Source: Candidatus Eiseniibacteriota bacterium (lineage in GTDB: Bacteria; Eisenbacteria; RBG-16-71-46; JABDJR01). Taken from it: a DNA stretch of 64,000 nt. Both the position numbers and the translations under genes were made by a program. The stretch lies in the NCBI GenBank assembly GCA_963762255.1, contig CAVXKA010000001.1:384001-448000 (forward strand), given 5' to 3'. The notes under the pieces are model-generated. The model searched no databases, was not told the DNA's origin, and saw nothing but the letters and a program-made list of their open reading frames with translations. Each line of letters begins with the position of its first letter. Position 1 is the first letter of the stretch. Shown here piece after piece: positions 1 through 64,000 of this stretch.

Positions 1-1554
1 CTCGATGCGGTACCGCGCGGCGTCGAACGATGCGCGGGCGCCGGAGTCGAGAATGTAGACCGCCCGTGATTCCGGCGAGGGCGCCGATTGCCCGGAGCGC
101 ACGCGCACCTCCACCGCGCGCGGCCACACCCGGCCTCCCGAGAGCACGCGGACTTGTGCGAGCTGGCGTCCGGGTACCCCCATCGCGATGACCTCGCGCC
201 CGGCGAGGTCGGCGGTGTCGAGCCGCGCCGCCAGCGCCGACGCCGGGTTCGCGCCCAGGATCGGCCGCACCCAGAGGTCGTAACCCACGGGCAGACAGAG
301 GACGAGCATCCCGGCCGCAGCGAAACGCACCGTATCCCCGCGATGCCGCGACCAGGCATGAAGGCCGAGCATCAGCGCGATCCACACACCGCCGAAGACC
401 GCCAGGCGGAGGTCGAGCCGAAACCCCGCCGCGACGCACAGGATCGCGACGGCGGCCACGAGCGTCAGGATCGCCGCGCCCGTCCTCAACATGATCCGGC
501 GGGCGGACACCTCGCGCGCGGCGGTCACCAGCACTGCAGCCAGCCATGCCGCGAGCAACGGATACGCGGGCAGGAGATATCGCGGTCTCGTCATGTTGCC
601 GATCGAGAAGATCACCAGCAAGAGCGCGCACCAGCCGAGAACGAAGAGCGACTCGGCGCGGAACTCGCCCACGAATCGCTTCAACGCGGCGCGCGCAGGT
701 CTCGCGCCGGCGACCGCGACCAGAGACCAAGGGAAGAAGATGAGGAACGGCGCGGCCAGATAGACGGCCGCGTGGCCCGCGCGCTCTCCCCAACTCATCG
801 TCAGCCGCGAGCCCACCTGGTCGGCGAAGAACCCCTGAATCGCGGCCACACCGTGTACCCCAGCGACCAGCACGAACCAGAACGCCGCGATCCCGAGTCC
901 CAACAGCATGGCGGGCACATGAACGAGCCGCCGCGGCCCGACGCCGCCGTGTCTGTGCATCATCCACGCGGCGATGAAGACGTAGGCGAGGAGCGCGACC
1001 CCGAGCATCCCCTTCGCGGCTATGGCGAGCCCGACCCCTCCGTAGCCCAGAACGAGATCGCGTCCGGAGCGTGTTCCTTCGAAGAGCGCGCGGGTGAAAC
1101 CCCAGAGCCCGAGCGTGATGCCCAGGCAGAGGAGGATGTCCGGGGTGGCCCGCATCGAGGCGCCGTGCAACTCGTCGTTCGAGACCAGCAGCACGACCGT
1201 CCCCAGCGCGGCGGTTTCGTCGCGGAACAGCGTCCGCGCGGTCAGGTACGCGAACCAGATGACGAGGCAACCCGCGATGAGGAACAGGATGCGCGAGGCG
1301 AACACGTTGATCCCGAGCACGCGGAAGCCGGCGGCGACCATCCAGTACGCAAGCCCGGGCTTGTTGAACCGGGGGGTTCCGTCGGCGAAGTGCGGCGTGA
1401 CGTAGTCGCCGGTCTGCACCATGCGGATGGCGGCGTCGGTGTAGTACTGCTCGTCAGGGTGCCCGCGCGTGACGCCTGCCAGGATGGGAAGGTGCAGGAC
1501 GAAGAAGAGTACGATGAGGGCAAGGGCCCAGGCGGCGTGCGATCCGGGTTTCAT
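1..1554 (-). CDS. ArnT/PMT-like (GT39/GT83) membrane glycosyltransferase, 3' end beyond window start
   Basis: Manual translation of the minus strand from ATG at 1554: MKPGSHAAWALALIVLFFVLHLPILAGVTRGHPDEQYYTDAAIRMVQTGDYVTPHFADGTPRFNKPGLAYWM..., with the DE motif and PRFNKP typical of ArnT-like proteins. Probably missing from the ORF track because its stop lies outside the window. Confidence 0.85.
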   Translation of the reverse strand, partial: MKPGSHAAWALALIVLFFVLHLPILAGVTRGHPDEQYYTDAAIRMVQTGDYVTPHFADGTPRFNKPGLAYWMVAAGFRVLGINVFASRILFLIAGCLVIWFAYLTARTLFRDETAALGTVVLLVSNDELHGASMRATPDILLCLGITLGLWGFTRALFEGTRSGRDLVLGYGGVGLAIAAKGMLGVALLAYVFIAAWMMHRHGGVGPRRLVHVPAMLLGLGIAAFWFVLVAGVHGVAAIQGFFADQVGSRLTMSWGERAGHAAVYLAAPFLIFFPWSLVAVAGARPARAALKRFVGEFRAESLFVLGWCALLLVIFSIGNMTRPRYLLPAYPLLAAWLAAVLVTAAREVSARRIMLRTGAAILTLVAAVAILCVAAGFRLDLRLAVFGGVWIALMLGLHAWSRHRGDTVRFAAAGMLVLCLPVGYDLWVRPILGANPASALAARLDTADLAGREVIAMGVPGRQLAQVRVLSGGRVWPRAVEVRVRSGQSAPSPESRAVYILDSGARASFDAARYRIE

Positions 1555-1600
1555 GAGGCGTAACACTCTAGCCGCCCCACCGCCTCCGCGAAAGGGCGAG

Positions 1601-4225
1601 TCAGTCCTTCGGCTGCAGTAGCTCCCGGAAGGGGGCAGTCCCCCACAGCGGCTCCAGATCAATTTCCCGGTGCACCCCGAGGCTGTAGGGCACCCCGGCC
1701 GCGAAGGACTCGCGAAGCAAACCGACCGCTTCGTCGCCGTCGCCGAGGACGGCGGCGATGCACGCGCGGCGATAGGTGTTTGCACCGAAGAGATGGTCCC
1801 CGGTCATTCGCTTGAGCTCATCCGCCGCGCGCATCGCATCCTCGCGGTTCCCGAGACGCGCGGCCAACGCGCCGTGAATGCCCAGGCAGCGCAGGTTCGC
1901 GGGCTGCGTCTCGAGCAGAACAAGGCAGACCGAGTCCGCCTCCCCCCAGTGCTCTCCCCACCGCATTGCGTCGAGGAGACCATCGAGCAAGTCCGCATTC
2001 CCTGCCGCGCCCACCAGCTTTCCGCGATACCACGACGCGGCCCGGTCGGCGATCCCGAGGGAGGCATCACGATTCCCGTGGGCGCGCAGCTCCGCGGCGG
2101 CCACGAGCGCCACCGCACCAGGCTCGTCGCCGGCGGAAGCCGTTCCGAGGCACTCGTCCACCACGCGATCGACCTCCTCCGGACGATCGAGCGCGGCCAG
2201 GGCCTCCGCTTCGATGTCCCGCAGATCGAACGGCCCCGCCCCCGCGGATCGCCCTCGGTGCGCCTCCTCCAACTCGCGGCGGTACTCCCCAAGTAGGTGC
2301 AGGGCGACGCAGAGGTTGCCGGTCCATGTGACGCCCATGGCAAGTCCCACCCAAGGCCGCGTGCCGAATCTGTCGTATGTATCCACGGTCTGTCGCGGGT
2401 GATTGCTGAGCCGGGCCATGTACCCAACCCAGAGCGCGATCATCGGATCCTCGGGGGCTAGTTTCTGCGCGAGGCGCGCTTGCTGCAGCGCCTCCGCGAA
2501 ACGCTGATTCGTATACGCGACGAAGACGTCCAGCCAGTACCGCCCGAGGGGCGGGGCCTGATCCCGCATCCCGCCCAGTTCACGCAGGATCTCGTCCACC
2601 CGCGCATGGTCGCCAGCCGTATGAAGGATGAATCCCGCGTAGAACAGGGGAGCCAGGAACGACGGATCGAGTTGCGCAGCCCGATCGAAATGCTCGAGCG
2701 CCTTCGCGTCGTCGGTGAGGAACAGCTCGAAGCCGAGAATGAACTCACGATAGGCGTCGTAGCGCGGCGGGCGCTGAACGACGATGCTGTAGTCGGATCC
2801 CCAGTCGACGGCCATCGCGCCCATCACCTGCTGGCGGAGCGCGTCGATCGCCTCCATCGGCGCGCTCCGGTGGGCACTCACGGGATCGAGCGCATGCCGC
2901 AGCGTGCCGTGCACGGCGTCGGTGATCTCGGCCTGGAAGCGCAGCGTGTCTCCCTGCAAGTAGTACGTCCCTGAGACCACCGTTCCGGCACCGGAGGCCT
3001 CCGCCAGCGCCCGTATTGGATCGCGCGCGGCCGCTGCCGCGGAAACCACCGAGGCTCCCGCGAAGAGCACCGTGGTGCTCGGGGCAACCTGGATGCCCTC
3101 TACGCGCGAGAGGCCCTGGGTGATCCAATCGGACACCATACGCCCGAGGGGATCGAGACTCGTGTCACCGGTCTGATTCTCGAACACCGCCACCGCGATG
3201 CGCTTGGGCACAAGGTTCGTGGAGGGTGTGTCATGCCGGCCGCGAGATCGAATGAAGACTCCGATCGTGATCGCCGCAGCGATCGCTATTGCGCCCGCCG
3301 CGAGCAGCACGGCGGCACGGCTGCGCTTCGACGGGACACCCGCGGGTTCGGGTCGGGATCCGGTGGAACGCGTCGCGGCGGAGTTCAAGGCAAAGGCCAA
3401 GTCGCGCGCCGATTGGAACCGCTCGGCTGGGTTCTTCTCCATACAGCGGCGCACGATGGACTCGAGGCCGGCCGGAAGGGCGGCGATACCCTGCGGCACG
3501 ATGGGCGGAGGATCCTCCTTCAGGATCGCGCTGATCGTATCCGCGGGCGAGGACCCGTGGAATGCGCGCTTTCCGGTGAGCAATTCGTAGAGGACGGCGC
3601 CGAGGGTGAAGATATCCGTGCGCGGGTCCACCGGCTCCCCACGCACCTGCTCCGGCGACATATACCCGGTCGTGCCCACGACCGACCCCGGCTCAGAGCG
3701 CACAGCCATCGTCGGAGACCGCGAGTGCCGATCGTCGAAGACCAACTCCGCCGCCGACGCCAACCCGAAGTCCAGGATCTTCACGTGTCCGTCCTTCGAC
3801 AGGAACACGTTCTCAGGCTTGAGATCCCGGTGCACGATCCCCTTCTCGTGCGCCGCGGCAAGACCCTTCGCAATCTGGGCGCCGATCTCCGCCGCCTTGC
3901 GCGGGGCGATGGCCCCCGCCTTGAGCCGCTCGCGTAGCGTCTCGCCCTCCAGGAGTTCCATCACCGCGAAGGTCGTGCCTTCGTGGACGCCGAAATCATG
4001 GATGGCAAGGATGTTCGGGTGCGAGAGCGCGGCCACAGCCTTCGCCTCACGCTCAAAACGACTGATTCGGTCGGGATCCTTGGCGAGGGCGGGCGCGATG
4101 ACCTTCAGAGCGACGTCGCGCTCCAACCTGGCGTCACGGGCGCGGTAGACCTCGCCCATTCCGCCGGCGCCAAGGAGGCCGACGATCTCGTAGGGTCCGA
4201 GCCGGGTTCCGGCTGGGAGAGCCAT
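1601..4225 (-). CDS. Hanks-type Ser/Thr protein kinase with TM helix, TolB-N-like domain and TPR-like region
   Basis: GAGGMGEVY, VALK, HRDLKPEN, DFG and YMSPEQ kinase motifs, then a hydrophobic helix, IAVAVFENQTGD and helical repeats. Confidence 0.92.
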   Translation of the reverse strand: MALPAGTRLGPYEIVGLLGAGGMGEVYRARDARLERDVALKVIAPALAKDPDRISRFEREAKAVAALSHPNILAIHDFGVHEGTTFAVMELLEGETLRERLKAGAIAPRKAAEIGAQIAKGLAAAHEKGIVHRDLKPENVFLSKDGHVKILDFGLASAAELVFDDRHSRSPTMAVRSEPGSVVGTTGYMSPEQVRGEPVDPRTDIFTLGAVLYELLTGKRAFHGSSPADTISAILKEDPPPIVPQGIAALPAGLESIVRRCMEKNPAERFQSARDLAFALNSAATRSTGSRPEPAGVPSKRSRAAVLLAAGAIAIAAAITIGVFIRSRGRHDTPSTNLVPKRIAVAVFENQTGDTSLDPLGRMVSDWITQGLSRVEGIQVAPSTTVLFAGASVVSAAAAARDPIRALAEASGAGTVVSGTYYLQGDTLRFQAEITDAVHGTLRHALDPVSAHRSAPMEAIDALRQQVMGAMAVDWGSDYSIVVQRPPRYDAYREFILGFELFLTDDAKALEHFDRAAQLDPSFLAPLFYAGFILHTAGDHARVDEILRELGGMRDQAPPLGRYWLDVFVAYTNQRFAEALQQARLAQKLAPEDPMIALWVGYMARLSNHPRQTVDTYDRFGTRPWVGLAMGVTWTGNLCVALHLLGEYRRELEEAHRGRSAGAGPFDLRDIEAEALAALDRPEEVDRVVDECLGTASAGDEPGAVALVAAAELRAHGNRDASLGIADRAASWYRGKLVGAAGNADLLDGLLDAMRWGEHWGEADSVCLVLLETQPANLRCLGIHGALAARLGNREDAMRAADELKRMTGDHLFGANTYRRACIAAVLGDGDEAVGLLRESFAAGVPYSLGVHREIDLEPLWGTAPFRELLQPKD

Positions 4226-4318
4226 GGGCGAGACACTACGACCGCAGGCGGTCGCCGTGCAATCCGATTGCGCGCGGGGCGCGGTCAGCGCGGCGCGACC
4301 GGGGACGCGCTCGAGCGC

Positions 4319-5767
4319 TCACCGCAACACGACAAGCGGTCGCGCGACGCGCCGGCCTTCCGCCTCCAAGGTGACGACATAGCGCCCGGATGCGACAGGG
4401 ACCCGCGCGTCGTCGCGCAGATCCCACGCGAGGCGTTGCTCGCCCGCGTCCGACCAGCCGGAGTGCAACAGTCGCACGACTCGTCCAGCCACGTCGTGTA
4501 TCTGAACGCGCGTGTCGCCGGCGCGCTCCAGCCGGAACGCGATCGTGGTTGCACTGTGCGCCGGATGCGGCGCCGTGGCATGCAGCGCGAGCCCCGCCGA
4601 GGGCGCGACGACCGGTACTGCCGTGACCTCTCCCCCCCGCAGTACGGCCACGCGCCGCGACTCGTGGAGCGCGGCGACCAAGTCGGGCCAGTCGTCGGAG
4701 TTCACGTCGCCCACCGCGACCGAGGCTACCGGCTCCCCGAGCGACATCACGGTGTCAAGGGTGAACGCTCCCGCGTCGTTGATGAGCAGCGCGATCGTCC
4801 CGGTCGGACCGGCGGTGACGATGTCGAGATCCTCGTCCAGATCCACATCGGCCACAGCGAACGTCGAGAGCGGCGCTCCTACCGGCACCACAGTCGGCGC
4901 CAGGTAGGGCGTCTGACCGTCGCTTGGGTACACAGAGACCACGCCGCCTGCCGGACCGCTCGAGGCCACCACCAGGTCGTACCAGCCGTTGGCCGTGATC
5001 TCCGCAATCGTCACCGCCTTCGGCACCGCCTCCGCGGCGAGCGAGTCGGCGAGGTAGTAGTAATAGCGCTCGTAGTACTCGTACTCTGCGGTGAGCAGCG
5101 TCACGCGCCCCGGGTCCGCGCCCGGGTTCCCGTTGGCCACGACCGCATCGCCGACGCCGTCGTAGTTGAAGTCGATGGATGCGATCCCGCAGGGAGATGG
5201 ACCGGCCGCACCACTCGTGCGCCAGAAGAAGTTGCGCTCCCCGTCCGCTTCGTAATGCGTGAGCATCCCCGAGGCCCCTGCGGTCTCGAACCCGGGGGCC
5301 ACCCCCCAGAAGCCCTGGGAAATCGTGATGGCGCAGGGACCGGCGCTGGTGGGATAGGAGACCGGCGCTTCGAAGCCGGCGCCGGTTACGCCGAACAGCA
5401 CGGATGCGGTATTGGACAAGGAGTCCGCGGTCACCACGTCGAGGTCGTTGTCGGCGTCGAAGTCGACGATCGCCATCGCCACCGGATGCGCGCCGGTCGC
5501 ATAGGCAACCGGTGTCGAGAAGACGCCGCCGCCGTCTCCCGTGAGCACGGTCACCACGCTCGTGCTGTCGTTGGAGGTGACCACATCGAGCGTGCTGTTT
5601 CCGTCGAGGTCCGCGAGCGCCACCGCGCGCGGGGCCGGACCCACGGGCCAGTACGCGGGCGTGCCGAAGAGGAGGCCGGCGTGGGCGGGGGCGTGCGCGC
5701 CCAAGAGAAGCGCGATTGCGACGGTCGCGCCTACGCCGCGCAGGGCAGAGAGCATCACGTAGTTCAT
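4319..5767 (-). CDS. Secreted FG-GAP/VCBS repeat protein with C-terminal FlgD-Ig-like (secretion CTD-like) domain
   Basis: Signal peptide; repeated DxDGxxDxV motifs (ADLDGNSTLDVV, DFDADNDLDVV, DVNSDDWPDLV); C-terminal IHDVAGRVVR..WDLRDD..ASGRYVV. Confidence 0.85.
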   Translation of the reverse strand: MNYVMLSALRGVGATVAIALLLGAHAPAHAGLLFGTPAYWPVGPAPRAVALADLDGNSTLDVVTSNDSTSVVTVLTGDGGGVFSTPVAYATGAHPVAMAIVDFDADNDLDVVTADSLSNTASVLFGVTGAGFEAPVSYPTSAGPCAITISQGFWGVAPGFETAGASGMLTHYEADGERNFFWRTSGAAGPSPCGIASIDFNYDGVGDAVVANGNPGADPGRVTLLTAEYEYYERYYYYLADSLAAEAVPKAVTIAEITANGWYDLVVASSGPAGGVVSVYPSDGQTPYLAPTVVPVGAPLSTFAVADVDLDEDLDIVTAGPTGTIALLINDAGAFTLDTVMSLGEPVASVAVGDVNSDDWPDLVAALHESRRVAVLRGGEVTAVPVVAPSAGLALHATAPHPAHSATTIAFRLERAGDTRVQIHDVAGRVVRLLHSGWSDAGEQRLAWDLRDDARVPVASGRYVVTLEAEGRRVARPLVVLR

Positions 5768-5890
5768 GTCACGTACCTCCGGCTGTGGAAGTCGTGGGCA
5801 TCATACCTATTCGGGCGCGCATGAGGGAAGCGAGGCCCGATCGTCTGTTAGAATGCGCTTCTCGAAGTCTTCAACCGCCACGAACGACAA

Positions 5891-6598
5891 GTGACGCCCA
5901 TGAACACACACCCTAGCCGCTGCACCGTCTGCCAGTCTCAACCGCCCGGTTTTGCCTGTGGCCTCAATCCCCGGGTTCAAGCCGCCGTCGGTACGGCAAC
6001 GGTCACGCAGGCGTATCGTCGCGGGCAGACCGTCTTCCTCGCGGGAACACCTGCCAGCGCGCTCTACGTCGTTCATTCCGGCCAGGTCAAGATCTTCCGC
6101 GGCGGACTCGGGGGGGAAGTTCAGGTGATCCGGGTGCTCGGGCCGGGTGAGATCCTCGGGTACCGCCCCCTGCTGGCAAATGAGCTATACGCTTCCAGCG
6201 GTGAGGCGGTCGAGGATTCCGCCCTCTGCGTCATTCCCGCGGCGATCGTCCGCGATCTCTTGCGCGACATCCCCGAGTTCGCGATCGAACTCCTCGCCAA
6301 GCTGGCGCGCGAGCTGCGTGTGTCCGAGGACTTGATGATGGGTCTTCTCCACCATCCGGTCCGCAGGCGTGCCGCCCGGGTGCTCCTCGCCCTGCTCGAA
6401 GATAATCGGCACGCGTCCGACCCGATGATCCTCCGGACCCGCCACCTCCGCCGTCAGGACATGGCGCGCATGATCGGGACGACGCCCGAGACCTTCTCTC
6501 GTGTGCTGCGGGACTTCTGCCAGCGCGGGATGGTCTCCCTCTCGCGCGACCACATCCGTGTCCGCGACATGGATCTGCTCAAGAAGGCGGCCGGGTAG
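5891..6598 (+). CDS. Crp/Fnr family transcriptional regulator (FNR-like Cys cluster)
   Basis: cNMP-binding fold (LYVVHSGQVK..GPGEILG), HTH with GTTPETFSR, N-terminal CxxC-x8-C and a central Cys. Confidence 0.9.
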   Translation: MTPMNTHPSRCTVCQSQPPGFACGLNPRVQAAVGTATVTQAYRRGQTVFLAGTPASALYVVHSGQVKIFRGGLGGEVQVIRVLGPGEILGYRPLLANELYASSGEAVEDSALCVIPAAIVRDLLRDIPEFAIELLAKLARELRVSEDLMMGLLHHPVRRRAARVLLALLEDNRHASDPMILRTRHLRRQDMARMIGTTPETFSRVLRDFCQRGMVSLSRDHIRVRDMDLLKKAAG

Positions 6599-6776
6599 GC
6601 CCGTCGAGCCCGCCCGCGCGGATCCGACCACCCACCTCGCTCAGCGGCTGATCTCAGCCGCGGTTGCGTCGAATCGCCCGGGCAGCATGGGTGCCGAGCA
6701 TCGTGACAGCGCCCGACTGCCCTCGCAGGACGATAGGGCACAAGCAGTTGAGTATTTGAGCCCCAACCTCGCAAGA

Positions 6777-6792
6777 TGGATCCGGAATTGCA
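6777..6792 (+). promoter_or_regulatory. Putative sigma54 (-24/-12) promoter of the GEWQW-bearing lipoprotein
   Basis: TGGATCCGGAATTGCA has GG and TTGCA at the exact spacing of TGGCAC-N5-TTGCW. An IHF-like CAA-N4-TTG (CAAGCAGTTG) lies at 6741-6750. Confidence 0.6.
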
Positions 6793-6835
6793 TATCTCAC
6801 AGTCGGGGGCAGCAAAACAAGCAGATGAGGCAACC

Positions 6836-7507
6836 ATGAGAACGATGAGAAAGACACCGATGCTTCTAGCCCTCTTCGGGCTCGCCCTTGCGGCGTGGGT
6901 CGTTCTCCCCGGTTGCGGGGGGGAGAATGACCTGGTCACATCTCCCTCCGCCTCCCAATGGGCGAGCGGCGATCCCGCCAGCTTCTCCCCGCCTGAAGGA
7001 GGCCTGACTGATAGAAGGATAGTGGGGGGAACTCATTTCGCCACCTGGACTCTTGTGGCCAGCGGCTGGGTGACCCCCGAGGCGTCCGTCAAAGTGGAAG
7101 GCTCGCGCTACTCGCTGAAGTTCCCGAAGGGAGGCGTAGCGAAGCGAGAGTTCATCACCATCTGCGAGCGCGACCCGATGGTGGCCGACGTGGAGTTTGG
7201 ACCGCATGGGACATGGTTCGTCATTCCCGTGGAAGTGACGATCGATTACAAGGGAACCTCCAACGACCCCGAATCGAAGAACTACAACGGGATGGAGCCC
7301 GCGGTCTTCTGGTACGACCCGGTGGCGCGGGCCTGGCAGCCCATCCCTTTCACGGCGGACAAAAATCTCAAGAAGGTCACGTTCTACCTGGAGCACTTCT
7401 CCCGCTACGCACTGCAGGGCGCGACCGATGACGGCGAGTGGCAGTGGACGCGAACCGGGAAGCAAACCGAAGACCCCTTGGGCGAGGGCCCGTCAGATCT
7501 GAATTGA
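6836..7507 (+). CDS. Lipoprotein with ZU5-like beta domain and C-terminal GEWQW motif
   Basis: ATG 6836 after GAGG; lipobox LPGC; FGPHGTWFVIPVEVTI and EHFSRYAL segments; tail DDGEWQWTRTG. Confidence 0.8.
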   Translation: MRTMRKTPMLLALFGLALAAWVVLPGCGGENDLVTSPSASQWASGDPASFSPPEGGLTDRRIVGGTHFATWTLVASGWVTPEASVKVEGSRYSLKFPKGGVAKREFITICERDPMVADVEFGPHGTWFVIPVEVTIDYKGTSNDPESKNYNGMEPAVFWYDPVARAWQPIPFTADKNLKKVTFYLEHFSRYALQGATDDGEWQWTRTGKQTEDPLGEGPSDLN

Positions 7508-7529
7508 GATAGAACCTCTGTCCTGTGCG

Positions 7530-7567
7530 GCGGCAAGGGGCCGGCTTCACTGCCGGCCCCTTGCCGC
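7530..7567. terminator. Hairpin terminator between convergent genes
   Basis: Perfect 16-bp stem GCGGCAAGGGGCCGGC / GCCGGCCCCTTGCCGC with loop TTCACT. Confidence 0.75.
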
Positions 7568-7579
7568 GCCCCCCCCCGA

Positions 7580-8917
7580 TTACGCCGCCCCGCCGGGGCT
7601 CCTCCTCAACGCCTCGAAGCGCGGGAGACCGTGCAGCGACTCCAGGTCCGAATCGTTCTCCATCCATCCTCGCCACAACTCGCCGTGCACGACGGTCTTC
7701 TCCAGGCAGTCGATCGCCCGCTCGGCGTTGCCCAGCAGGGCGTACACACAGGCGACGTTGTAGAGAACCTGGGGTTCATCCGGGTCGATCGCCAGCGCCC
7801 GCTCGGCCCACTTGTGGGCCTCGTCCAAGCGCTCGCCCAGTTGGCACAGCGCGATCGCGCTGAAGTACAGGGCGCGGGTCTGGCCGGGGTTCACCTCGAG
7901 GTGCTTCTGCGCCAGCTCGACACACCGGCGATATGTGGCGTCCGATTCCGCCTTCAGGCCGAGACCGCGAAGCGCGCTGCCCAGCAGCGCGGGCGCCTGG
8001 TAATCCTCGGGGTCAGCCTCGCACGCGCGGCGAAACCAGTACACGGCGTGGTCCTTCTTGCCCTGCGCGTAGAACCCCCGCCCGAAGAAGTAGTAGGCCT
8101 CGAACAGCGTGGGGTCCAGACGGATCGCGGTCCGGAACTCCCGTTCCGCTTCCTCGTAGTTCTTGCGCAACGACACCGCGACGCCGCGCGCGACGTGCGC
8201 CTCGGCGAGTTCCCCGTCCAATTCCACCGCCCTGCGGCTGGCGCGATCGGCCGCCTCAATGCTCTCCTCGTTCGAGTCCCAAAACATGCACAGATAGGAA
8301 TGACAATCCGCAAGACCTGCGTGCGCGCCGGCGTACTCGGGATCGATCTCGATGGCGCGCTCGAACATCCGGCGCGCGAACTCGATGCTCTTCCGCCTGA
8401 ACTGGCGGAAGTACTGGCGGCCTTGCAGACCAAATTCGTACGCCTCGACGCTGGTGGTGGGCGCCTTGGCGATCGCCCGCCGCTCCTCCTCGCTGAGAAC
8501 GACCTTCAACGTCTCCGTGATGGCCTGCGCGATCTCGGCCTGTATGGCGAAGACATCCTCGATCTCCCGATCGAATCGTTCCGCCCAGATCGTGCGCGCG
8601 CTCTGCGTTTCCACCAACTGCACCGACAGGCGCAGGTGGTTCTTGGCCCGCCGCAGACTACCCTCCAGGACAAACGCCGCGTCGAGTTCGCGACCGGCCT
8701 GGACAGCGTCGATCGGTTTGTCGCGGAGGGGGCGCACCGAGGAGAGCGACATCACCGAGAGACCGCTGATTCGCGAGAGTTCGATGATGACGTCCTCGGT
8801 CACTCCATCGCGGAAATACTCATCTGTCTTCGATCCACCCGGATTCTGGAAATACAGAACGGCCAGGGAGGTTCCGGCCTTGCTCGCTCCCCCGCCCGCC
8901 AACCACGGCGACTCCAT
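7580..8917 (-). CDS. TolB-N-like plus TPR protein (stand-alone adenylate cyclase/kinase-associated sensory module)
   Basis: SLAVLYFQN..YFRDGVTEDVIIELSRI..VLEGSLRR..WAERFDRE..FAIQ motif set followed by TPRs and LYNVACVYAL. Confidence 0.85.
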   Translation of the reverse strand: MESPWLAGGGASKAGTSLAVLYFQNPGGSKTDEYFRDGVTEDVIIELSRISGLSVMSLSSVRPLRDKPIDAVQAGRELDAAFVLEGSLRRAKNHLRLSVQLVETQSARTIWAERFDREIEDVFAIQAEIAQAITETLKVVLSEEERRAIAKAPTTSVEAYEFGLQGRQYFRQFRRKSIEFARRMFERAIEIDPEYAGAHAGLADCHSYLCMFWDSNEESIEAADRASRRAVELDGELAEAHVARGVAVSLRKNYEEAEREFRTAIRLDPTLFEAYYFFGRGFYAQGKKDHAVYWFRRACEADPEDYQAPALLGSALRGLGLKAESDATYRRCVELAQKHLEVNPGQTRALYFSAIALCQLGERLDEAHKWAERALAIDPDEPQVLYNVACVYALLGNAERAIDCLEKTVVHGELWRGWMENDSDLESLHGLPRFEALRRSPGGAA

Positions 8918-9191
8918 GACGACCTCATCCTGCGTGTCAGCCCCACGACGTCTCTCCCGAAAAGGATGTCACGATTCCGGGGGCCTGGAAACGGGAACAG
9001 CGACCACGCCTTCCTGCCCGCGCGCGGAAGCGGCGGGGGGAGCTTCGGGGCCAACACATTACTTTTCTAGTCATTTATCCTCTTTACGCTAGCCGATCTT
9101 TATGGTAAATTCTGCGTGATCCTGCGTGTCGCGAACCCCAGGTCGGGGCTCGCCAAGTCGTCCACTTCTCCCCCGTAAAAGGAGCCCCCCC

Positions 9192-9923
9192 ATGCGGATC
9201 GCTAGCCTCGTCACCCCGCTCTGCGCCCTGGCGCTTGTTGCCGGGAGCCTCGCGCCGACCCAGGCGACGGCCCAGGTCCCCACCTGCTGCGTTCTCCCCG
9301 ACAATGGAGGCGGCACGGTCAGCATGCCGCCCAACTGCCCGGAGGGCTACGAGGGCAGCCCGATGGTCATCGTCGACGGGTTGCCTCCCGGAACGACGAT
9401 TCAGTCCCCCGCCCGGCTCGGCAGCTTCTTCAACACCTCCGAGGTTCCCGGTGGAACTCTGGGCGGCACGCTCGCTCAGTACAACGGAACGCTCGATCTC
9501 GACCTCCAAGGCACCGGCACTCTGCTCGGATTCCACCGCGTCGTGGCGATCCCGATGCAGGGCGAGATGCACACGGCACCCCGGGCCCCCGGAAACCCCG
9601 TCCAGAGCTTCGACACGGACATGTTCTTCATGCAGGGCCAGATCACCGGCGACCCCGACTTCGATCTCCTGCGCATCACCGCGGGGACCGGGTTCGGAAT
9701 GCCCAGCCCCGGACACACCACGCTCACCGTCCAGGCCGGCGGTGACTACGCCGTGGACAGCTTCTTCGACATCACGTATCGCATCGATTTCGTCGGCCAC
9801 CCGGGGAGCCCGCTCGGCGGGATGTCCGGTTCGACGACCGCCACGATCCGGATGACGACCTGTCAGTCTCCGGTGCCGGTCCAGCCTTCCACTTGGGGCA
9901 CGGTCAAGCGCCTCTACCAGTAG
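9192..9923 (+). CDS. Secreted hypothetical protein with C-terminal TWG motif
   Basis: ATG 9192 after AAGGAG; Sec signal peptide; ends PVPVQPSTWGTVKRLYQ. Confidence 0.8.
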   Translation: MRIASLVTPLCALALVAGSLAPTQATAQVPTCCVLPDNGGGTVSMPPNCPEGYEGSPMVIVDGLPPGTTIQSPARLGSFFNTSEVPGGTLGGTLAQYNGTLDLDLQGTGTLLGFHRVVAIPMQGEMHTAPRAPGNPVQSFDTDMFFMQGQITGDPDFDLLRITAGTGFGMPSPGHTTLTVQAGGDYAVDSFFDITYRIDFVGHPGSPLGGMSGSTTATIRMTTCQSPVPVQPSTWGTVKRLYQ

Positions 9924-9933
9924 CCGCGCGTTC

Positions 9934-9989
9934 GGCGGTGAGGCTCGGCCGGAGGGGCGACAGCTCGACCGGAGACGAGCCTCACCGCC
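9934..9989. terminator. Long stem-loop downstream of the TWG-tail gene
   Basis: 14-bp perfect inverted repeat GGCGGTGAGGCTCG / CGAGCCTCACCGCC enclosing further partial pairing; no U-tract. Confidence 0.45.
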
Positions 9990-10084
9990 TGCTCCTTGCC
10001 TTCTCACACCGCCACCGGGGCCTCGGTGGGGTGACCCCCGCAAACGCTCCCTGTATCATGTCTCCCGCTGGAAGGGAGGCGACG

Positions 10085-10750
10085 ATGGGAAACTCGAAGC
10101 GTACGGCGATCTCGGCTGCGTTGTTGATCGCGGCCATCTCCACCCCCGCGGGGGCGCAAGCGATAGAAGACATCGCGCTGCCCGCGCCGCGAACGACGGG
10201 CGGCAAGCCCCTCATGGACGCGCTCCGCGAGCGCCACTCCTCGCGCGAGTTCAGCGCGGCGAAGCTCCCGCTCCAAGTTCTCTCCGACTTGCTGTGGGCG
10301 GCGGCCGGGATCAATCGACCTGAAACCGGCAAGCGCACCGCGCCGTCGGCGCGCAACTGGCAGGAGGTCGAGGTCTACGTCGTGCTCGAGGAAGGCGCCT
10401 ATGTGTACGACGCGGCTGCGAACGTGCTCAAAGCCGCGGCCGCCGGCGACCTTCGCAAGCAGACGGGATCGCAGGACTTCCTGGGTGTGGCGCCGGTCGA
10501 CCTGGTCTACGTGGCGGACCTGGCCAAGCTGAGCGAGGCGTCGCCGGAGGATCGAATCCTCTACTCGGCCGCGGATGCCGCGTTCATCGGCGAGAACGTC
10601 TACCTGTTCTGCGCCTCGGAGGGGCTCGCCACGGTCGTGCGCGGAAGCGTGGATCGCGCGGCATTAGCTGCCGCGTTGAAGCTCCCGACGGAGAAGCGCG
10701 TCATCCTCGCGCAGACGGTCGGGTATCCGGGAGAACCGGCGAAGCCGTAG
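10085..10750 (+). CDS. SagB/ThcOx-family nitroreductase-like flavoprotein with signal peptide
   Basis: ATG 10085 after GGAGG; ALRERHSSREF, LLWAAAG, RTAPSARN, ENVYL..GLAT and QTVGYP motifs. Confidence 0.85.
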   Translation: MGNSKRTAISAALLIAAISTPAGAQAIEDIALPAPRTTGGKPLMDALRERHSSREFSAAKLPLQVLSDLLWAAAGINRPETGKRTAPSARNWQEVEVYVVLEEGAYVYDAAANVLKAAAAGDLRKQTGSQDFLGVAPVDLVYVADLAKLSEASPEDRILYSAADAAFIGENVYLFCASEGLATVVRGSVDRAALAAALKLPTEKRVILAQTVGYPGEPAKP

Positions 10751-10791
10751 CCTCGCGCAGGCCTTCACGCTCCGAGCTTGACCCCGGGCCT

Positions 10792-11694
10792 TCACGCCCC
10801 CAGCAACGCCAGAAGCGGCGTCAGCGTGAACGGGCAAAGCAGCGTGGTCACGAACACCACCGAGGTGACGAACGAGGGCTCCACCTCGTACTCGGACGCC
10901 AGGATGATGGTGACCACCGCCGAGGGCATGGCCGCCTCGAGGATCCCCGCCTGACGCGCCGGGCCTTCGAGCCCGAACACGCGCGCCGCCGCGATCGCCA
11001 GCACAGCTCCTCCCACCAGCCGCAGCCCCACCGCGGTGAAGAGCGGGCGCGCGCGCCCCGCCCACTTCACGCCTCGCAGTTCGATCCCGAGGATCACCAG
11101 AAACACCGGAATGCACGCTTCGGAGAGGAGCTTCACCGTGCGCGCCACCGGGAACGGGAGATCCCAGCCCTGGTGGGACATGATGAGGGCAGCCGCGACC
11201 GCCCACACGGTCGGCACCTTCGGGAGCCCGAGCAGTGCCGCGCGCACGCCTGCTTTGCCCAACGAGGCGATGAACACGCCGACCGTGTAGGTGAGCACCG
11301 ACGACGACACGAAGAAGAGGCTGGCCTGAGCGAGCCCCGCATCGCCGAACGCGAAGTAGTTCACCGAGAGCCCGATGTTCCCCGCGTTGGGCAGGAGCAC
11401 CACCAGCACCGTGGCCGCGGTCAGCGAGCGCGGCCACCGCATGGCTCGGGCGATGAGGAAGGCCACGCCTCCGAGAACGAGCAGCACCGTGAAGGAGAAC
11501 CCGGCCATCCTTCCCATGTCCCCCAACGGGACACGGCTTTCCAGAAGAACCTGGTACACCAGACAGGGAGAGAAGACGAGGAAGCCGATGCGGGCCACCG
11601 ACCTCGCCTGCACCTGTACGCGGGCGGCAAGCGCGTAGCCCACCGCCGCGGTGAGGATCACCGGAAGAAGGTTATCGACGAAGAGCCGCAGCAT
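10792..11694 (-). CDS. AEC (auxin efflux carrier) family transporter
   Basis: About 10 TM helices; PNAGNIG and AAMPSAV motifs. Confidence 0.85.
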   Translation of the reverse strand: MLRLFVDNLLPVILTAAVGYALAARVQVQARSVARIGFLVFSPCLVYQVLLESRVPLGDMGRMAGFSFTVLLVLGGVAFLIARAMRWPRSLTAATVLVVLLPNAGNIGLSVNYFAFGDAGLAQASLFFVSSSVLTYTVGVFIASLGKAGVRAALLGLPKVPTVWAVAAALIMSHQGWDLPFPVARTVKLLSEACIPVFLVILGIELRGVKWAGRARPLFTAVGLRLVGGAVLAIAAARVFGLEGPARQAGILEAAMPSAVVTIILASEYEVEPSFVTSVVFVTTLLCPFTLTPLLALLGA

Positions 11695-11703
11695 GCCGCG
11701 GCC

Positions 11704-13152
11704 CTACATTCCCCCGATGGCGGCCCGAGCGGCGGCGTAGAGCGGTCCGGGGACCACGCCGAAGAAGAGGATCCCCAGCACCGCAATCGCCAGCGCGGCG
11801 GCGATGGCCACGTTCGCGCGAGCGAGCGTCGGCTCACCCGCGGGCGCCGGACGCATGTACATGAGGACCACCACACGCAGGTAGTAGTACACGGACACGA
11901 GTGAGGCCATCACGCCGATCACGGCCAACAGCACGTGCCCCTCTTGAACGGCGCTCGTGAAGATGTAGAACTTGCCCACGAACCCGCCGGTGGGCGGGAT
12001 GCCGGCCAGCGAGAACATGAAGATCGCCATCGCGAGCCCGAGCCACGGCTTCGTGAACCCGAGCCCTGAGAAGCTCTCGATCGCGGTGCCCTGCTCGTTC
12101 TCACGGGTCGCCAGCGCCACCACCCCGAACGATCCCAGCGTGGTGAGCGCGTAGACCACCAGATAGTAGAGCGTGCCGATCCCTCCCAGCTCCGTCCCCG
12201 CCACCAGCGACACCAGCACATACCCGGCGTGAGCGATGGCCGAGTAGGCGAGCATGCGCTTCATGTCCTTCTGGACCAGCGCGAGGATATTCCCGACCAC
12301 CATGGTCAGCACGGCGAGCCACCAGACGAGCGCCGTCCACTCGGGGCGCGCCCCGTCGAACGCCATGCCGAGCACGCGCAGGAGCGCGACGAACACCGCC
12401 ACCTTGGGGCCGGCCGCCATGAACCCGGTCACCACCGTGGGTGCCCCCTGGTAGACGTCGGGCGTCCACATGTGGAACGGCACCGCCGAGACCTTGAACC
12501 CGAACCCCACGAGCAGGAACCCGATGCCGGCCAGGAGCAGCGGATTCTGGGCGACGCCTCCCCTGGCGATGTGCGCGGCGATCTCCTTCAAATGCATGCT
12601 GCCGGTCGCGCCGTAGACGAGCGCGATGCCGTAGAGGAGGAACCCGCTGGCGAACGCGCCGAGGAGCAGGTACTTGATGCTGGCTTCGGTGCTGCGCACA
12701 TCCCGCCGCCGGAACGAGGCCAAGACGTACTGCGAAACCGAGGCGACCTCGAGCCCGATGAAGATGGTGATCAGATCGAGCCCGGCCGCCATCGCCATCA
12801 TGCCGCTGGTGGCCAGGAGAATGAGCGTGTAGTACTCGCCGCTCTCCACCTCGTGCCGGCCCGCGTAGCCCGCAGTGATGAGCAGCGTCATGAGCGCGGT
12901 GAAGGCGAGGAGCATGTTGGCGATCTTGGAGATGCCGTCCACCGCCACCGATCCGGCGAACGCCGGCGGACCGGAGGGGGTCATCGCCGCCGCGATCAAC
13001 GCCGCGAGCGAAGCCACCACGCCGAGGGCAAGGAGGCCGCTGCCCGCTTTCCCCCGCCGTCCGGAGGAGACGAGAAGCGTCGCGCACCCCGCCGCGGCCA
13101 GGATGATCTGCGGCAGGATGGCGATCCAGTTGATCGAGACCCCGGTCATCAC
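11704..13152 (-). CDS. nuoN: NADH-quinone oxidoreductase subunit N
   Basis: EASIKYLLLG, FKVSAVPFHMWTPDVYQGAP and SLAGIPPTGGF motifs. Confidence 0.95.
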   Translation of the reverse strand: MMTGVSINWIAILPQIILAAAGCATLLVSSGRRGKAGSGLLALGVVASLAALIAAAMTPSGPPAFAGSVAVDGISKIANMLLAFTALMTLLITAGYAGRHEVESGEYYTLILLATSGMMAMAAGLDLITIFIGLEVASVSQYVLASFRRRDVRSTEASIKYLLLGAFASGFLLYGIALVYGATGSMHLKEIAAHIARGGVAQNPLLLAGIGFLLVGFGFKVSAVPFHMWTPDVYQGAPTVVTGFMAAGPKVAVFVALLRVLGMAFDGARPEWTALVWWLAVLTMVVGNILALVQKDMKRMLAYSAIAHAGYVLVSLVAGTELGGIGTLYYLVVYALTTLGSFGVVALATRENEQGTAIESFSGLGFTKPWLGLAMAIFMFSLAGIPPTGGFVGKFYIFTSAVQEGHVLLAVIGVMASLVSVYYYLRVVVLMYMRPAPAGEPTLARANVAIAAALAIAVLGILFFGVVPGPLYAAARAAIGGM

Positions 13153-14729
13153 TTCACCCCCTGGGCGTGGGCCGACGGCGCCACGTCCATCCGCGTCCCG
13201 TCGTTCAAGATCATCGAGTGTTCATCCCCGCCCTCGGCCGGGGCCGGCGCCGTCACCGGAGCGCCCGCCTGGTCCAGCACGTGCACCACCGAGGCCTCCA
13301 TCGTGTCGAGGAACGGCTTGGGGTAGATCCCGATCCAGAAGATGAGGATGAGGAGCGGCAGCAGGGTCGCGAACTCCCGCCCGCTCAAATCCTTGAGTCC
13401 CTTGTTCTCCTCGTGGAGGACCTTCCCGAACATGACCCGCTGATACATCCAGAGCATGTACGCGGCGCCGAGGACCACGCCGCTCGCCGCAAGCACCGCG
13501 GCCACCCGGTGGGATCCGAACGCGCCCAGGAGGATGAGGAACTCGCCCACGAAGCCGTTGGTGCCGGGAAGTCCGATCGAGGAGAGGGTCACGATCATGA
13601 AGCAGGCTGCGAAGAGCGGCATGACCGCGGTGAGCCCGCCGAAGCGTTCGATGAGCCGCGTGTGTCGCCGCTCGTAGATCATGCCCACGATGAGGAAGAG
13701 CGCGCCCGTCGAGATTCCGTGGTTGATCATCTGCAGGAGCCCGCCCTTCATCCCCTCCATGTTGAGGGCGAAGATACCGAGCATGACGAACCCCAGATGG
13801 CTGACCGAGCTGTAGGCGACGAGCTTCTTCAAGTCGGGCTGCACCATCGCCACCAGCGCCCCGTAGATGATCCCGATCACGGCCAGCGCGAGCAGCCAGG
13901 GCGTGGCCGCGGCCGTCGCCGCCGGGAAGAGGGGCAGGCAGAAGCGCACGAAGCCGTAGGTTCCCATCTTCAGCAGAACGCCGGCCAGGATCACCGAGCC
14001 CGCGGTGGGGGCCTCGACGTGCGCGTCCGGCAGCCAGGTGTGGAACGGGAAGAGCGGCACCTTGATCGCGAAGGCGAGCGCGAAGGCGCTGAATAGCAGC
14101 ACCTCCTGCTTGAAGGTGAGCTGGGTGTTGTAGAGATCGATCAGGTTGAAGGTCAACGTCCCGGTCTGCGCCTTGTAGGCCAGCGCGAGGAAGATGATCG
14201 CCACCAGCATCAGGAGGCTGCCGAACATCGTGTAGAGGAAGAACTTCACCGCGGCGTAGATGCGCCGCTCGCCGCCCCACACGCCGATGAGGAAGTACAT
14301 CGGGATGAGCATGGCCTCCCAGAACACGTAGAACAGGAAGAGATCGAGGGAGCAGAAGACGCCCAGCATCCCCGTCTCCAGCACGAGTAGGAACGCGTAG
14401 TAGCCGCGCGTCCTGTCCTTGACCGCGCTGAACGACGCCAGCACCGCGATCGCGCTCAGGAGCGTGGTCAAGAGCACCAGGAGCAGCGTGATCCCGTCCA
14501 CTCCCAGGTGGTAGCTGACCCCTAGCCCGACGATCCACGGCACGTTTTCCGTGAACTGGAACGCGGCGGTGCCGCGGTCGAACCCGAACCACAGGGCGAG
14601 CGAGATCAGGAACGTCGCCAACGCCACCGCGAAGGCCACCATGCGGTGGGCCTTGGCGGGCATGGGAACGAGCCACAGGAGGAGCGCGCCCAGGAGCGGG
14701 AGGAAGATGATCGTGGAGAGGAGCGGCAT
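13149..14729 (-). CDS. nuoM: NADH-quinone oxidoreductase subunit M
   Basis: FWEAMLIPMY, KVPLFPFHTWLPDAHVEAPT and AYSSVSHLGFV motifs. Confidence 0.95.
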   Translation of the reverse strand: MPLLSTIIFLPLLGALLLWLVPMPAKAHRMVAFAVALATFLISLALWFGFDRGTAAFQFTENVPWIVGLGVSYHLGVDGITLLLVLLTTLLSAIAVLASFSAVKDRTRGYYAFLLVLETGMLGVFCSLDLFLFYVFWEAMLIPMYFLIGVWGGERRIYAAVKFFLYTMFGSLLMLVAIIFLALAYKAQTGTLTFNLIDLYNTQLTFKQEVLLFSAFALAFAIKVPLFPFHTWLPDAHVEAPTAGSVILAGVLLKMGTYGFVRFCLPLFPAATAAATPWLLALAVIGIIYGALVAMVQPDLKKLVAYSSVSHLGFVMLGIFALNMEGMKGGLLQMINHGISTGALFLIVGMIYERRHTRLIERFGGLTAVMPLFAACFMIVTLSSIGLPGTNGFVGEFLILLGAFGSHRVAAVLAASGVVLGAAYMLWMYQRVMFGKVLHEENKGLKDLSGREFATLLPLLILIFWIGIYPKPFLDTMEASVVHVLDQAGAPVTAPAPAEGGDEHSMILNDGTRMDVAPSAHAQGVK

Positions 14730-16696
14730 CAGCGACCCCCTCCCAGCAGCACGTAACCCATGATCAGGATGGCCCCCACCATGATCGCAGCGGCGTAGTT
14801 GCCGACGAATCCGCTCTGGATCGGGCGGAGGAACCCGCCGACCCCGCGCACGACACGCCCGGCGCCGTTCACCGCGCCGTCGATCAACTCGACGTCCACG
14901 ACCTTCCAGAGGAATCGCGAGAAGGCGATGACCGGCTGCACCACGCCGGCGTTGTAGATCTCATCCACGTAGTACTTGTTCCAGAGCACCTTGTACATGC
15001 CTGCGAAACGCGCGCCGATGGCCTTCGCCCGGCCCGGCTTCACCACGTAGGTCTGCCAGCCGAACCACACGCCCAGGATCGCGATCGCCACCGAGAAGGC
15101 CATGAGCCCCAGTTCGAGGCCCATCGAGTGGGCCGCCGCGTGCACGGGCGCCGCGCCCTCGGCGCCTTCCGCGCCGTGCGTCGCTCCGTGTGCGCCGACC
15201 AACGGCCCCAGCCAGTTGTGCATCGCGTTGGCGCCGACCAGGAGCGGCAACCCCAGGAACCCGCCCACCGTGGACAGCACCGCGAGGATCATGAGCGGCA
15301 CCGTCATCACCTTGGGCGATTCCTTGGCGTGCTCGTAGACGTGCCGGTCGCGCGGCTCGCCGAAGAACGTCATGGCCACCGCGCGCGTGATGTAGAACGC
15401 GGTGAGGAGCGCCGCCGCCGCGCCCACCACCCACAGCACCTTCCCCAGCCCGCCGAGGCCGCTCGACGTGAACGTGTTGTAGAGGATCTCGTCCTTGGAG
15501 AAGAACCCGGCGAAGATCGGCACTCCGGCCAGGGCCAGCGCTCCGATGATGAACGTGTTCTTGGTGATGGGGAGCTTCTTGCCGAGCCCGCCCATCTTGC
15601 GCATGTCCTGCTCGTGATGGCAGGCCTCGATGACCGACCCCGATCCGAGGAAGAGGAGCGCCTTGAAGAACGCGTGCGTCATGAGGTGGAAGATCGCGGC
15701 CACGTACGCGCCCGCGCCCACCGCGAGGAACATGTACCCGAGCTGAGAGACCGTCGAGTAGGCGAGCACGCGCTTGATGTCGTTCTGCACGAGCCCGATC
15801 GTTGCCGCAAAGATCGCGGTCAGGGCGCCGATCACCGCCACCGTCGCCAGCGCGGCCGGCGCCAGGGCGAAGAGCCCGGAAGCGCGCACGAAGAGGTAGA
15901 CACCCGCGGTCACCATCGTGGCCGCGTGGATGAGGGCGGACACCGGCGTGGGGCCTTCCATGGCGTCGGGGAGCCAGACGAAGAGCGGGATCTGGGCCGA
16001 CTTGCCTGTGGCGCCCAGGAAGAAGAGCAGCGCGATCGCGGTGGGGAGCGCGGCGCCGGCCGTGTAGACCAGGGGCGCCTTGTGGAAGACCTCGGCGAAG
16101 GTCAGCGAACCCAGCGTCCAGAACAGGAGGAACATCCCGATCAGCACGCCGAAGTCGCCGATGCGGTTGACGATGAACGCCTTCTTGCCCGCGTTGGAGG
16201 CCGAATCCTTCGTGTACCAGAATCCGATCAACAGGTAGGAGCAGAGGCCCACGCCTTCCCAGCCCACGAACAGGAGCAGGAAGTTGTCGGCGAGGACCAG
16301 GATCAGCATCGCGAAGGTGAAGAGGTTGAGATAGGTGAAGTAGCGCTTGTAGCCGGGGTCGTGCGCCATGTACCCGAGGCTATAGACGTGGATGAGGAAG
16401 CCCACACCGCTCACCACCAGCGCCATCACCGCCGACAGCGGATCCCAGAGGAAGGCGACGTTCACGTGGAAGTTGCCGGCGGCGATCCAGGGGAAGAGGA
16501 CCTTCGTGATCGCCCGCTCTCCTACGGGGAGGGCGCGCAACCCGAAGAAGGCGCCGGCGGCGATCACGAACGCGGCCCCCACCGAGGCGCAGGCCAGGTA
16601 GCCTGCCAGCTTGCGCGGCATCCACTTGAGCGCGAGCCCGTTGATGAGGAAACCCAGGAGCGGCAGGATTGGAATGAGCCAGAACGCGTTCAACAC
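14729..16696 (-). CDS. nuoL: NADH-quinone oxidoreductase subunit L
   Basis: GWEGVGLCSYLLIGFW, KSAQIPLFVWLPDAMEGPTPVSALIHAATMV and HAFFKALLFL motifs. Confidence 0.95.
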   Translation of the reverse strand: MLNAFWLIPILPLLGFLINGLALKWMPRKLAGYLACASVGAAFVIAAGAFFGLRALPVGERAITKVLFPWIAAGNFHVNVAFLWDPLSAVMALVVSGVGFLIHVYSLGYMAHDPGYKRYFTYLNLFTFAMLILVLADNFLLLFVGWEGVGLCSYLLIGFWYTKDSASNAGKKAFIVNRIGDFGVLIGMFLLFWTLGSLTFAEVFHKAPLVYTAGAALPTAIALLFFLGATGKSAQIPLFVWLPDAMEGPTPVSALIHAATMVTAGVYLFVRASGLFALAPAALATVAVIGALTAIFAATIGLVQNDIKRVLAYSTVSQLGYMFLAVGAGAYVAAIFHLMTHAFFKALLFLGSGSVIEACHHEQDMRKMGGLGKKLPITKNTFIIGALALAGVPIFAGFFSKDEILYNTFTSSGLGGLGKVLWVVGAAAALLTAFYITRAVAMTFFGEPRDRHVYEHAKESPKVMTVPLMILAVLSTVGGFLGLPLLVGANAMHNWLGPLVGAHGATHGAEGAEGAAPVHAAAHSMGLELGLMAFSVAIAILGVWFGWQTYVVKPGRAKAIGARFAGMYKVLWNKYYVDEIYNAGVVQPVIAFSRFLWKVVDVELIDGAVNGAGRVVRGVGGFLRPIQSGFVGNYAAAIMVGAILIMGYVLLGGGR

Positions 16697-16700
16697 CGCC

Positions 16701-17009
16701 CTATCCCCTCAGCAAGCTGAATTGGTTGACGTCCACCGTCCCCTTCTTGCGGAAGAGGTCGATGATGATGGCGAGCCCCACCGAGACCTCGGCGGCGGCC
16801 ACGGCCAGCGCGAAGAACACGAGCACCTGACCGTCGGGCGAGTTGAGCGCGCGCCCGAACGCCACCAGCGAGATGTTGGCCGCATTCAGCATCAGCTCCA
16901 CGCACATGAAGATGACGAGGATGTTGCGGCGGAAGAGCACACCGAGCACGCCGATCGCGAAGAGTGCCCCGGCCAGGATCTGGTAGTACGCGACAGGCAC
17001 GGACATCAT
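16701..17009 (-). CDS. nuoK: NADH-quinone oxidoreductase subunit K
   Basis: ATG 17009 overlaps the nuoJ stop; RRNILVIFMCVELMLNAANI and AVAAAEVSVGLAI motifs. Confidence 0.95.
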   Translation of the reverse strand: MMSVPVAYYQILAGALFAIGVLGVLFRRNILVIFMCVELMLNAANISLVAFGRALNSPDGQVLVFFALAVAAAEVSVGLAIIIDLFRKKGTVDVNQFSLLRG

Positions 17010-17551
17010 GACCCTTCCCCCACGCCCACATGGCCTTCGAGCCCGCGGCCGTGCCGGCGGGTGATGGCCACCGCGCCGACGATGGCGACGAGCAACAGGA
17101 TCGACGCCACTTCGAACGGATACATGTACCGGGTGTAGAGAGAGATCCCGATGCTCTCGGCGCTGCCCAGTTTGGGGCCCGCGTTGCCCGGGGCGCCGGA
17201 GAGGACCAGGGTTCCGCCCAGGAAGGCGAGCTGGACCAGCAGGACGCCGCCGAGCACGACCGCCATTGCGCGCTTCCACCCCGTCGCGATGCCCTGCGCC
17301 TCGCCCGACTCCTCGTAATTGACCGAGAGGAGCATGATCACGAAGATGAACAGCACCATGATCGCGCCCGCGTAGACCATGATCTGCAAGACGGCCAAGA
17401 AGGGCGCATGAAGCAGGAGATAGAGCCCAGCGGTCGCCGCGAAGACCCCCACCAGGTTGAGCGCGGCGTAGAGCGCGTTGCGGTGCAGCACCACCCCGAG
17501 AGCGCACGCGACGGCCATGATGGCCATGAGGATGAAGCCGGCTAGAGCCAC
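17006..17551 (-). CDS. nuoJ: NADH-quinone oxidoreductase subunit J
   Basis: QIMVYAGAIMVLFIFVIML and PFEVASILLLVAIVGA motifs. Confidence 0.95.
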   Translation of the reverse strand: MALAGFILMAIMAVACALGVVLHRNALYAALNLVGVFAATAGLYLLLHAPFLAVLQIMVYAGAIMVLFIFVIMLLSVNYEESGEAQGIATGWKRAMAVVLGGVLLVQLAFLGGTLVLSGAPGNAGPKLGSAESIGISLYTRYMYPFEVASILLLVAIVGAVAITRRHGRGLEGHVGVGEGS

Positions 17552-17554
17552 GTC

Positions 17555-18553
17555 TTACCCCTTGAGCGCCAGGAACAGCGCGGTCGCGAAGATGTTGAAC
17601 AAGGCCAGCGGAAGGAGGAACTTCCAACCGATCCGCATCAACTGGTCGAACCGGAACCGCGGGAGCGTTCCGCGCGTCCAGATCGCGAAGAAGATCAGCA
17701 GGAACACTTTGATGCAGAACCAGAGCGGGGAGAGCCACACCGGGCTCGGCCAAGGCACCAGCCACCCGCCCAGGAAGAGCAGGGTGATCATCGAGGTGAT
17801 GGTGATCAGGTTCGCGTACTCCCCGAGGAAGTACATGGCGAATCGCATGCCGCTGTATTCCGTGTGATAGCCGGCCACCAGCTCGGGCTCGGCTTCGGGA
17901 AGGTCGAACGGCACGCGGTTGATCTCGGCGAAGGACGCGATGAGGAACAGAACGAAGGCCAGCGGCTGCATCACGATGAAGGGAAGCTTGTGCTGGGCGG
18001 CGACGACGTCCACCAGGCTGAAGGACCCCACCACCATCACGATGGAGACGATCACCAGCCCCATGGTGAGCTCGTAGGAGATCATCTGGGCCGAGGACCG
18101 CAGGCTCCCCATCAGCGAGTACTTGTTGTTGGAGGCCCACCCGCCGAGGAAGATGCCGTACACGCCGATGCTGGAGAGGGCGAGCAGGAAAAGGAGGGCG
18201 ATGTTGACGTCGGTGATGCGCAGCGCCACGTCCCGACCGAACATGTGCACCGTCTCCCCGAAGGGGATGACCGAGAAGGCCATCAGCGCGGGGACGAGCG
18301 AGAGGATCGGCGCCAGCAGGAAGAGGACGCGATCGGCCTGGGTCGGCGTCACCTGCTCCTTGGTCATGAGCTTGAGGGCGTCGGCCGCGGGCTGAAAGAT
18401 GCCCTGGGGGCCCGCCCGGTTGGGGCCGAGGCGCGCCTGGATCAGCGCCACCACCTTGCGCTCGAGGAGCGTCAGGTAGGCCACCGAGGTGAGCACCACC
18501 ACGAACACCACCAGGACCTTGGCGAGGAGTTCAATCCACCATGCGGTTGTCAC
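17555..18553 (-). CDS. nuoH: NADH-quinone oxidoreductase subunit H
   Basis: GTG 18553 overlaps the nuoF TGA; LERKV..QARLGPNR, QPAADALK and NRVPFDLPEAEPELVAGYHTEYS motifs. Confidence 0.95.
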   Translation of the reverse strand: MTTAWWIELLAKVLVVFVVVLTSVAYLTLLERKVVALIQARLGPNRAGPQGIFQPAADALKLMTKEQVTPTQADRVLFLLAPILSLVPALMAFSVIPFGETVHMFGRDVALRITDVNIALLFLLALSSIGVYGIFLGGWASNNKYSLMGSLRSSAQMISYELTMGLVIVSIVMVVGSFSLVDVVAAQHKLPFIVMQPLAFVLFLIASFAEINRVPFDLPEAEPELVAGYHTEYSGMRFAMYFLGEYANLITITSMITLLFLGGWLVPWPSPVWLSPLWFCIKVFLLIFFAIWTRGTLPRFRFDQLMRIGWKFLLPLALFNIFATALFLALKG

Positions 18554-19845
18554 CACCCCACCTCGCAAAGCTGGCCCCCTTGGGGGCAACCTTTCTCGAC
18601 ATGCGCCTCGTATTCGCTCCGGAACTTCTCGATCCCGCTCCGGATCGGGTTGATGGCGCCGTCGGCGAGCGCGCAGATCGTGCGCCCGCCTCCCATTTCG
18701 CTGCACAGGTCGAGGAGGAGGTCGATCTCCTCCCGCTTGGCCCCGCCGTGCTCGAAGCGATGCAGGATCCGCTCCGCCCAGTGCGTGCCCTCGCGACAGG
18801 GGGTGCACTGGCCGCACGACTCGTGGGCGAAGAATTGGGTGAGGATGAGCGTCGCGCCCACGATGCAGGTCGTCTCGTCCATCACCATCACCGCGGTGGA
18901 GCCCATGGCCGATCCCGCCTTGGCGATCGAATCGAAGTCGAGCGCGGTGTCGATCTGGTCGGCGGAGAGGATCGGGGTCGAGGCACCGCCCGGGATCACC
19001 GCCTTGAGCGCGCGGCCGTCGCGCATGCCGCCGCAGTGGTCGTAGATCAGCTCGCGGAGCGTCACCCCCATCTCGAGCTCGTAGAGCCCCGGCTTTACCA
19101 CGTGGCCGCTCACGTTGAAAATGCGAGGCCCCGTCGAGTTCGTCACCCCGGTGGCGGCGAACCACTGGCCGCCCTTCATGACGATGGCGGGGATCGAGGC
19201 CAGGGTCTCCACGTTGTTGATCACGGTGGGGCCGCCGTAGAGGCCGACCACCGCCGGGAAGGGGGGCTTCAGGCGCGGATGACCGCGCTTGCCCTCGATG
19301 GAGTCCAGAAGGCCGGTCTCCTCGCCGCAGATGTAGGCGCCGGCGCCCGCGACCACGGCGAGGTCGCAGTCCCAACCGCTCCCCAGGATGTTCTTGCCCA
19401 GGTAGCCGGCGGCGTAGGCCTCGCGCACCGCGTCGGAGACGCGATGAATGGGGAGCCCGTACTCGCCGCGGATGTAGATGAAGGCCTGCTTGCTCTCGAT
19501 GGCGTAGGCGGCCAGGAGCACGCCCTCGATCAGGAGGTGCGGGTCGCGCTCGAGAATGATGCGGTCCTTGAACGTGCCGGGTTCGCTCTCGTCGGCGTTG
19601 CATGCCACGTAGCGCGGCTTGGGGATGTTCTTGGGCACGAAGCCCCACTTGGCTCCGGCGGGGAAGCCCGCGCCGCCGCGCCCGCGGATCCCCGAATCCT
19701 TCACGACCTGGATGACCTGGTCGGGCTTGTACTCTTTGAGCGCCTTGCGCAGGGCCTGGTAGGCCCCGTTCTGCTCGGCCACCGCGAGGGTGAAGGAGCG
19801 CGGCCTGTCGACGTTGGCGGTGGTGATCCGGAGCGCCTTGCTCAC
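18550..19845 (-). CDS. nuoF: NADH-quinone oxidoreductase subunit F
   Basis: GRGGAGFP, NADESEPGTFKDR, GAYICGEET and ESCGQCTPCREG..ICAL motifs. Confidence 0.95.
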   Translation of the reverse strand: MSKALRITTANVDRPRSFTLAVAEQNGAYQALRKALKEYKPDQVIQVVKDSGIRGRGGAGFPAGAKWGFVPKNIPKPRYVACNADESEPGTFKDRIILERDPHLLIEGVLLAAYAIESKQAFIYIRGEYGLPIHRVSDAVREAYAAGYLGKNILGSGWDCDLAVVAGAGAYICGEETGLLDSIEGKRGHPRLKPPFPAVVGLYGGPTVINNVETLASIPAIVMKGGQWFAATGVTNSTGPRIFNVSGHVVKPGLYELEMGVTLRELIYDHCGGMRDGRALKAVIPGGASTPILSADQIDTALDFDSIAKAGSAMGSTAVMVMDETTCIVGATLILTQFFAHESCGQCTPCREGTHWAERILHRFEHGGAKREEIDLLLDLCSEMGGGRTICALADGAINPIRSGIEKFRSEYEAHVEKGCPQGGQLCEVGW

Positions 19846-20501
19846 TGCCCCTCCTCCTTCGTCACCGCGGGGGCGGCTTCGGCGGCCGCCTCACCCGGCG
19901 CCGGCGGCACCGCCAGGTGCATCATGATCGCCTCGCTCGCGGTGGGGATCGCCTTGCCGTCGCTTCCCCGCTCCGGCACGATCCCGTCCATCTCCAAGTA
20001 GCCTGCCGGCGCGATGGGCGGCATCTCGTCGCGCCGCAACGCATCCAGAATCGCGTCCACATCGGCACGGCTCAGGTTCTCGAAGTAATAGGGCCCGATC
20101 TGCATCATCGGGGCGTACCCGCAGGCGCCGAGACACTCCGCCTCGAGCAGGGTGAACTTGCCGTCGGGGGTGGTCTCGCCCACCTTGATCCCGAGCGTGC
20201 GCTCGAGGTGGTCCACCATCTTCTGCGCTCCACTCAGGGCGCAGGACAGGTTGCGGCAGACCTCGATCTTGTATCGACCGCGCGGCACCAGGTCGAACAT
20301 GGTGTAGAAACCCACCACCTCGGCGGTCATGTTGTGGGGGAGGTCCAGAAGGTCCGCCACCATCACGAGCGTCTCCGCGTCGAGGTGGCCGGCGTCGGCC
20401 TGCGCGTAGTGAAGCGCGGCCATGACCGCCGACCGGCGCTGCGGGTAGCGGTCCCGGAGAGCGCGGATCTTCTCCTGGGTCTCTGCCGAAAGCTTTGCCA
20501 T
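19842..20501 (-). CDS. nuoE: NADH-quinone oxidoreductase subunit E
   Basis: 2Fe-2S ligands VCRNLSC and ECLGAC. Confidence 0.93.
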   Translation of the reverse strand: MAKLSAETQEKIRALRDRYPQRRSAVMAALHYAQADAGHLDAETLVMVADLLDLPHNMTAEVVGFYTMFDLVPRGRYKIEVCRNLSCALSGAQKMVDHLERTLGIKVGETTPDGKFTLLEAECLGACGYAPMMQIGPYYFENLSRADVDAILDALRRDEMPPIAPAGYLEMDGIVPERGSDGKAIPTASEAIMMHLAVPPAPGEAAAEAAPAVTKEEGQ

Positions 20502-20587
20502 GGTTCCTCTTCGTCGCTCCCCCGACCCGCGCGATTCCCCCGGCCGGATCGACGGCGAGGGACGGCGTCAGGGCGCGATGGGTGCCC

Positions 20588-21217
20588 TCAGTCCTTGAGG
20601 GCGTCGATGCCGGCCGGGAACCCGGTCAGCGGGAAGTCCTTGCGCAGCGGATGGTGCTGGTAGTCGTCCGGCATCAGAATCCGCCTGAGGTCGGGGTGGC
20701 CGCGGAAGCGGATCCCCATGAGGTCGAACACCTCGCGCTCGGCGTAGTCCGCGCCGAGCCACAGAGGCACAACCGAATCGATCTCGGGTGTCTCCCCCGA
20801 TACCGGGCACTTCACGCGGAAACGAATCGCCTGGTCGAGATTGAGCAGGTGGTAGACCACCATGAAGCGGGGCTCCTCGGGGTAGAGATCCACCGAGGTC
20901 ACGTCGTGACACATCCGGTAGCCCCAGGTGTCGCGAAGGAACTGCATGAACTCGAGAACCCGGTCGGGCTTCAGAACCGCGGTCCACTCGCCGCGGAAAT
21001 GCACGATCTGGAGAAGCTCCGAACCGAACTGCTCGCGCAACGCGAGCGCGGTGCGCTCAGCGTACTCGAGATCGGTCCGGGAAGAGGTCCGGGCGGGCTC
21101 CGCCGGCGGGGCTTCGGCGCCCTCCGCCCTGGCGCGAATGCCGTAGGGCGAAAGTCCGGCGGGAGTGTAGGGCCCGCCGTAGCGCTTACCCTGTGCGTTC
21201 TTCGACTCAGGCTTCAT
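20588..21217 (-). CDS. nuoC: NADH-quinone oxidoreductase subunit C
   Basis: ATG 21217 after GGAG; RFMVVYHL and EREVFDLMGIRFRGHPDLRRILMPDDYQHHPLRKDFP motifs; no fused NuoD part. Confidence 0.93.
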   Translation of the reverse strand: MKPESKNAQGKRYGGPYTPAGLSPYGIRARAEGAEAPPAEPARTSSRTDLEYAERTALALREQFGSELLQIVHFRGEWTAVLKPDRVLEFMQFLRDTWGYRMCHDVTSVDLYPEEPRFMVVYHLLNLDQAIRFRVKCPVSGETPEIDSVVPLWLGADYAEREVFDLMGIRFRGHPDLRRILMPDDYQHHPLRKDFPLTGFPAGIDALKD

Positions 21218-21605
21218 GGTTGGTCTCCTGAAGGAGCCGGTCGCGCTGCGGTCCCCACTCCAGAGCCCCCATGCGCCACACGTACGCGTACCCCACGAGC
21301 AGGATACCCAGGAAGACCAGCATCTCCAGGAAGAGGAACATGGCCTGCTGGCGGAAGATGACGGCCCATGGATAGAGGAAGACGGTTTCCAGATCAAAGA
21401 CGATAAAGAGCATCGCCACGACATAAAAACGGACGCTATATCGCTCCCGCGCGTCGCCCACCGGCGGCATGCCGCACTCGTAGGGCGCATTCTTGGAGGC
21501 GTCCGGTTTCGAGGGGCCGAGGATCCAGGCGAGAACCAGCGCCACGACGGCGAAGCCGCCCGTCAGGATCAACATGACCAGAATCGGTACGTAGAGTGTG
21601 GCCAT
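21207..21605 (-). CDS. nuoA: NADH-quinone oxidoreductase subunit A
   Basis: PYECG and FYVVAMLFIVFDLETVFLYPWA motifs. Confidence 0.95.
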   Translation of the reverse strand: MATLYVPILVMLILTGGFAVVALVLAWILGPSKPDASKNAPYECGMPPVGDARERYSVRFYVVAMLFIVFDLETVFLYPWAVIFRQQAMFLFLEMLVFLGILLVGYAYVWRMGALEWGPQRDRLLQETNHEA

Positions 21606-21680
21606 AGGTGCTCTTCAGTACCCCCCACCCCCGGTCCCGAAGAGGCGATCCTATCCGGCAACCCACTGCGAGGGATTCAC

Positions 21681-21698
21681 TTGTGAAACTTTGCACAA
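21681..21698. promoter_or_regulatory. Rex-type operator upstream of nuoA
   Basis: TTGTGAAACTTTGCACAA has one mismatch to TTGTGAA-N4-TTCACAA and lies just downstream of the predicted transcription start. Confidence 0.75.
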
Positions 21699-21708
21699 AC
21701 GACGGGCG

Positions 21709-21737
21709 AGTCTAGGTCGGGCCCCGGGGAGTGTCAA
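21709..21737 (-). promoter_or_regulatory. Sigma70-type promoter of the nuo operon
   Basis: Minus strand TTGACA-17 nt-TAGACT. Confidence 0.75.
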
Positions 21738-22384
21738 TCTGATTCTGGGGCGGCGCGGTCCGGTTTGCCCTCCCGCACGGGCTTGGCGCCGTTTTCGAAG
21801 CGTTCCAGATCTGCGGGGGTGTTGATGTTCGCCAGCGATCGGGCGGTCTCTTCCGCGCCGGCCGGGAGGACCCTGGTCGCGGCCTCGTCGAGGACCCGCT
21901 GGAGGGGAACCTCCCCGGGGAGGGCGGCCAGGAGCGGGGCTAGGGACCGGTGGTAGAGACCGGGCAGGGGGTGGCGGCGCCCCGAGGCCTCTCCGAAGCA
22001 GACCGCCCGGACGGCTGGGGGCTCTTCGGGGGGCAGCGCGGCGAGAAGCGTCCGCAACAGCGGGGGGTCCACCCCCGGCATATCGTTACCCAGTAATAAG
22101 ATCCATGGTGTAGCGCTGGCCTCCATCGCGGCGCGCAGACCCTCGGCGGGGCCCAGGCCGGGCCGCTCCGAGCTGACCACGTCCACCCCGAACCCGTTGT
22201 ACGGACCGGGCTCCGAGGCCACCACCCGGGGCCGCAGACCCAGGGCCTTCAGAGCCGCGACCGCCCGCGCCAGGAGAGGTCGGCCGGTGATCGGGGCCAG
22301 GGCCTTGTCCGTGCCGAACCGGCTCGACCGCCCACCTGCCAGCACGAACCCCTCCACCCGGCTCGCCAGATGCTTTTCTGACAT
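21734..22384 (-). CDS. mobA: Molybdenum cofactor guanylyltransferase
   Basis: LAGGRSSRFGTDKA, GP..G, DMP and NINTPADL motifs. Confidence 0.88.
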   Translation of the reverse strand: MSEKHLASRVEGFVLAGGRSSRFGTDKALAPITGRPLLARAVAALKALGLRPRVVASEPGPYNGFGVDVVSSERPGLGPAEGLRAAMEASATPWILLLGNDMPGVDPPLLRTLLAALPPEEPPAVRAVCFGEASGRRHPLPGLYHRSLAPLLAALPGEVPLQRVLDEAATRVLPAGAEETARSLANINTPADLERFENGAKPVREGKPDRAAPESD

Positions 22385-22455
22385 GCGTTTGACCCCGCGC
22401 CGTTCCTTACCTAGACTGCTGCCGGTTTTCCACTCGGTTTCCCGGAGGGTATGCC

Positions 22456-24222
22456 TTGCCCCAAGAGGATCGCAAACCGGCCGGAGGCGGCTCGTTTCCC
22501 CATCGTCTCCGTCGGTCCCTGCAACTGACGCCGGGACGGTTCCGCGGCATCGACCGTTGGGCCGGGATCGCCTCGTGGATGCTCATCATCGTCATCATCC
22601 TCGGGCAGGGCTACCAGCTCCGTCTGCTCCAACGCTACCCCGTCAGCCAGGCGGTGGCGATCCTCCTCGTCGTGCTCGTGATTGCGCGGCTCTTGCTCGA
22701 CGCGCTGGGCACCCCCCGCCCCCGCCCGTTCTTCAGGGCACATTGGCTGGAGCTCGTGCTTCTCGGGCTCATGGCCGTCACACCGATCACCTTCTGGGCC
22801 ATCGGATTCCTCCTCGCTCTGCGGGTGCTCATCCGGGCGGGGTCGCGGCTTCTTACTTCACCTTCCGGACGCGGCTTCCTGCTCGGCGTGGCCCATAGCC
22901 CCGCCCGCACCATCGCAACCAGCTTTCTCGGCGCGATCGGCGGCGGCACGCTCCTGCTCACCTTCCCCGGAGCCTCGGCGAGCGGCGAGTCCGCCCCCCT
23001 CATCACCGCGCTCTTCACGTCCACCTCCGCGGTGTGCGTGACCGGGCTCACGGTGGTGGACACCCCCGTCTACTGGTCGACTTTCGGGCAATGGGTGATT
23101 CTGCTGCTCATCCAGGTGGGGGGGTTGGGCATCATGAGCCTGAGCGCGTCGGCGGCCCTCGTCTTCGGACGCAGCTTTGGCGCCAGCTCGCGGGGACTCT
23201 TCGAGGAGGCCTACGAGGAGACCGCCAAGCGGGACATCACCCACCTCCTGCAGTTCATCGTGGCCTTCACCTTCGTCACCGAGATCGTCGGGGCGCTCGT
23301 GCTCGGCCTGCACTGGTCACGACACATGCCGCTCTTGAGCGCGCTCTACCACGGGCTCTTTCATTCCGTCTCCGCCTTCTGCAATGCCGGCTTCTCCACC
23401 TTCTCCAACAACCTCGCCGGGTGGGTGAGCGATCCCGTGGTGACGTTCGCGGTGACCCTCCTCATCATCATCGGCGGCATCGGCTTCACGGTCGCGATGA
23501 GCCTCCTCGGTCTCGCCCGCCACCCGCTCCATCCGGTGCTGTGGTGGCGCCGGGAGCGCACCCATACGAAGCTCGTGCTGACCGCGACCGCGGTCCTGAT
23601 CGTGACGGGCACCCTTGCTTACTTCTTCTTCGAGTACGAGAGTTCGCTGGCCGGACTGCCGCTGGGCTCGAAGCTCCTCGCTTCCTACTTCCAATCGGTG
23701 ACCGCCCGCACCGCCGGGTATAACACCGTCGATATCGCCGCCACCGCGCCCATCACCGCTACCATCGTCATCGTGCTGATGTTCATCGGAGGATCGCCCG
23801 GAGGCACCGCGGGCGGCGTCAAGACCACCACCATGGGCATTCTCATCCTGTCCCTGCGCTCCCTCTTGCGTGGACGGCGCGATGTCGAGGTCTTCGGGCG
23901 GAGGATCCCCGACGAGACGTTGCTCAGAGCGGTCTCGGTGACCCTCTTGGGCGGCACGCTCCTCGGCCTGGGCGCGATGGGCCTCTTTCTGGTCGAGGTG
24001 AACAAGAACTACCTCGACCTGCTGTTCGAATCGGTGTCGGCGTTCGGCACGGTGGGGCTCTCGCGCGGAGTTACCCCGACGTTGACACCTATGGGACAGC
24101 TGATCATCATCTCGCTCATGTTCGTGGGACGCACCGGCCCGCTCACCCTCGCTTTCGCGGTGGGCAAGTCCGGCGCGCGCACGTTCTACCGCTACCCCGA
24201 CGGGAAGATCCTGGTGGGGTAG
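22456..24222 (+). CDS. trkH: Trk/Ktr potassium uptake membrane subunit with N-terminal TM extension
   Basis: SAVCVTGL, SAFCNAGF, TARTAGY, GGSPGGTAGGVKTTT and SAFGTVGLS pore motifs. Confidence 0.9.
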   Translation: MPQEDRKPAGGGSFPHRLRRSLQLTPGRFRGIDRWAGIASWMLIIVIILGQGYQLRLLQRYPVSQAVAILLVVLVIARLLLDALGTPRPRPFFRAHWLELVLLGLMAVTPITFWAIGFLLALRVLIRAGSRLLTSPSGRGFLLGVAHSPARTIATSFLGAIGGGTLLLTFPGASASGESAPLITALFTSTSAVCVTGLTVVDTPVYWSTFGQWVILLLIQVGGLGIMSLSASAALVFGRSFGASSRGLFEEAYEETAKRDITHLLQFIVAFTFVTEIVGALVLGLHWSRHMPLLSALYHGLFHSVSAFCNAGFSTFSNNLAGWVSDPVVTFAVTLLIIIGGIGFTVAMSLLGLARHPLHPVLWWRRERTHTKLVLTATAVLIVTGTLAYFFFEYESSLAGLPLGSKLLASYFQSVTARTAGYNTVDIAATAPITATIVIVLMFIGGSPGGTAGGVKTTTMGILILSLRSLLRGRRDVEVFGRRIPDETLLRAVSVTLLGGTLLGLGAMGLFLVEVNKNYLDLLFESVSAFGTVGLSRGVTPTLTPMGQLIIISLMFVGRTGPLTLAFAVGKSGARTFYRYPDGKILVG

Positions 24223-24304
24223 GCGCCCTGCCGCGCACGTGCGCGACGCGACGCCGAACGCGGAGTCTTTCTTTGGGCGCCCCGCGGCGCCGGACTGAGA
24301 ACCC

Positions 24305-25000
24305 ATGGAACGCTACGTCGTGATCGGCCTCGGCGCTTTCGGCGGCCCGGTAGCCCGTCGGCTTGCCGAGCGCGGCCAGGACGTGCTCGCCATCGACAAG
24401 AACGGGCGGCTGGTCGAAGAGGTCAAGGACCATGTCTCGCGCGCCGTGGTGGCCGACGCCACCGATCGCGACACCCTCGAGGCGCTGGGCGTGGCCGAGT
24501 TCACGACCGGCGTGGTGGCGATCGGCGAGCATCGCGAGGCCAACATCCTGGTCTCCGCGCTCCTGCGCGAACTCGGCCTTCCACGCATCGTCGCCCGCGC
24601 CACGAGCCCGCTGCACGCGCGCATTCTCACCGCGGTCGGCGTGCACAAGGTGATCTCGCCGGAGGAGGACTATGGGGCGCAGCTCGCCGACACGCTCGTC
24701 TCTTCGGTGACGCTCGAGCGCTTCCCGCTCGCCGAGGGGATCCTGGTCGCGGAACTTCCGATGCACCCGAACATGGTCGGCCGCACTCTTCGCGATCTCA
24801 GCCTGCGCGAGCGGTTCGGCGTGAACGTGGTGGCGTTGCGCGTCAAGCGGCGAACGGTGGATGACGAGGGACAGATCCAGGAGACGACCGAAGTGACGAG
24901 CTTCCCCGAGCCCGATCAGGCGCTCTCGGAAGGAACCGTGCTGGTGGTCATCGGTTCGGAGGAGGCGATCGACGCTCTAACCGGAGCGTTCGGTCGCTAG
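24305..25000 (+). CDS. trkA: Trk/Ktr potassium uptake RCK subunit (KtrA/TrkA)
   Basis: VIGLGAFG Rossmann motif plus TrkA-C domain; follows trkH. Confidence 0.9.
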   Translation: MERYVVIGLGAFGGPVARRLAERGQDVLAIDKNGRLVEEVKDHVSRAVVADATDRDTLEALGVAEFTTGVVAIGEHREANILVSALLRELGLPRIVARATSPLHARILTAVGVHKVISPEEDYGAQLADTLVSSVTLERFPLAEGILVAELPMHPNMVGRTLRDLSLRERFGVNVVALRVKRRTVDDEGQIQETTEVTSFPEPDQALSEGTVLVVIGSEEAIDALTGAFGR

Positions 25001-25002
25001 CA

Positions 25003-26346
25003 ATGTCTCCCCTCAGCAGCAGCCCCTGGCAGGAACGGGTTCTTCCCCGACGGCGCACGCTCACCGTGCGAGCGAAGCTGGTCTGGACGCTCACCCTGCT
25101 CGTGCTCCTCTCCCTCATACCCGTGGCCGGCTCGTTGGTGGCGCTCCACCGAGCCCGCACCGCCATCTCGACCATCCTGCGGACCGGGATCGATCCCTCG
25201 CTCCTCGTCGACGACGTCCAACTCGCACTGGCCCAGGCGAGGCTGGCCCGTCTCGACTTCCTGTTCACCGGAGAGGCGATCCGCGGCGAGGACGCAGCGG
25301 ACGCGGCGGGATTCGTGCGGATCCTCGTGGAGGGCGCCCGCGAATCCTGGCCCTACGACACCGAGGAATTCGACCGCCTGTTGATCCTCGCGCGCACCTA
25401 CGAGAACGCCTCGCGGGAGATGGTGGCCATCGGACCTCCCCCGCGACCGCAGCTTGTCCTCTCTCACGTCAAGCAGGTGGAGGAGGCTCGGTCGCGCTTC
25501 CTGACCCTTCGGTCGCAGGCGGAGCGGGCCCGCACGTCGCGCGAGAGGGATGCCGCGCTTCGAGAGGCGCGCGCCCTCCTGCTCAACCTCGACGACACCG
25601 TCTACATCACGGTGGGACCGGGAACCCCCGCGGACTCCCTCCTGCAAGCGGTGATCCGATCGGAAGCGCGCATCGAGGACATCTCCCACGCGGTGTACGC
25701 GCAGGCCATCCGCCACCTGACGCAGCAGCGCACAGGGCTCGAACGCGCGCTCTCGCTCACCGTGCGCAATCTCATCTCGATCATCTTCGTTGCGCTCGTC
25801 CTCGCCTTGGCGGTCGCTTTCACCGCCCCCAAGTGGATCCTCCTCCCCATCCGCCGGCTCACCCGCCTCATCCATTACGCGCGCACCTCGGGGCCGCGCC
25901 CCAGCGCGATCCCGGTCGGTAACGACGAGGTCGGCCAATTGGCCGGATTCCTCCAGGAGCACCTCGATCAGGACCGTGAGGTGGAGGAGACACGGCGGCG
26001 GTTCCATCGCGCGGGGGTGCAGCGCGTCGAGGCGCTGGCGGAAGGCGGCGATTACTACGTGGCCGGGATCGCGCCCCAGGACCACCTCGCCTTCGTGAGC
26101 CGCGGCTTGCGCGACGCCCTGGGGATTCAGGCGCTGGCCTCGGTGGCGCTCCCCTTCGACCAGGTGTGGCCGGATCCCGCGCTCATCGAGGCGGTGCGAA
26201 CGTTTCGCGGCGAGCCGGAGGACGAAAAGACGATCACGTTGTCCCGCGACCCGTTCAAGGGGCGCTCGGCGAACCTGGTGCGAAGCCGCGCCGGGGACCG
26301 CGCGGAGGCGGAGATCCTCGTCCTCGTCAAGCGCGACGCGGACTGA
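25003..26346 (+). CDS. Membrane sensor-like protein (helical periplasmic domain, HAMP, PAS-like tail) without kinase core
   Basis: Two TM helices; PIRRL..NDEVGQLA HAMP motif; no H-box or ATPase boxes. Confidence 0.7.
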   Translation: MSPLSSSPWQERVLPRRRTLTVRAKLVWTLTLLVLLSLIPVAGSLVALHRARTAISTILRTGIDPSLLVDDVQLALAQARLARLDFLFTGEAIRGEDAADAAGFVRILVEGARESWPYDTEEFDRLLILARTYENASREMVAIGPPPRPQLVLSHVKQVEEARSRFLTLRSQAERARTSRERDAALREARALLLNLDDTVYITVGPGTPADSLLQAVIRSEARIEDISHAVYAQAIRHLTQQRTGLERALSLTVRNLISIIFVALVLALAVAFTAPKWILLPIRRLTRLIHYARTSGPRPSAIPVGNDEVGQLAGFLQEHLDQDREVEETRRRFHRAGVQRVEALAEGGDYYVAGIAPQDHLAFVSRGLRDALGIQALASVALPFDQVWPDPALIEAVRTFRGEPEDEKTITLSRDPFKGRSANLVRSRAGDRAEAEILVLVKRDAD

Positions 26347-26388
26347 TCGACGCCCGAACGGCGCCGCGCCGCTCTCCGGCAGGTTCGA

Positions 26389-27012
26389 TCAGCTCCCCAA
26401 GAGGTTCTTGATGTCCTGCTCGTAGACCGAGCCAGGGTAGAGCCCCACGTATTTCTTGTAGATCTTCCCGTCCTGGCTGATGACGAACGCGGTCGGAATG
26501 CCGGTGACCCCGCCGAAGTCGTTCACGATCTTCTGGGTTCCCATGAGCACCGGATAGTTCATCTGGTAACGCGCCACAAACGGTTTCACGATCGACGGAC
26601 CCTGCTGATCGAGCGAAACCCCGACGATCTCCACGCCCTTGTCCTTGTAGGCCGCGTAGAGCTTGTTGAGTTCGGGGATCCCCTTGCGGCAGGGGCCGCA
26701 CCAGGTTGCCCAGAAGTCCACGATGACGACCTTCCCCTTGAACTGGGCGCTCTCCACCGGTCTCCCTGCAAGGTCGACCAGCGACCAGGCGGGGGCAGGC
26801 TTGAGCTGGCTGGTGTCGACTGCGGGCCTGGCCTGCTGGGTGGCGCCGACCGGAGTCGTGGTCGCCTCGGCGGTCGCCAGGTCGGCATTGGCGGCGACGG
26901 CGGGCTTCCCGGCCTCCTCGGCGGCGGACTCGCGAGATGTGTCCCGGCCTGCACCGCATCCCGCCAAGAGGGCGAGGGCGACGACGGCGATCACAGTGAT
27001 TCGGTGCAGCAT
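26389..27012 (-). CDS. TlpA/ResA-family thiol:disulfide oxidoreductase lipoprotein
   Basis: ATG 27012; lipobox LAGC; VDFWATWCGPC and GIPT motifs. Confidence 0.9.
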   Translation of the reverse strand: MLHRITVIAVVALALLAGCGAGRDTSRESAAEEAGKPAVAANADLATAEATTTPVGATQQARPAVDTSQLKPAPAWSLVDLAGRPVESAQFKGKVVIVDFWATWCGPCRKGIPELNKLYAAYKDKGVEIVGVSLDQQGPSIVKPFVARYQMNYPVLMGTQKIVNDFGGVTGIPTAFVISQDGKIYKKYVGLYPGSVYEQDIKNLLGS

Positions 27013-27073
27013 GGTTCCTCCGTTCCAGGGGCCCAATCGTGACGTGGGAGAGACAGTATAAGCGATGGTTTGG

Positions 27074-29038
27074 TCACGGCACCCTGCCGGCCGGGGTCGA
27101 ACGAGCCTCCCGGATGGTCCGGGCCACCTCATCCACCGTGTAGAAGTCGGCCTTCAAGATCTCCACCCCGTCCGGTCCGTAGATCACCAGGAGCGGGATG
27201 GTCAGGCGTCCGGTCTCCTTGAGCTTGGCCTTGCCGTCCGGGTTGTGCCCGGTGATGTCGACCTTGATCGGGGTTACCCCCGGCCCCGAAAGGAGTTCCA
27301 CCACCTCGGGGGCGTGGAGCACCCCATGCTCCAGGCTCTTGCAGTTCAGGCACCATTCCGCGGTGAAGTCCATGACCACCACGTCCCCCCGGCTCCGGGC
27401 CGTCTCGAGCCGCTCCGGGGTGTAATGGATCCACTCGATCGGCCCCTCGTTGGTGAGACGGATTCCGCCCAGGATCGCGCCGGCAACAGCCAGGATCCCC
27501 AGCCCCCCGAAGAAAGCCCGCTTCGCGGCCTTTCGCGTGATCCGCGCCGTGCGATAGGCGAGCCAGAACCCCGCGCCGGCTATGAAGGCCATGACCGCCC
27601 ACCAGTAGATGCGGCTCGGCGGATCGGGCGCGCGGCTCGTGAGGGCGCTCAGTCCGACCCCGATGAAATAGGCGGCGGCGGCCAGCATCAGGAGCCCCAT
27701 GACCTGCTTGATCAGTTCGCTCGCGGGGCCGGTGCGCGGCATCTTCTTGACCAGGCCGGGCCACGCCGAGAGCACGAAGTAGGGGAGCGCCATCCCGATT
27801 CCGATGGCGGCGAACGTCGTGAGCGTGGTGGCGGCCGGCCTGGTGGCCGCCCATGCCGCCGCAGCGCCCATGAACGGCGCGGTGCACGGCGTGGAGAGAA
27901 CCGCGGTCATGATCCCGAAGCCGAACGAGCCGGGATAGGTCTCCTGGCTCGGGTTGAAGGCGTAGATGAACCTCGGCACCTGCACGTAGAAGATCCCGGT
28001 CATCGCCACCGCGAGCACCGCAATCACCACCCCCACTCCGATCGTGAAGAGCGGGTACTGGAAGAGCTGGTTGGTGGCGGTGAACCCGCTCGCTGCCGCG
28101 ATGAGCCCGCCGAGCGCGAGCCAGAAGAACACGACGCCCAGCGACATGACCACGCCCAGCGCGAACATGCGCCGGCGATTCCCCGCTGCGTTGGCCAGGC
28201 TCATGATCTTGATCGGGATCACGGGCAGCACGCAGGGGGTGAAGTTGAGGAGGAGCCCCCCCACCATCGCGGTGAGGAGCAGGAGGACGAACCCCCATCG
28301 TGTGGAGGCGTCCACGGAGAAGCTCAGGTCGAAGAGATCGAAGCCCACGCGTTCGACGGCCCCCGACGCGGTCGCGGAGAGCCCCGCGAAAAGCTCTTCG
28401 TTGATCGGGCGCGCCGTCTCCCCCGCCGCCGCAAGAGGGATGGATTCCTCCAGCTTCGCCACCTGCGGCAGAAGGCAGTTCTTGTCGTCGCAGGCCTGGT
28501 ACTCGACCTCGAGCGTGACCTGAAGCGGGGCCGCGCCGGTGCTCGAACCCGCGGTCGCATTCGGGCCCGCGCCGGCGTCCTTCGCCACACGCATCGGCAC
28601 GTAGAAAACGGTGTGGCCGGAGAACGAGAGGAGTTCGCCATCCGCGTACTCCACCTTCACCGGGTGCGGCTTCGGAAAGCGCGCGGACTCGAGCGTGAGG
28701 GCCTCGGAGGCGTCCACCACCCGCACCGATGTCGGATAGGGCACAAAGTCCCCCACGGCCTTCACCTGCGCGGGATCGGGGTTGATATGGAAGCCGGGAT
28801 CGATGTCGACGACGATGGCCAGCGTGAGCGCCGCGCCGGGCACCGCGCGGTCCGCCGACCACGCCGCGCGCACGTGGATCGCGTCGGTTCGAGGACCCGC
28901 GCTCGTGATCTGCGCGATGTGCTCGTCGGTCACCTCGGGGACGCCCGCGTACAGGGGGGCGGCCGACAGCATGGCAACGACCGCGAGCAGCGCGACGATC
29001 GGCAGCGCGGCAAGGAGTGGACGGAGGTGATGCTTCAT
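27074..29038 (-). CDS. dsbD: DsbD-family protein-disulfide reductase
   Basis: N-domain YQACDDKNCL; TM domain LNFTPCVLPV and STPCTAPF; thioredoxin DFTAEWCLNC. Confidence 0.9.
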   Translation of the reverse strand: MKHHLRPLLAALPIVALLAVVAMLSAAPLYAGVPEVTDEHIAQITSAGPRTDAIHVRAAWSADRAVPGAALTLAIVVDIDPGFHINPDPAQVKAVGDFVPYPTSVRVVDASEALTLESARFPKPHPVKVEYADGELLSFSGHTVFYVPMRVAKDAGAGPNATAGSSTGAAPLQVTLEVEYQACDDKNCLLPQVAKLEESIPLAAAGETARPINEELFAGLSATASGAVERVGFDLFDLSFSVDASTRWGFVLLLLTAMVGGLLLNFTPCVLPVIPIKIMSLANAAGNRRRMFALGVVMSLGVVFFWLALGGLIAAASGFTATNQLFQYPLFTIGVGVVIAVLAVAMTGIFYVQVPRFIYAFNPSQETYPGSFGFGIMTAVLSTPCTAPFMGAAAAWAATRPAATTLTTFAAIGIGMALPYFVLSAWPGLVKKMPRTGPASELIKQVMGLLMLAAAAYFIGVGLSALTSRAPDPPSRIYWWAVMAFIAGAGFWLAYRTARITRKAAKRAFFGGLGILAVAGAILGGIRLTNEGPIEWIHYTPERLETARSRGDVVVMDFTAEWCLNCKSLEHGVLHAPEVVELLSGPGVTPIKVDITGHNPDGKAKLKETGRLTIPLLVIYGPDGVEILKADFYTVDEVARTIREARSTPAGRVP

Positions 29039-29166
29039 GCTTGGGGCTCTCGTTGGTTGGGCAAAGGGCGTTGAGTTTACCGCGGCGCCTCGGCTTGATT
29101 CCCCCCACCGCGTCAATTAGTCTTTCGGCAAGGAGTTAGGGCGACGAAGCGCGTCCAGTATACGTC

Positions 29167-29673
29167 ATGACCGAACTGCCCCATCTAGACCCCCAAGGCA
29201 AGGCACGCATGGTGGACGTCGGGGCCAAGGCCCCCACGTTGCGTCGTGCGATCGCCTCGGCGTGGGTGCGCATGCGCCCGGAGACGCTCGCCCTCATCGC
29301 GCAAGGGGGACTCCCCAAGGGAGACGCCCTGGCGGTGGCGCGCCTGGCCGGGATCGGCGGCGCGAAGCAGACCCCCTACTTGATCCCGCTCTGCCATCCG
29401 CTCCCGCTCGATCACGTCGGCGTTGAGATCACTCCGGTTCCTGAGCGGCACGCGGTGCGCATCCTCACCGAGGCGCGCACACGCGCCGCCACCGGCGTGG
29501 AGATGGAGGCGCTCACTGCCGCCGCCGTCGCCGGGCTCGCCCTCATCGACATGGTCAAAGGCGTCGACCGCGAGGCGCATATCGTCGAGGTCCGCCTCGA
29601 ACTCAAGGAGGGGGGCAAGAGCGGGCGCTGGGTGCGCGAGGGTTTTGTGGAGCGCACCGAGGGCTCGGCGTGA
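29167..29673 (+). CDS. moaC: Cyclic pyranopterin monophosphate synthase
   Basis: MVDVGAK, LIPLCHP, TGVEMEAL and KEGGKSG motifs. Confidence 0.95.
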   Translation: MTELPHLDPQGKARMVDVGAKAPTLRRAIASAWVRMRPETLALIAQGGLPKGDALAVARLAGIGGAKQTPYLIPLCHPLPLDHVGVEITPVPERHAVRILTEARTRAATGVEMEALTAAAVAGLALIDMVKGVDREAHIVEVRLELKEGGKSGRWVREGFVERTEGSA

Positions 29674-30179
29674 TCCGCGCGGCGGTGCTCGTCGTTTCGG
29701 ATCGCGTGAGCGCGGGCGGGCATGAGGACCTGAGCGGACCGGAAGCGGCGCGGGTGTTGACCCGCGCCGGCGCGGAGATCGCGACCATCGAAACCGTCCC
29801 CGACGAACGCGCGGCCATTGCCGAGCGCCTATGCGCGCTGGTCGACGGGGGCGTGGACCTGATCGTCACGAGCGGCGGCACCGGCTTCGCCGCGCGCGAT
29901 GTCACGCCGGAAGCCACGCGCGACGTGATCGAACGTGACGCGCCCGGGCTCGCGGAACTTCTTCGCCGAGAGACCGCGCGCGCCACACCGCTCGCCGCGT
30001 TGAGCCGGGGCGTGGCCGGCATCCGCGGGCGCGCGCTCATCGTGAACCTCCCCGGCAGCCCGCGCGCCGTGGCGGAGTGCCTCGAGGTGCTGGTCCCGCT
30101 CCTCCCTCACGCGGTGCGCCTCCTGCGCGGCGAGGATCCAGGGCACGCCGCGTGGCCGGGCGCGCACGAAGAGCCGTGA
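29670..30179 (+). CDS. mog: Molybdopterin adenylyltransferase (MogA/MoaB family)
   Basis: VSDR..DLSGP, TSGGTG..RDVTPEAT, SRG and NLPGSP motifs. Confidence 0.85.
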   Translation: MIRAAVLVVSDRVSAGGHEDLSGPEAARVLTRAGAEIATIETVPDERAAIAERLCALVDGGVDLIVTSGGTGFAARDVTPEATRDVIERDAPGLAELLRRETARATPLAALSRGVAGIRGRALIVNLPGSPRAVAECLEVLVPLLPHAVRLLRGEDPGHAAWPGAHEEP

Positions 30180-31441
30180 AGCCGCTTCTGCATTGGGAGG
30201 CCGCGCGCACCCGAGTGCTGGACGGCGTGCGTGCGCTTGCGCCCGTGACCCGCGCGGTGGCGGATTCGCGCGGGTACGCGCTCGCCGAAGCCGTGATGGC
30301 CCGCGAATCGATGCCCCCTTTCGACAACTCCGCGATGGACGGGTTCGCGGTGCGCGCGGCCGACGTGGCGGGCGCCTCGCAGGCGTCGCCAGCGGTCCTG
30401 CGCATCGTCGGCACGATCGCCGCCGGCGCGCGCGATCTCCCTCGCGTGGGCCCCACCGAGGCCGCCCGCATCATGACCGGCGCTCCGATCCCCCCCGGCG
30501 TGGACTCGATCGTGCCGGTGGAGCTCACCGACACGTGGGACGGCGAGCGCCGCATGTCGCGGGCCGCGGAGAGCATGGCCGACCCCGCGCGCGTGCGCGT
30601 CTTCGCGCCCGTGCGGCCGGGTGACCACGTGCGACGCGCGGGCGAGAGCGTCACCGCGGGCGCGTTGGTGCTCTCACGCGGCGAGCGCCTCGGCCCCGCG
30701 CAGATCGCCATGCTCCTATCGGTCGGTGTGTTCGAGACGGCGGTGCATACGTTGCCCCGTGTCGGCGTGATCTCCACGGGCGACGAGCTCGTGACGGATG
30801 CCGCGCCGCTTCGCGCGGGGCAGATCCGCGACTCGAACCGCCCGGGGCTCCTCGCCGCGATCGCGGACCAGGGCTTCGTCGGGGTCGATCTCGGAGCCGC
30901 GCGCGACGACGCGGACGAGATCGAGCGGCGCGTGCTGGACGGTCTCGCGCGAGTCGACTTCCTGCTCACGAGCGGTGGCGTCAGCGTGGGCGACTACGAC
31001 CTCACCCGCCGCGTTCTCGCGCGGATCGGCGACGTGGAGGCCTACGGGGTCGCGGTGAAGCCGGGCCGGCCGCAGCTCTTCGGCGCGGTGCGTGGCGTGC
31101 CGGTGTTCGGCCTTCCCGGCAACGCGGTCTCCTCGCTCGTCGTCTTCGATCAGTTCGTGCTTCCCGCGCTCAAGAAGATGGCGGGGCGCCTCGACGTCTT
31201 CCGCCCCGTCTTTCCGGCACGGCTGGCCGAGCCGCTCGGCCGCACGCCCGACCGCGTGGAGTTCGTGCGCGTCAGGCTGGAGTGCCGCGACGGCGAGTGG
31301 ATCGCTTTCAACACCGGGCCCCAGGGTTCGGGTATTCTCAGCACGATGGCGCGGGCCAACGGCTACGTCATCCTCCCCGCAGGCGTGGAGGAATTCGCAA
31401 CGGGGAGCTCGGTGCCGTGCCAGCTCCTGACCCGAGATTGA
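30176..31441 (+). CDS. moeA: Molybdopterin molybdenumtransferase
   Basis: GTG 30176 overlaps the upstream stop; PPFDNSAMDGFA, STGDEL, SGGVSVGDYD, KPGRP and LPGN motifs. Confidence 0.93.
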   Translation: MKPLLHWEAARTRVLDGVRALAPVTRAVADSRGYALAEAVMARESMPPFDNSAMDGFAVRAADVAGASQASPAVLRIVGTIAAGARDLPRVGPTEAARIMTGAPIPPGVDSIVPVELTDTWDGERRMSRAAESMADPARVRVFAPVRPGDHVRRAGESVTAGALVLSRGERLGPAQIAMLLSVGVFETAVHTLPRVGVISTGDELVTDAAPLRAGQIRDSNRPGLLAAIADQGFVGVDLGAARDDADEIERRVLDGLARVDFLLTSGGVSVGDYDLTRRVLARIGDVEAYGVAVKPGRPQLFGAVRGVPVFGLPGNAVSSLVVFDQFVLPALKKMAGRLDVFRPVFPARLAEPLGRTPDRVEFVRVRLECRDGEWIAFNTGPQGSGILSTMARANGYVILPAGVEEFATGSSVPCQLLTRD

Positions 31442-31473
31442 CCACCCACGGGGTTTCCTTCGGAGGTAACCAA

Positions 31474-33999
31474 GTGTCTCAGCTTCGCTCCGGCGCGCTT
31501 GTCGCAACCGCGCTCGCCCTGCTTCTCGCCGCATTCGCCGTTTCCGCGGAGGCCGGTCGGCTCTCGCCGCGCCTCCTGCGCGCCGAGCGCGCGTTGCGCG
31601 CAGCGGCAAAGGACCCCGCCGAGGCCTCGGCGATTCCCCCGCTCGCAGAGACTGCCATCGCGAACCGCGCGACGGGCGGCGTACTGCCCGCTGCCGGTGA
31701 GGAAGCGCGACTCTCGCTCCTCATCCTCACCGACAATCCCGACGCGCTGCGCGCTGCGGGCTTCGCGGTTCGCACCGTGGCCGGCGAAGTGGTGACCGCC
31801 ACCGTCCCCGTCTCCCGCCTTCGCGAGCTGGAGTCCGTCCCCGGCGTGCGCTGGGCGGAACTCTCGCGGCCGCTCGAGCCCAAGCTCGACGTGAGCCTCT
31901 CGGAGATCAGCGGGGCACAGGCACACGGCGCCGCTCAGCCTCCGTACCCCGTCTCGGGCGCCACCGGTCGCAACGTGATCGTGGGAATCGTGGACAGCGG
32001 CATCGATCTCGCCCATCCCGACTTTCGCAACGCCGACGGCACCTCCCGCGTGGAGTGGGTGTGGGATCAGAACGATCCCATCGGGCCCAATCTGGGCGGG
32101 GTCTACGATTACGGAACGGTGTGGGCCTCCGCCGCCATCAACGCAGGCACCACGCGGCAGCAGGACACCTACGGCCACGGCACGCACGTGGCGGGGATCG
32201 CCGCGGGCAGCGGCCGCGCCAGCGGCGGGACGGTCGCTCCGTACACCTACGTGGGGGTCGCCCCGGAGGCCGACCTCGTCATCGTCAACACCGACTTCTC
32301 GACCGGCGGCGTCATCGACGCGGTGCAGTGGATCCAGGGAGTCGCGGAGGCGATGGGACGTCCGTCGGTGGTGAACCTCTCCCTCGGCTCGCAGTTCGGC
32401 TCGCACGACGGCACCGATCAGCTCGACGTCGCGTTTCGGGCGCTCAGCGGTCCCGGCAAGATCATCGTGGCTTCCGCGGGCAACGAAGGGAATGCGGGGA
32501 TCCACGCCGAGGCCTTGGTGCCCGCCGGCGGCTCTCTCAACTTGCAGTTCACCATCGGCCCCTACGCCGCCAAGCCGGGCAACACCGGATCCGCGCAGCA
32601 GGATGCGCTCATCATCGAGAGCTGGTATCCCGGGGCGCAGACGCTCACCTTCCAGGTCACCTCGCCGCGCAGCTTCAGCTCGAACACGATCGGCCTCAAC
32701 CAGGAGGTCACCAAACAGACCAACGACGGGACGATCTACGTCGGTGTGGTCCGGGCGGTCCAGAACAACGACAACACCTGCGAGATCGATCTGTGGGACT
32801 CCAACGCCACGTATCCTCCGTACGCGGGAACATGGACGGTGCGGGTGAACAACCCGGGGGCGACGGCGGTGCCGATCGACTTCTGGATCCCCTACGACGC
32901 GCTCGGCGGCGGCGAGGCGCTGACCCACTGGGCGACCTACGAGGCCGCCCGGGAGACGGTCGGAAGCCCCGCTACGTCGGACTCGGTGATCGCAGTCGCC
33001 GCCTACGTCAGCAAGTCGAGTTGGCCCTACGGACAGAGCTCGATCTGCAGCTACGATCCGCCGCCCCCCTTGGGCAGCCTCGCCTCGTTCTCGAGCCGCG
33101 GACCTCGCCGCGACGGCGCGCTCAAGCCCGATATTGCCGCACCGGGAATGGGCATCGCCTCGGCGTGGTCCTCGACCGGAGATCCCTACTTCTACGACAA
33201 CGTGGCCTGCGCCAAGACCAGCGACGGCTATCACGTGGTGAGCCAGGGCACGAGCCAATCCTCTCCGCACATCGCGGGAGTGGTGGCCTTGATCCTGGAG
33301 AAGCACCCCACCGACGCAAACCGCCAGGTGCTCGCGCGCCTCAGGAACTCCGCGCGCAACGACGCGTGGACGGGGACGGTGCCCAATTGGAACTACGGCT
33401 ACGGCAAGGTCGACGCGCAGGACGCGATCGACGCTTCGACCCCGGTGCGGCTCCTCGCGATGGGCGCGGCCTGGACCGACGGCGCGGCGACGGTGAGCTG
33501 GACGGTGGCCGAAGCCCAGGTCGGCGCGCAGTACCAGGTCGAGCGAAGCGCGCGCGAGGACGCGGACTTTAGCCCCGCGAGCGAAATGCTCAGCGGCGGG
33601 CCTTCGTTCGCGTGGATCGACGAGAGCCCCGATCTCGACGAACCCTGGTATCGCGTCATCGCGTTCGCACCGGACGGCGGGCGCGAGGTGCTGGGGACGG
33701 TGCGCCTAGAAGGGTTGCCCACCGTCCTGCGGCTCGGGCAGAACGCGCCCAACCCGTTCACCGCGAGCACGCGCCTCTCGTTCTCGCTCGATCGCGCGCG
33801 GGACGTGCGGGTCGATGTGGTCGATGTGAGCGGGCGGCGAGTGACCACGCTGGCGACAGGACTCTTCGCGGCGGGACCGCATGTCCTCGACTGGGACGGC
33901 CGCGACGCCCAGGGGCGGCCGGCGGCGGCCGGCGTCTACTTCTGCCGCCTTCGCGCGGACGACACCACGCTCACGCGACGCATGGTGCTGAAGCAATGA
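31474..33999 (+). CDS. Secreted S8 subtilase with C-terminal FlgD-Ig-like CTD
   Basis: GTG 31474 after GGAGG; catalytic IVDSG, GHGTHVAG and GTSQSSP; tail QNAPNPF..WDGRD..GVYF. Confidence 0.9.
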   Translation: MSQLRSGALVATALALLLAAFAVSAEAGRLSPRLLRAERALRAAAKDPAEASAIPPLAETAIANRATGGVLPAAGEEARLSLLILTDNPDALRAAGFAVRTVAGEVVTATVPVSRLRELESVPGVRWAELSRPLEPKLDVSLSEISGAQAHGAAQPPYPVSGATGRNVIVGIVDSGIDLAHPDFRNADGTSRVEWVWDQNDPIGPNLGGVYDYGTVWASAAINAGTTRQQDTYGHGTHVAGIAAGSGRASGGTVAPYTYVGVAPEADLVIVNTDFSTGGVIDAVQWIQGVAEAMGRPSVVNLSLGSQFGSHDGTDQLDVAFRALSGPGKIIVASAGNEGNAGIHAEALVPAGGSLNLQFTIGPYAAKPGNTGSAQQDALIIESWYPGAQTLTFQVTSPRSFSSNTIGLNQEVTKQTNDGTIYVGVVRAVQNNDNTCEIDLWDSNATYPPYAGTWTVRVNNPGATAVPIDFWIPYDALGGGEALTHWATYEAARETVGSPATSDSVIAVAAYVSKSSWPYGQSSICSYDPPPPLGSLASFSSRGPRRDGALKPDIAAPGMGIASAWSSTGDPYFYDNVACAKTSDGYHVVSQGTSQSSPHIAGVVALILEKHPTDANRQVLARLRNSARNDAWTGTVPNWNYGYGKVDAQDAIDASTPVRLLAMGAAWTDGAATVSWTVAEAQVGAQYQVERSAREDADFSPASEMLSGGPSFAWIDESPDLDEPWYRVIAFAPDGGREVLGTVRLEGLPTVLRLGQNAPNPFTASTRLSFSLDRARDVRVDVVDVSGRRVTTLATGLFAAGPHVLDWDGRDAQGRPAAAGVYFCRLRADDTTLTRRMVLKQ

Positions 34000-34027
34000 G
34001 CCTCGCGAACGATTGGAGGCTGAGACG

Positions 34028-34516
34028 ATGAACGGACAAGAGCTTCACCTTCTCGTCAACCACGTCCCCGTCATCGGATCGATGGGCGCGTTCCTGCTTC
34101 TGGCCATAGCATCGGTCACGCAGTCGAAGGCGCTGACGAGGACCGCGCTGGCGTTCACCGTGCTGGTCGGGGTGAGTTCCGCCGTCGCGTTCCTCACGGG
34201 GGAGCCCGCCGAGGAGGTCGTCGAGCACCTCCCGGGCATCGTGACCGGCGCGATCGAGCACCACGAGGAGATGGCCGACCGCGCGTTGTGGCTGGGGATC
34301 GTGACCGGCGTTGTGGGGTTGGCGAGCCTGTACTTGGGCCGGCGTCACCCCGGAAAGCGATCGGCGGTGCTGCCAAGCCTCGTCCTCATGATGGCGCTCG
34401 TGGCGCTCATGGCTTGGACCGCGCACCTGGGAGGCAAAATCCATCGCCCGGAGCTCACGGGCGCCGGCGCGGTGATCGCCCCCGGTGGCGAAGAAGCGCG
34501 CGGCGACGATGACTGA
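34028..34516 (+). CDS. DUF2231-like membrane protein
   Basis: HLLVNHVP, TGE.AEE, HE and HLGGKIH motifs; 4 TM helices. Confidence 0.7.
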   Translation: MNGQELHLLVNHVPVIGSMGAFLLLAIASVTQSKALTRTALAFTVLVGVSSAVAFLTGEPAEEVVEHLPGIVTGAIEHHEEMADRALWLGIVTGVVGLASLYLGRRHPGKRSAVLPSLVLMMALVALMAWTAHLGGKIHRPELTGAGAVIAPGGEEARGDDD

Positions 34517-34901
34517 ATCGACGCGCCCCGTCATCGTCTTCCACGCCAAGAACGAGTTCGAGGCGCAGATGGCGCGCGATGCGTTGGCGGCGGGCGAGGT
34601 TCCGGTGCTCCACCTGCCGAGCCTCACCACCGGGCTCTTCGGCATGATGCAGACGACACGCGTGGCGGTACCGGAGGATTGCGTCGAGGAGGCGCTCGAA
34701 GTGCTGAACGAGGCGGGCTTCACCGGCGCGGTGGAAGAGGCCCCGCGGGGGCTGAACGCCTTCGGGGACGCGGTGCGGGAGGTGTTTCCGGTGACCGGCA
34801 AACCCGGATTGGGCTGGCAGAGCCGCCTCTTCCGGGTGTGGGCACTGGTCGGGTTGATCGCGCTCGTCCTGGTCGTGTACGCCGTTCTCAAGGGACGCTG
34901 A
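34509..34901 (+). CDS. DUF2007-like small membrane-anchored protein
   Basis: NEFEAQMARDAL..G and VAVPED..EEALEVL motifs; C-terminal TM helix. Confidence 0.65.
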   Translation: MTESTRPVIVFHAKNEFEAQMARDALAAGEVPVLHLPSLTTGLFGMMQTTRVAVPEDCVEEALEVLNEAGFTGAVEEAPRGLNAFGDAVREVFPVTGKPGLGWQSRLFRVWALVGLIALVLVVYAVLKGR

Positions 34902-35039
34902 GCCCCGGGGGGGCCGGCGCGCTCTCGGCAGGGTCCGAAATAATTCTTGCGCGGGGCGGCACCTGTCTCTAGTAGACTGATCGGTAGTTCCCACCCCCCC
35001 TCGTCCACCCGGTTCGACATGTCTAACCAGGAGGACACC

Positions 35040-36248
35040 ATGTTTCCCCTTCGTTTCTCCCCCGTTGTCGCGGCATGCGTGCTCATCGTGGGGCTCGGCG
35101 CCGCGGCGCTTCTTTCTTCCCCTGCCCCCGCCGGGCCGACCGGCGCGTGGATCGGCGTCCGTCTGCAGAACCTCGACGACAACCTGCGCGAGGCGATGAA
35201 CATCGACCGCCATGTGCAAGGCGCGCTGGTGAGCAACGTCATGGACGACAGCCCGGCCGAGAAGGCGGGCCTCGAGGACGGCGACGTCATCGTCGAGGTC
35301 GCCGGCCATCGCACCACGACCCTGGAGGAGGTCACGAGCGCGGTGCGTGAGCTGGAGCCCGGCGAGAAGGCGTTGATCGTCGTCTCTCGCGGCGGACAGA
35401 CCCGCGGTCTCGACATCGTGCCCTCATCCCGTTCGGAGTCCTTCGCGTGGACGGACCAGGGGGATAAGGGCGACCGCAAGGTGCGCAAGCTCGTGATCGA
35501 GTCGGACGAGGACAAGGAGGAGTTCGAAAAGGAGCTGCAGGAGCTTGCGGAGCACGGCCAGCTCACCGAGGAGCAGGCGCGCAAGATCGAACGGAAGGCG
35601 AAAGAGATCGAGAAGCACTTCCAGCACGATGCGCAGGGCGACCATGACCGCCAGATCCGCATCATTCATGCGGATGGCAACAAGGGCGGGTATCTGGGCG
35701 TGCAGTCGATGGAAGTGGGACAGCTCGCCGACTACTTCGGAGCGGCGAAAGACGAGGGCGTGCTGGTCACCGAGGTCGTCGAGGAGAGTCCGGCGGCGGA
35801 GGCCGGCCTCAAGGCGGGAGACGTGATCCTCGCGGTGGGTGACGAAGAGGTGAGCGACCCCGAGGAGCTGCGCGAAGCGGTGCGCGGCCAGAAGCCCGGG
35901 GAGAGCGTGAAGATCGAGATCCTTCGCCGCGGGACACGCTCCACGGTGACGGCCAAGCTCGGCGATGCCTCCGACATGGGCGACGCGGAGATGTTCTTCA
36001 TGAGCCCGGAGGACGGAAACGTCATGATCCCGGAGATCCCGCGGATTCCGCGGGCCCCGCGGATCGACATCCAGGCTCCGAACTTCCAGTGGCGGGGCGA
36101 CGGCGACGCGCACGTCCTGCGCCTGGACGACGAGGAGCTCCAGAAGTTCAAGGAGGAGCTGCACAAGAGCCTGGATGAGATGCGCAAGCAGCTCGACGAG
36201 ATGAAGCGCGAGTTGAAGCGCGCCCACGAAGACACGGACACGGACTAA
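35040..36248 (+). CDS. Periplasmic tandem-PDZ protein (no protease domain)
   Basis: Signal peptide; two PDZ domains (WIGV..SPAEKAGLEDGDVI; YLGV..SPAAEAGLKAGDVI). Confidence 0.85.
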   Translation: MFPLRFSPVVAACVLIVGLGAAALLSSPAPAGPTGAWIGVRLQNLDDNLREAMNIDRHVQGALVSNVMDDSPAEKAGLEDGDVIVEVAGHRTTTLEEVTSAVRELEPGEKALIVVSRGGQTRGLDIVPSSRSESFAWTDQGDKGDRKVRKLVIESDEDKEEFEKELQELAEHGQLTEEQARKIERKAKEIEKHFQHDAQGDHDRQIRIIHADGNKGGYLGVQSMEVGQLADYFGAAKDEGVLVTEVVEESPAAEAGLKAGDVILAVGDEEVSDPEELREAVRGQKPGESVKIEILRRGTRSTVTAKLGDASDMGDAEMFFMSPEDGNVMIPEIPRIPRAPRIDIQAPNFQWRGDGDAHVLRLDDEELQKFKEELHKSLDEMRKQLDEMKRELKRAHEDTDTD

Positions 36249-37402
36249 CTCACGGGTCGGGACCCGGGAGGATGGGGCGGAGGCGATCCCGCATCGGTCG
36301 CCTCCGCCACCGAGTCCCAGAACCGCGCACTCTCTTCGAGGTACCCCGCGCCGCTCGACGCGGTCTCGACCGCCCTCGCTCCCGCCTTCTGCGCGAAGGA
36401 CGTCACCTTTTCGAAGAGGCTCGATCCCCAACCGGCCACTCCGCGCGCCATGCCTTTGGTTCCGCGCATCGCGCCCTCGCTGACCGCACGCCGCGTGAGC
36501 GATGCCACGCGCTTCGCTCCGTCCCCCACCACGGAGCCCAAGAGTCCCGCGGCCTCCAGCGACGCGCTCCGCGTGACCTCGCGGCGGTCCCCCTCCAGCC
36601 GCAGCGCGCAGTAGCGGCGCGCGAGCGCGCCCACTCGCAGGGTGAGGAACGCGTTCGCCGAGCCGTCGAGGAGGCTTGTCACGAGAAGCGACACCAACGG
36701 ATCGGTGCCGTGCACCGGCAGTAGCCCGGTCAACCCCGCGGTGACCGGGGCGCCCAGTACGGCCAGGAGCTCGCTGTCCTGGATCTCGCCGGCCACGAAG
36801 ACCGACGCGCCTACGTTCACATACACCGCCCACAACTCGCGGGGCCGCGGCCGCTGGTAGTAGAGCTCGGCGATCTCCTTCACCAGGCGGATCTGCGCCG
36901 AGAGCACGATCGCCGCATCCAGCCGCCCGCTCTGCGAAATCGCGGTTGCGGTGAACACGGCGGCGGCGTGGCGCGCCACGATCTTGCGCGCCTGCTCGTC
37001 CAGATAGCCGACCGCCTTCGTCGCTTCCGCCTCAACCACCGCCATGTCGCGCTTCTCGCGCAGCGCCGCATCGAGAGCGCCGACGTCCGCGTGGCCCGCG
37101 CGCACGACCGGGTTGCGAGCGAGGCGCTTCGCGTAGCGCCGGACGAACTTCTCCCACGCGGCGCCGCGCTGCTCTTTCGGGCGAGTCAACGCGCCGGGAA
37201 GGCGCAGCACCTGGGCGATCGGGACCAGCACGAGCAGCACGATCCCCGCCGCCACCGCGATCAGCACCACGGCGCCCAGAAGCGGGTGGACCGCCCGCGC
37301 TTCCCGGTAGAGGACGAGCCCCGAGCCCAGGAGCCCGACCACGGCGAGGATGGCGAATCCGATCAGGATGGGAAGCACGATGGCGCGCAGGGTCTTCAAC
37401 AT
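36245..37402 (-). CDS. YcjF/DUF697-like membrane protein
   Basis: ATG 37402; TAISQSGRLD, LYYQRP and DGSANAFLTLRVG motifs. Confidence 0.75.
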   Translation of the reverse strand: MLKTLRAIVLPILIGFAILAVVGLLGSGLVLYREARAVHPLLGAVVLIAVAAGIVLLVLVPIAQVLRLPGALTRPKEQRGAAWEKFVRRYAKRLARNPVVRAGHADVGALDAALREKRDMAVVEAEATKAVGYLDEQARKIVARHAAAVFTATAISQSGRLDAAIVLSAQIRLVKEIAELYYQRPRPRELWAVYVNVGASVFVAGEIQDSELLAVLGAPVTAGLTGLLPVHGTDPLVSLLVTSLLDGSANAFLTLRVGALARRYCALRLEGDRREVTRSASLEAAGLLGSVVGDGAKRVASLTRRAVSEGAMRGTKGMARGVAGWGSSLFEKVTSFAQKAGARAVETASSGAGYLEESARFWDSVAEATDAGSPPPHPPGSRPVS

Positions 37403-37528
37403 GGAGCCAGCATACGCGAAGCCGTGGGCGCCGGGCGAGAAGGACAGCGCTACTCCCCAAGCCGCACGGGTCGGGAGCCTCTTCGTCGGCACTCCCCAAA
37501 CCCGGCGCGTTGGGCGAGAATGGAGCCC

Positions 37529-38980
37529 ATGAAGGAACCCGCGCGCCGCGCCAAGATCGTCGCCACCATCGGGCCCGCTTCGCGAAGCGAGGCGATGCTG
37601 CTTCGCCTCATCCGCGCCGGCCTCGACGTGGCCCGCCTCAACTTCTCGCACGGCACCGCGGAGGAGCACGCCAGGACCGCCACGCTCGTCCGCCGCTTGG
37701 CCAAGGCGGAGGGGCGCACGGTGGCGATCCTCCAGGATCTTCAGGGCCCGAAGATCCGCGTGGGAGAGATCGATGGCACGCTCACACTCAAGCGCGGCGC
37801 GCAGGTCACACTCACGACGCGCTCGCTCGCGCCCACCCCGGAGTCTCGCAGGGCCGCGCTGCGCGCCGGCATCATCCCGGTCACCTACCGCCGGCTCCTC
37901 CGCGACGTGAAGAAGGGCGACACGATCCTTCTCGACGACGGGCTCATCCAGCTTCGTGTTCTGAGCACGACAACGACCGAAGTCGTCTGCCGCGTGATCG
38001 AAGGCGGACCTCTCACCTCGCACAAGGGGATCAACATCCCCGGCCGAAAGCTCAGCACCCCGGCGCTCACTCCCAAGGACCGCCGCGATCTCGCCGCGGG
38101 GGTGAAGATGGGCGTCGACTACGTGGCGCTCTCCTTCGTGCGCGAGGCCGCGGACATCGAAGTGCTGAAGCGCGCGCTACGCCGCCTCAAGGCCGACATC
38201 CCGATCATCGCCAAGATCGAGAAGCCGCAGGCGGTAGAGAACCTCGACGCGATCCTCGAACACGCGGACGGCATCATGGTGGCGCGCGGCGATCTCGGCG
38301 TGGAACTGCCGCCGGAAGATGTTCCGATCCTGCAGAAGCGCATGATCCGCGCCGCGCGCTGCGTGGGGAAGCCGGTCATCACCGCCACTCAGATGCTCGA
38401 GTCGATGATCCACCATCCGCGCCCCACGCGCGCCGAGGCCTCGGACGTGGCCAACGCAATCTTCGACGGGACCGACGCGGTGATGCTCTCCGCGGAGACC
38501 GCGATCGGCGCCTATCCGGAGGAAGCGGTGCGGATGATGTCGCGCATCATCGAGCGCGCGGAGCGGAGCCCGGCCTACCAGTCGCTTCCCTCGCCGGTGG
38601 CCGCGGGCGAGTCGCAGTCCGTGCCGGAGGCGGTGGCGGAGGCGGCGGGCAGCGCGGCGCGCGAGCTCGGCGCCGCCGCCATCGCGGTGTTCACGCAAAG
38701 CGGTGGCACGGCGCGTGTGGTGGCCAAGTTCCGCCCGATCACCCCGGTCTACGCGTTCACTCCCATGGAGAGCGTCCGGCGCAGGCTGGCGCTGGTGTGG
38801 GGCATCCGCCCGCGAGACGTCGCGATGCTCCCCGGCACCGACGACATGATCGACGCGGTCGTGCGCGGGCTCGTCCGCGAGGGCGCGGTCAAGCGCGGCG
38901 ATCTCATCGTGATCACGGCCGGCACGCCGGTGCAGCGGCCCGGGAGCACGAACTTCCTGAAGGTGCACCGAATCGGGTAA
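37529..38980 (+). CDS. pyk: Pyruvate kinase
   Basis: KIVATIGPAS, RLNFSHG, DLQGPKIR, AKIE, MVARGDLGVE and TQMLESM motifs. Confidence 0.97.
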   Translation: MKEPARRAKIVATIGPASRSEAMLLRLIRAGLDVARLNFSHGTAEEHARTATLVRRLAKAEGRTVAILQDLQGPKIRVGEIDGTLTLKRGAQVTLTTRSLAPTPESRRAALRAGIIPVTYRRLLRDVKKGDTILLDDGLIQLRVLSTTTTEVVCRVIEGGPLTSHKGINIPGRKLSTPALTPKDRRDLAAGVKMGVDYVALSFVREAADIEVLKRALRRLKADIPIIAKIEKPQAVENLDAILEHADGIMVARGDLGVELPPEDVPILQKRMIRAARCVGKPVITATQMLESMIHHPRPTRAEASDVANAIFDGTDAVMLSAETAIGAYPEEAVRMMSRIIERAERSPAYQSLPSPVAAGESQSVPEAVAEAAGSAARELGAAAIAVFTQSGGTARVVAKFRPITPVYAFTPMESVRRRLALVWGIRPRDVAMLPGTDDMIDAVVRGLVREGAVKRGDLIVITAGTPVQRPGSTNFLKVHRIG

Positions 38981-39124
38981 CCGGGGCGGGCAAAGGCGCC
39001 CAGGCCGAACGCGCGCGGCCCCGCCGCGAAGCGCCGTCGGCGGGGTTGCCCGATAGGGCCCGTTCCCGCTATCCTTTTCTGTCCCGTCGTCGGCCCGCCC
39101 ACGCCACTGAATCGCTCGGACCGT

Positions 39125-40600
39125 ATGAAACTCGTCATAGTTCCCCGCGCCGAACATTCGATCTCACGCAAGCTCATCGATGAAGATGCGCTCCGGGTGA
39201 TGTACCGCCTCCTCAAGGCGGGGCATCACGCGTATATGGTCGGCGGCGGGGTGCGCGATCTTCTCCTCGGGCGCACCCCCAAAGACTTCGACATCGGAAC
39301 CGACGCCCACCCCAACCAGATGAAGAAGCTCTTCCGCAATTGCCGGCTGGTGGGCCGCCGCTTTCGCCTCGCCCATGTTCATTTCGGCGACAAGATCATC
39401 GAGGTCTCGACCTTCCGCCGCCGCGCGGAGTTCGAGGAGCAGAACGGCGGCGATCTCCTCATCCGCTCCGACAACACGTTCGGAACCCCGGAAGAGGACG
39501 CGCTGCGGCGCGATTTCACCATCAACGGGCTCTTCTACGATCTCGAGACCTTCTCGGTGATCGATTACGTGGGCGGCATCGAAGATCTCCACCGCCGCAC
39601 GATCCGCAGCATCGGGGATCCCGACGAGCGCATCCAGGAAGATCCGGTGCGCATCCTGCGCGCGGTCAAGTTCGCGGCGCGCCTCGGCTTCGACATCGAT
39701 CCTCCGCTCTGGGCGGCGATGGTTCGCAACGCGGCCGACATCCACAAGTGCGCCAAGGCCCGCGTGCTCGAGGAGATCTACCGCCTCCTGCGCGGGGGCA
39801 CCGCCGCCGCCTCGTTCCAACTTCTCGCGGACTGCCGACTCCTCAAGGAGCTACTCCCCGAGGTGACCGAGTTCCTCGACGACTCGCGCTCCGAGCGCGA
39901 CGGCGACCGCCGATTCTGGCAGTACCTGAACGCGATGGACGAGCTGCGTCGCGAGGGTCAGGACATCTCCAACTCGCTCCTCCTGGGGGCGCTGGCCGTT
40001 CACCTGGTGGGATGCGAGGTCGGGGTGGATCGCGAGCGGGAGCCGAATCCGCCGGAGCTGGGCGGCATGATCGACGATCTGACCGCCGAGTGGGTGGACC
40101 GGCTCGGCGTGGCGCGGCGCGATCGCGAGCGCATGGCCCAGATGCTCCGCTCCCAACCGCGTTTCACGCACACTGGTGGGCGCCGTTTCCGCCCGCGCAG
40201 CTTCGTCGCCAAGCACTACTTTCCGGACGCCTTGCAGCTTTTCGCGCTGGGGTGCCAAGCCACCGGACTCGAGTTGGACGCGCTCTCTCGCTGGCAGGAG
40301 TTGAACGAGCAGATGCGCGGGGAAGAGACCCGAGGCGGCGCGGGGGGCGGAACGAAGGCGGCCCTCGGCGAGCGCGACGCAGCGGGAGATCACGCAGCGG
40401 GAGGTAACGCGGGTCGAAGCAACGCGGCGCGAGACAATGCGGAGCCGCTCCCCCGAAGCCGGCGTCGCCGCCGTCGGAAGGATCCCGCCCAGGCCGTCAC
40501 CGCTGTCGCGGTCGAGGCCTTGCCGGTGAAGGTGGAGTCGGAAGAGGATGGCCAGGGCCGGCGGCGACGCCCTCGCCGCCGGCGCCGGCACCGGCGCTAG
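39125..40600 (+). CDS. pcnB: Poly(A) polymerase I
   Basis: VGGGVRD..KDFD, PAP-specific [11 protein letters not shown] signature, RRDFTINGL; Arg-rich tail. Confidence 0.88.
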
Positions 40601-40896
40601 TAGCGGTTCCGGGGACGGAAGCCGCCGCGATCTCCGCCGCCGCCGCGCTCATCGCGCGGACGGGCTTCGTTCACGTTCAGGGCGCGGCCGCCGAAGTCCT
40701 GCTTGTCGAGTGCCGCGATCGCGGCATCCGCACCTTCGGCCGCCATCTCCACGAAACCGAAGCCGCGAGGCCGACCCGTTTCGCGATCCGTGATCAGGTT
40801 CACCGAGTCCACGGTGCCATAGTGGGAGAAGAGCTCACGAACCGATTCCTCGGTCGCGTTGAAGGGAAGGTTACCGACGTAGATCCGCTTGGACAT
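40597..40896 (-). CDS. RRM RNA-binding protein
   Basis: IYVGNL (RNP2), RGFGFVEM (RNP1) and a Gly/Arg tail. Confidence 0.95.
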
Positions 40897-41024
40897 GTTT
40901 CCTCACTGACTTTCCCGTTAGAAGACGTACGCACCAGTCGCCCACGAGCACCGCACCCCGCACCGGGGCCGACTCTACCACACCCCCCGATCCGGCCCAA
41001 AGCCCCTTCGGCCACCCGAGAAGG

Positions 41025-42023
41025 CTACATATCGCGCCAATTCTCGAGCGGGGCGGGCCGATTCTGGAGGATGCCTTCGATGCGCTCCATCACTTCCGGG
41101 GTCATCCGAACCGCAACCTCGAGCGCCTTCATGTTCTCGGCCACTTGCTCGCGCCGCGAGGCGCCGGTGATGACCGTGCTCACCTGCGGGTTCTTGAGAC
41201 ACCAGGCAATGGCAAGCTGAGCGAGTGTCGCGTCCAACTCCCGTGCTATGGGCTCCAGCTTCCGCACCTTCTCCGCGTTGGCGCGCGCCGCGTCGTTCTC
41301 GAACCCGGCCCGCAGCCACTGCATGTTGGGCAGGCTCAACCGCGAGCCCTCGGGGATCCCCTTCAGGTACTTGCCGGTGAGGAAGCCGCTGGCCAGCGGG
41401 CTCCAGATCGTGAGCCCGAGCCCGACGGTGTCGTAGAGCGGCGCGAACTCGCGTTCCACCTTGTCGCGCTCGAGCATGTGGTACTGCGGCTGCTCCATGA
41501 CGGGAGGCATGAGATGCTCGCGCCGCGCGATCACGTGCGCTTCCATGATCTCGGCTGCGGTCCACTCGCTCGTGCCCCAATAGAAGGCCTTCCCCTGCCG
41601 GATGACGTGATCCATCGCCCACACGGTCTCCTCGATCGGGGTGAGCCGGTCGGGGCGGTGACAGAAGAGAAGATCGACGTAGTCCATCTGCAGACGCTTG
41701 AGCGCGGCGTCGGTCCCTTCGAGGATGTGCTTGCGCGAGAGGCCGCGGTCGTTGGGGCCCTTGCCGCCCCAGAACATCTTGGTGGAGATGACGAGGTCGG
41801 AGCGCTTCCACCCCGCGCGCTTCACGACGTTGCCCATCACGGTTTCGGCCTGACCGCTCGCGTAGGCCTCGGCGTTGTCGAAGAAGTTCACGCCGGCGTC
41901 GTAGGCCTCGACCATGCAGTCGTAGCTGCCGTCGTCCCCGACCTGGCTTCCGTACGTGACCCACGCGCCGAGCGACAGTGCGGAGACCTTGAGACCCGAG
42001 TGGCCGAGACGACGGTATTCCAT
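41025..42023 (-). CDS. Aldo/keto reductase (Kv-beta-like)
   Basis: [27 protein letters not shown] and WSPLASG motifs. Confidence 0.92.
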
Positions 42024-42136
42024 GGGCGATCCTCCTCTTCACGTGCGAATTTCGATATCCGGCGACAGCGCCGGGACGGAGATCGTACCATCACTCGACG
42101 GCCGGGAACGGACCCACCCGGCATGGAGGATCTTGC

Positions 42137-42649
42137 ATGTCACCCGCCGGCGCCGTTCCCGAGTTCCGCATCGTCCCCGCCCGCCGCGAGGACATCCCAC
42201 TCGTCCTCTCCTTCATCCGCGAGCTGGCCGAGTACGAGAGGATGGCCGACCAAGTGGTGGCCACCGAGGCGACGCTGGCGGAAGAGCTTTTCGGCGTGCA
42301 CCCGGTCGCCGAGGTGCTCCTGGGCTACGAAGGCGCCGCGCCGGTCGGCTTCGCCGTCTTCTTCCACAACTTCTCGACCTTCGTGGGACGGCGGGGGCTC
42401 TACCTGGAGGATCTCTTCGTGCGCCCCGAACATCGCGGCAAGGGCTACGGCCGCGCGTTCCTGGTCGAGTTGGCCCGCATCGCCGTCTCGCGCGGGTGCG
42501 GCCGGTTCGAGTGGGCGGTGCTGGACTGGAACGAGCCCGCGATCCAGTTCTACAAGAAGCTCGGGGCTGTGGCGAAAGACGAGTGGACGGTGTTTCGGGT
42601 GGACGGCGCCGCGCTCACGGCGCTGGCATCGGGCAAGCCTGCGGACTGA
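42137..42649 (+). CDS. GNAT acetyltransferase (spermidine/spermine N1-acetyltransferase-like)
   Basis: ELAEYE, FSTF, LYLEDLFVRPEHRGKGYG and VLDWNEPAIQFY motifs. Confidence 0.9.
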   Translation: MSPAGAVPEFRIVPARREDIPLVLSFIRELAEYERMADQVVATEATLAEELFGVHPVAEVLLGYEGAAPVGFAVFFHNFSTFVGRRGLYLEDLFVRPEHRGKGYGRAFLVELARIAVSRGCGRFEWAVLDWNEPAIQFYKKLGAVAKDEWTVFRVDGAALTALASGKPAD

Positions 42650-42670
42650 TCGCCGGCGTCGCGCGCGGTC

Positions 42671-43291
42671 CTATCGACCGTTCGCGGCGCGCTCCTCCAC
42701 CGGCGCGAGCCCGAGCGTCTCCACCGCCGCGGCCAGCCGCGACTGCCTGTCGGGATCGGGCGCGAGCGCCTTTCCGACGGCCTCGGAGAGCGGGAGCGGT
42801 TCCTCCGTGGCGAAAAACGCCAGCCGCGCGAACACGTCGCGGAACCGGCGCTCGTTCCAACTGCCCGACCGCACATCCAACTCGCCCAGATGATCGAGGA
42901 ACACTTCCACGCCTTCGTTCCGCGAGTGGACGGCCACGTCGAGGGCGCCGCGTCCCAGAAGATCGCGCACGCTCACCATCGCGGCCAGCAGCGCGGCCGG
43001 CGACACTTCGGAAGCCACCCACTCGGTCGGCCGCTCGCCGTACTCCACGAGGACGACGCCGGGCCGCCCGGAGAGGGATCGCACGACATCGAGAAACGCC
43101 TGCGTGATCCGCGGGTGATCGCCGCGCGCGGCGAAATGGATGACCCCGCCCGGTTCGGTGCGCACACGGTAGCGGGGAACCGCCGGGGCCTCGGGGCGTT
43201 CCACGCGGCGACGCCCGAAGAGCCCGCGCCACCCGGAGAAGCCGCACCACTTCGGCAGGGCGCGGAGCTTCGCGATCCGGCCGATCCTCAC
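42671..43291 (-). CDS. Hypothetical protein
   Basis: GTG 43291 overlaps the amylase TGA (GTGA coupling); globular-looking 206-aa product. Confidence 0.6.
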   Translation of the reverse strand: MRIGRIAKLRALPKWCGFSGWRGLFGRRRVERPEAPAVPRYRVRTEPGGVIHFAARGDHPRITQAFLDVVRSLSGRPGVVLVEYGERPTEWVASEVSPAALLAAMVSVRDLLGRGALDVAVHSRNEGVEVFLDHLGELDVRSGSWNERRFRDVFARLAFFATEEPLPLSEAVGKALAPDPDRQSRLAAAVETLGLAPVEERAANGR

Positions 43292-46200
43292 CGCAGCACG
43301 ACCCGCGTGGAGGAGATCGAAACGCCGTTCGCGGCAACGCGCGCGAAGTAGACACCGCGCGCGAGCGAGCCCGCGCCAAAATCCAGGCGCACTTCGGCCG
43401 GACCCGCGGGGAGCATTCCCGCGAACGGCGTCGCCACCCGACGGCCGCGGATGTCGAACAGATCGAGTGTGACCATGGCCTCGCGCTCCAACCGGAACCG
43501 CGCGGTTCCGGCGCCGGACAGTGGATTCGGAAACACCGAGAGAAACGGCGGAGGCGGCTCGCCGCCCCCTCCGGGCGTCCCGGTAGAGGTATCGGCGGCC
43601 ACGCGCACGATTCGAGCGACGGCGGTCCCGCCGCTGGAGTCGGTGAAGGGTTCGCCCGATCCGGTGTCCACCACGTAGAGGGCGCCGTCGGGGCCGATGG
43701 TCAGGCAGTCGCTGGCGAAGAGGTTGCCGAACCCGCTGGCCAGCACGCTGATCGCGCCGGCGGGCGTGATGCGCAGCACGGTCTCCGTGGCGATGTTGGC
43801 CACGAGCAGGTCGCCCTCGAACTGCCCTCTCGTGTCCACCACCATTGCGCACACGCCGTTCAAGAGGGTCGGATTCTGCACGAAGGTGCTCAAGGCACCG
43901 GTGGAGTCGGCGAAGAGGATCGACGAGGTGCCGTCGATGCTCGATGCGTACGCGGCCAAATCGGGATCGGCGACCAGGAGCCGCCGGCCGAAACCGAACA
44001 TTCCCAGCGCGGGGGCCACTCCCTCGGCGCCGTTGACCGGCGACGCGAACGGCACGTAGCCGGTGCCCGCTTCGTAGCGCTCCACCCGGTTGGATGTGTT
44101 GCTGACCAGGTAGGGAAACCCGCCGAGCGGCCCGGCGGGCAGACAGGCCAGGGCGCCGGTGTTGGTGGCGTTCGTGCCGGCGGCGATCTGGCTCACCACA
44201 CCCGCCGAGGTCACGCGAAGAAGTCCGTTGGGATCGGCGATCACGAGGTCCCCCGCGAAGGCGCCCGCATGATCGAAGTCGAGCCCTTCGGGCTTGCTCA
44301 GGAACGAACCCGACGCCAGCACGCTCACGGTGCCGGCGGTCGTGATGCGCAGCACGCGATTGTTCAGCGCGTCGCCCACATAGATGTTGTCGCTCCACGC
44401 ACCGCTCTCGCCGGCCGCGATCCCCATCGGCACGCCGATCCCGCTTCCCGACGCGAACTCGGTGGCGTGGAAACCGGAGGCCACGGTGAGACCCGGGATC
44501 CCACCCGCGATCGTGAAGAACGTCTCGAAGGCGACCCGCATCGGCGTGGCGTCGGAGGCGGTCGCCGAGGCGTCCAGGTGCAACGCGATCACGCTCCCCT
44601 CGGACCAGTCCTGCGACGGCGTGAACACCACCGCGCTGTCGGCCTCCCAGGTGAAGGCGCCGGGCACCGCAGGAATCACCGAGAACGCGGCCTCGACCGA
44701 CGCGTGGTTCATCGCCCGGTTGAAGCCGAGTCGCAGCGCGGGCCGCGGCGAGGCCGTCGTGGCCGCATGCGCCGGCGACTGCGTGTCCACCGCCGGCGTG
44801 GCACCGGTAACCGCCGACGACCGAACGAGGATGCGTGCATGCCGCGCGGGCACAGTCAGGCTGATGGATCCGCCGGAACCCACGCTCAAGCTGAACGACG
44901 GATCGCGCAGATCGGCGAGCGCTGTCCCGAAGGTCCATCCCGTCGAAAGGGATCCGCTCGAGCGCGCGGCCGAGGAGGAGTTCAACACCACCACGACGTC
45001 CTCGGTGGCGCCCGCGCGGCGGTACGCGTAGATGCCGGCGCCGGCTTCGCTCTTCAACTCCGTGAAGGCCCCGGTGCGCAGCGCGTCGTAGCGCGAGCGG
45101 ATGTCGTTCAAGTCACGCGTCCGCTTGTAGAGCGGGTGGGTCATGTTGAAGTTGTCGCCCAGGCTCGGGCCGTACTCCCACGCCCCGTCCCACATGTCTT
45201 CGCGATCGTAGGGATCGCCCCCACCGTCGAACGCCTGCTCGGTCCCCTGGTAGACGCAGGGCACGCCTCGCGTGGTGAGCATGAAGTCGAGGGCCGCGTT
45301 GAGCTTGGTAGCGTCCTGGGCTGCCCCGCCGGAAGAGAGGAATCGCGCCACATCGTGGTTGTCGAGAAAGGTGACCAGCCTCTCCTGCGCGGCGGGGTCA
45401 TAGTTGCCGAGCGCGGCGTAACGATCGGTGAGAAGCGACGTGCGCTGGCCGAAGGCGAAGACATTGTCCATCGTCCACTTCATCGGGAAGTAGAGCACCG
45501 AATCGAGCGTGAAGGCTCCTCCCGCCTTGGTCCCGGTGTAGGAACCGCACTTGGCGTCGCTCCCGTCGAACACCTCGCCGTAGAAGAAGATGTTGTTCTT
45601 GCCGAGCGACGCGGCGTGGGCGCGCACGGCCGGCGTCCACGTCTGCCAGAACGGCATGTCCACGTGCTTGACGGTGTCGATGCGAAAACCGTCGCAGTCC
45701 GACACGTCGATGAGCCAGTTCATGGCATCCACGAGTCCCGCGACCACGGACGGATCCTCGGTCTTGAGGTCGTCCAGGCTGGAGAGCTCCCCCAACACCT
45801 GGTCGGGGTCCACCCAGTTCTGGATCCCCCCGTTGTTGTGGAACCAAGCCAGGTTATTGAAGAGCCCTCCCGGCCGCTTGCTGGTCCGCCACCGCAGCAC
45901 GTAGGGGCTCGGGTCATCGTGGAACGCGGGGTATCCGGAAGTGCCGGAGTCGATCATGTCCCCCATGTGGTTGCAGACGATGTCGACCACAAGGTACATG
46001 CCGCGAGCGTGCAGCGCGTCGGCGAGCGCGCGCAATTCCGCCTGGGTGCCGAAGTGGGGGGCGATCGCCTTGAAGTCCCGCGCGGCGTAGCCGTGGTGCT
46101 CCCCCCAGACGTTGACCACCACCGGGCTGATCCAGATCGCCTTGAAGCCCAGCCCCTGGATGTAGTCGAGTTTCTCCATGACCCCCGCGAAGTCCCCGCC

Positions 46201-46473
46201 GTGCACGTTGCCCGAGTACCACGAGCCGTCGCCGGCGAACCCGGGGTCGTAAGAGCCCTCCGCGTTGTTGTTGGCCGGATTGCCGTCGAAGAACCGGTCG
46301 GTGAAAATCTGGTAGATCGGCACGTCGCGCCAATCGGCCGGCGACGGTGTATACACGGCGGGTGCAGCGACTGCGGCGGGCGCGCCGAGCGGCACCCGCG
46401 GCGCGAGCGGCAAAGCAAGCGCGAGCGTGAACGCCAACGTGAGCGCAGATGCGATGACAATCCGCCGCATCAT
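43288..46473 (-). CDS. Secreted GH13 alpha-amylase-family protein with Ig-like, beta-propeller and CTD domains
   Basis: IYQIFTDRF, GGDF.G, DGFRIDTVKH, GEV and FLDNHD motifs; Big_5-like FNRAMN; tail VFPNP..GVYF. Confidence 0.9.
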   Translation of the reverse strand: MMRRIVIASALTLAFTLALALPLAPRVPLGAPAAVAAPAVYTPSPADWRDVPIYQIFTDRFFDGNPANNNAEGSYDPGFAGDGSWYSGNVHGGDFAGVMEKLDYIQGLGFKAIWISPVVVNVWGEHHGYAARDFKAIAPHFGTQAELRALADALHARGMYLVVDIVCNHMGDMIDSGTSGYPAFHDDPSPYVLRWRTSKRPGGLFNNLAWFHNNGGIQNWVDPDQVLGELSSLDDLKTEDPSVVAGLVDAMNWLIDVSDCDGFRIDTVKHVDMPFWQTWTPAVRAHAASLGKNNIFFYGEVFDGSDAKCGSYTGTKAGGAFTLDSVLYFPMKWTMDNVFAFGQRTSLLTDRYAALGNYDPAAQERLVTFLDNHDVARFLSSGGAAQDATKLNAALDFMLTTRGVPCVYQGTEQAFDGGGDPYDREDMWDGAWEYGPSLGDNFNMTHPLYKRTRDLNDIRSRYDALRTGAFTELKSEAGAGIYAYRRAGATEDVVVVLNSSSAARSSGSLSTGWTFGTALADLRDPSFSLSVGSGGSISLTVPARHARILVRSSAVTGATPAVDTQSPAHAATTASPRPALRLGFNRAMNHASVEAAFSVIPAVPGAFTWEADSAVVFTPSQDWSEGSVIALHLDASATASDATPMRVAFETFFTIAGGIPGLTVASGFHATEFASGSGIGVPMGIAAGESGAWSDNIYVGDALNNRVLRITTAGTVSVLASGSFLSKPEGLDFDHAGAFAGDLVIADPNGLLRVTSAGVVSQIAAGTNATNTGALACLPAGPLGGFPYLVSNTSNRVERYEAGTGYVPFASPVNGAEGVAPALGMFGFGRRLLVADPDLAAYASSIDGTSSILFADSTGALSTFVQNPTLLNGVCAMVVDTRGQFEGDLLVANIATETVLRITPAGAISVLASGFGNLFASDCLTIGPDGALYVVDTGSGEPFTDSSGGTAVARIVRVAADTSTGTPGGGGEPPPPFLSVFPNPLSGAGTARFRLEREAMVTLDLFDIRGRRVATPFAGMLPAGPAEVRLDFGAGSLARGVYFARVAANGVSISSTRVVLR

Positions 46474-47711
46474 CGCGCCCTCACCGCACGCACGGTGCGC
46501 ACGCTTCCTCGGCGGTCTTCCGCGCGAATCCAGTAGATCCCGGGACCGACGTCGAGCCCCGCGGCATCGCGCCCGTCCCATCGCCAGGGTTGTCCCCCCA
46601 CCGCTTCATGCCGCACCACTCGTCCCTCCGCGTTAAGCACCCACATGCGATCCGCCTTCCATGCATCCGTGGACCCCACCGCCACCGAACCCAGAAACGG
46701 GCTCGGCCAGGCGACCAGCCCCGCCATCGTCGCAGGCCCGAGCTCGCCCACTGCAAGCTGCGACGTGTCCACCAACAGCTCACCCATCACGAACCCGGTC
46801 ATCGTCGCCCGGCTCACCCCCAGGAGGTGCGCGATCGTCGCGCCGACATCCTCCTGACGGCGGGGTTGAGAACTGATCACCCCGGGCAGGAAGTCCGGGC
46901 CTCGCGCGATCAGGAAGAGCGTGCGGCAACCCGGGCAGCCGTCGCCGTGCGCTGTGAACCCACCATGCGCGTCGTCGTGACGGCCGTGATCGGCGGTCAC
47001 GATCAGGTCGGTGTCCCCGGCCAGAATCGGGTCGGCCTGGATGAAGTCCCAGAGCGCGCCGGCCAGGGAGTCGGCGCGGCTCAGCGCGCTCAGGTAACCG
47101 GTCCAGCTTCCGGTGTGCGCGGCCAGATCCACCGAGGCAAAGTTGAGGCACATGAAAGTCGGGTGATCGGCCGCCAGCACCGCGGTCGCGGCGCCGAAGG
47201 TCGTGGGGTCATTGCGCAGGGCGACGTTCAACGAGGCACCGTAGGCGGCCCCAAACCCCGGGTAGGTGCTGTACGTGAGGGCCGAGAACTTGTCCTTCCC
47301 TCCGATCATCCAGACCGAGGACTGAGGGAGCCCCTTTTCCTTGCGGAGCAATTCGAAGAGCGTGGGTCGGGTCGGCCGCTGCGTCGCGTCGTTGGCGATG
47401 AGCTGCGTCGTGCCGGTGATGAGGGTGGAGTGCCCGGGGAGGGTCTCCGTCTTCCCCATGTTCGAGAAGGCCGTGATCCACCCGCCGGAGGGGGCGAGCA
47501 TGCCGCTCAGGACCGGCGCGCGCGGGTATCCGGGCTCGGCAAGGAACTCCGTCTGGCGCGGCCCATCGATGACCAGAAGCACGACATGGCCTGCGGCGGC
47601 CCACGCCGAGGCTGCGGCGCCAAAAATCAGGCCGCAGGTGACCGCGACCACCAGGGCGAAGCGTCGTCTCAGCCCCCCGTCAGGGGGCCTGCGCCAGGAA
47701 AAGCGGGTCAT
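46470..47711 (-). CDS. Secreted alkaline phosphatase/phosphodiesterase superfamily protein with CTD
   Basis: LLVIDG, T.PGH..LITG, D.AAH and TADHG motifs; tail WDGRD..PGIYW. Confidence 0.8.
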   Translation of the reverse strand: MTRFSWRRPPDGGLRRRFALVVAVTCGLIFGAAASAWAAAGHVVLLVIDGPRQTEFLAEPGYPRAPVLSGMLAPSGGWITAFSNMGKTETLPGHSTLITGTTQLIANDATQRPTRPTLFELLRKEKGLPQSSVWMIGGKDKFSALTYSTYPGFGAAYGASLNVALRNDPTTFGAATAVLAADHPTFMCLNFASVDLAAHTGSWTGYLSALSRADSLAGALWDFIQADPILAGDTDLIVTADHGRHDDAHGGFTAHGDGCPGCRTLFLIARGPDFLPGVISSQPRRQEDVGATIAHLLGVSRATMTGFVMGELLVDTSQLAVGELGPATMAGLVAWPSPFLGSVAVGSTDAWKADRMWVLNAEGRVVRHEAVGGQPWRWDGRDAAGLDVGPGIYWIRAEDRRGSVRTVRAVRAR

Positions 47712-47889
47712 CTAACCCCCTGCCGTTGCAAAACCCGATGCCTCCCCCTATAGTCCGGTCGACCTCATGCCGATCGGGACGGTACAGAGGGCACCCACCC
47801 GTCCCCGCTCGGAAGGCAGTGGATCACGGCAACCCCTCCTGAGCCGCTCCGCCGCCAACAGCCCGCGACAACCTTTCGAACAGGACGAC

Positions 47890-48888
47890 ATGAAGTCTAC
47901 CAGGAAGCAGAGCGTTTCTTACGTGCGCTCCGGGGCCCTCACCCGGATATTGCTCGTGCTCACCTGGGTCCTCCTCGCCGTCGCCACCCCTCGGGGGCTC
48001 CACGCCGACTTCTCCGTCTTTCGCGCGCCCTCTCACATCGTGAGCCTCTTCGCCCTCCCGGGTGAGGACGTGCCCTTCGATCTGGCCACCTACGCGGGCA
48101 CGGTGCCGAAGCTTCTCGATCGCTACCAGATCGAATCCTCGGATGGGATCCAGGTGGTGCTCGAAGACAAGTGCCGATTCGTTCTGACCGCGCCAGGGGA
48201 GGTCGGAATCTACCCGGTCAGCTTCCAGGAGCTCACGGAACCCGGCATCCCCAAGCCTCTCCCCTACCGGGTCCAACTCGTCGTCATGCGCCCCGCCACC
48301 GAGGCGGTCAACGGGGTTCTCAACGGGTACCCCATCGGGGTCTATCCGACCGGTGACTCGAACCAACCTTGGCAATTCGAGTTCCCGCGAGGTTTCGTGG
48401 AGATCACGGAGACGAACCGGAGCACCCTGCTCAGCGACCACATCAGCCTCTCCGACATCGAGTGCAAGCTCGACGCCCCGTTCCCGCGGTACGCTGCTGT
48501 TCGGACCTCCCTGCTGATGAAGCTCGAAGGTCTGGCCGACCAGCTCTTGCAGCGCGGCTTGCCCGGCGACGCGATCAAGGTGCTGAGCGGATTCCGCACC
48601 CCCGGTTACAACTCCGAAGTCGGTAACCGCACGACCTTCAGCCGACACGTCGTGGGGGACGCCGCCGACATCTACATCGACCATGACGGGAACGAAGCCA
48701 TGGACGATCTCAACGGCGATGGGCGGGTGAACCGCCGCGATGCCATGCTCCTGCTCGAAATCGTGGACGAGATGGATCACTCCGAGGACTACTCGGCCCT
48801 CGTGGGCGGCGCGTCCGCCTACCGCACCACGGGCTCCCACGGCCCCTTCGTCCACGTCGATACCCGAGGCTACCCGGCCCGCTGGTAG
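47890..48888 (+). CDS. Peptidase M15A (D-Ala-D-Ala carboxypeptidase-like) secreted protein
   Basis: SGFRTPGYN, SRHVVGDAAD and FVHVDTRG motifs; EF-hand-like DLNGDG. Confidence 0.85.
   Translation: MKSTRKQSVSYVRSGALTRILLVLTWVLLAVATPRGLHADFSVFRAPSHIVSLFALPGEDVPFDLATYAGTVPKLLDRYQIESSDGIQVVLEDKCRFVLTAPGEVGIYPVSFQELTEPGIPKPLPYRVQLVVMRPATEAVNGVLNGYPIGVYPTGDSNQPWQFEFPRGFVEITETNRSTLLSDHISLSDIECKLDAPFPRYAAVRTSLLMKLEGLADQLLQRGLPGDAIKVLSGFRTPGYNSEVGNRTTFSRHVVGDAADIYIDHDGNEAMDDLNGDGRVNRRDAMLLLEIVDEMDHSEDYSALVGGASAYRTTGSHGPFVHVDTRGYPARW

Positions 48889-64000: not shown

Follow-up and report, generated by a model that had tools for sequence, protein, structure and literature searches.

A small bacterial lipoprotein with a predicted autoproteolytic triad, a tryptophan-bearing tail and a sigma54-type promoter

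PIDD and Nup98 are cut at a His-Phe-Ser (HFS) triad, which in them stands at the C-terminal end of a ZU5-like domain (PMC3210808), and bacterial ZU5 autopeptidases have been described together with the ZU5-GPS-Nup98 superfamily (PMC3482391). The bacterial domains named MAIN (microbial GAIN-like autoproteolysis-inducing) have YfkN from Bacillus subtilis as their prototype (Brogan and Rudner, bioRxiv 2026; 10.64898/2026.05.12.724683). As that preprint describes them, Edman sequencing put the cut between the F and the S of HFS, and the two products stay associated. The published MAIN proteins average 158 kDa and run from a signal peptide through enzymes or adhesins and the MAIN domain to a C-terminal anchor, the N-terminal cargo being released. 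The word "lipoprotein" is absent from the main text of the preprint, whose supplementary tables might list such forms (bioRxiv 10.64898/2026.05.12.724683), and a literature search on lipoprotein-type GAIN or MAIN domains found nothing relevant.

The gene compared here with these systems lies in a window of 64,000 nucleotides, the whole stretch of DNA that was analysed, from a Candidatus Eiseniibacteriota bacterium. Its features, in window coordinates, are the following.

6836..7507, plus strand: lipoprotein gene, 223 aa and stop; open reading frame with 10 orthologs at 48-86% identity and 685 related clusters
6827..6830, plus strand: ribosome-binding site GAGG, 5 nt ahead of ATG 6836; GA-GGC kept in a three-way ortholog alignment
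6836..6916, plus strand: signal peptide and lipobox L-P-G-C; Cys27 codon at 6914-6916, C27 invariant in the 98-sequence alignment A3
7043..7399, plus strand: putative ZU5/MAIN-like beta-sandwich domain, about residues 70-188; weak ZU5 matches in the family, profile matches and weak PDB matches
7394..7402, plus strand: His187-Phe188-Ser189, predicted autoproteolysis triad with the cut at F188/S189; conservation and HFS analogy
7400..7504, plus strand: 35-residue tail S189-N223, predicted C-terminal cleavage product; conserved SRYA[LM], variable linker, DGEWQWTRTG, variable end
7433..7447, plus strand: GEWQW codons, EWQW invariant; orthologs and repeat search
7530..7567, no strand assigned: perfect 16-bp hairpin separating the lipoprotein gene from the TPR gene that converges on it; it folds at -47 kcal/mol (z = -5.54)
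6777..6792, plus strand: sigma54-type -24/-12 element TGGATC-CGGAA-TTGCA (GG-N10-GC); ortholog conservation and family counts
6644..6661, no strand assigned: 8-2-8 palindrome, 116-133 nt ahead of the -24 element; candidate enhancer site for a bEBP

The product of gene 6836-7507 is a lipoprotein, as an earlier note on this DNA had it. Its N-terminus runs from MRTMRKT through a hydrophobic core to the lipobox, and among the 98 homologs of alignment A3 Cys27 is accompanied by a Gly26 that is at least 90% conserved. The proline at position -2 of the lipobox is unusual. ATG 6836, with its GAGG, is the best start, and ATG 6776 was set aside. The 685 clusters of the family are counted at 50% identity; neither Pfam nor NCBIfam has a model for it, and neither gave a match for this protein. 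A search for related loci returned one genome locus and three metagenome loci. Sequencing runs each contain at most 0.14 of the sampled words, and their contigs, 85-96% alike, come from relatives; those from RNA libraries, belonging to one metatranscriptome, span about 6904-7467 and show no transcription start, nor do they prove transcription. The contigs of related strains cease to match at about 7464-7467. The hairpin downstream of the gene was left uncalled by the terminator scan because it has no T-run.

Tested directly against Pfam ZU5 (PF00791), the lipoprotein gives no match, as it matches 0 Pfam families even at E 10, and the sole ZU5 match in the six frames of the genome, at 7190-7267 within the lipoprotein gene, reaches 11 bits at E 1.48, which is not significant. 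A transitive relation is found through the family. ZU5 is weakly matched by 46 of its 98 members (best E 8.4e-4) and FIIND by one, and in a search of 1.84 billion proteins the family profile A2 finds P0118, P0121 and P0152 at E 5.7e-13, 1.4e-12 and 3.5e-10. These three score 35.6, 55.2 and 30.2 bits with Pfam ZU5, for a cut-off of 21; the family profile overlaps the stretches of them that lie above this cut-off, and with the domain-only profile A4 the match spans these stretches too and goes on to their HFS or HFC. Profile matches in the PDB, to the ZU5 domains of ankyrin and ZO-1, are marginal (best E 0.038 with A4, 0.12-0.9 with A3). Taken from these profile comparisons, a ZU5/MAIN-like fold for the lipoprotein domain is probable. 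As a control, Bacillus subtilis, from which the MAIN prototype comes, gives no Pfam ZU5 match; what connects ZU5 with MAIN is thus the shared HFS, together with the architecture of P0121 and P0152, which run on into SLH anchors as published MAIN proteins do.

At the C-terminal end of the predicted sandwich stands a sequence of the type H-[hydrophobic]-S/T, the domain match stopping about 6 residues further on. Conservation is at least 90% for each of H187, F188 and S189 among the 98 homologs, whose identity to the lipoprotein goes down to 24%. One database ortholog, P0009, has P-S-S, and the genome copy in G001 has H-F-S there. By analogy with the proteins cut at HFS, cleavage would take place at F188/S189. 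The earlier note had suggested that the tail might be released by proteolysis; the near-invariant triad, 12 residues upstream of the motif, gives this suggestion a basis, with cleavage as a prediction.

The family thus described shares with MAIN proteins a place among secreted envelope proteins and a beta-sandwich, here a putative one, that ends in a conserved HFS, and SLH-anchored multidomain proteins built in the published way are among the matches of its profile. Unlike them, it is anchored by an N-terminal lipid, has no cargo domain or ectodomain and carries only 7-35 residues after the predicted cut. The lipoprotein, with its anchorless 35-aa tail, does not have the published MAIN architecture, a comparison in which YfkN is taken by description and not by sequence. 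With the ZU5, FIIND and Nup98 domains of PIDD, NLRP1, CARD8 and Nup98 the family shares an HFS (or SFS) triad closing the sandwich C-terminally, the conserved strand after it, and a Pfam ZU5 similarity that is weak but recurrent. Those proteins are eukaryotic, cytosolic or of the nuclear pore, and have large C-terminal parts (UPA-CARD, Nup96), whereas here a short Trp tail ends a bacterial lipoprotein. The GAIN domain of adhesion GPCRs with its tethered agonist is alike in concept only: after autoproteolysis a short peptide lies buried as the last strand, and disturbance exposes it, but the peptide of the lipoprotein is not attached to a receptor, the relation of the folds is presumed, and no membership is claimed.

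The tail reads ...HFSRYALQGATDDGEWQWTRTG..., and homolog matches stop at about residue 195, so that the motif does sit just past the folded domain, as first described. Because many family members end 6-8 residues past the Ser, it lies outside the minimal fold. E201, W202, Q203 and W204 are invariant in 14 orthologs and clade members at 36-86% identity; conservation in orthologs, on which the earlier note had staked its proposal, is therefore found. Across the family, 117 of the 150 representatives have HFS and a short tail (81 with Trp, 36 without), and 40 of these 117 end in G-x-[AGS]-[GDEN]-W. Trp makes up 5.0% of tail residues vs 2.0% elsewhere in the representatives, and the first Trp of the lipoprotein tail aligns with the Trp that terminates the tail in much of the family. 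The alignments indicate that, with EWQW, this clade has elaborated on a tail found throughout the family, whose ending is G-x-[A/G]-[G/D/E]-W. Such a Trp motif may be the part by which an exposed or shed peptide is recognised or docks.

Upstream of the gene, the element TGGATCCGGAATTGCA is present at 6777-6792, where the earlier note had placed it as a sigma54-type promoter, with the spacing TGG-N8-TTGC. The -24 consensus of sigma54 is TGGCAC. The lipoprotein element resembles sigma54 (RpoN) -24/-12 promoters in its GG-N10-GC, its TTGC at -12 and, as a candidate enhancer site, the palindrome about 120 nt upstream, and departs from the consensus in its -24 box, TGGATC. Strict sigma54 patterns are no commoner genome-wide than in reversed controls (7 vs 7; 50 vs 64), so a match in a single genome proves nothing, and conservation was relied on instead. 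TGG and TTGC are invariant and the 8-nt spacer is variable in 3/3 orthologs (G000, G001, L120), which bears out the reading as a promoter, and a forward site scoring at least 12 occurs in 39 of 48 family upstream regions, vs 6 in the reverse complement and 8 in the reversed sequence. The promoter scan gave no sigma70-like promoter in 6400-7700, and the genome carries rpoN and 23 strong bEBP genes. This conservation supports a sigma54 element upstream of the lipoprotein gene. The palindrome at 6644-6661, GCGGCTGA-TC-TCAGCCGC, is as perfect as had been reported; it is unique in the genome at 0 mismatches, and its core CTCAGCC is invariant in three ortholog upstream regions despite different upstream genes. 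It may function as an enhancer site. Folded as RNA, it does not stand out as a hairpin (z = -1.92). A CAA-N4-TTG at 6741-6750, singled out in the same place, is present but trivial.

The reading preferred here, with a probability of roughly 0.5, is that of a self-cleaving, sigma54-transcribed lipoprotein that holds or releases a Trp peptide. Gene 6836-7507 would form a single-gene, sigma54-transcribed unit, whose product would have a lipid anchor followed, after a linker of about 40 residues, by a beta-sandwich of the ZU5/MAIN superfamily and the 35-residue tail. Ser189 would attack the Phe188-Ser189 bond, by analogy with PIDD, Nup98, FIIND and the bacterial MAIN domains. After the cut, the mature protein would comprise a lipid-anchored domain that keeps the C-terminal peptide (SRYAL...DGEWQWTRTG...) non-covalently through the SRYA[LM] strand, and a disturbance of the domain would expose or shed the tail peptide. 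The tail could in this way be retained or released, and may have a signalling role. As part of the same reading, the identity of the motif with a peptide encoded elsewhere in the window is put down to convergence or chance.

The alternative that survives best dispenses with cleavage: the domain would be a non-catalytic ZU5-like binding module with HFS as a structural turn, the Trp tail would cap the structure or serve at the membrane interface or in sorting, and the match with the distant peptide would be due to chance. Many eukaryotic ZU5 domains indeed do not cleave, UNC5b having Leu at the Phe position (PMC3210808), the ZU5 scores of the lipoprotein are below threshold, and the reversed topology leaves cleavage without an obvious purpose. 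The retention of H, F and S over such divergence is, however, what catalysis would be expected to produce and is unseen in non-cleaving ZU5 domains, and the bacterial HFS domains that were tested do cleave, as the MAIN preprint reports (bioRxiv 10.64898/2026.05.12.724683). The absence of cleavage is on these grounds rather unlikely.

The other alternatives turn on a small open reading frame (sORF) of the same window.

50697..50789, plus strand: sORF of 30 aa, a 12-residue hydrophobic head and three GEWQW[Y/F] units; comparison feature
50615..50629, plus strand: sORF sigma54 promoter TGGCAC-GGCCG-TTGC, conserved in 7 loci
50431..50451, no strand assigned: enhancer-like palindrome of the sORF, kept in 7 sORF loci and found at 0 mismatches at no other place in the genome

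Members of the sORF family have 24-30 aa, with 2-3 tandem G-x-W-x-W-hydrophobic units and a conserved M-x-x-I-I...L-x-G head, and occur in 7 of the 206 genomes of the phylum set (a search by class gave the same 206), all within one family of the phylum. A module of histidine kinase, sORF and a 581-aa gene is conserved in 5/5 loci with enough flank. A literature search on Trp-rich sigma54 sORFs found nothing relevant. Two readings of the sORF itself were discarded: a Trp attenuator, since Gly, spacing and head are conserved besides Trp, and a RiPP, no radical-SAM or other maturase family appearing among the ORFs scanned around it. The lipoprotein has in common with this family the pentapeptide GEWQW and sigma54 control, and differs in lacking the tandem units, the hydrophobic head and the fixed kinase-sORF-581-aa module. 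With one unit, no head and a different locus it does not belong to the family, and its single unit probably has a different evolutionary origin from those of the sORF.

The 15-mer GGCGAGTGGCAGTGG at 7433-7447 is identical to 50751-50765, as had been noticed; the identity reaches 2 nt further left (17 nt), and there is no further copy. As the five codons are all the most frequent ones, identity at the DNA level carries no information over that of the peptide. GEWQW and EWQW each occur 4 times in the 8,273,500 six-frame residues of the whole 4.1 Mb genome, once in the lipoprotein tail and three times in the sORF. Chance alone would give GEWQW 0.03 times in a crude proteome of about 1.0 M aa; for six frames the figures are 0.21 over the whole genome and 0.003 within the window. 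EWQW would come up 0.33 times in that proteome. DNA coding for [G/D/E]EWQW is present in 34/206 genomes. Among 30 loci translated out of the 47 matches listed, 9 lie within long high-GC3 ORFs, in 9 other genomes, and none follows HFS; from these in-frame occurrences, a chance match is estimated as an event of about 3-5% per genome, a pentapeptide of this type arising by chance in some 4-5% of related genomes.

According to the earlier note, the tail is a membrane-tethered copy of the free GEWQW ligand, co-regulated with it; both would act on one receptor, for instance the MASE9 histidine kinase beside the sORF. An identity found nowhere else in the genome, with so low an expectation and amounting to only a 3-5% chance event, speaks for this proposal, as do the invariance of EWQW in both gene families of the genus, the sigma54 promoters at both genes, the HFS site as a possible way of freeing the tail, and the drift of the sORF units to GAWEW or GQWEW in genus g4, which lacks the lipoprotein.

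Against the proposal, the two genes have no enhancer site in common: the sORF palindrome is absent at the lipoprotein gene, near which the earlier note had already seen no clear copy and where none is found at up to 4 mismatches. The same note had advised comparing lipoprotein W-motifs with sORF repeats genome by genome, and no covariation emerged: 5/7 sORF genomes lack any EWQW lipoprotein, and in G003, where the sORF has GEWQW, the endings of the lipoprotein homologs are GTADW or DDFEQWK. The four sORF genomes of genus g4 have no detectable lipoprotein homolog except for a signal-peptide-only match in G007, and no real protein with GAWEW or GQWEW beyond the sORF. The matches to these cores in genus g4 that were set aside are out of frame or fall in an unrelated small lipoprotein with PGHWEW; the other EWQW DNA matches in G002 and G003 are also out of frame. 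The family of the lipoprotein is widespread (36/206 genomes), mostly without the sORF, the first Trp of the GEWQW motif appears to descend from the family's terminal Trp, about 9 of the 30 matches examined are chance in-frame occurrences in other genomes, and the sORF with its kinase and the 581-aa gene forms a conserved module of its own. The distributions of lipoprotein and sORF are uncoupled, and a link between the two is not supported, nor is the claim of one co-regulated ligand, which we consider improbable. A bolder form, in which sigma54 mini-lipoproteins cut themselves, hold a cryptic Trp-ended peptide like a loaded spring and shed it on envelope disturbance, this peptide and the GEWQW-repeat mini-protein of the genus addressing the same receptor (e.g. 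the MASE9 kinase) as tethered and free forms of one signal, is a long shot. Mimicry of the tail, with the lipoprotein as a receptor on whose domain its own GEWQW docks until the three-copy free peptide displaces it and switches the protein, would account for the exact match and for strict conservation in a tail outside the minimal fold, and agrees with the non-covalent association of the cleavage products of this domain type (bioRxiv 10.64898/2026.05.12.724683), but the uncoupled distributions and the lack of support for an exit of the 30-aa sORF peptide from the cytoplasmic membrane make it very improbable. Convergence or chance is most likely the source of the GEWQW identity between the lipoprotein tail and the sORF units.

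The shared motif provides a testable hypothesis of peptide signalling, against which the present evidence leans. As for the self-cleaving lipoprotein, if its cleavage were confirmed, it would represent the smallest GAIN/ZU5/MAIN autoproteolytic architecture and the reverse of the known one, a lipid-anchored domain from which nothing but a conserved Trp peptide, 7-35 residues long, can come off. It would then add a second bacterial use of the module, in the presentation or release of a peptide rather than the shedding of cargo, and would offer a handle on the function of a large unannotated family of 685 clusters at 50% identity. Sigma54-type promoters found family-wide would connect these lipoprotein genes with regulated responses of the envelope in a phylum about which little is known.

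The gene at 6836-7507 encodes a 223-residue lipoprotein, an identity now confirmed by a lipobox and by Cys27, invariant in 98 homologs. Its best start is ATG 6836, preceded by GAGG. A second in-frame ATG, upstream at 6776, falls within a promoter-like element. The ortholog at locus L120 carries that element too, but out of frame, so it is the DNA that is conserved there. Neither Pfam nor NCBIfam assigns the product to a family. A 16-bp hairpin lies 3' of the gene, which stands alone, as the neighbour genes of its orthologs differ. The features of the window are:

4319-5767 and 46470-47711: a protein with FG-GAP repeats and a phosphodiesterase-like one, both secreted and with C-terminal domains of FlgD_ig type, typical for such genomes
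5891-6598, directly upstream of the lipoprotein gene and on the same strand: Crp/Fnr-family regulator (cNMP-binding and HTH_Crp_2); this synteny is absent in the related genome G001
6644-6661: palindrome upstream of the lipoprotein gene
6836-7507: lipoprotein gene
48970-52707: three-gene module of a MASE9 histidine kinase, a 30-aa GxWxW-repeat small gene (sORF, 50697-50789) and a 581-aa protein without family

The sigma54-type promoter proposed for the lipoprotein gene is supported by conservation. The element TGG-N8-TTGC[A/T] is invariant across three ortholog upstream regions, while its spacer and surroundings vary. Among 48 distinct upstream regions of the family, 39 hold a forward site with a score of 12 or more; the reverse complement yields 6 and the reversed sequence 8. 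Raising the threshold to 13 leaves 14, 0 and 2, respectively. A search for a sigma70-like promoter at this gene found none. The genome carries rpoN and 23 strong genes for enhancer-binding activators of sigma54 (bEBPs), and the window contains neither a bEBP gene nor a response regulator. The core of the palindrome at 6644-6661 is kept about 120 nt upstream despite differing upstream genes, and is a candidate enhancer site.

The lipoprotein has ten orthologs (48-86% identity), and searching 1.84 billion representatives with a family profile gathered 685 proteins at E up to 1e-3. Homologs are present in 27 of 61 relatives. Across the phylum, 36 of 206 genomes have one at E up to 1e-15, the unpublished G054 being counted solely among genomes without a match. 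Homolog matches stop near residue 195, at the hallmark H-F-S-R-Y-A, where conservation across 98 sequences is at least 90% for each of H187, F188, S189 and Y191. One database representative, P0009, reads T-P-S-S-R-Y where the G001 genome copy (L002) reads T-H-F-S-R-Y, either a strain variant without the triad or a sequencing difference. RNA-library contigs of the X8 metatranscriptome, 88-96% alike, cover most of a relative's lipoprotein gene (window 6904-7467), and relatives also occur in soil, rhizosphere and groundwater DNA runs; all environmental contigs cease matching at about 7464-7467, right after the conserved tail motif.

That motif does sit just beyond the folded domain, in a tail that may be exposed. 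Within its clade (14 sequences, 36-86% identity), E201, W202, Q203 and W204 are invariant and the flanks variable, so that the expected conservation of GEWQW in orthologs holds for EWQW. The HFS triad followed by a short tail is found in 117 of 150 family representatives, and tryptophan accounts for 5.0% of tail residues vs 2.0% elsewhere in the protein.

Endings of the 117 tails
Ending in G-x-[AGS]-[GDEN]-W: 40
G-x-[AGS]-[GDEN]-W followed by an extension: 13
With EWQW: 6
With some other Trp: 22
Without Trp, stopping 6-8 residues past Ser: 36

The terminal Trp of the family aligns with the first Trp of EWQW (as in tails ending GTGEW), which, with this survey, identifies EWQW as an accessory tail element of separate ancestry, outside the apparent minimal fold. 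Similar endings occur elsewhere: ~110-aa ORFs of two genomes (L166 in G080, L168 in G083) both end in RFDEEEWQW, a C-terminal EWQW conserved in a small protein unrelated to the lipoprotein. A further hit of the motif scan, carrying the W-rich repeats PGHWEW...GYRWVEGHW (L091, L112 and L116, in G007, G005 and G006), is a small lipoprotein unrelated to the ZU5-like family.

The match between tail and sORF is exact. The 15-mer at 7433-7447 has a single further copy, at 50751-50765 (identity spans 17 nt), and in six frames of the 4.14-Mb genome (8.27 M residues) GEWQW and EWQW occur once in the lipoprotein tail, three times in the sORF and nowhere else. The shared stretch uses the commonest codons throughout, and its identity in DNA therefore tells no more than its identity in peptide. 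Expected counts are 0.03 (crude proteome) and 0.21 (six frames) for GEWQW, and 0.33 and 2.2 for EWQW. As an empirical check on chance, DNA coding for [G/D/E]EWQW is present in 34 of the phylum's 206 genomes, and 9 of the 30 loci translated, from among 47 matches listed, lie in long high-GC3 ORFs of unrelated proteins. Such a match is uncommon, at about 3-5% per genome, yet not extraordinary.

The sORF represents a genuine gene family. Its peptides have a head, M-x-x-I-I...L-x-G, and then two or three units G-x-W-x-W-hydrophobic; genera g1 and g3 use the unit GEWQW, genus g4 GAWEW or GQWEW. The sORF is always flanked by the kinase and the 581-aa protein, an order kept in all five related loci with enough flank, and has its own palindrome (50431), consensus sigma54 promoter (50615) and terminator. 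Across loci L031-L037 the units are near-identical inside one sORF and different between genera, a concerted change of all units. In G003 the last unit has decayed to GAGGWY, resembling tails of the lipoprotein family that end in GKAGW and GKGGW.

The earlier note took the lipoprotein tail for a membrane-tethered version of the sORF ligand, co-regulated with it, a proposal that the genomic comparison does not sustain. The sORF is restricted to 7 of the 206 genomes, and EWQW lipoproteins to G000 and G001. The sORF palindrome is unique in the genome, with no copy near the lipoprotein gene, as the note itself had observed. In g4 the sORF is present without a lipoprotein homolog, save one signal-peptide-only match in G007, and no protein carrying that genus's own cores was found; in G003 the sORF has GEWQW, but homologs of the lipoprotein have tails ending in GTADW or DDFEQWK. 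No covariation between tail motifs and sORF repeats of the same genome could be demonstrated. Taking all its forms together, a real functional link between tail and sORF is unlikely.

The domain preceding the tail may be placed by its relatives. Weak Pfam ZU5 matches were obtained in 46 of 98 family members, and a FIIND match in one; the product of 6836-7507 taken alone scores below the ZU5 threshold. The family profile reaches three multidomain proteins (P0118, P0121, P0152), each over the Pfam ZU5 cut-off, and a domain-only profile spans their ZU5 stretches on to their HFS (HFC in one copy), with SLH anchors coming next in two of the three. The HFC belongs to P0121, a 1677-aa SLH surface protein, in one of its two ZU5-like copies (residues about 1008-1078), possibly as a Cys-nucleophile variant. 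PDB profile searches gave marginal matches to the ankyrin and ZO-1 ZU5 domains. In PIDD and Nup98, HFS is the cleavage motif, at the end of a ZU5-like domain (PMC3210808), and among bacteria, toxins and surface proteins are known to contain ZU5 autopeptidases (PMC3482391). For bacterial microbial GAIN-like autoproteolysis-inducing (MAIN) domains, Edman sequencing shows HFS to be cut at its F-S bond; the cleavage products remain associated (10.64898/2026.05.12.724683, a 2026 preprint). The weak ZU5 matches, the profile links and the published HFS cleavage together suggest a ZU5/MAIN-like domain, and the lipoprotein is probably self-cleaving between F188 and S189. As in bacterial MAIN domains, the HFS of this family stands at the domain end; in contrast to the published MAIN topology (the preprint's supplementary tables may list lipoprotein-type forms), the order is reversed, with an N-terminal anchor and only a short peptide after the predicted cut.
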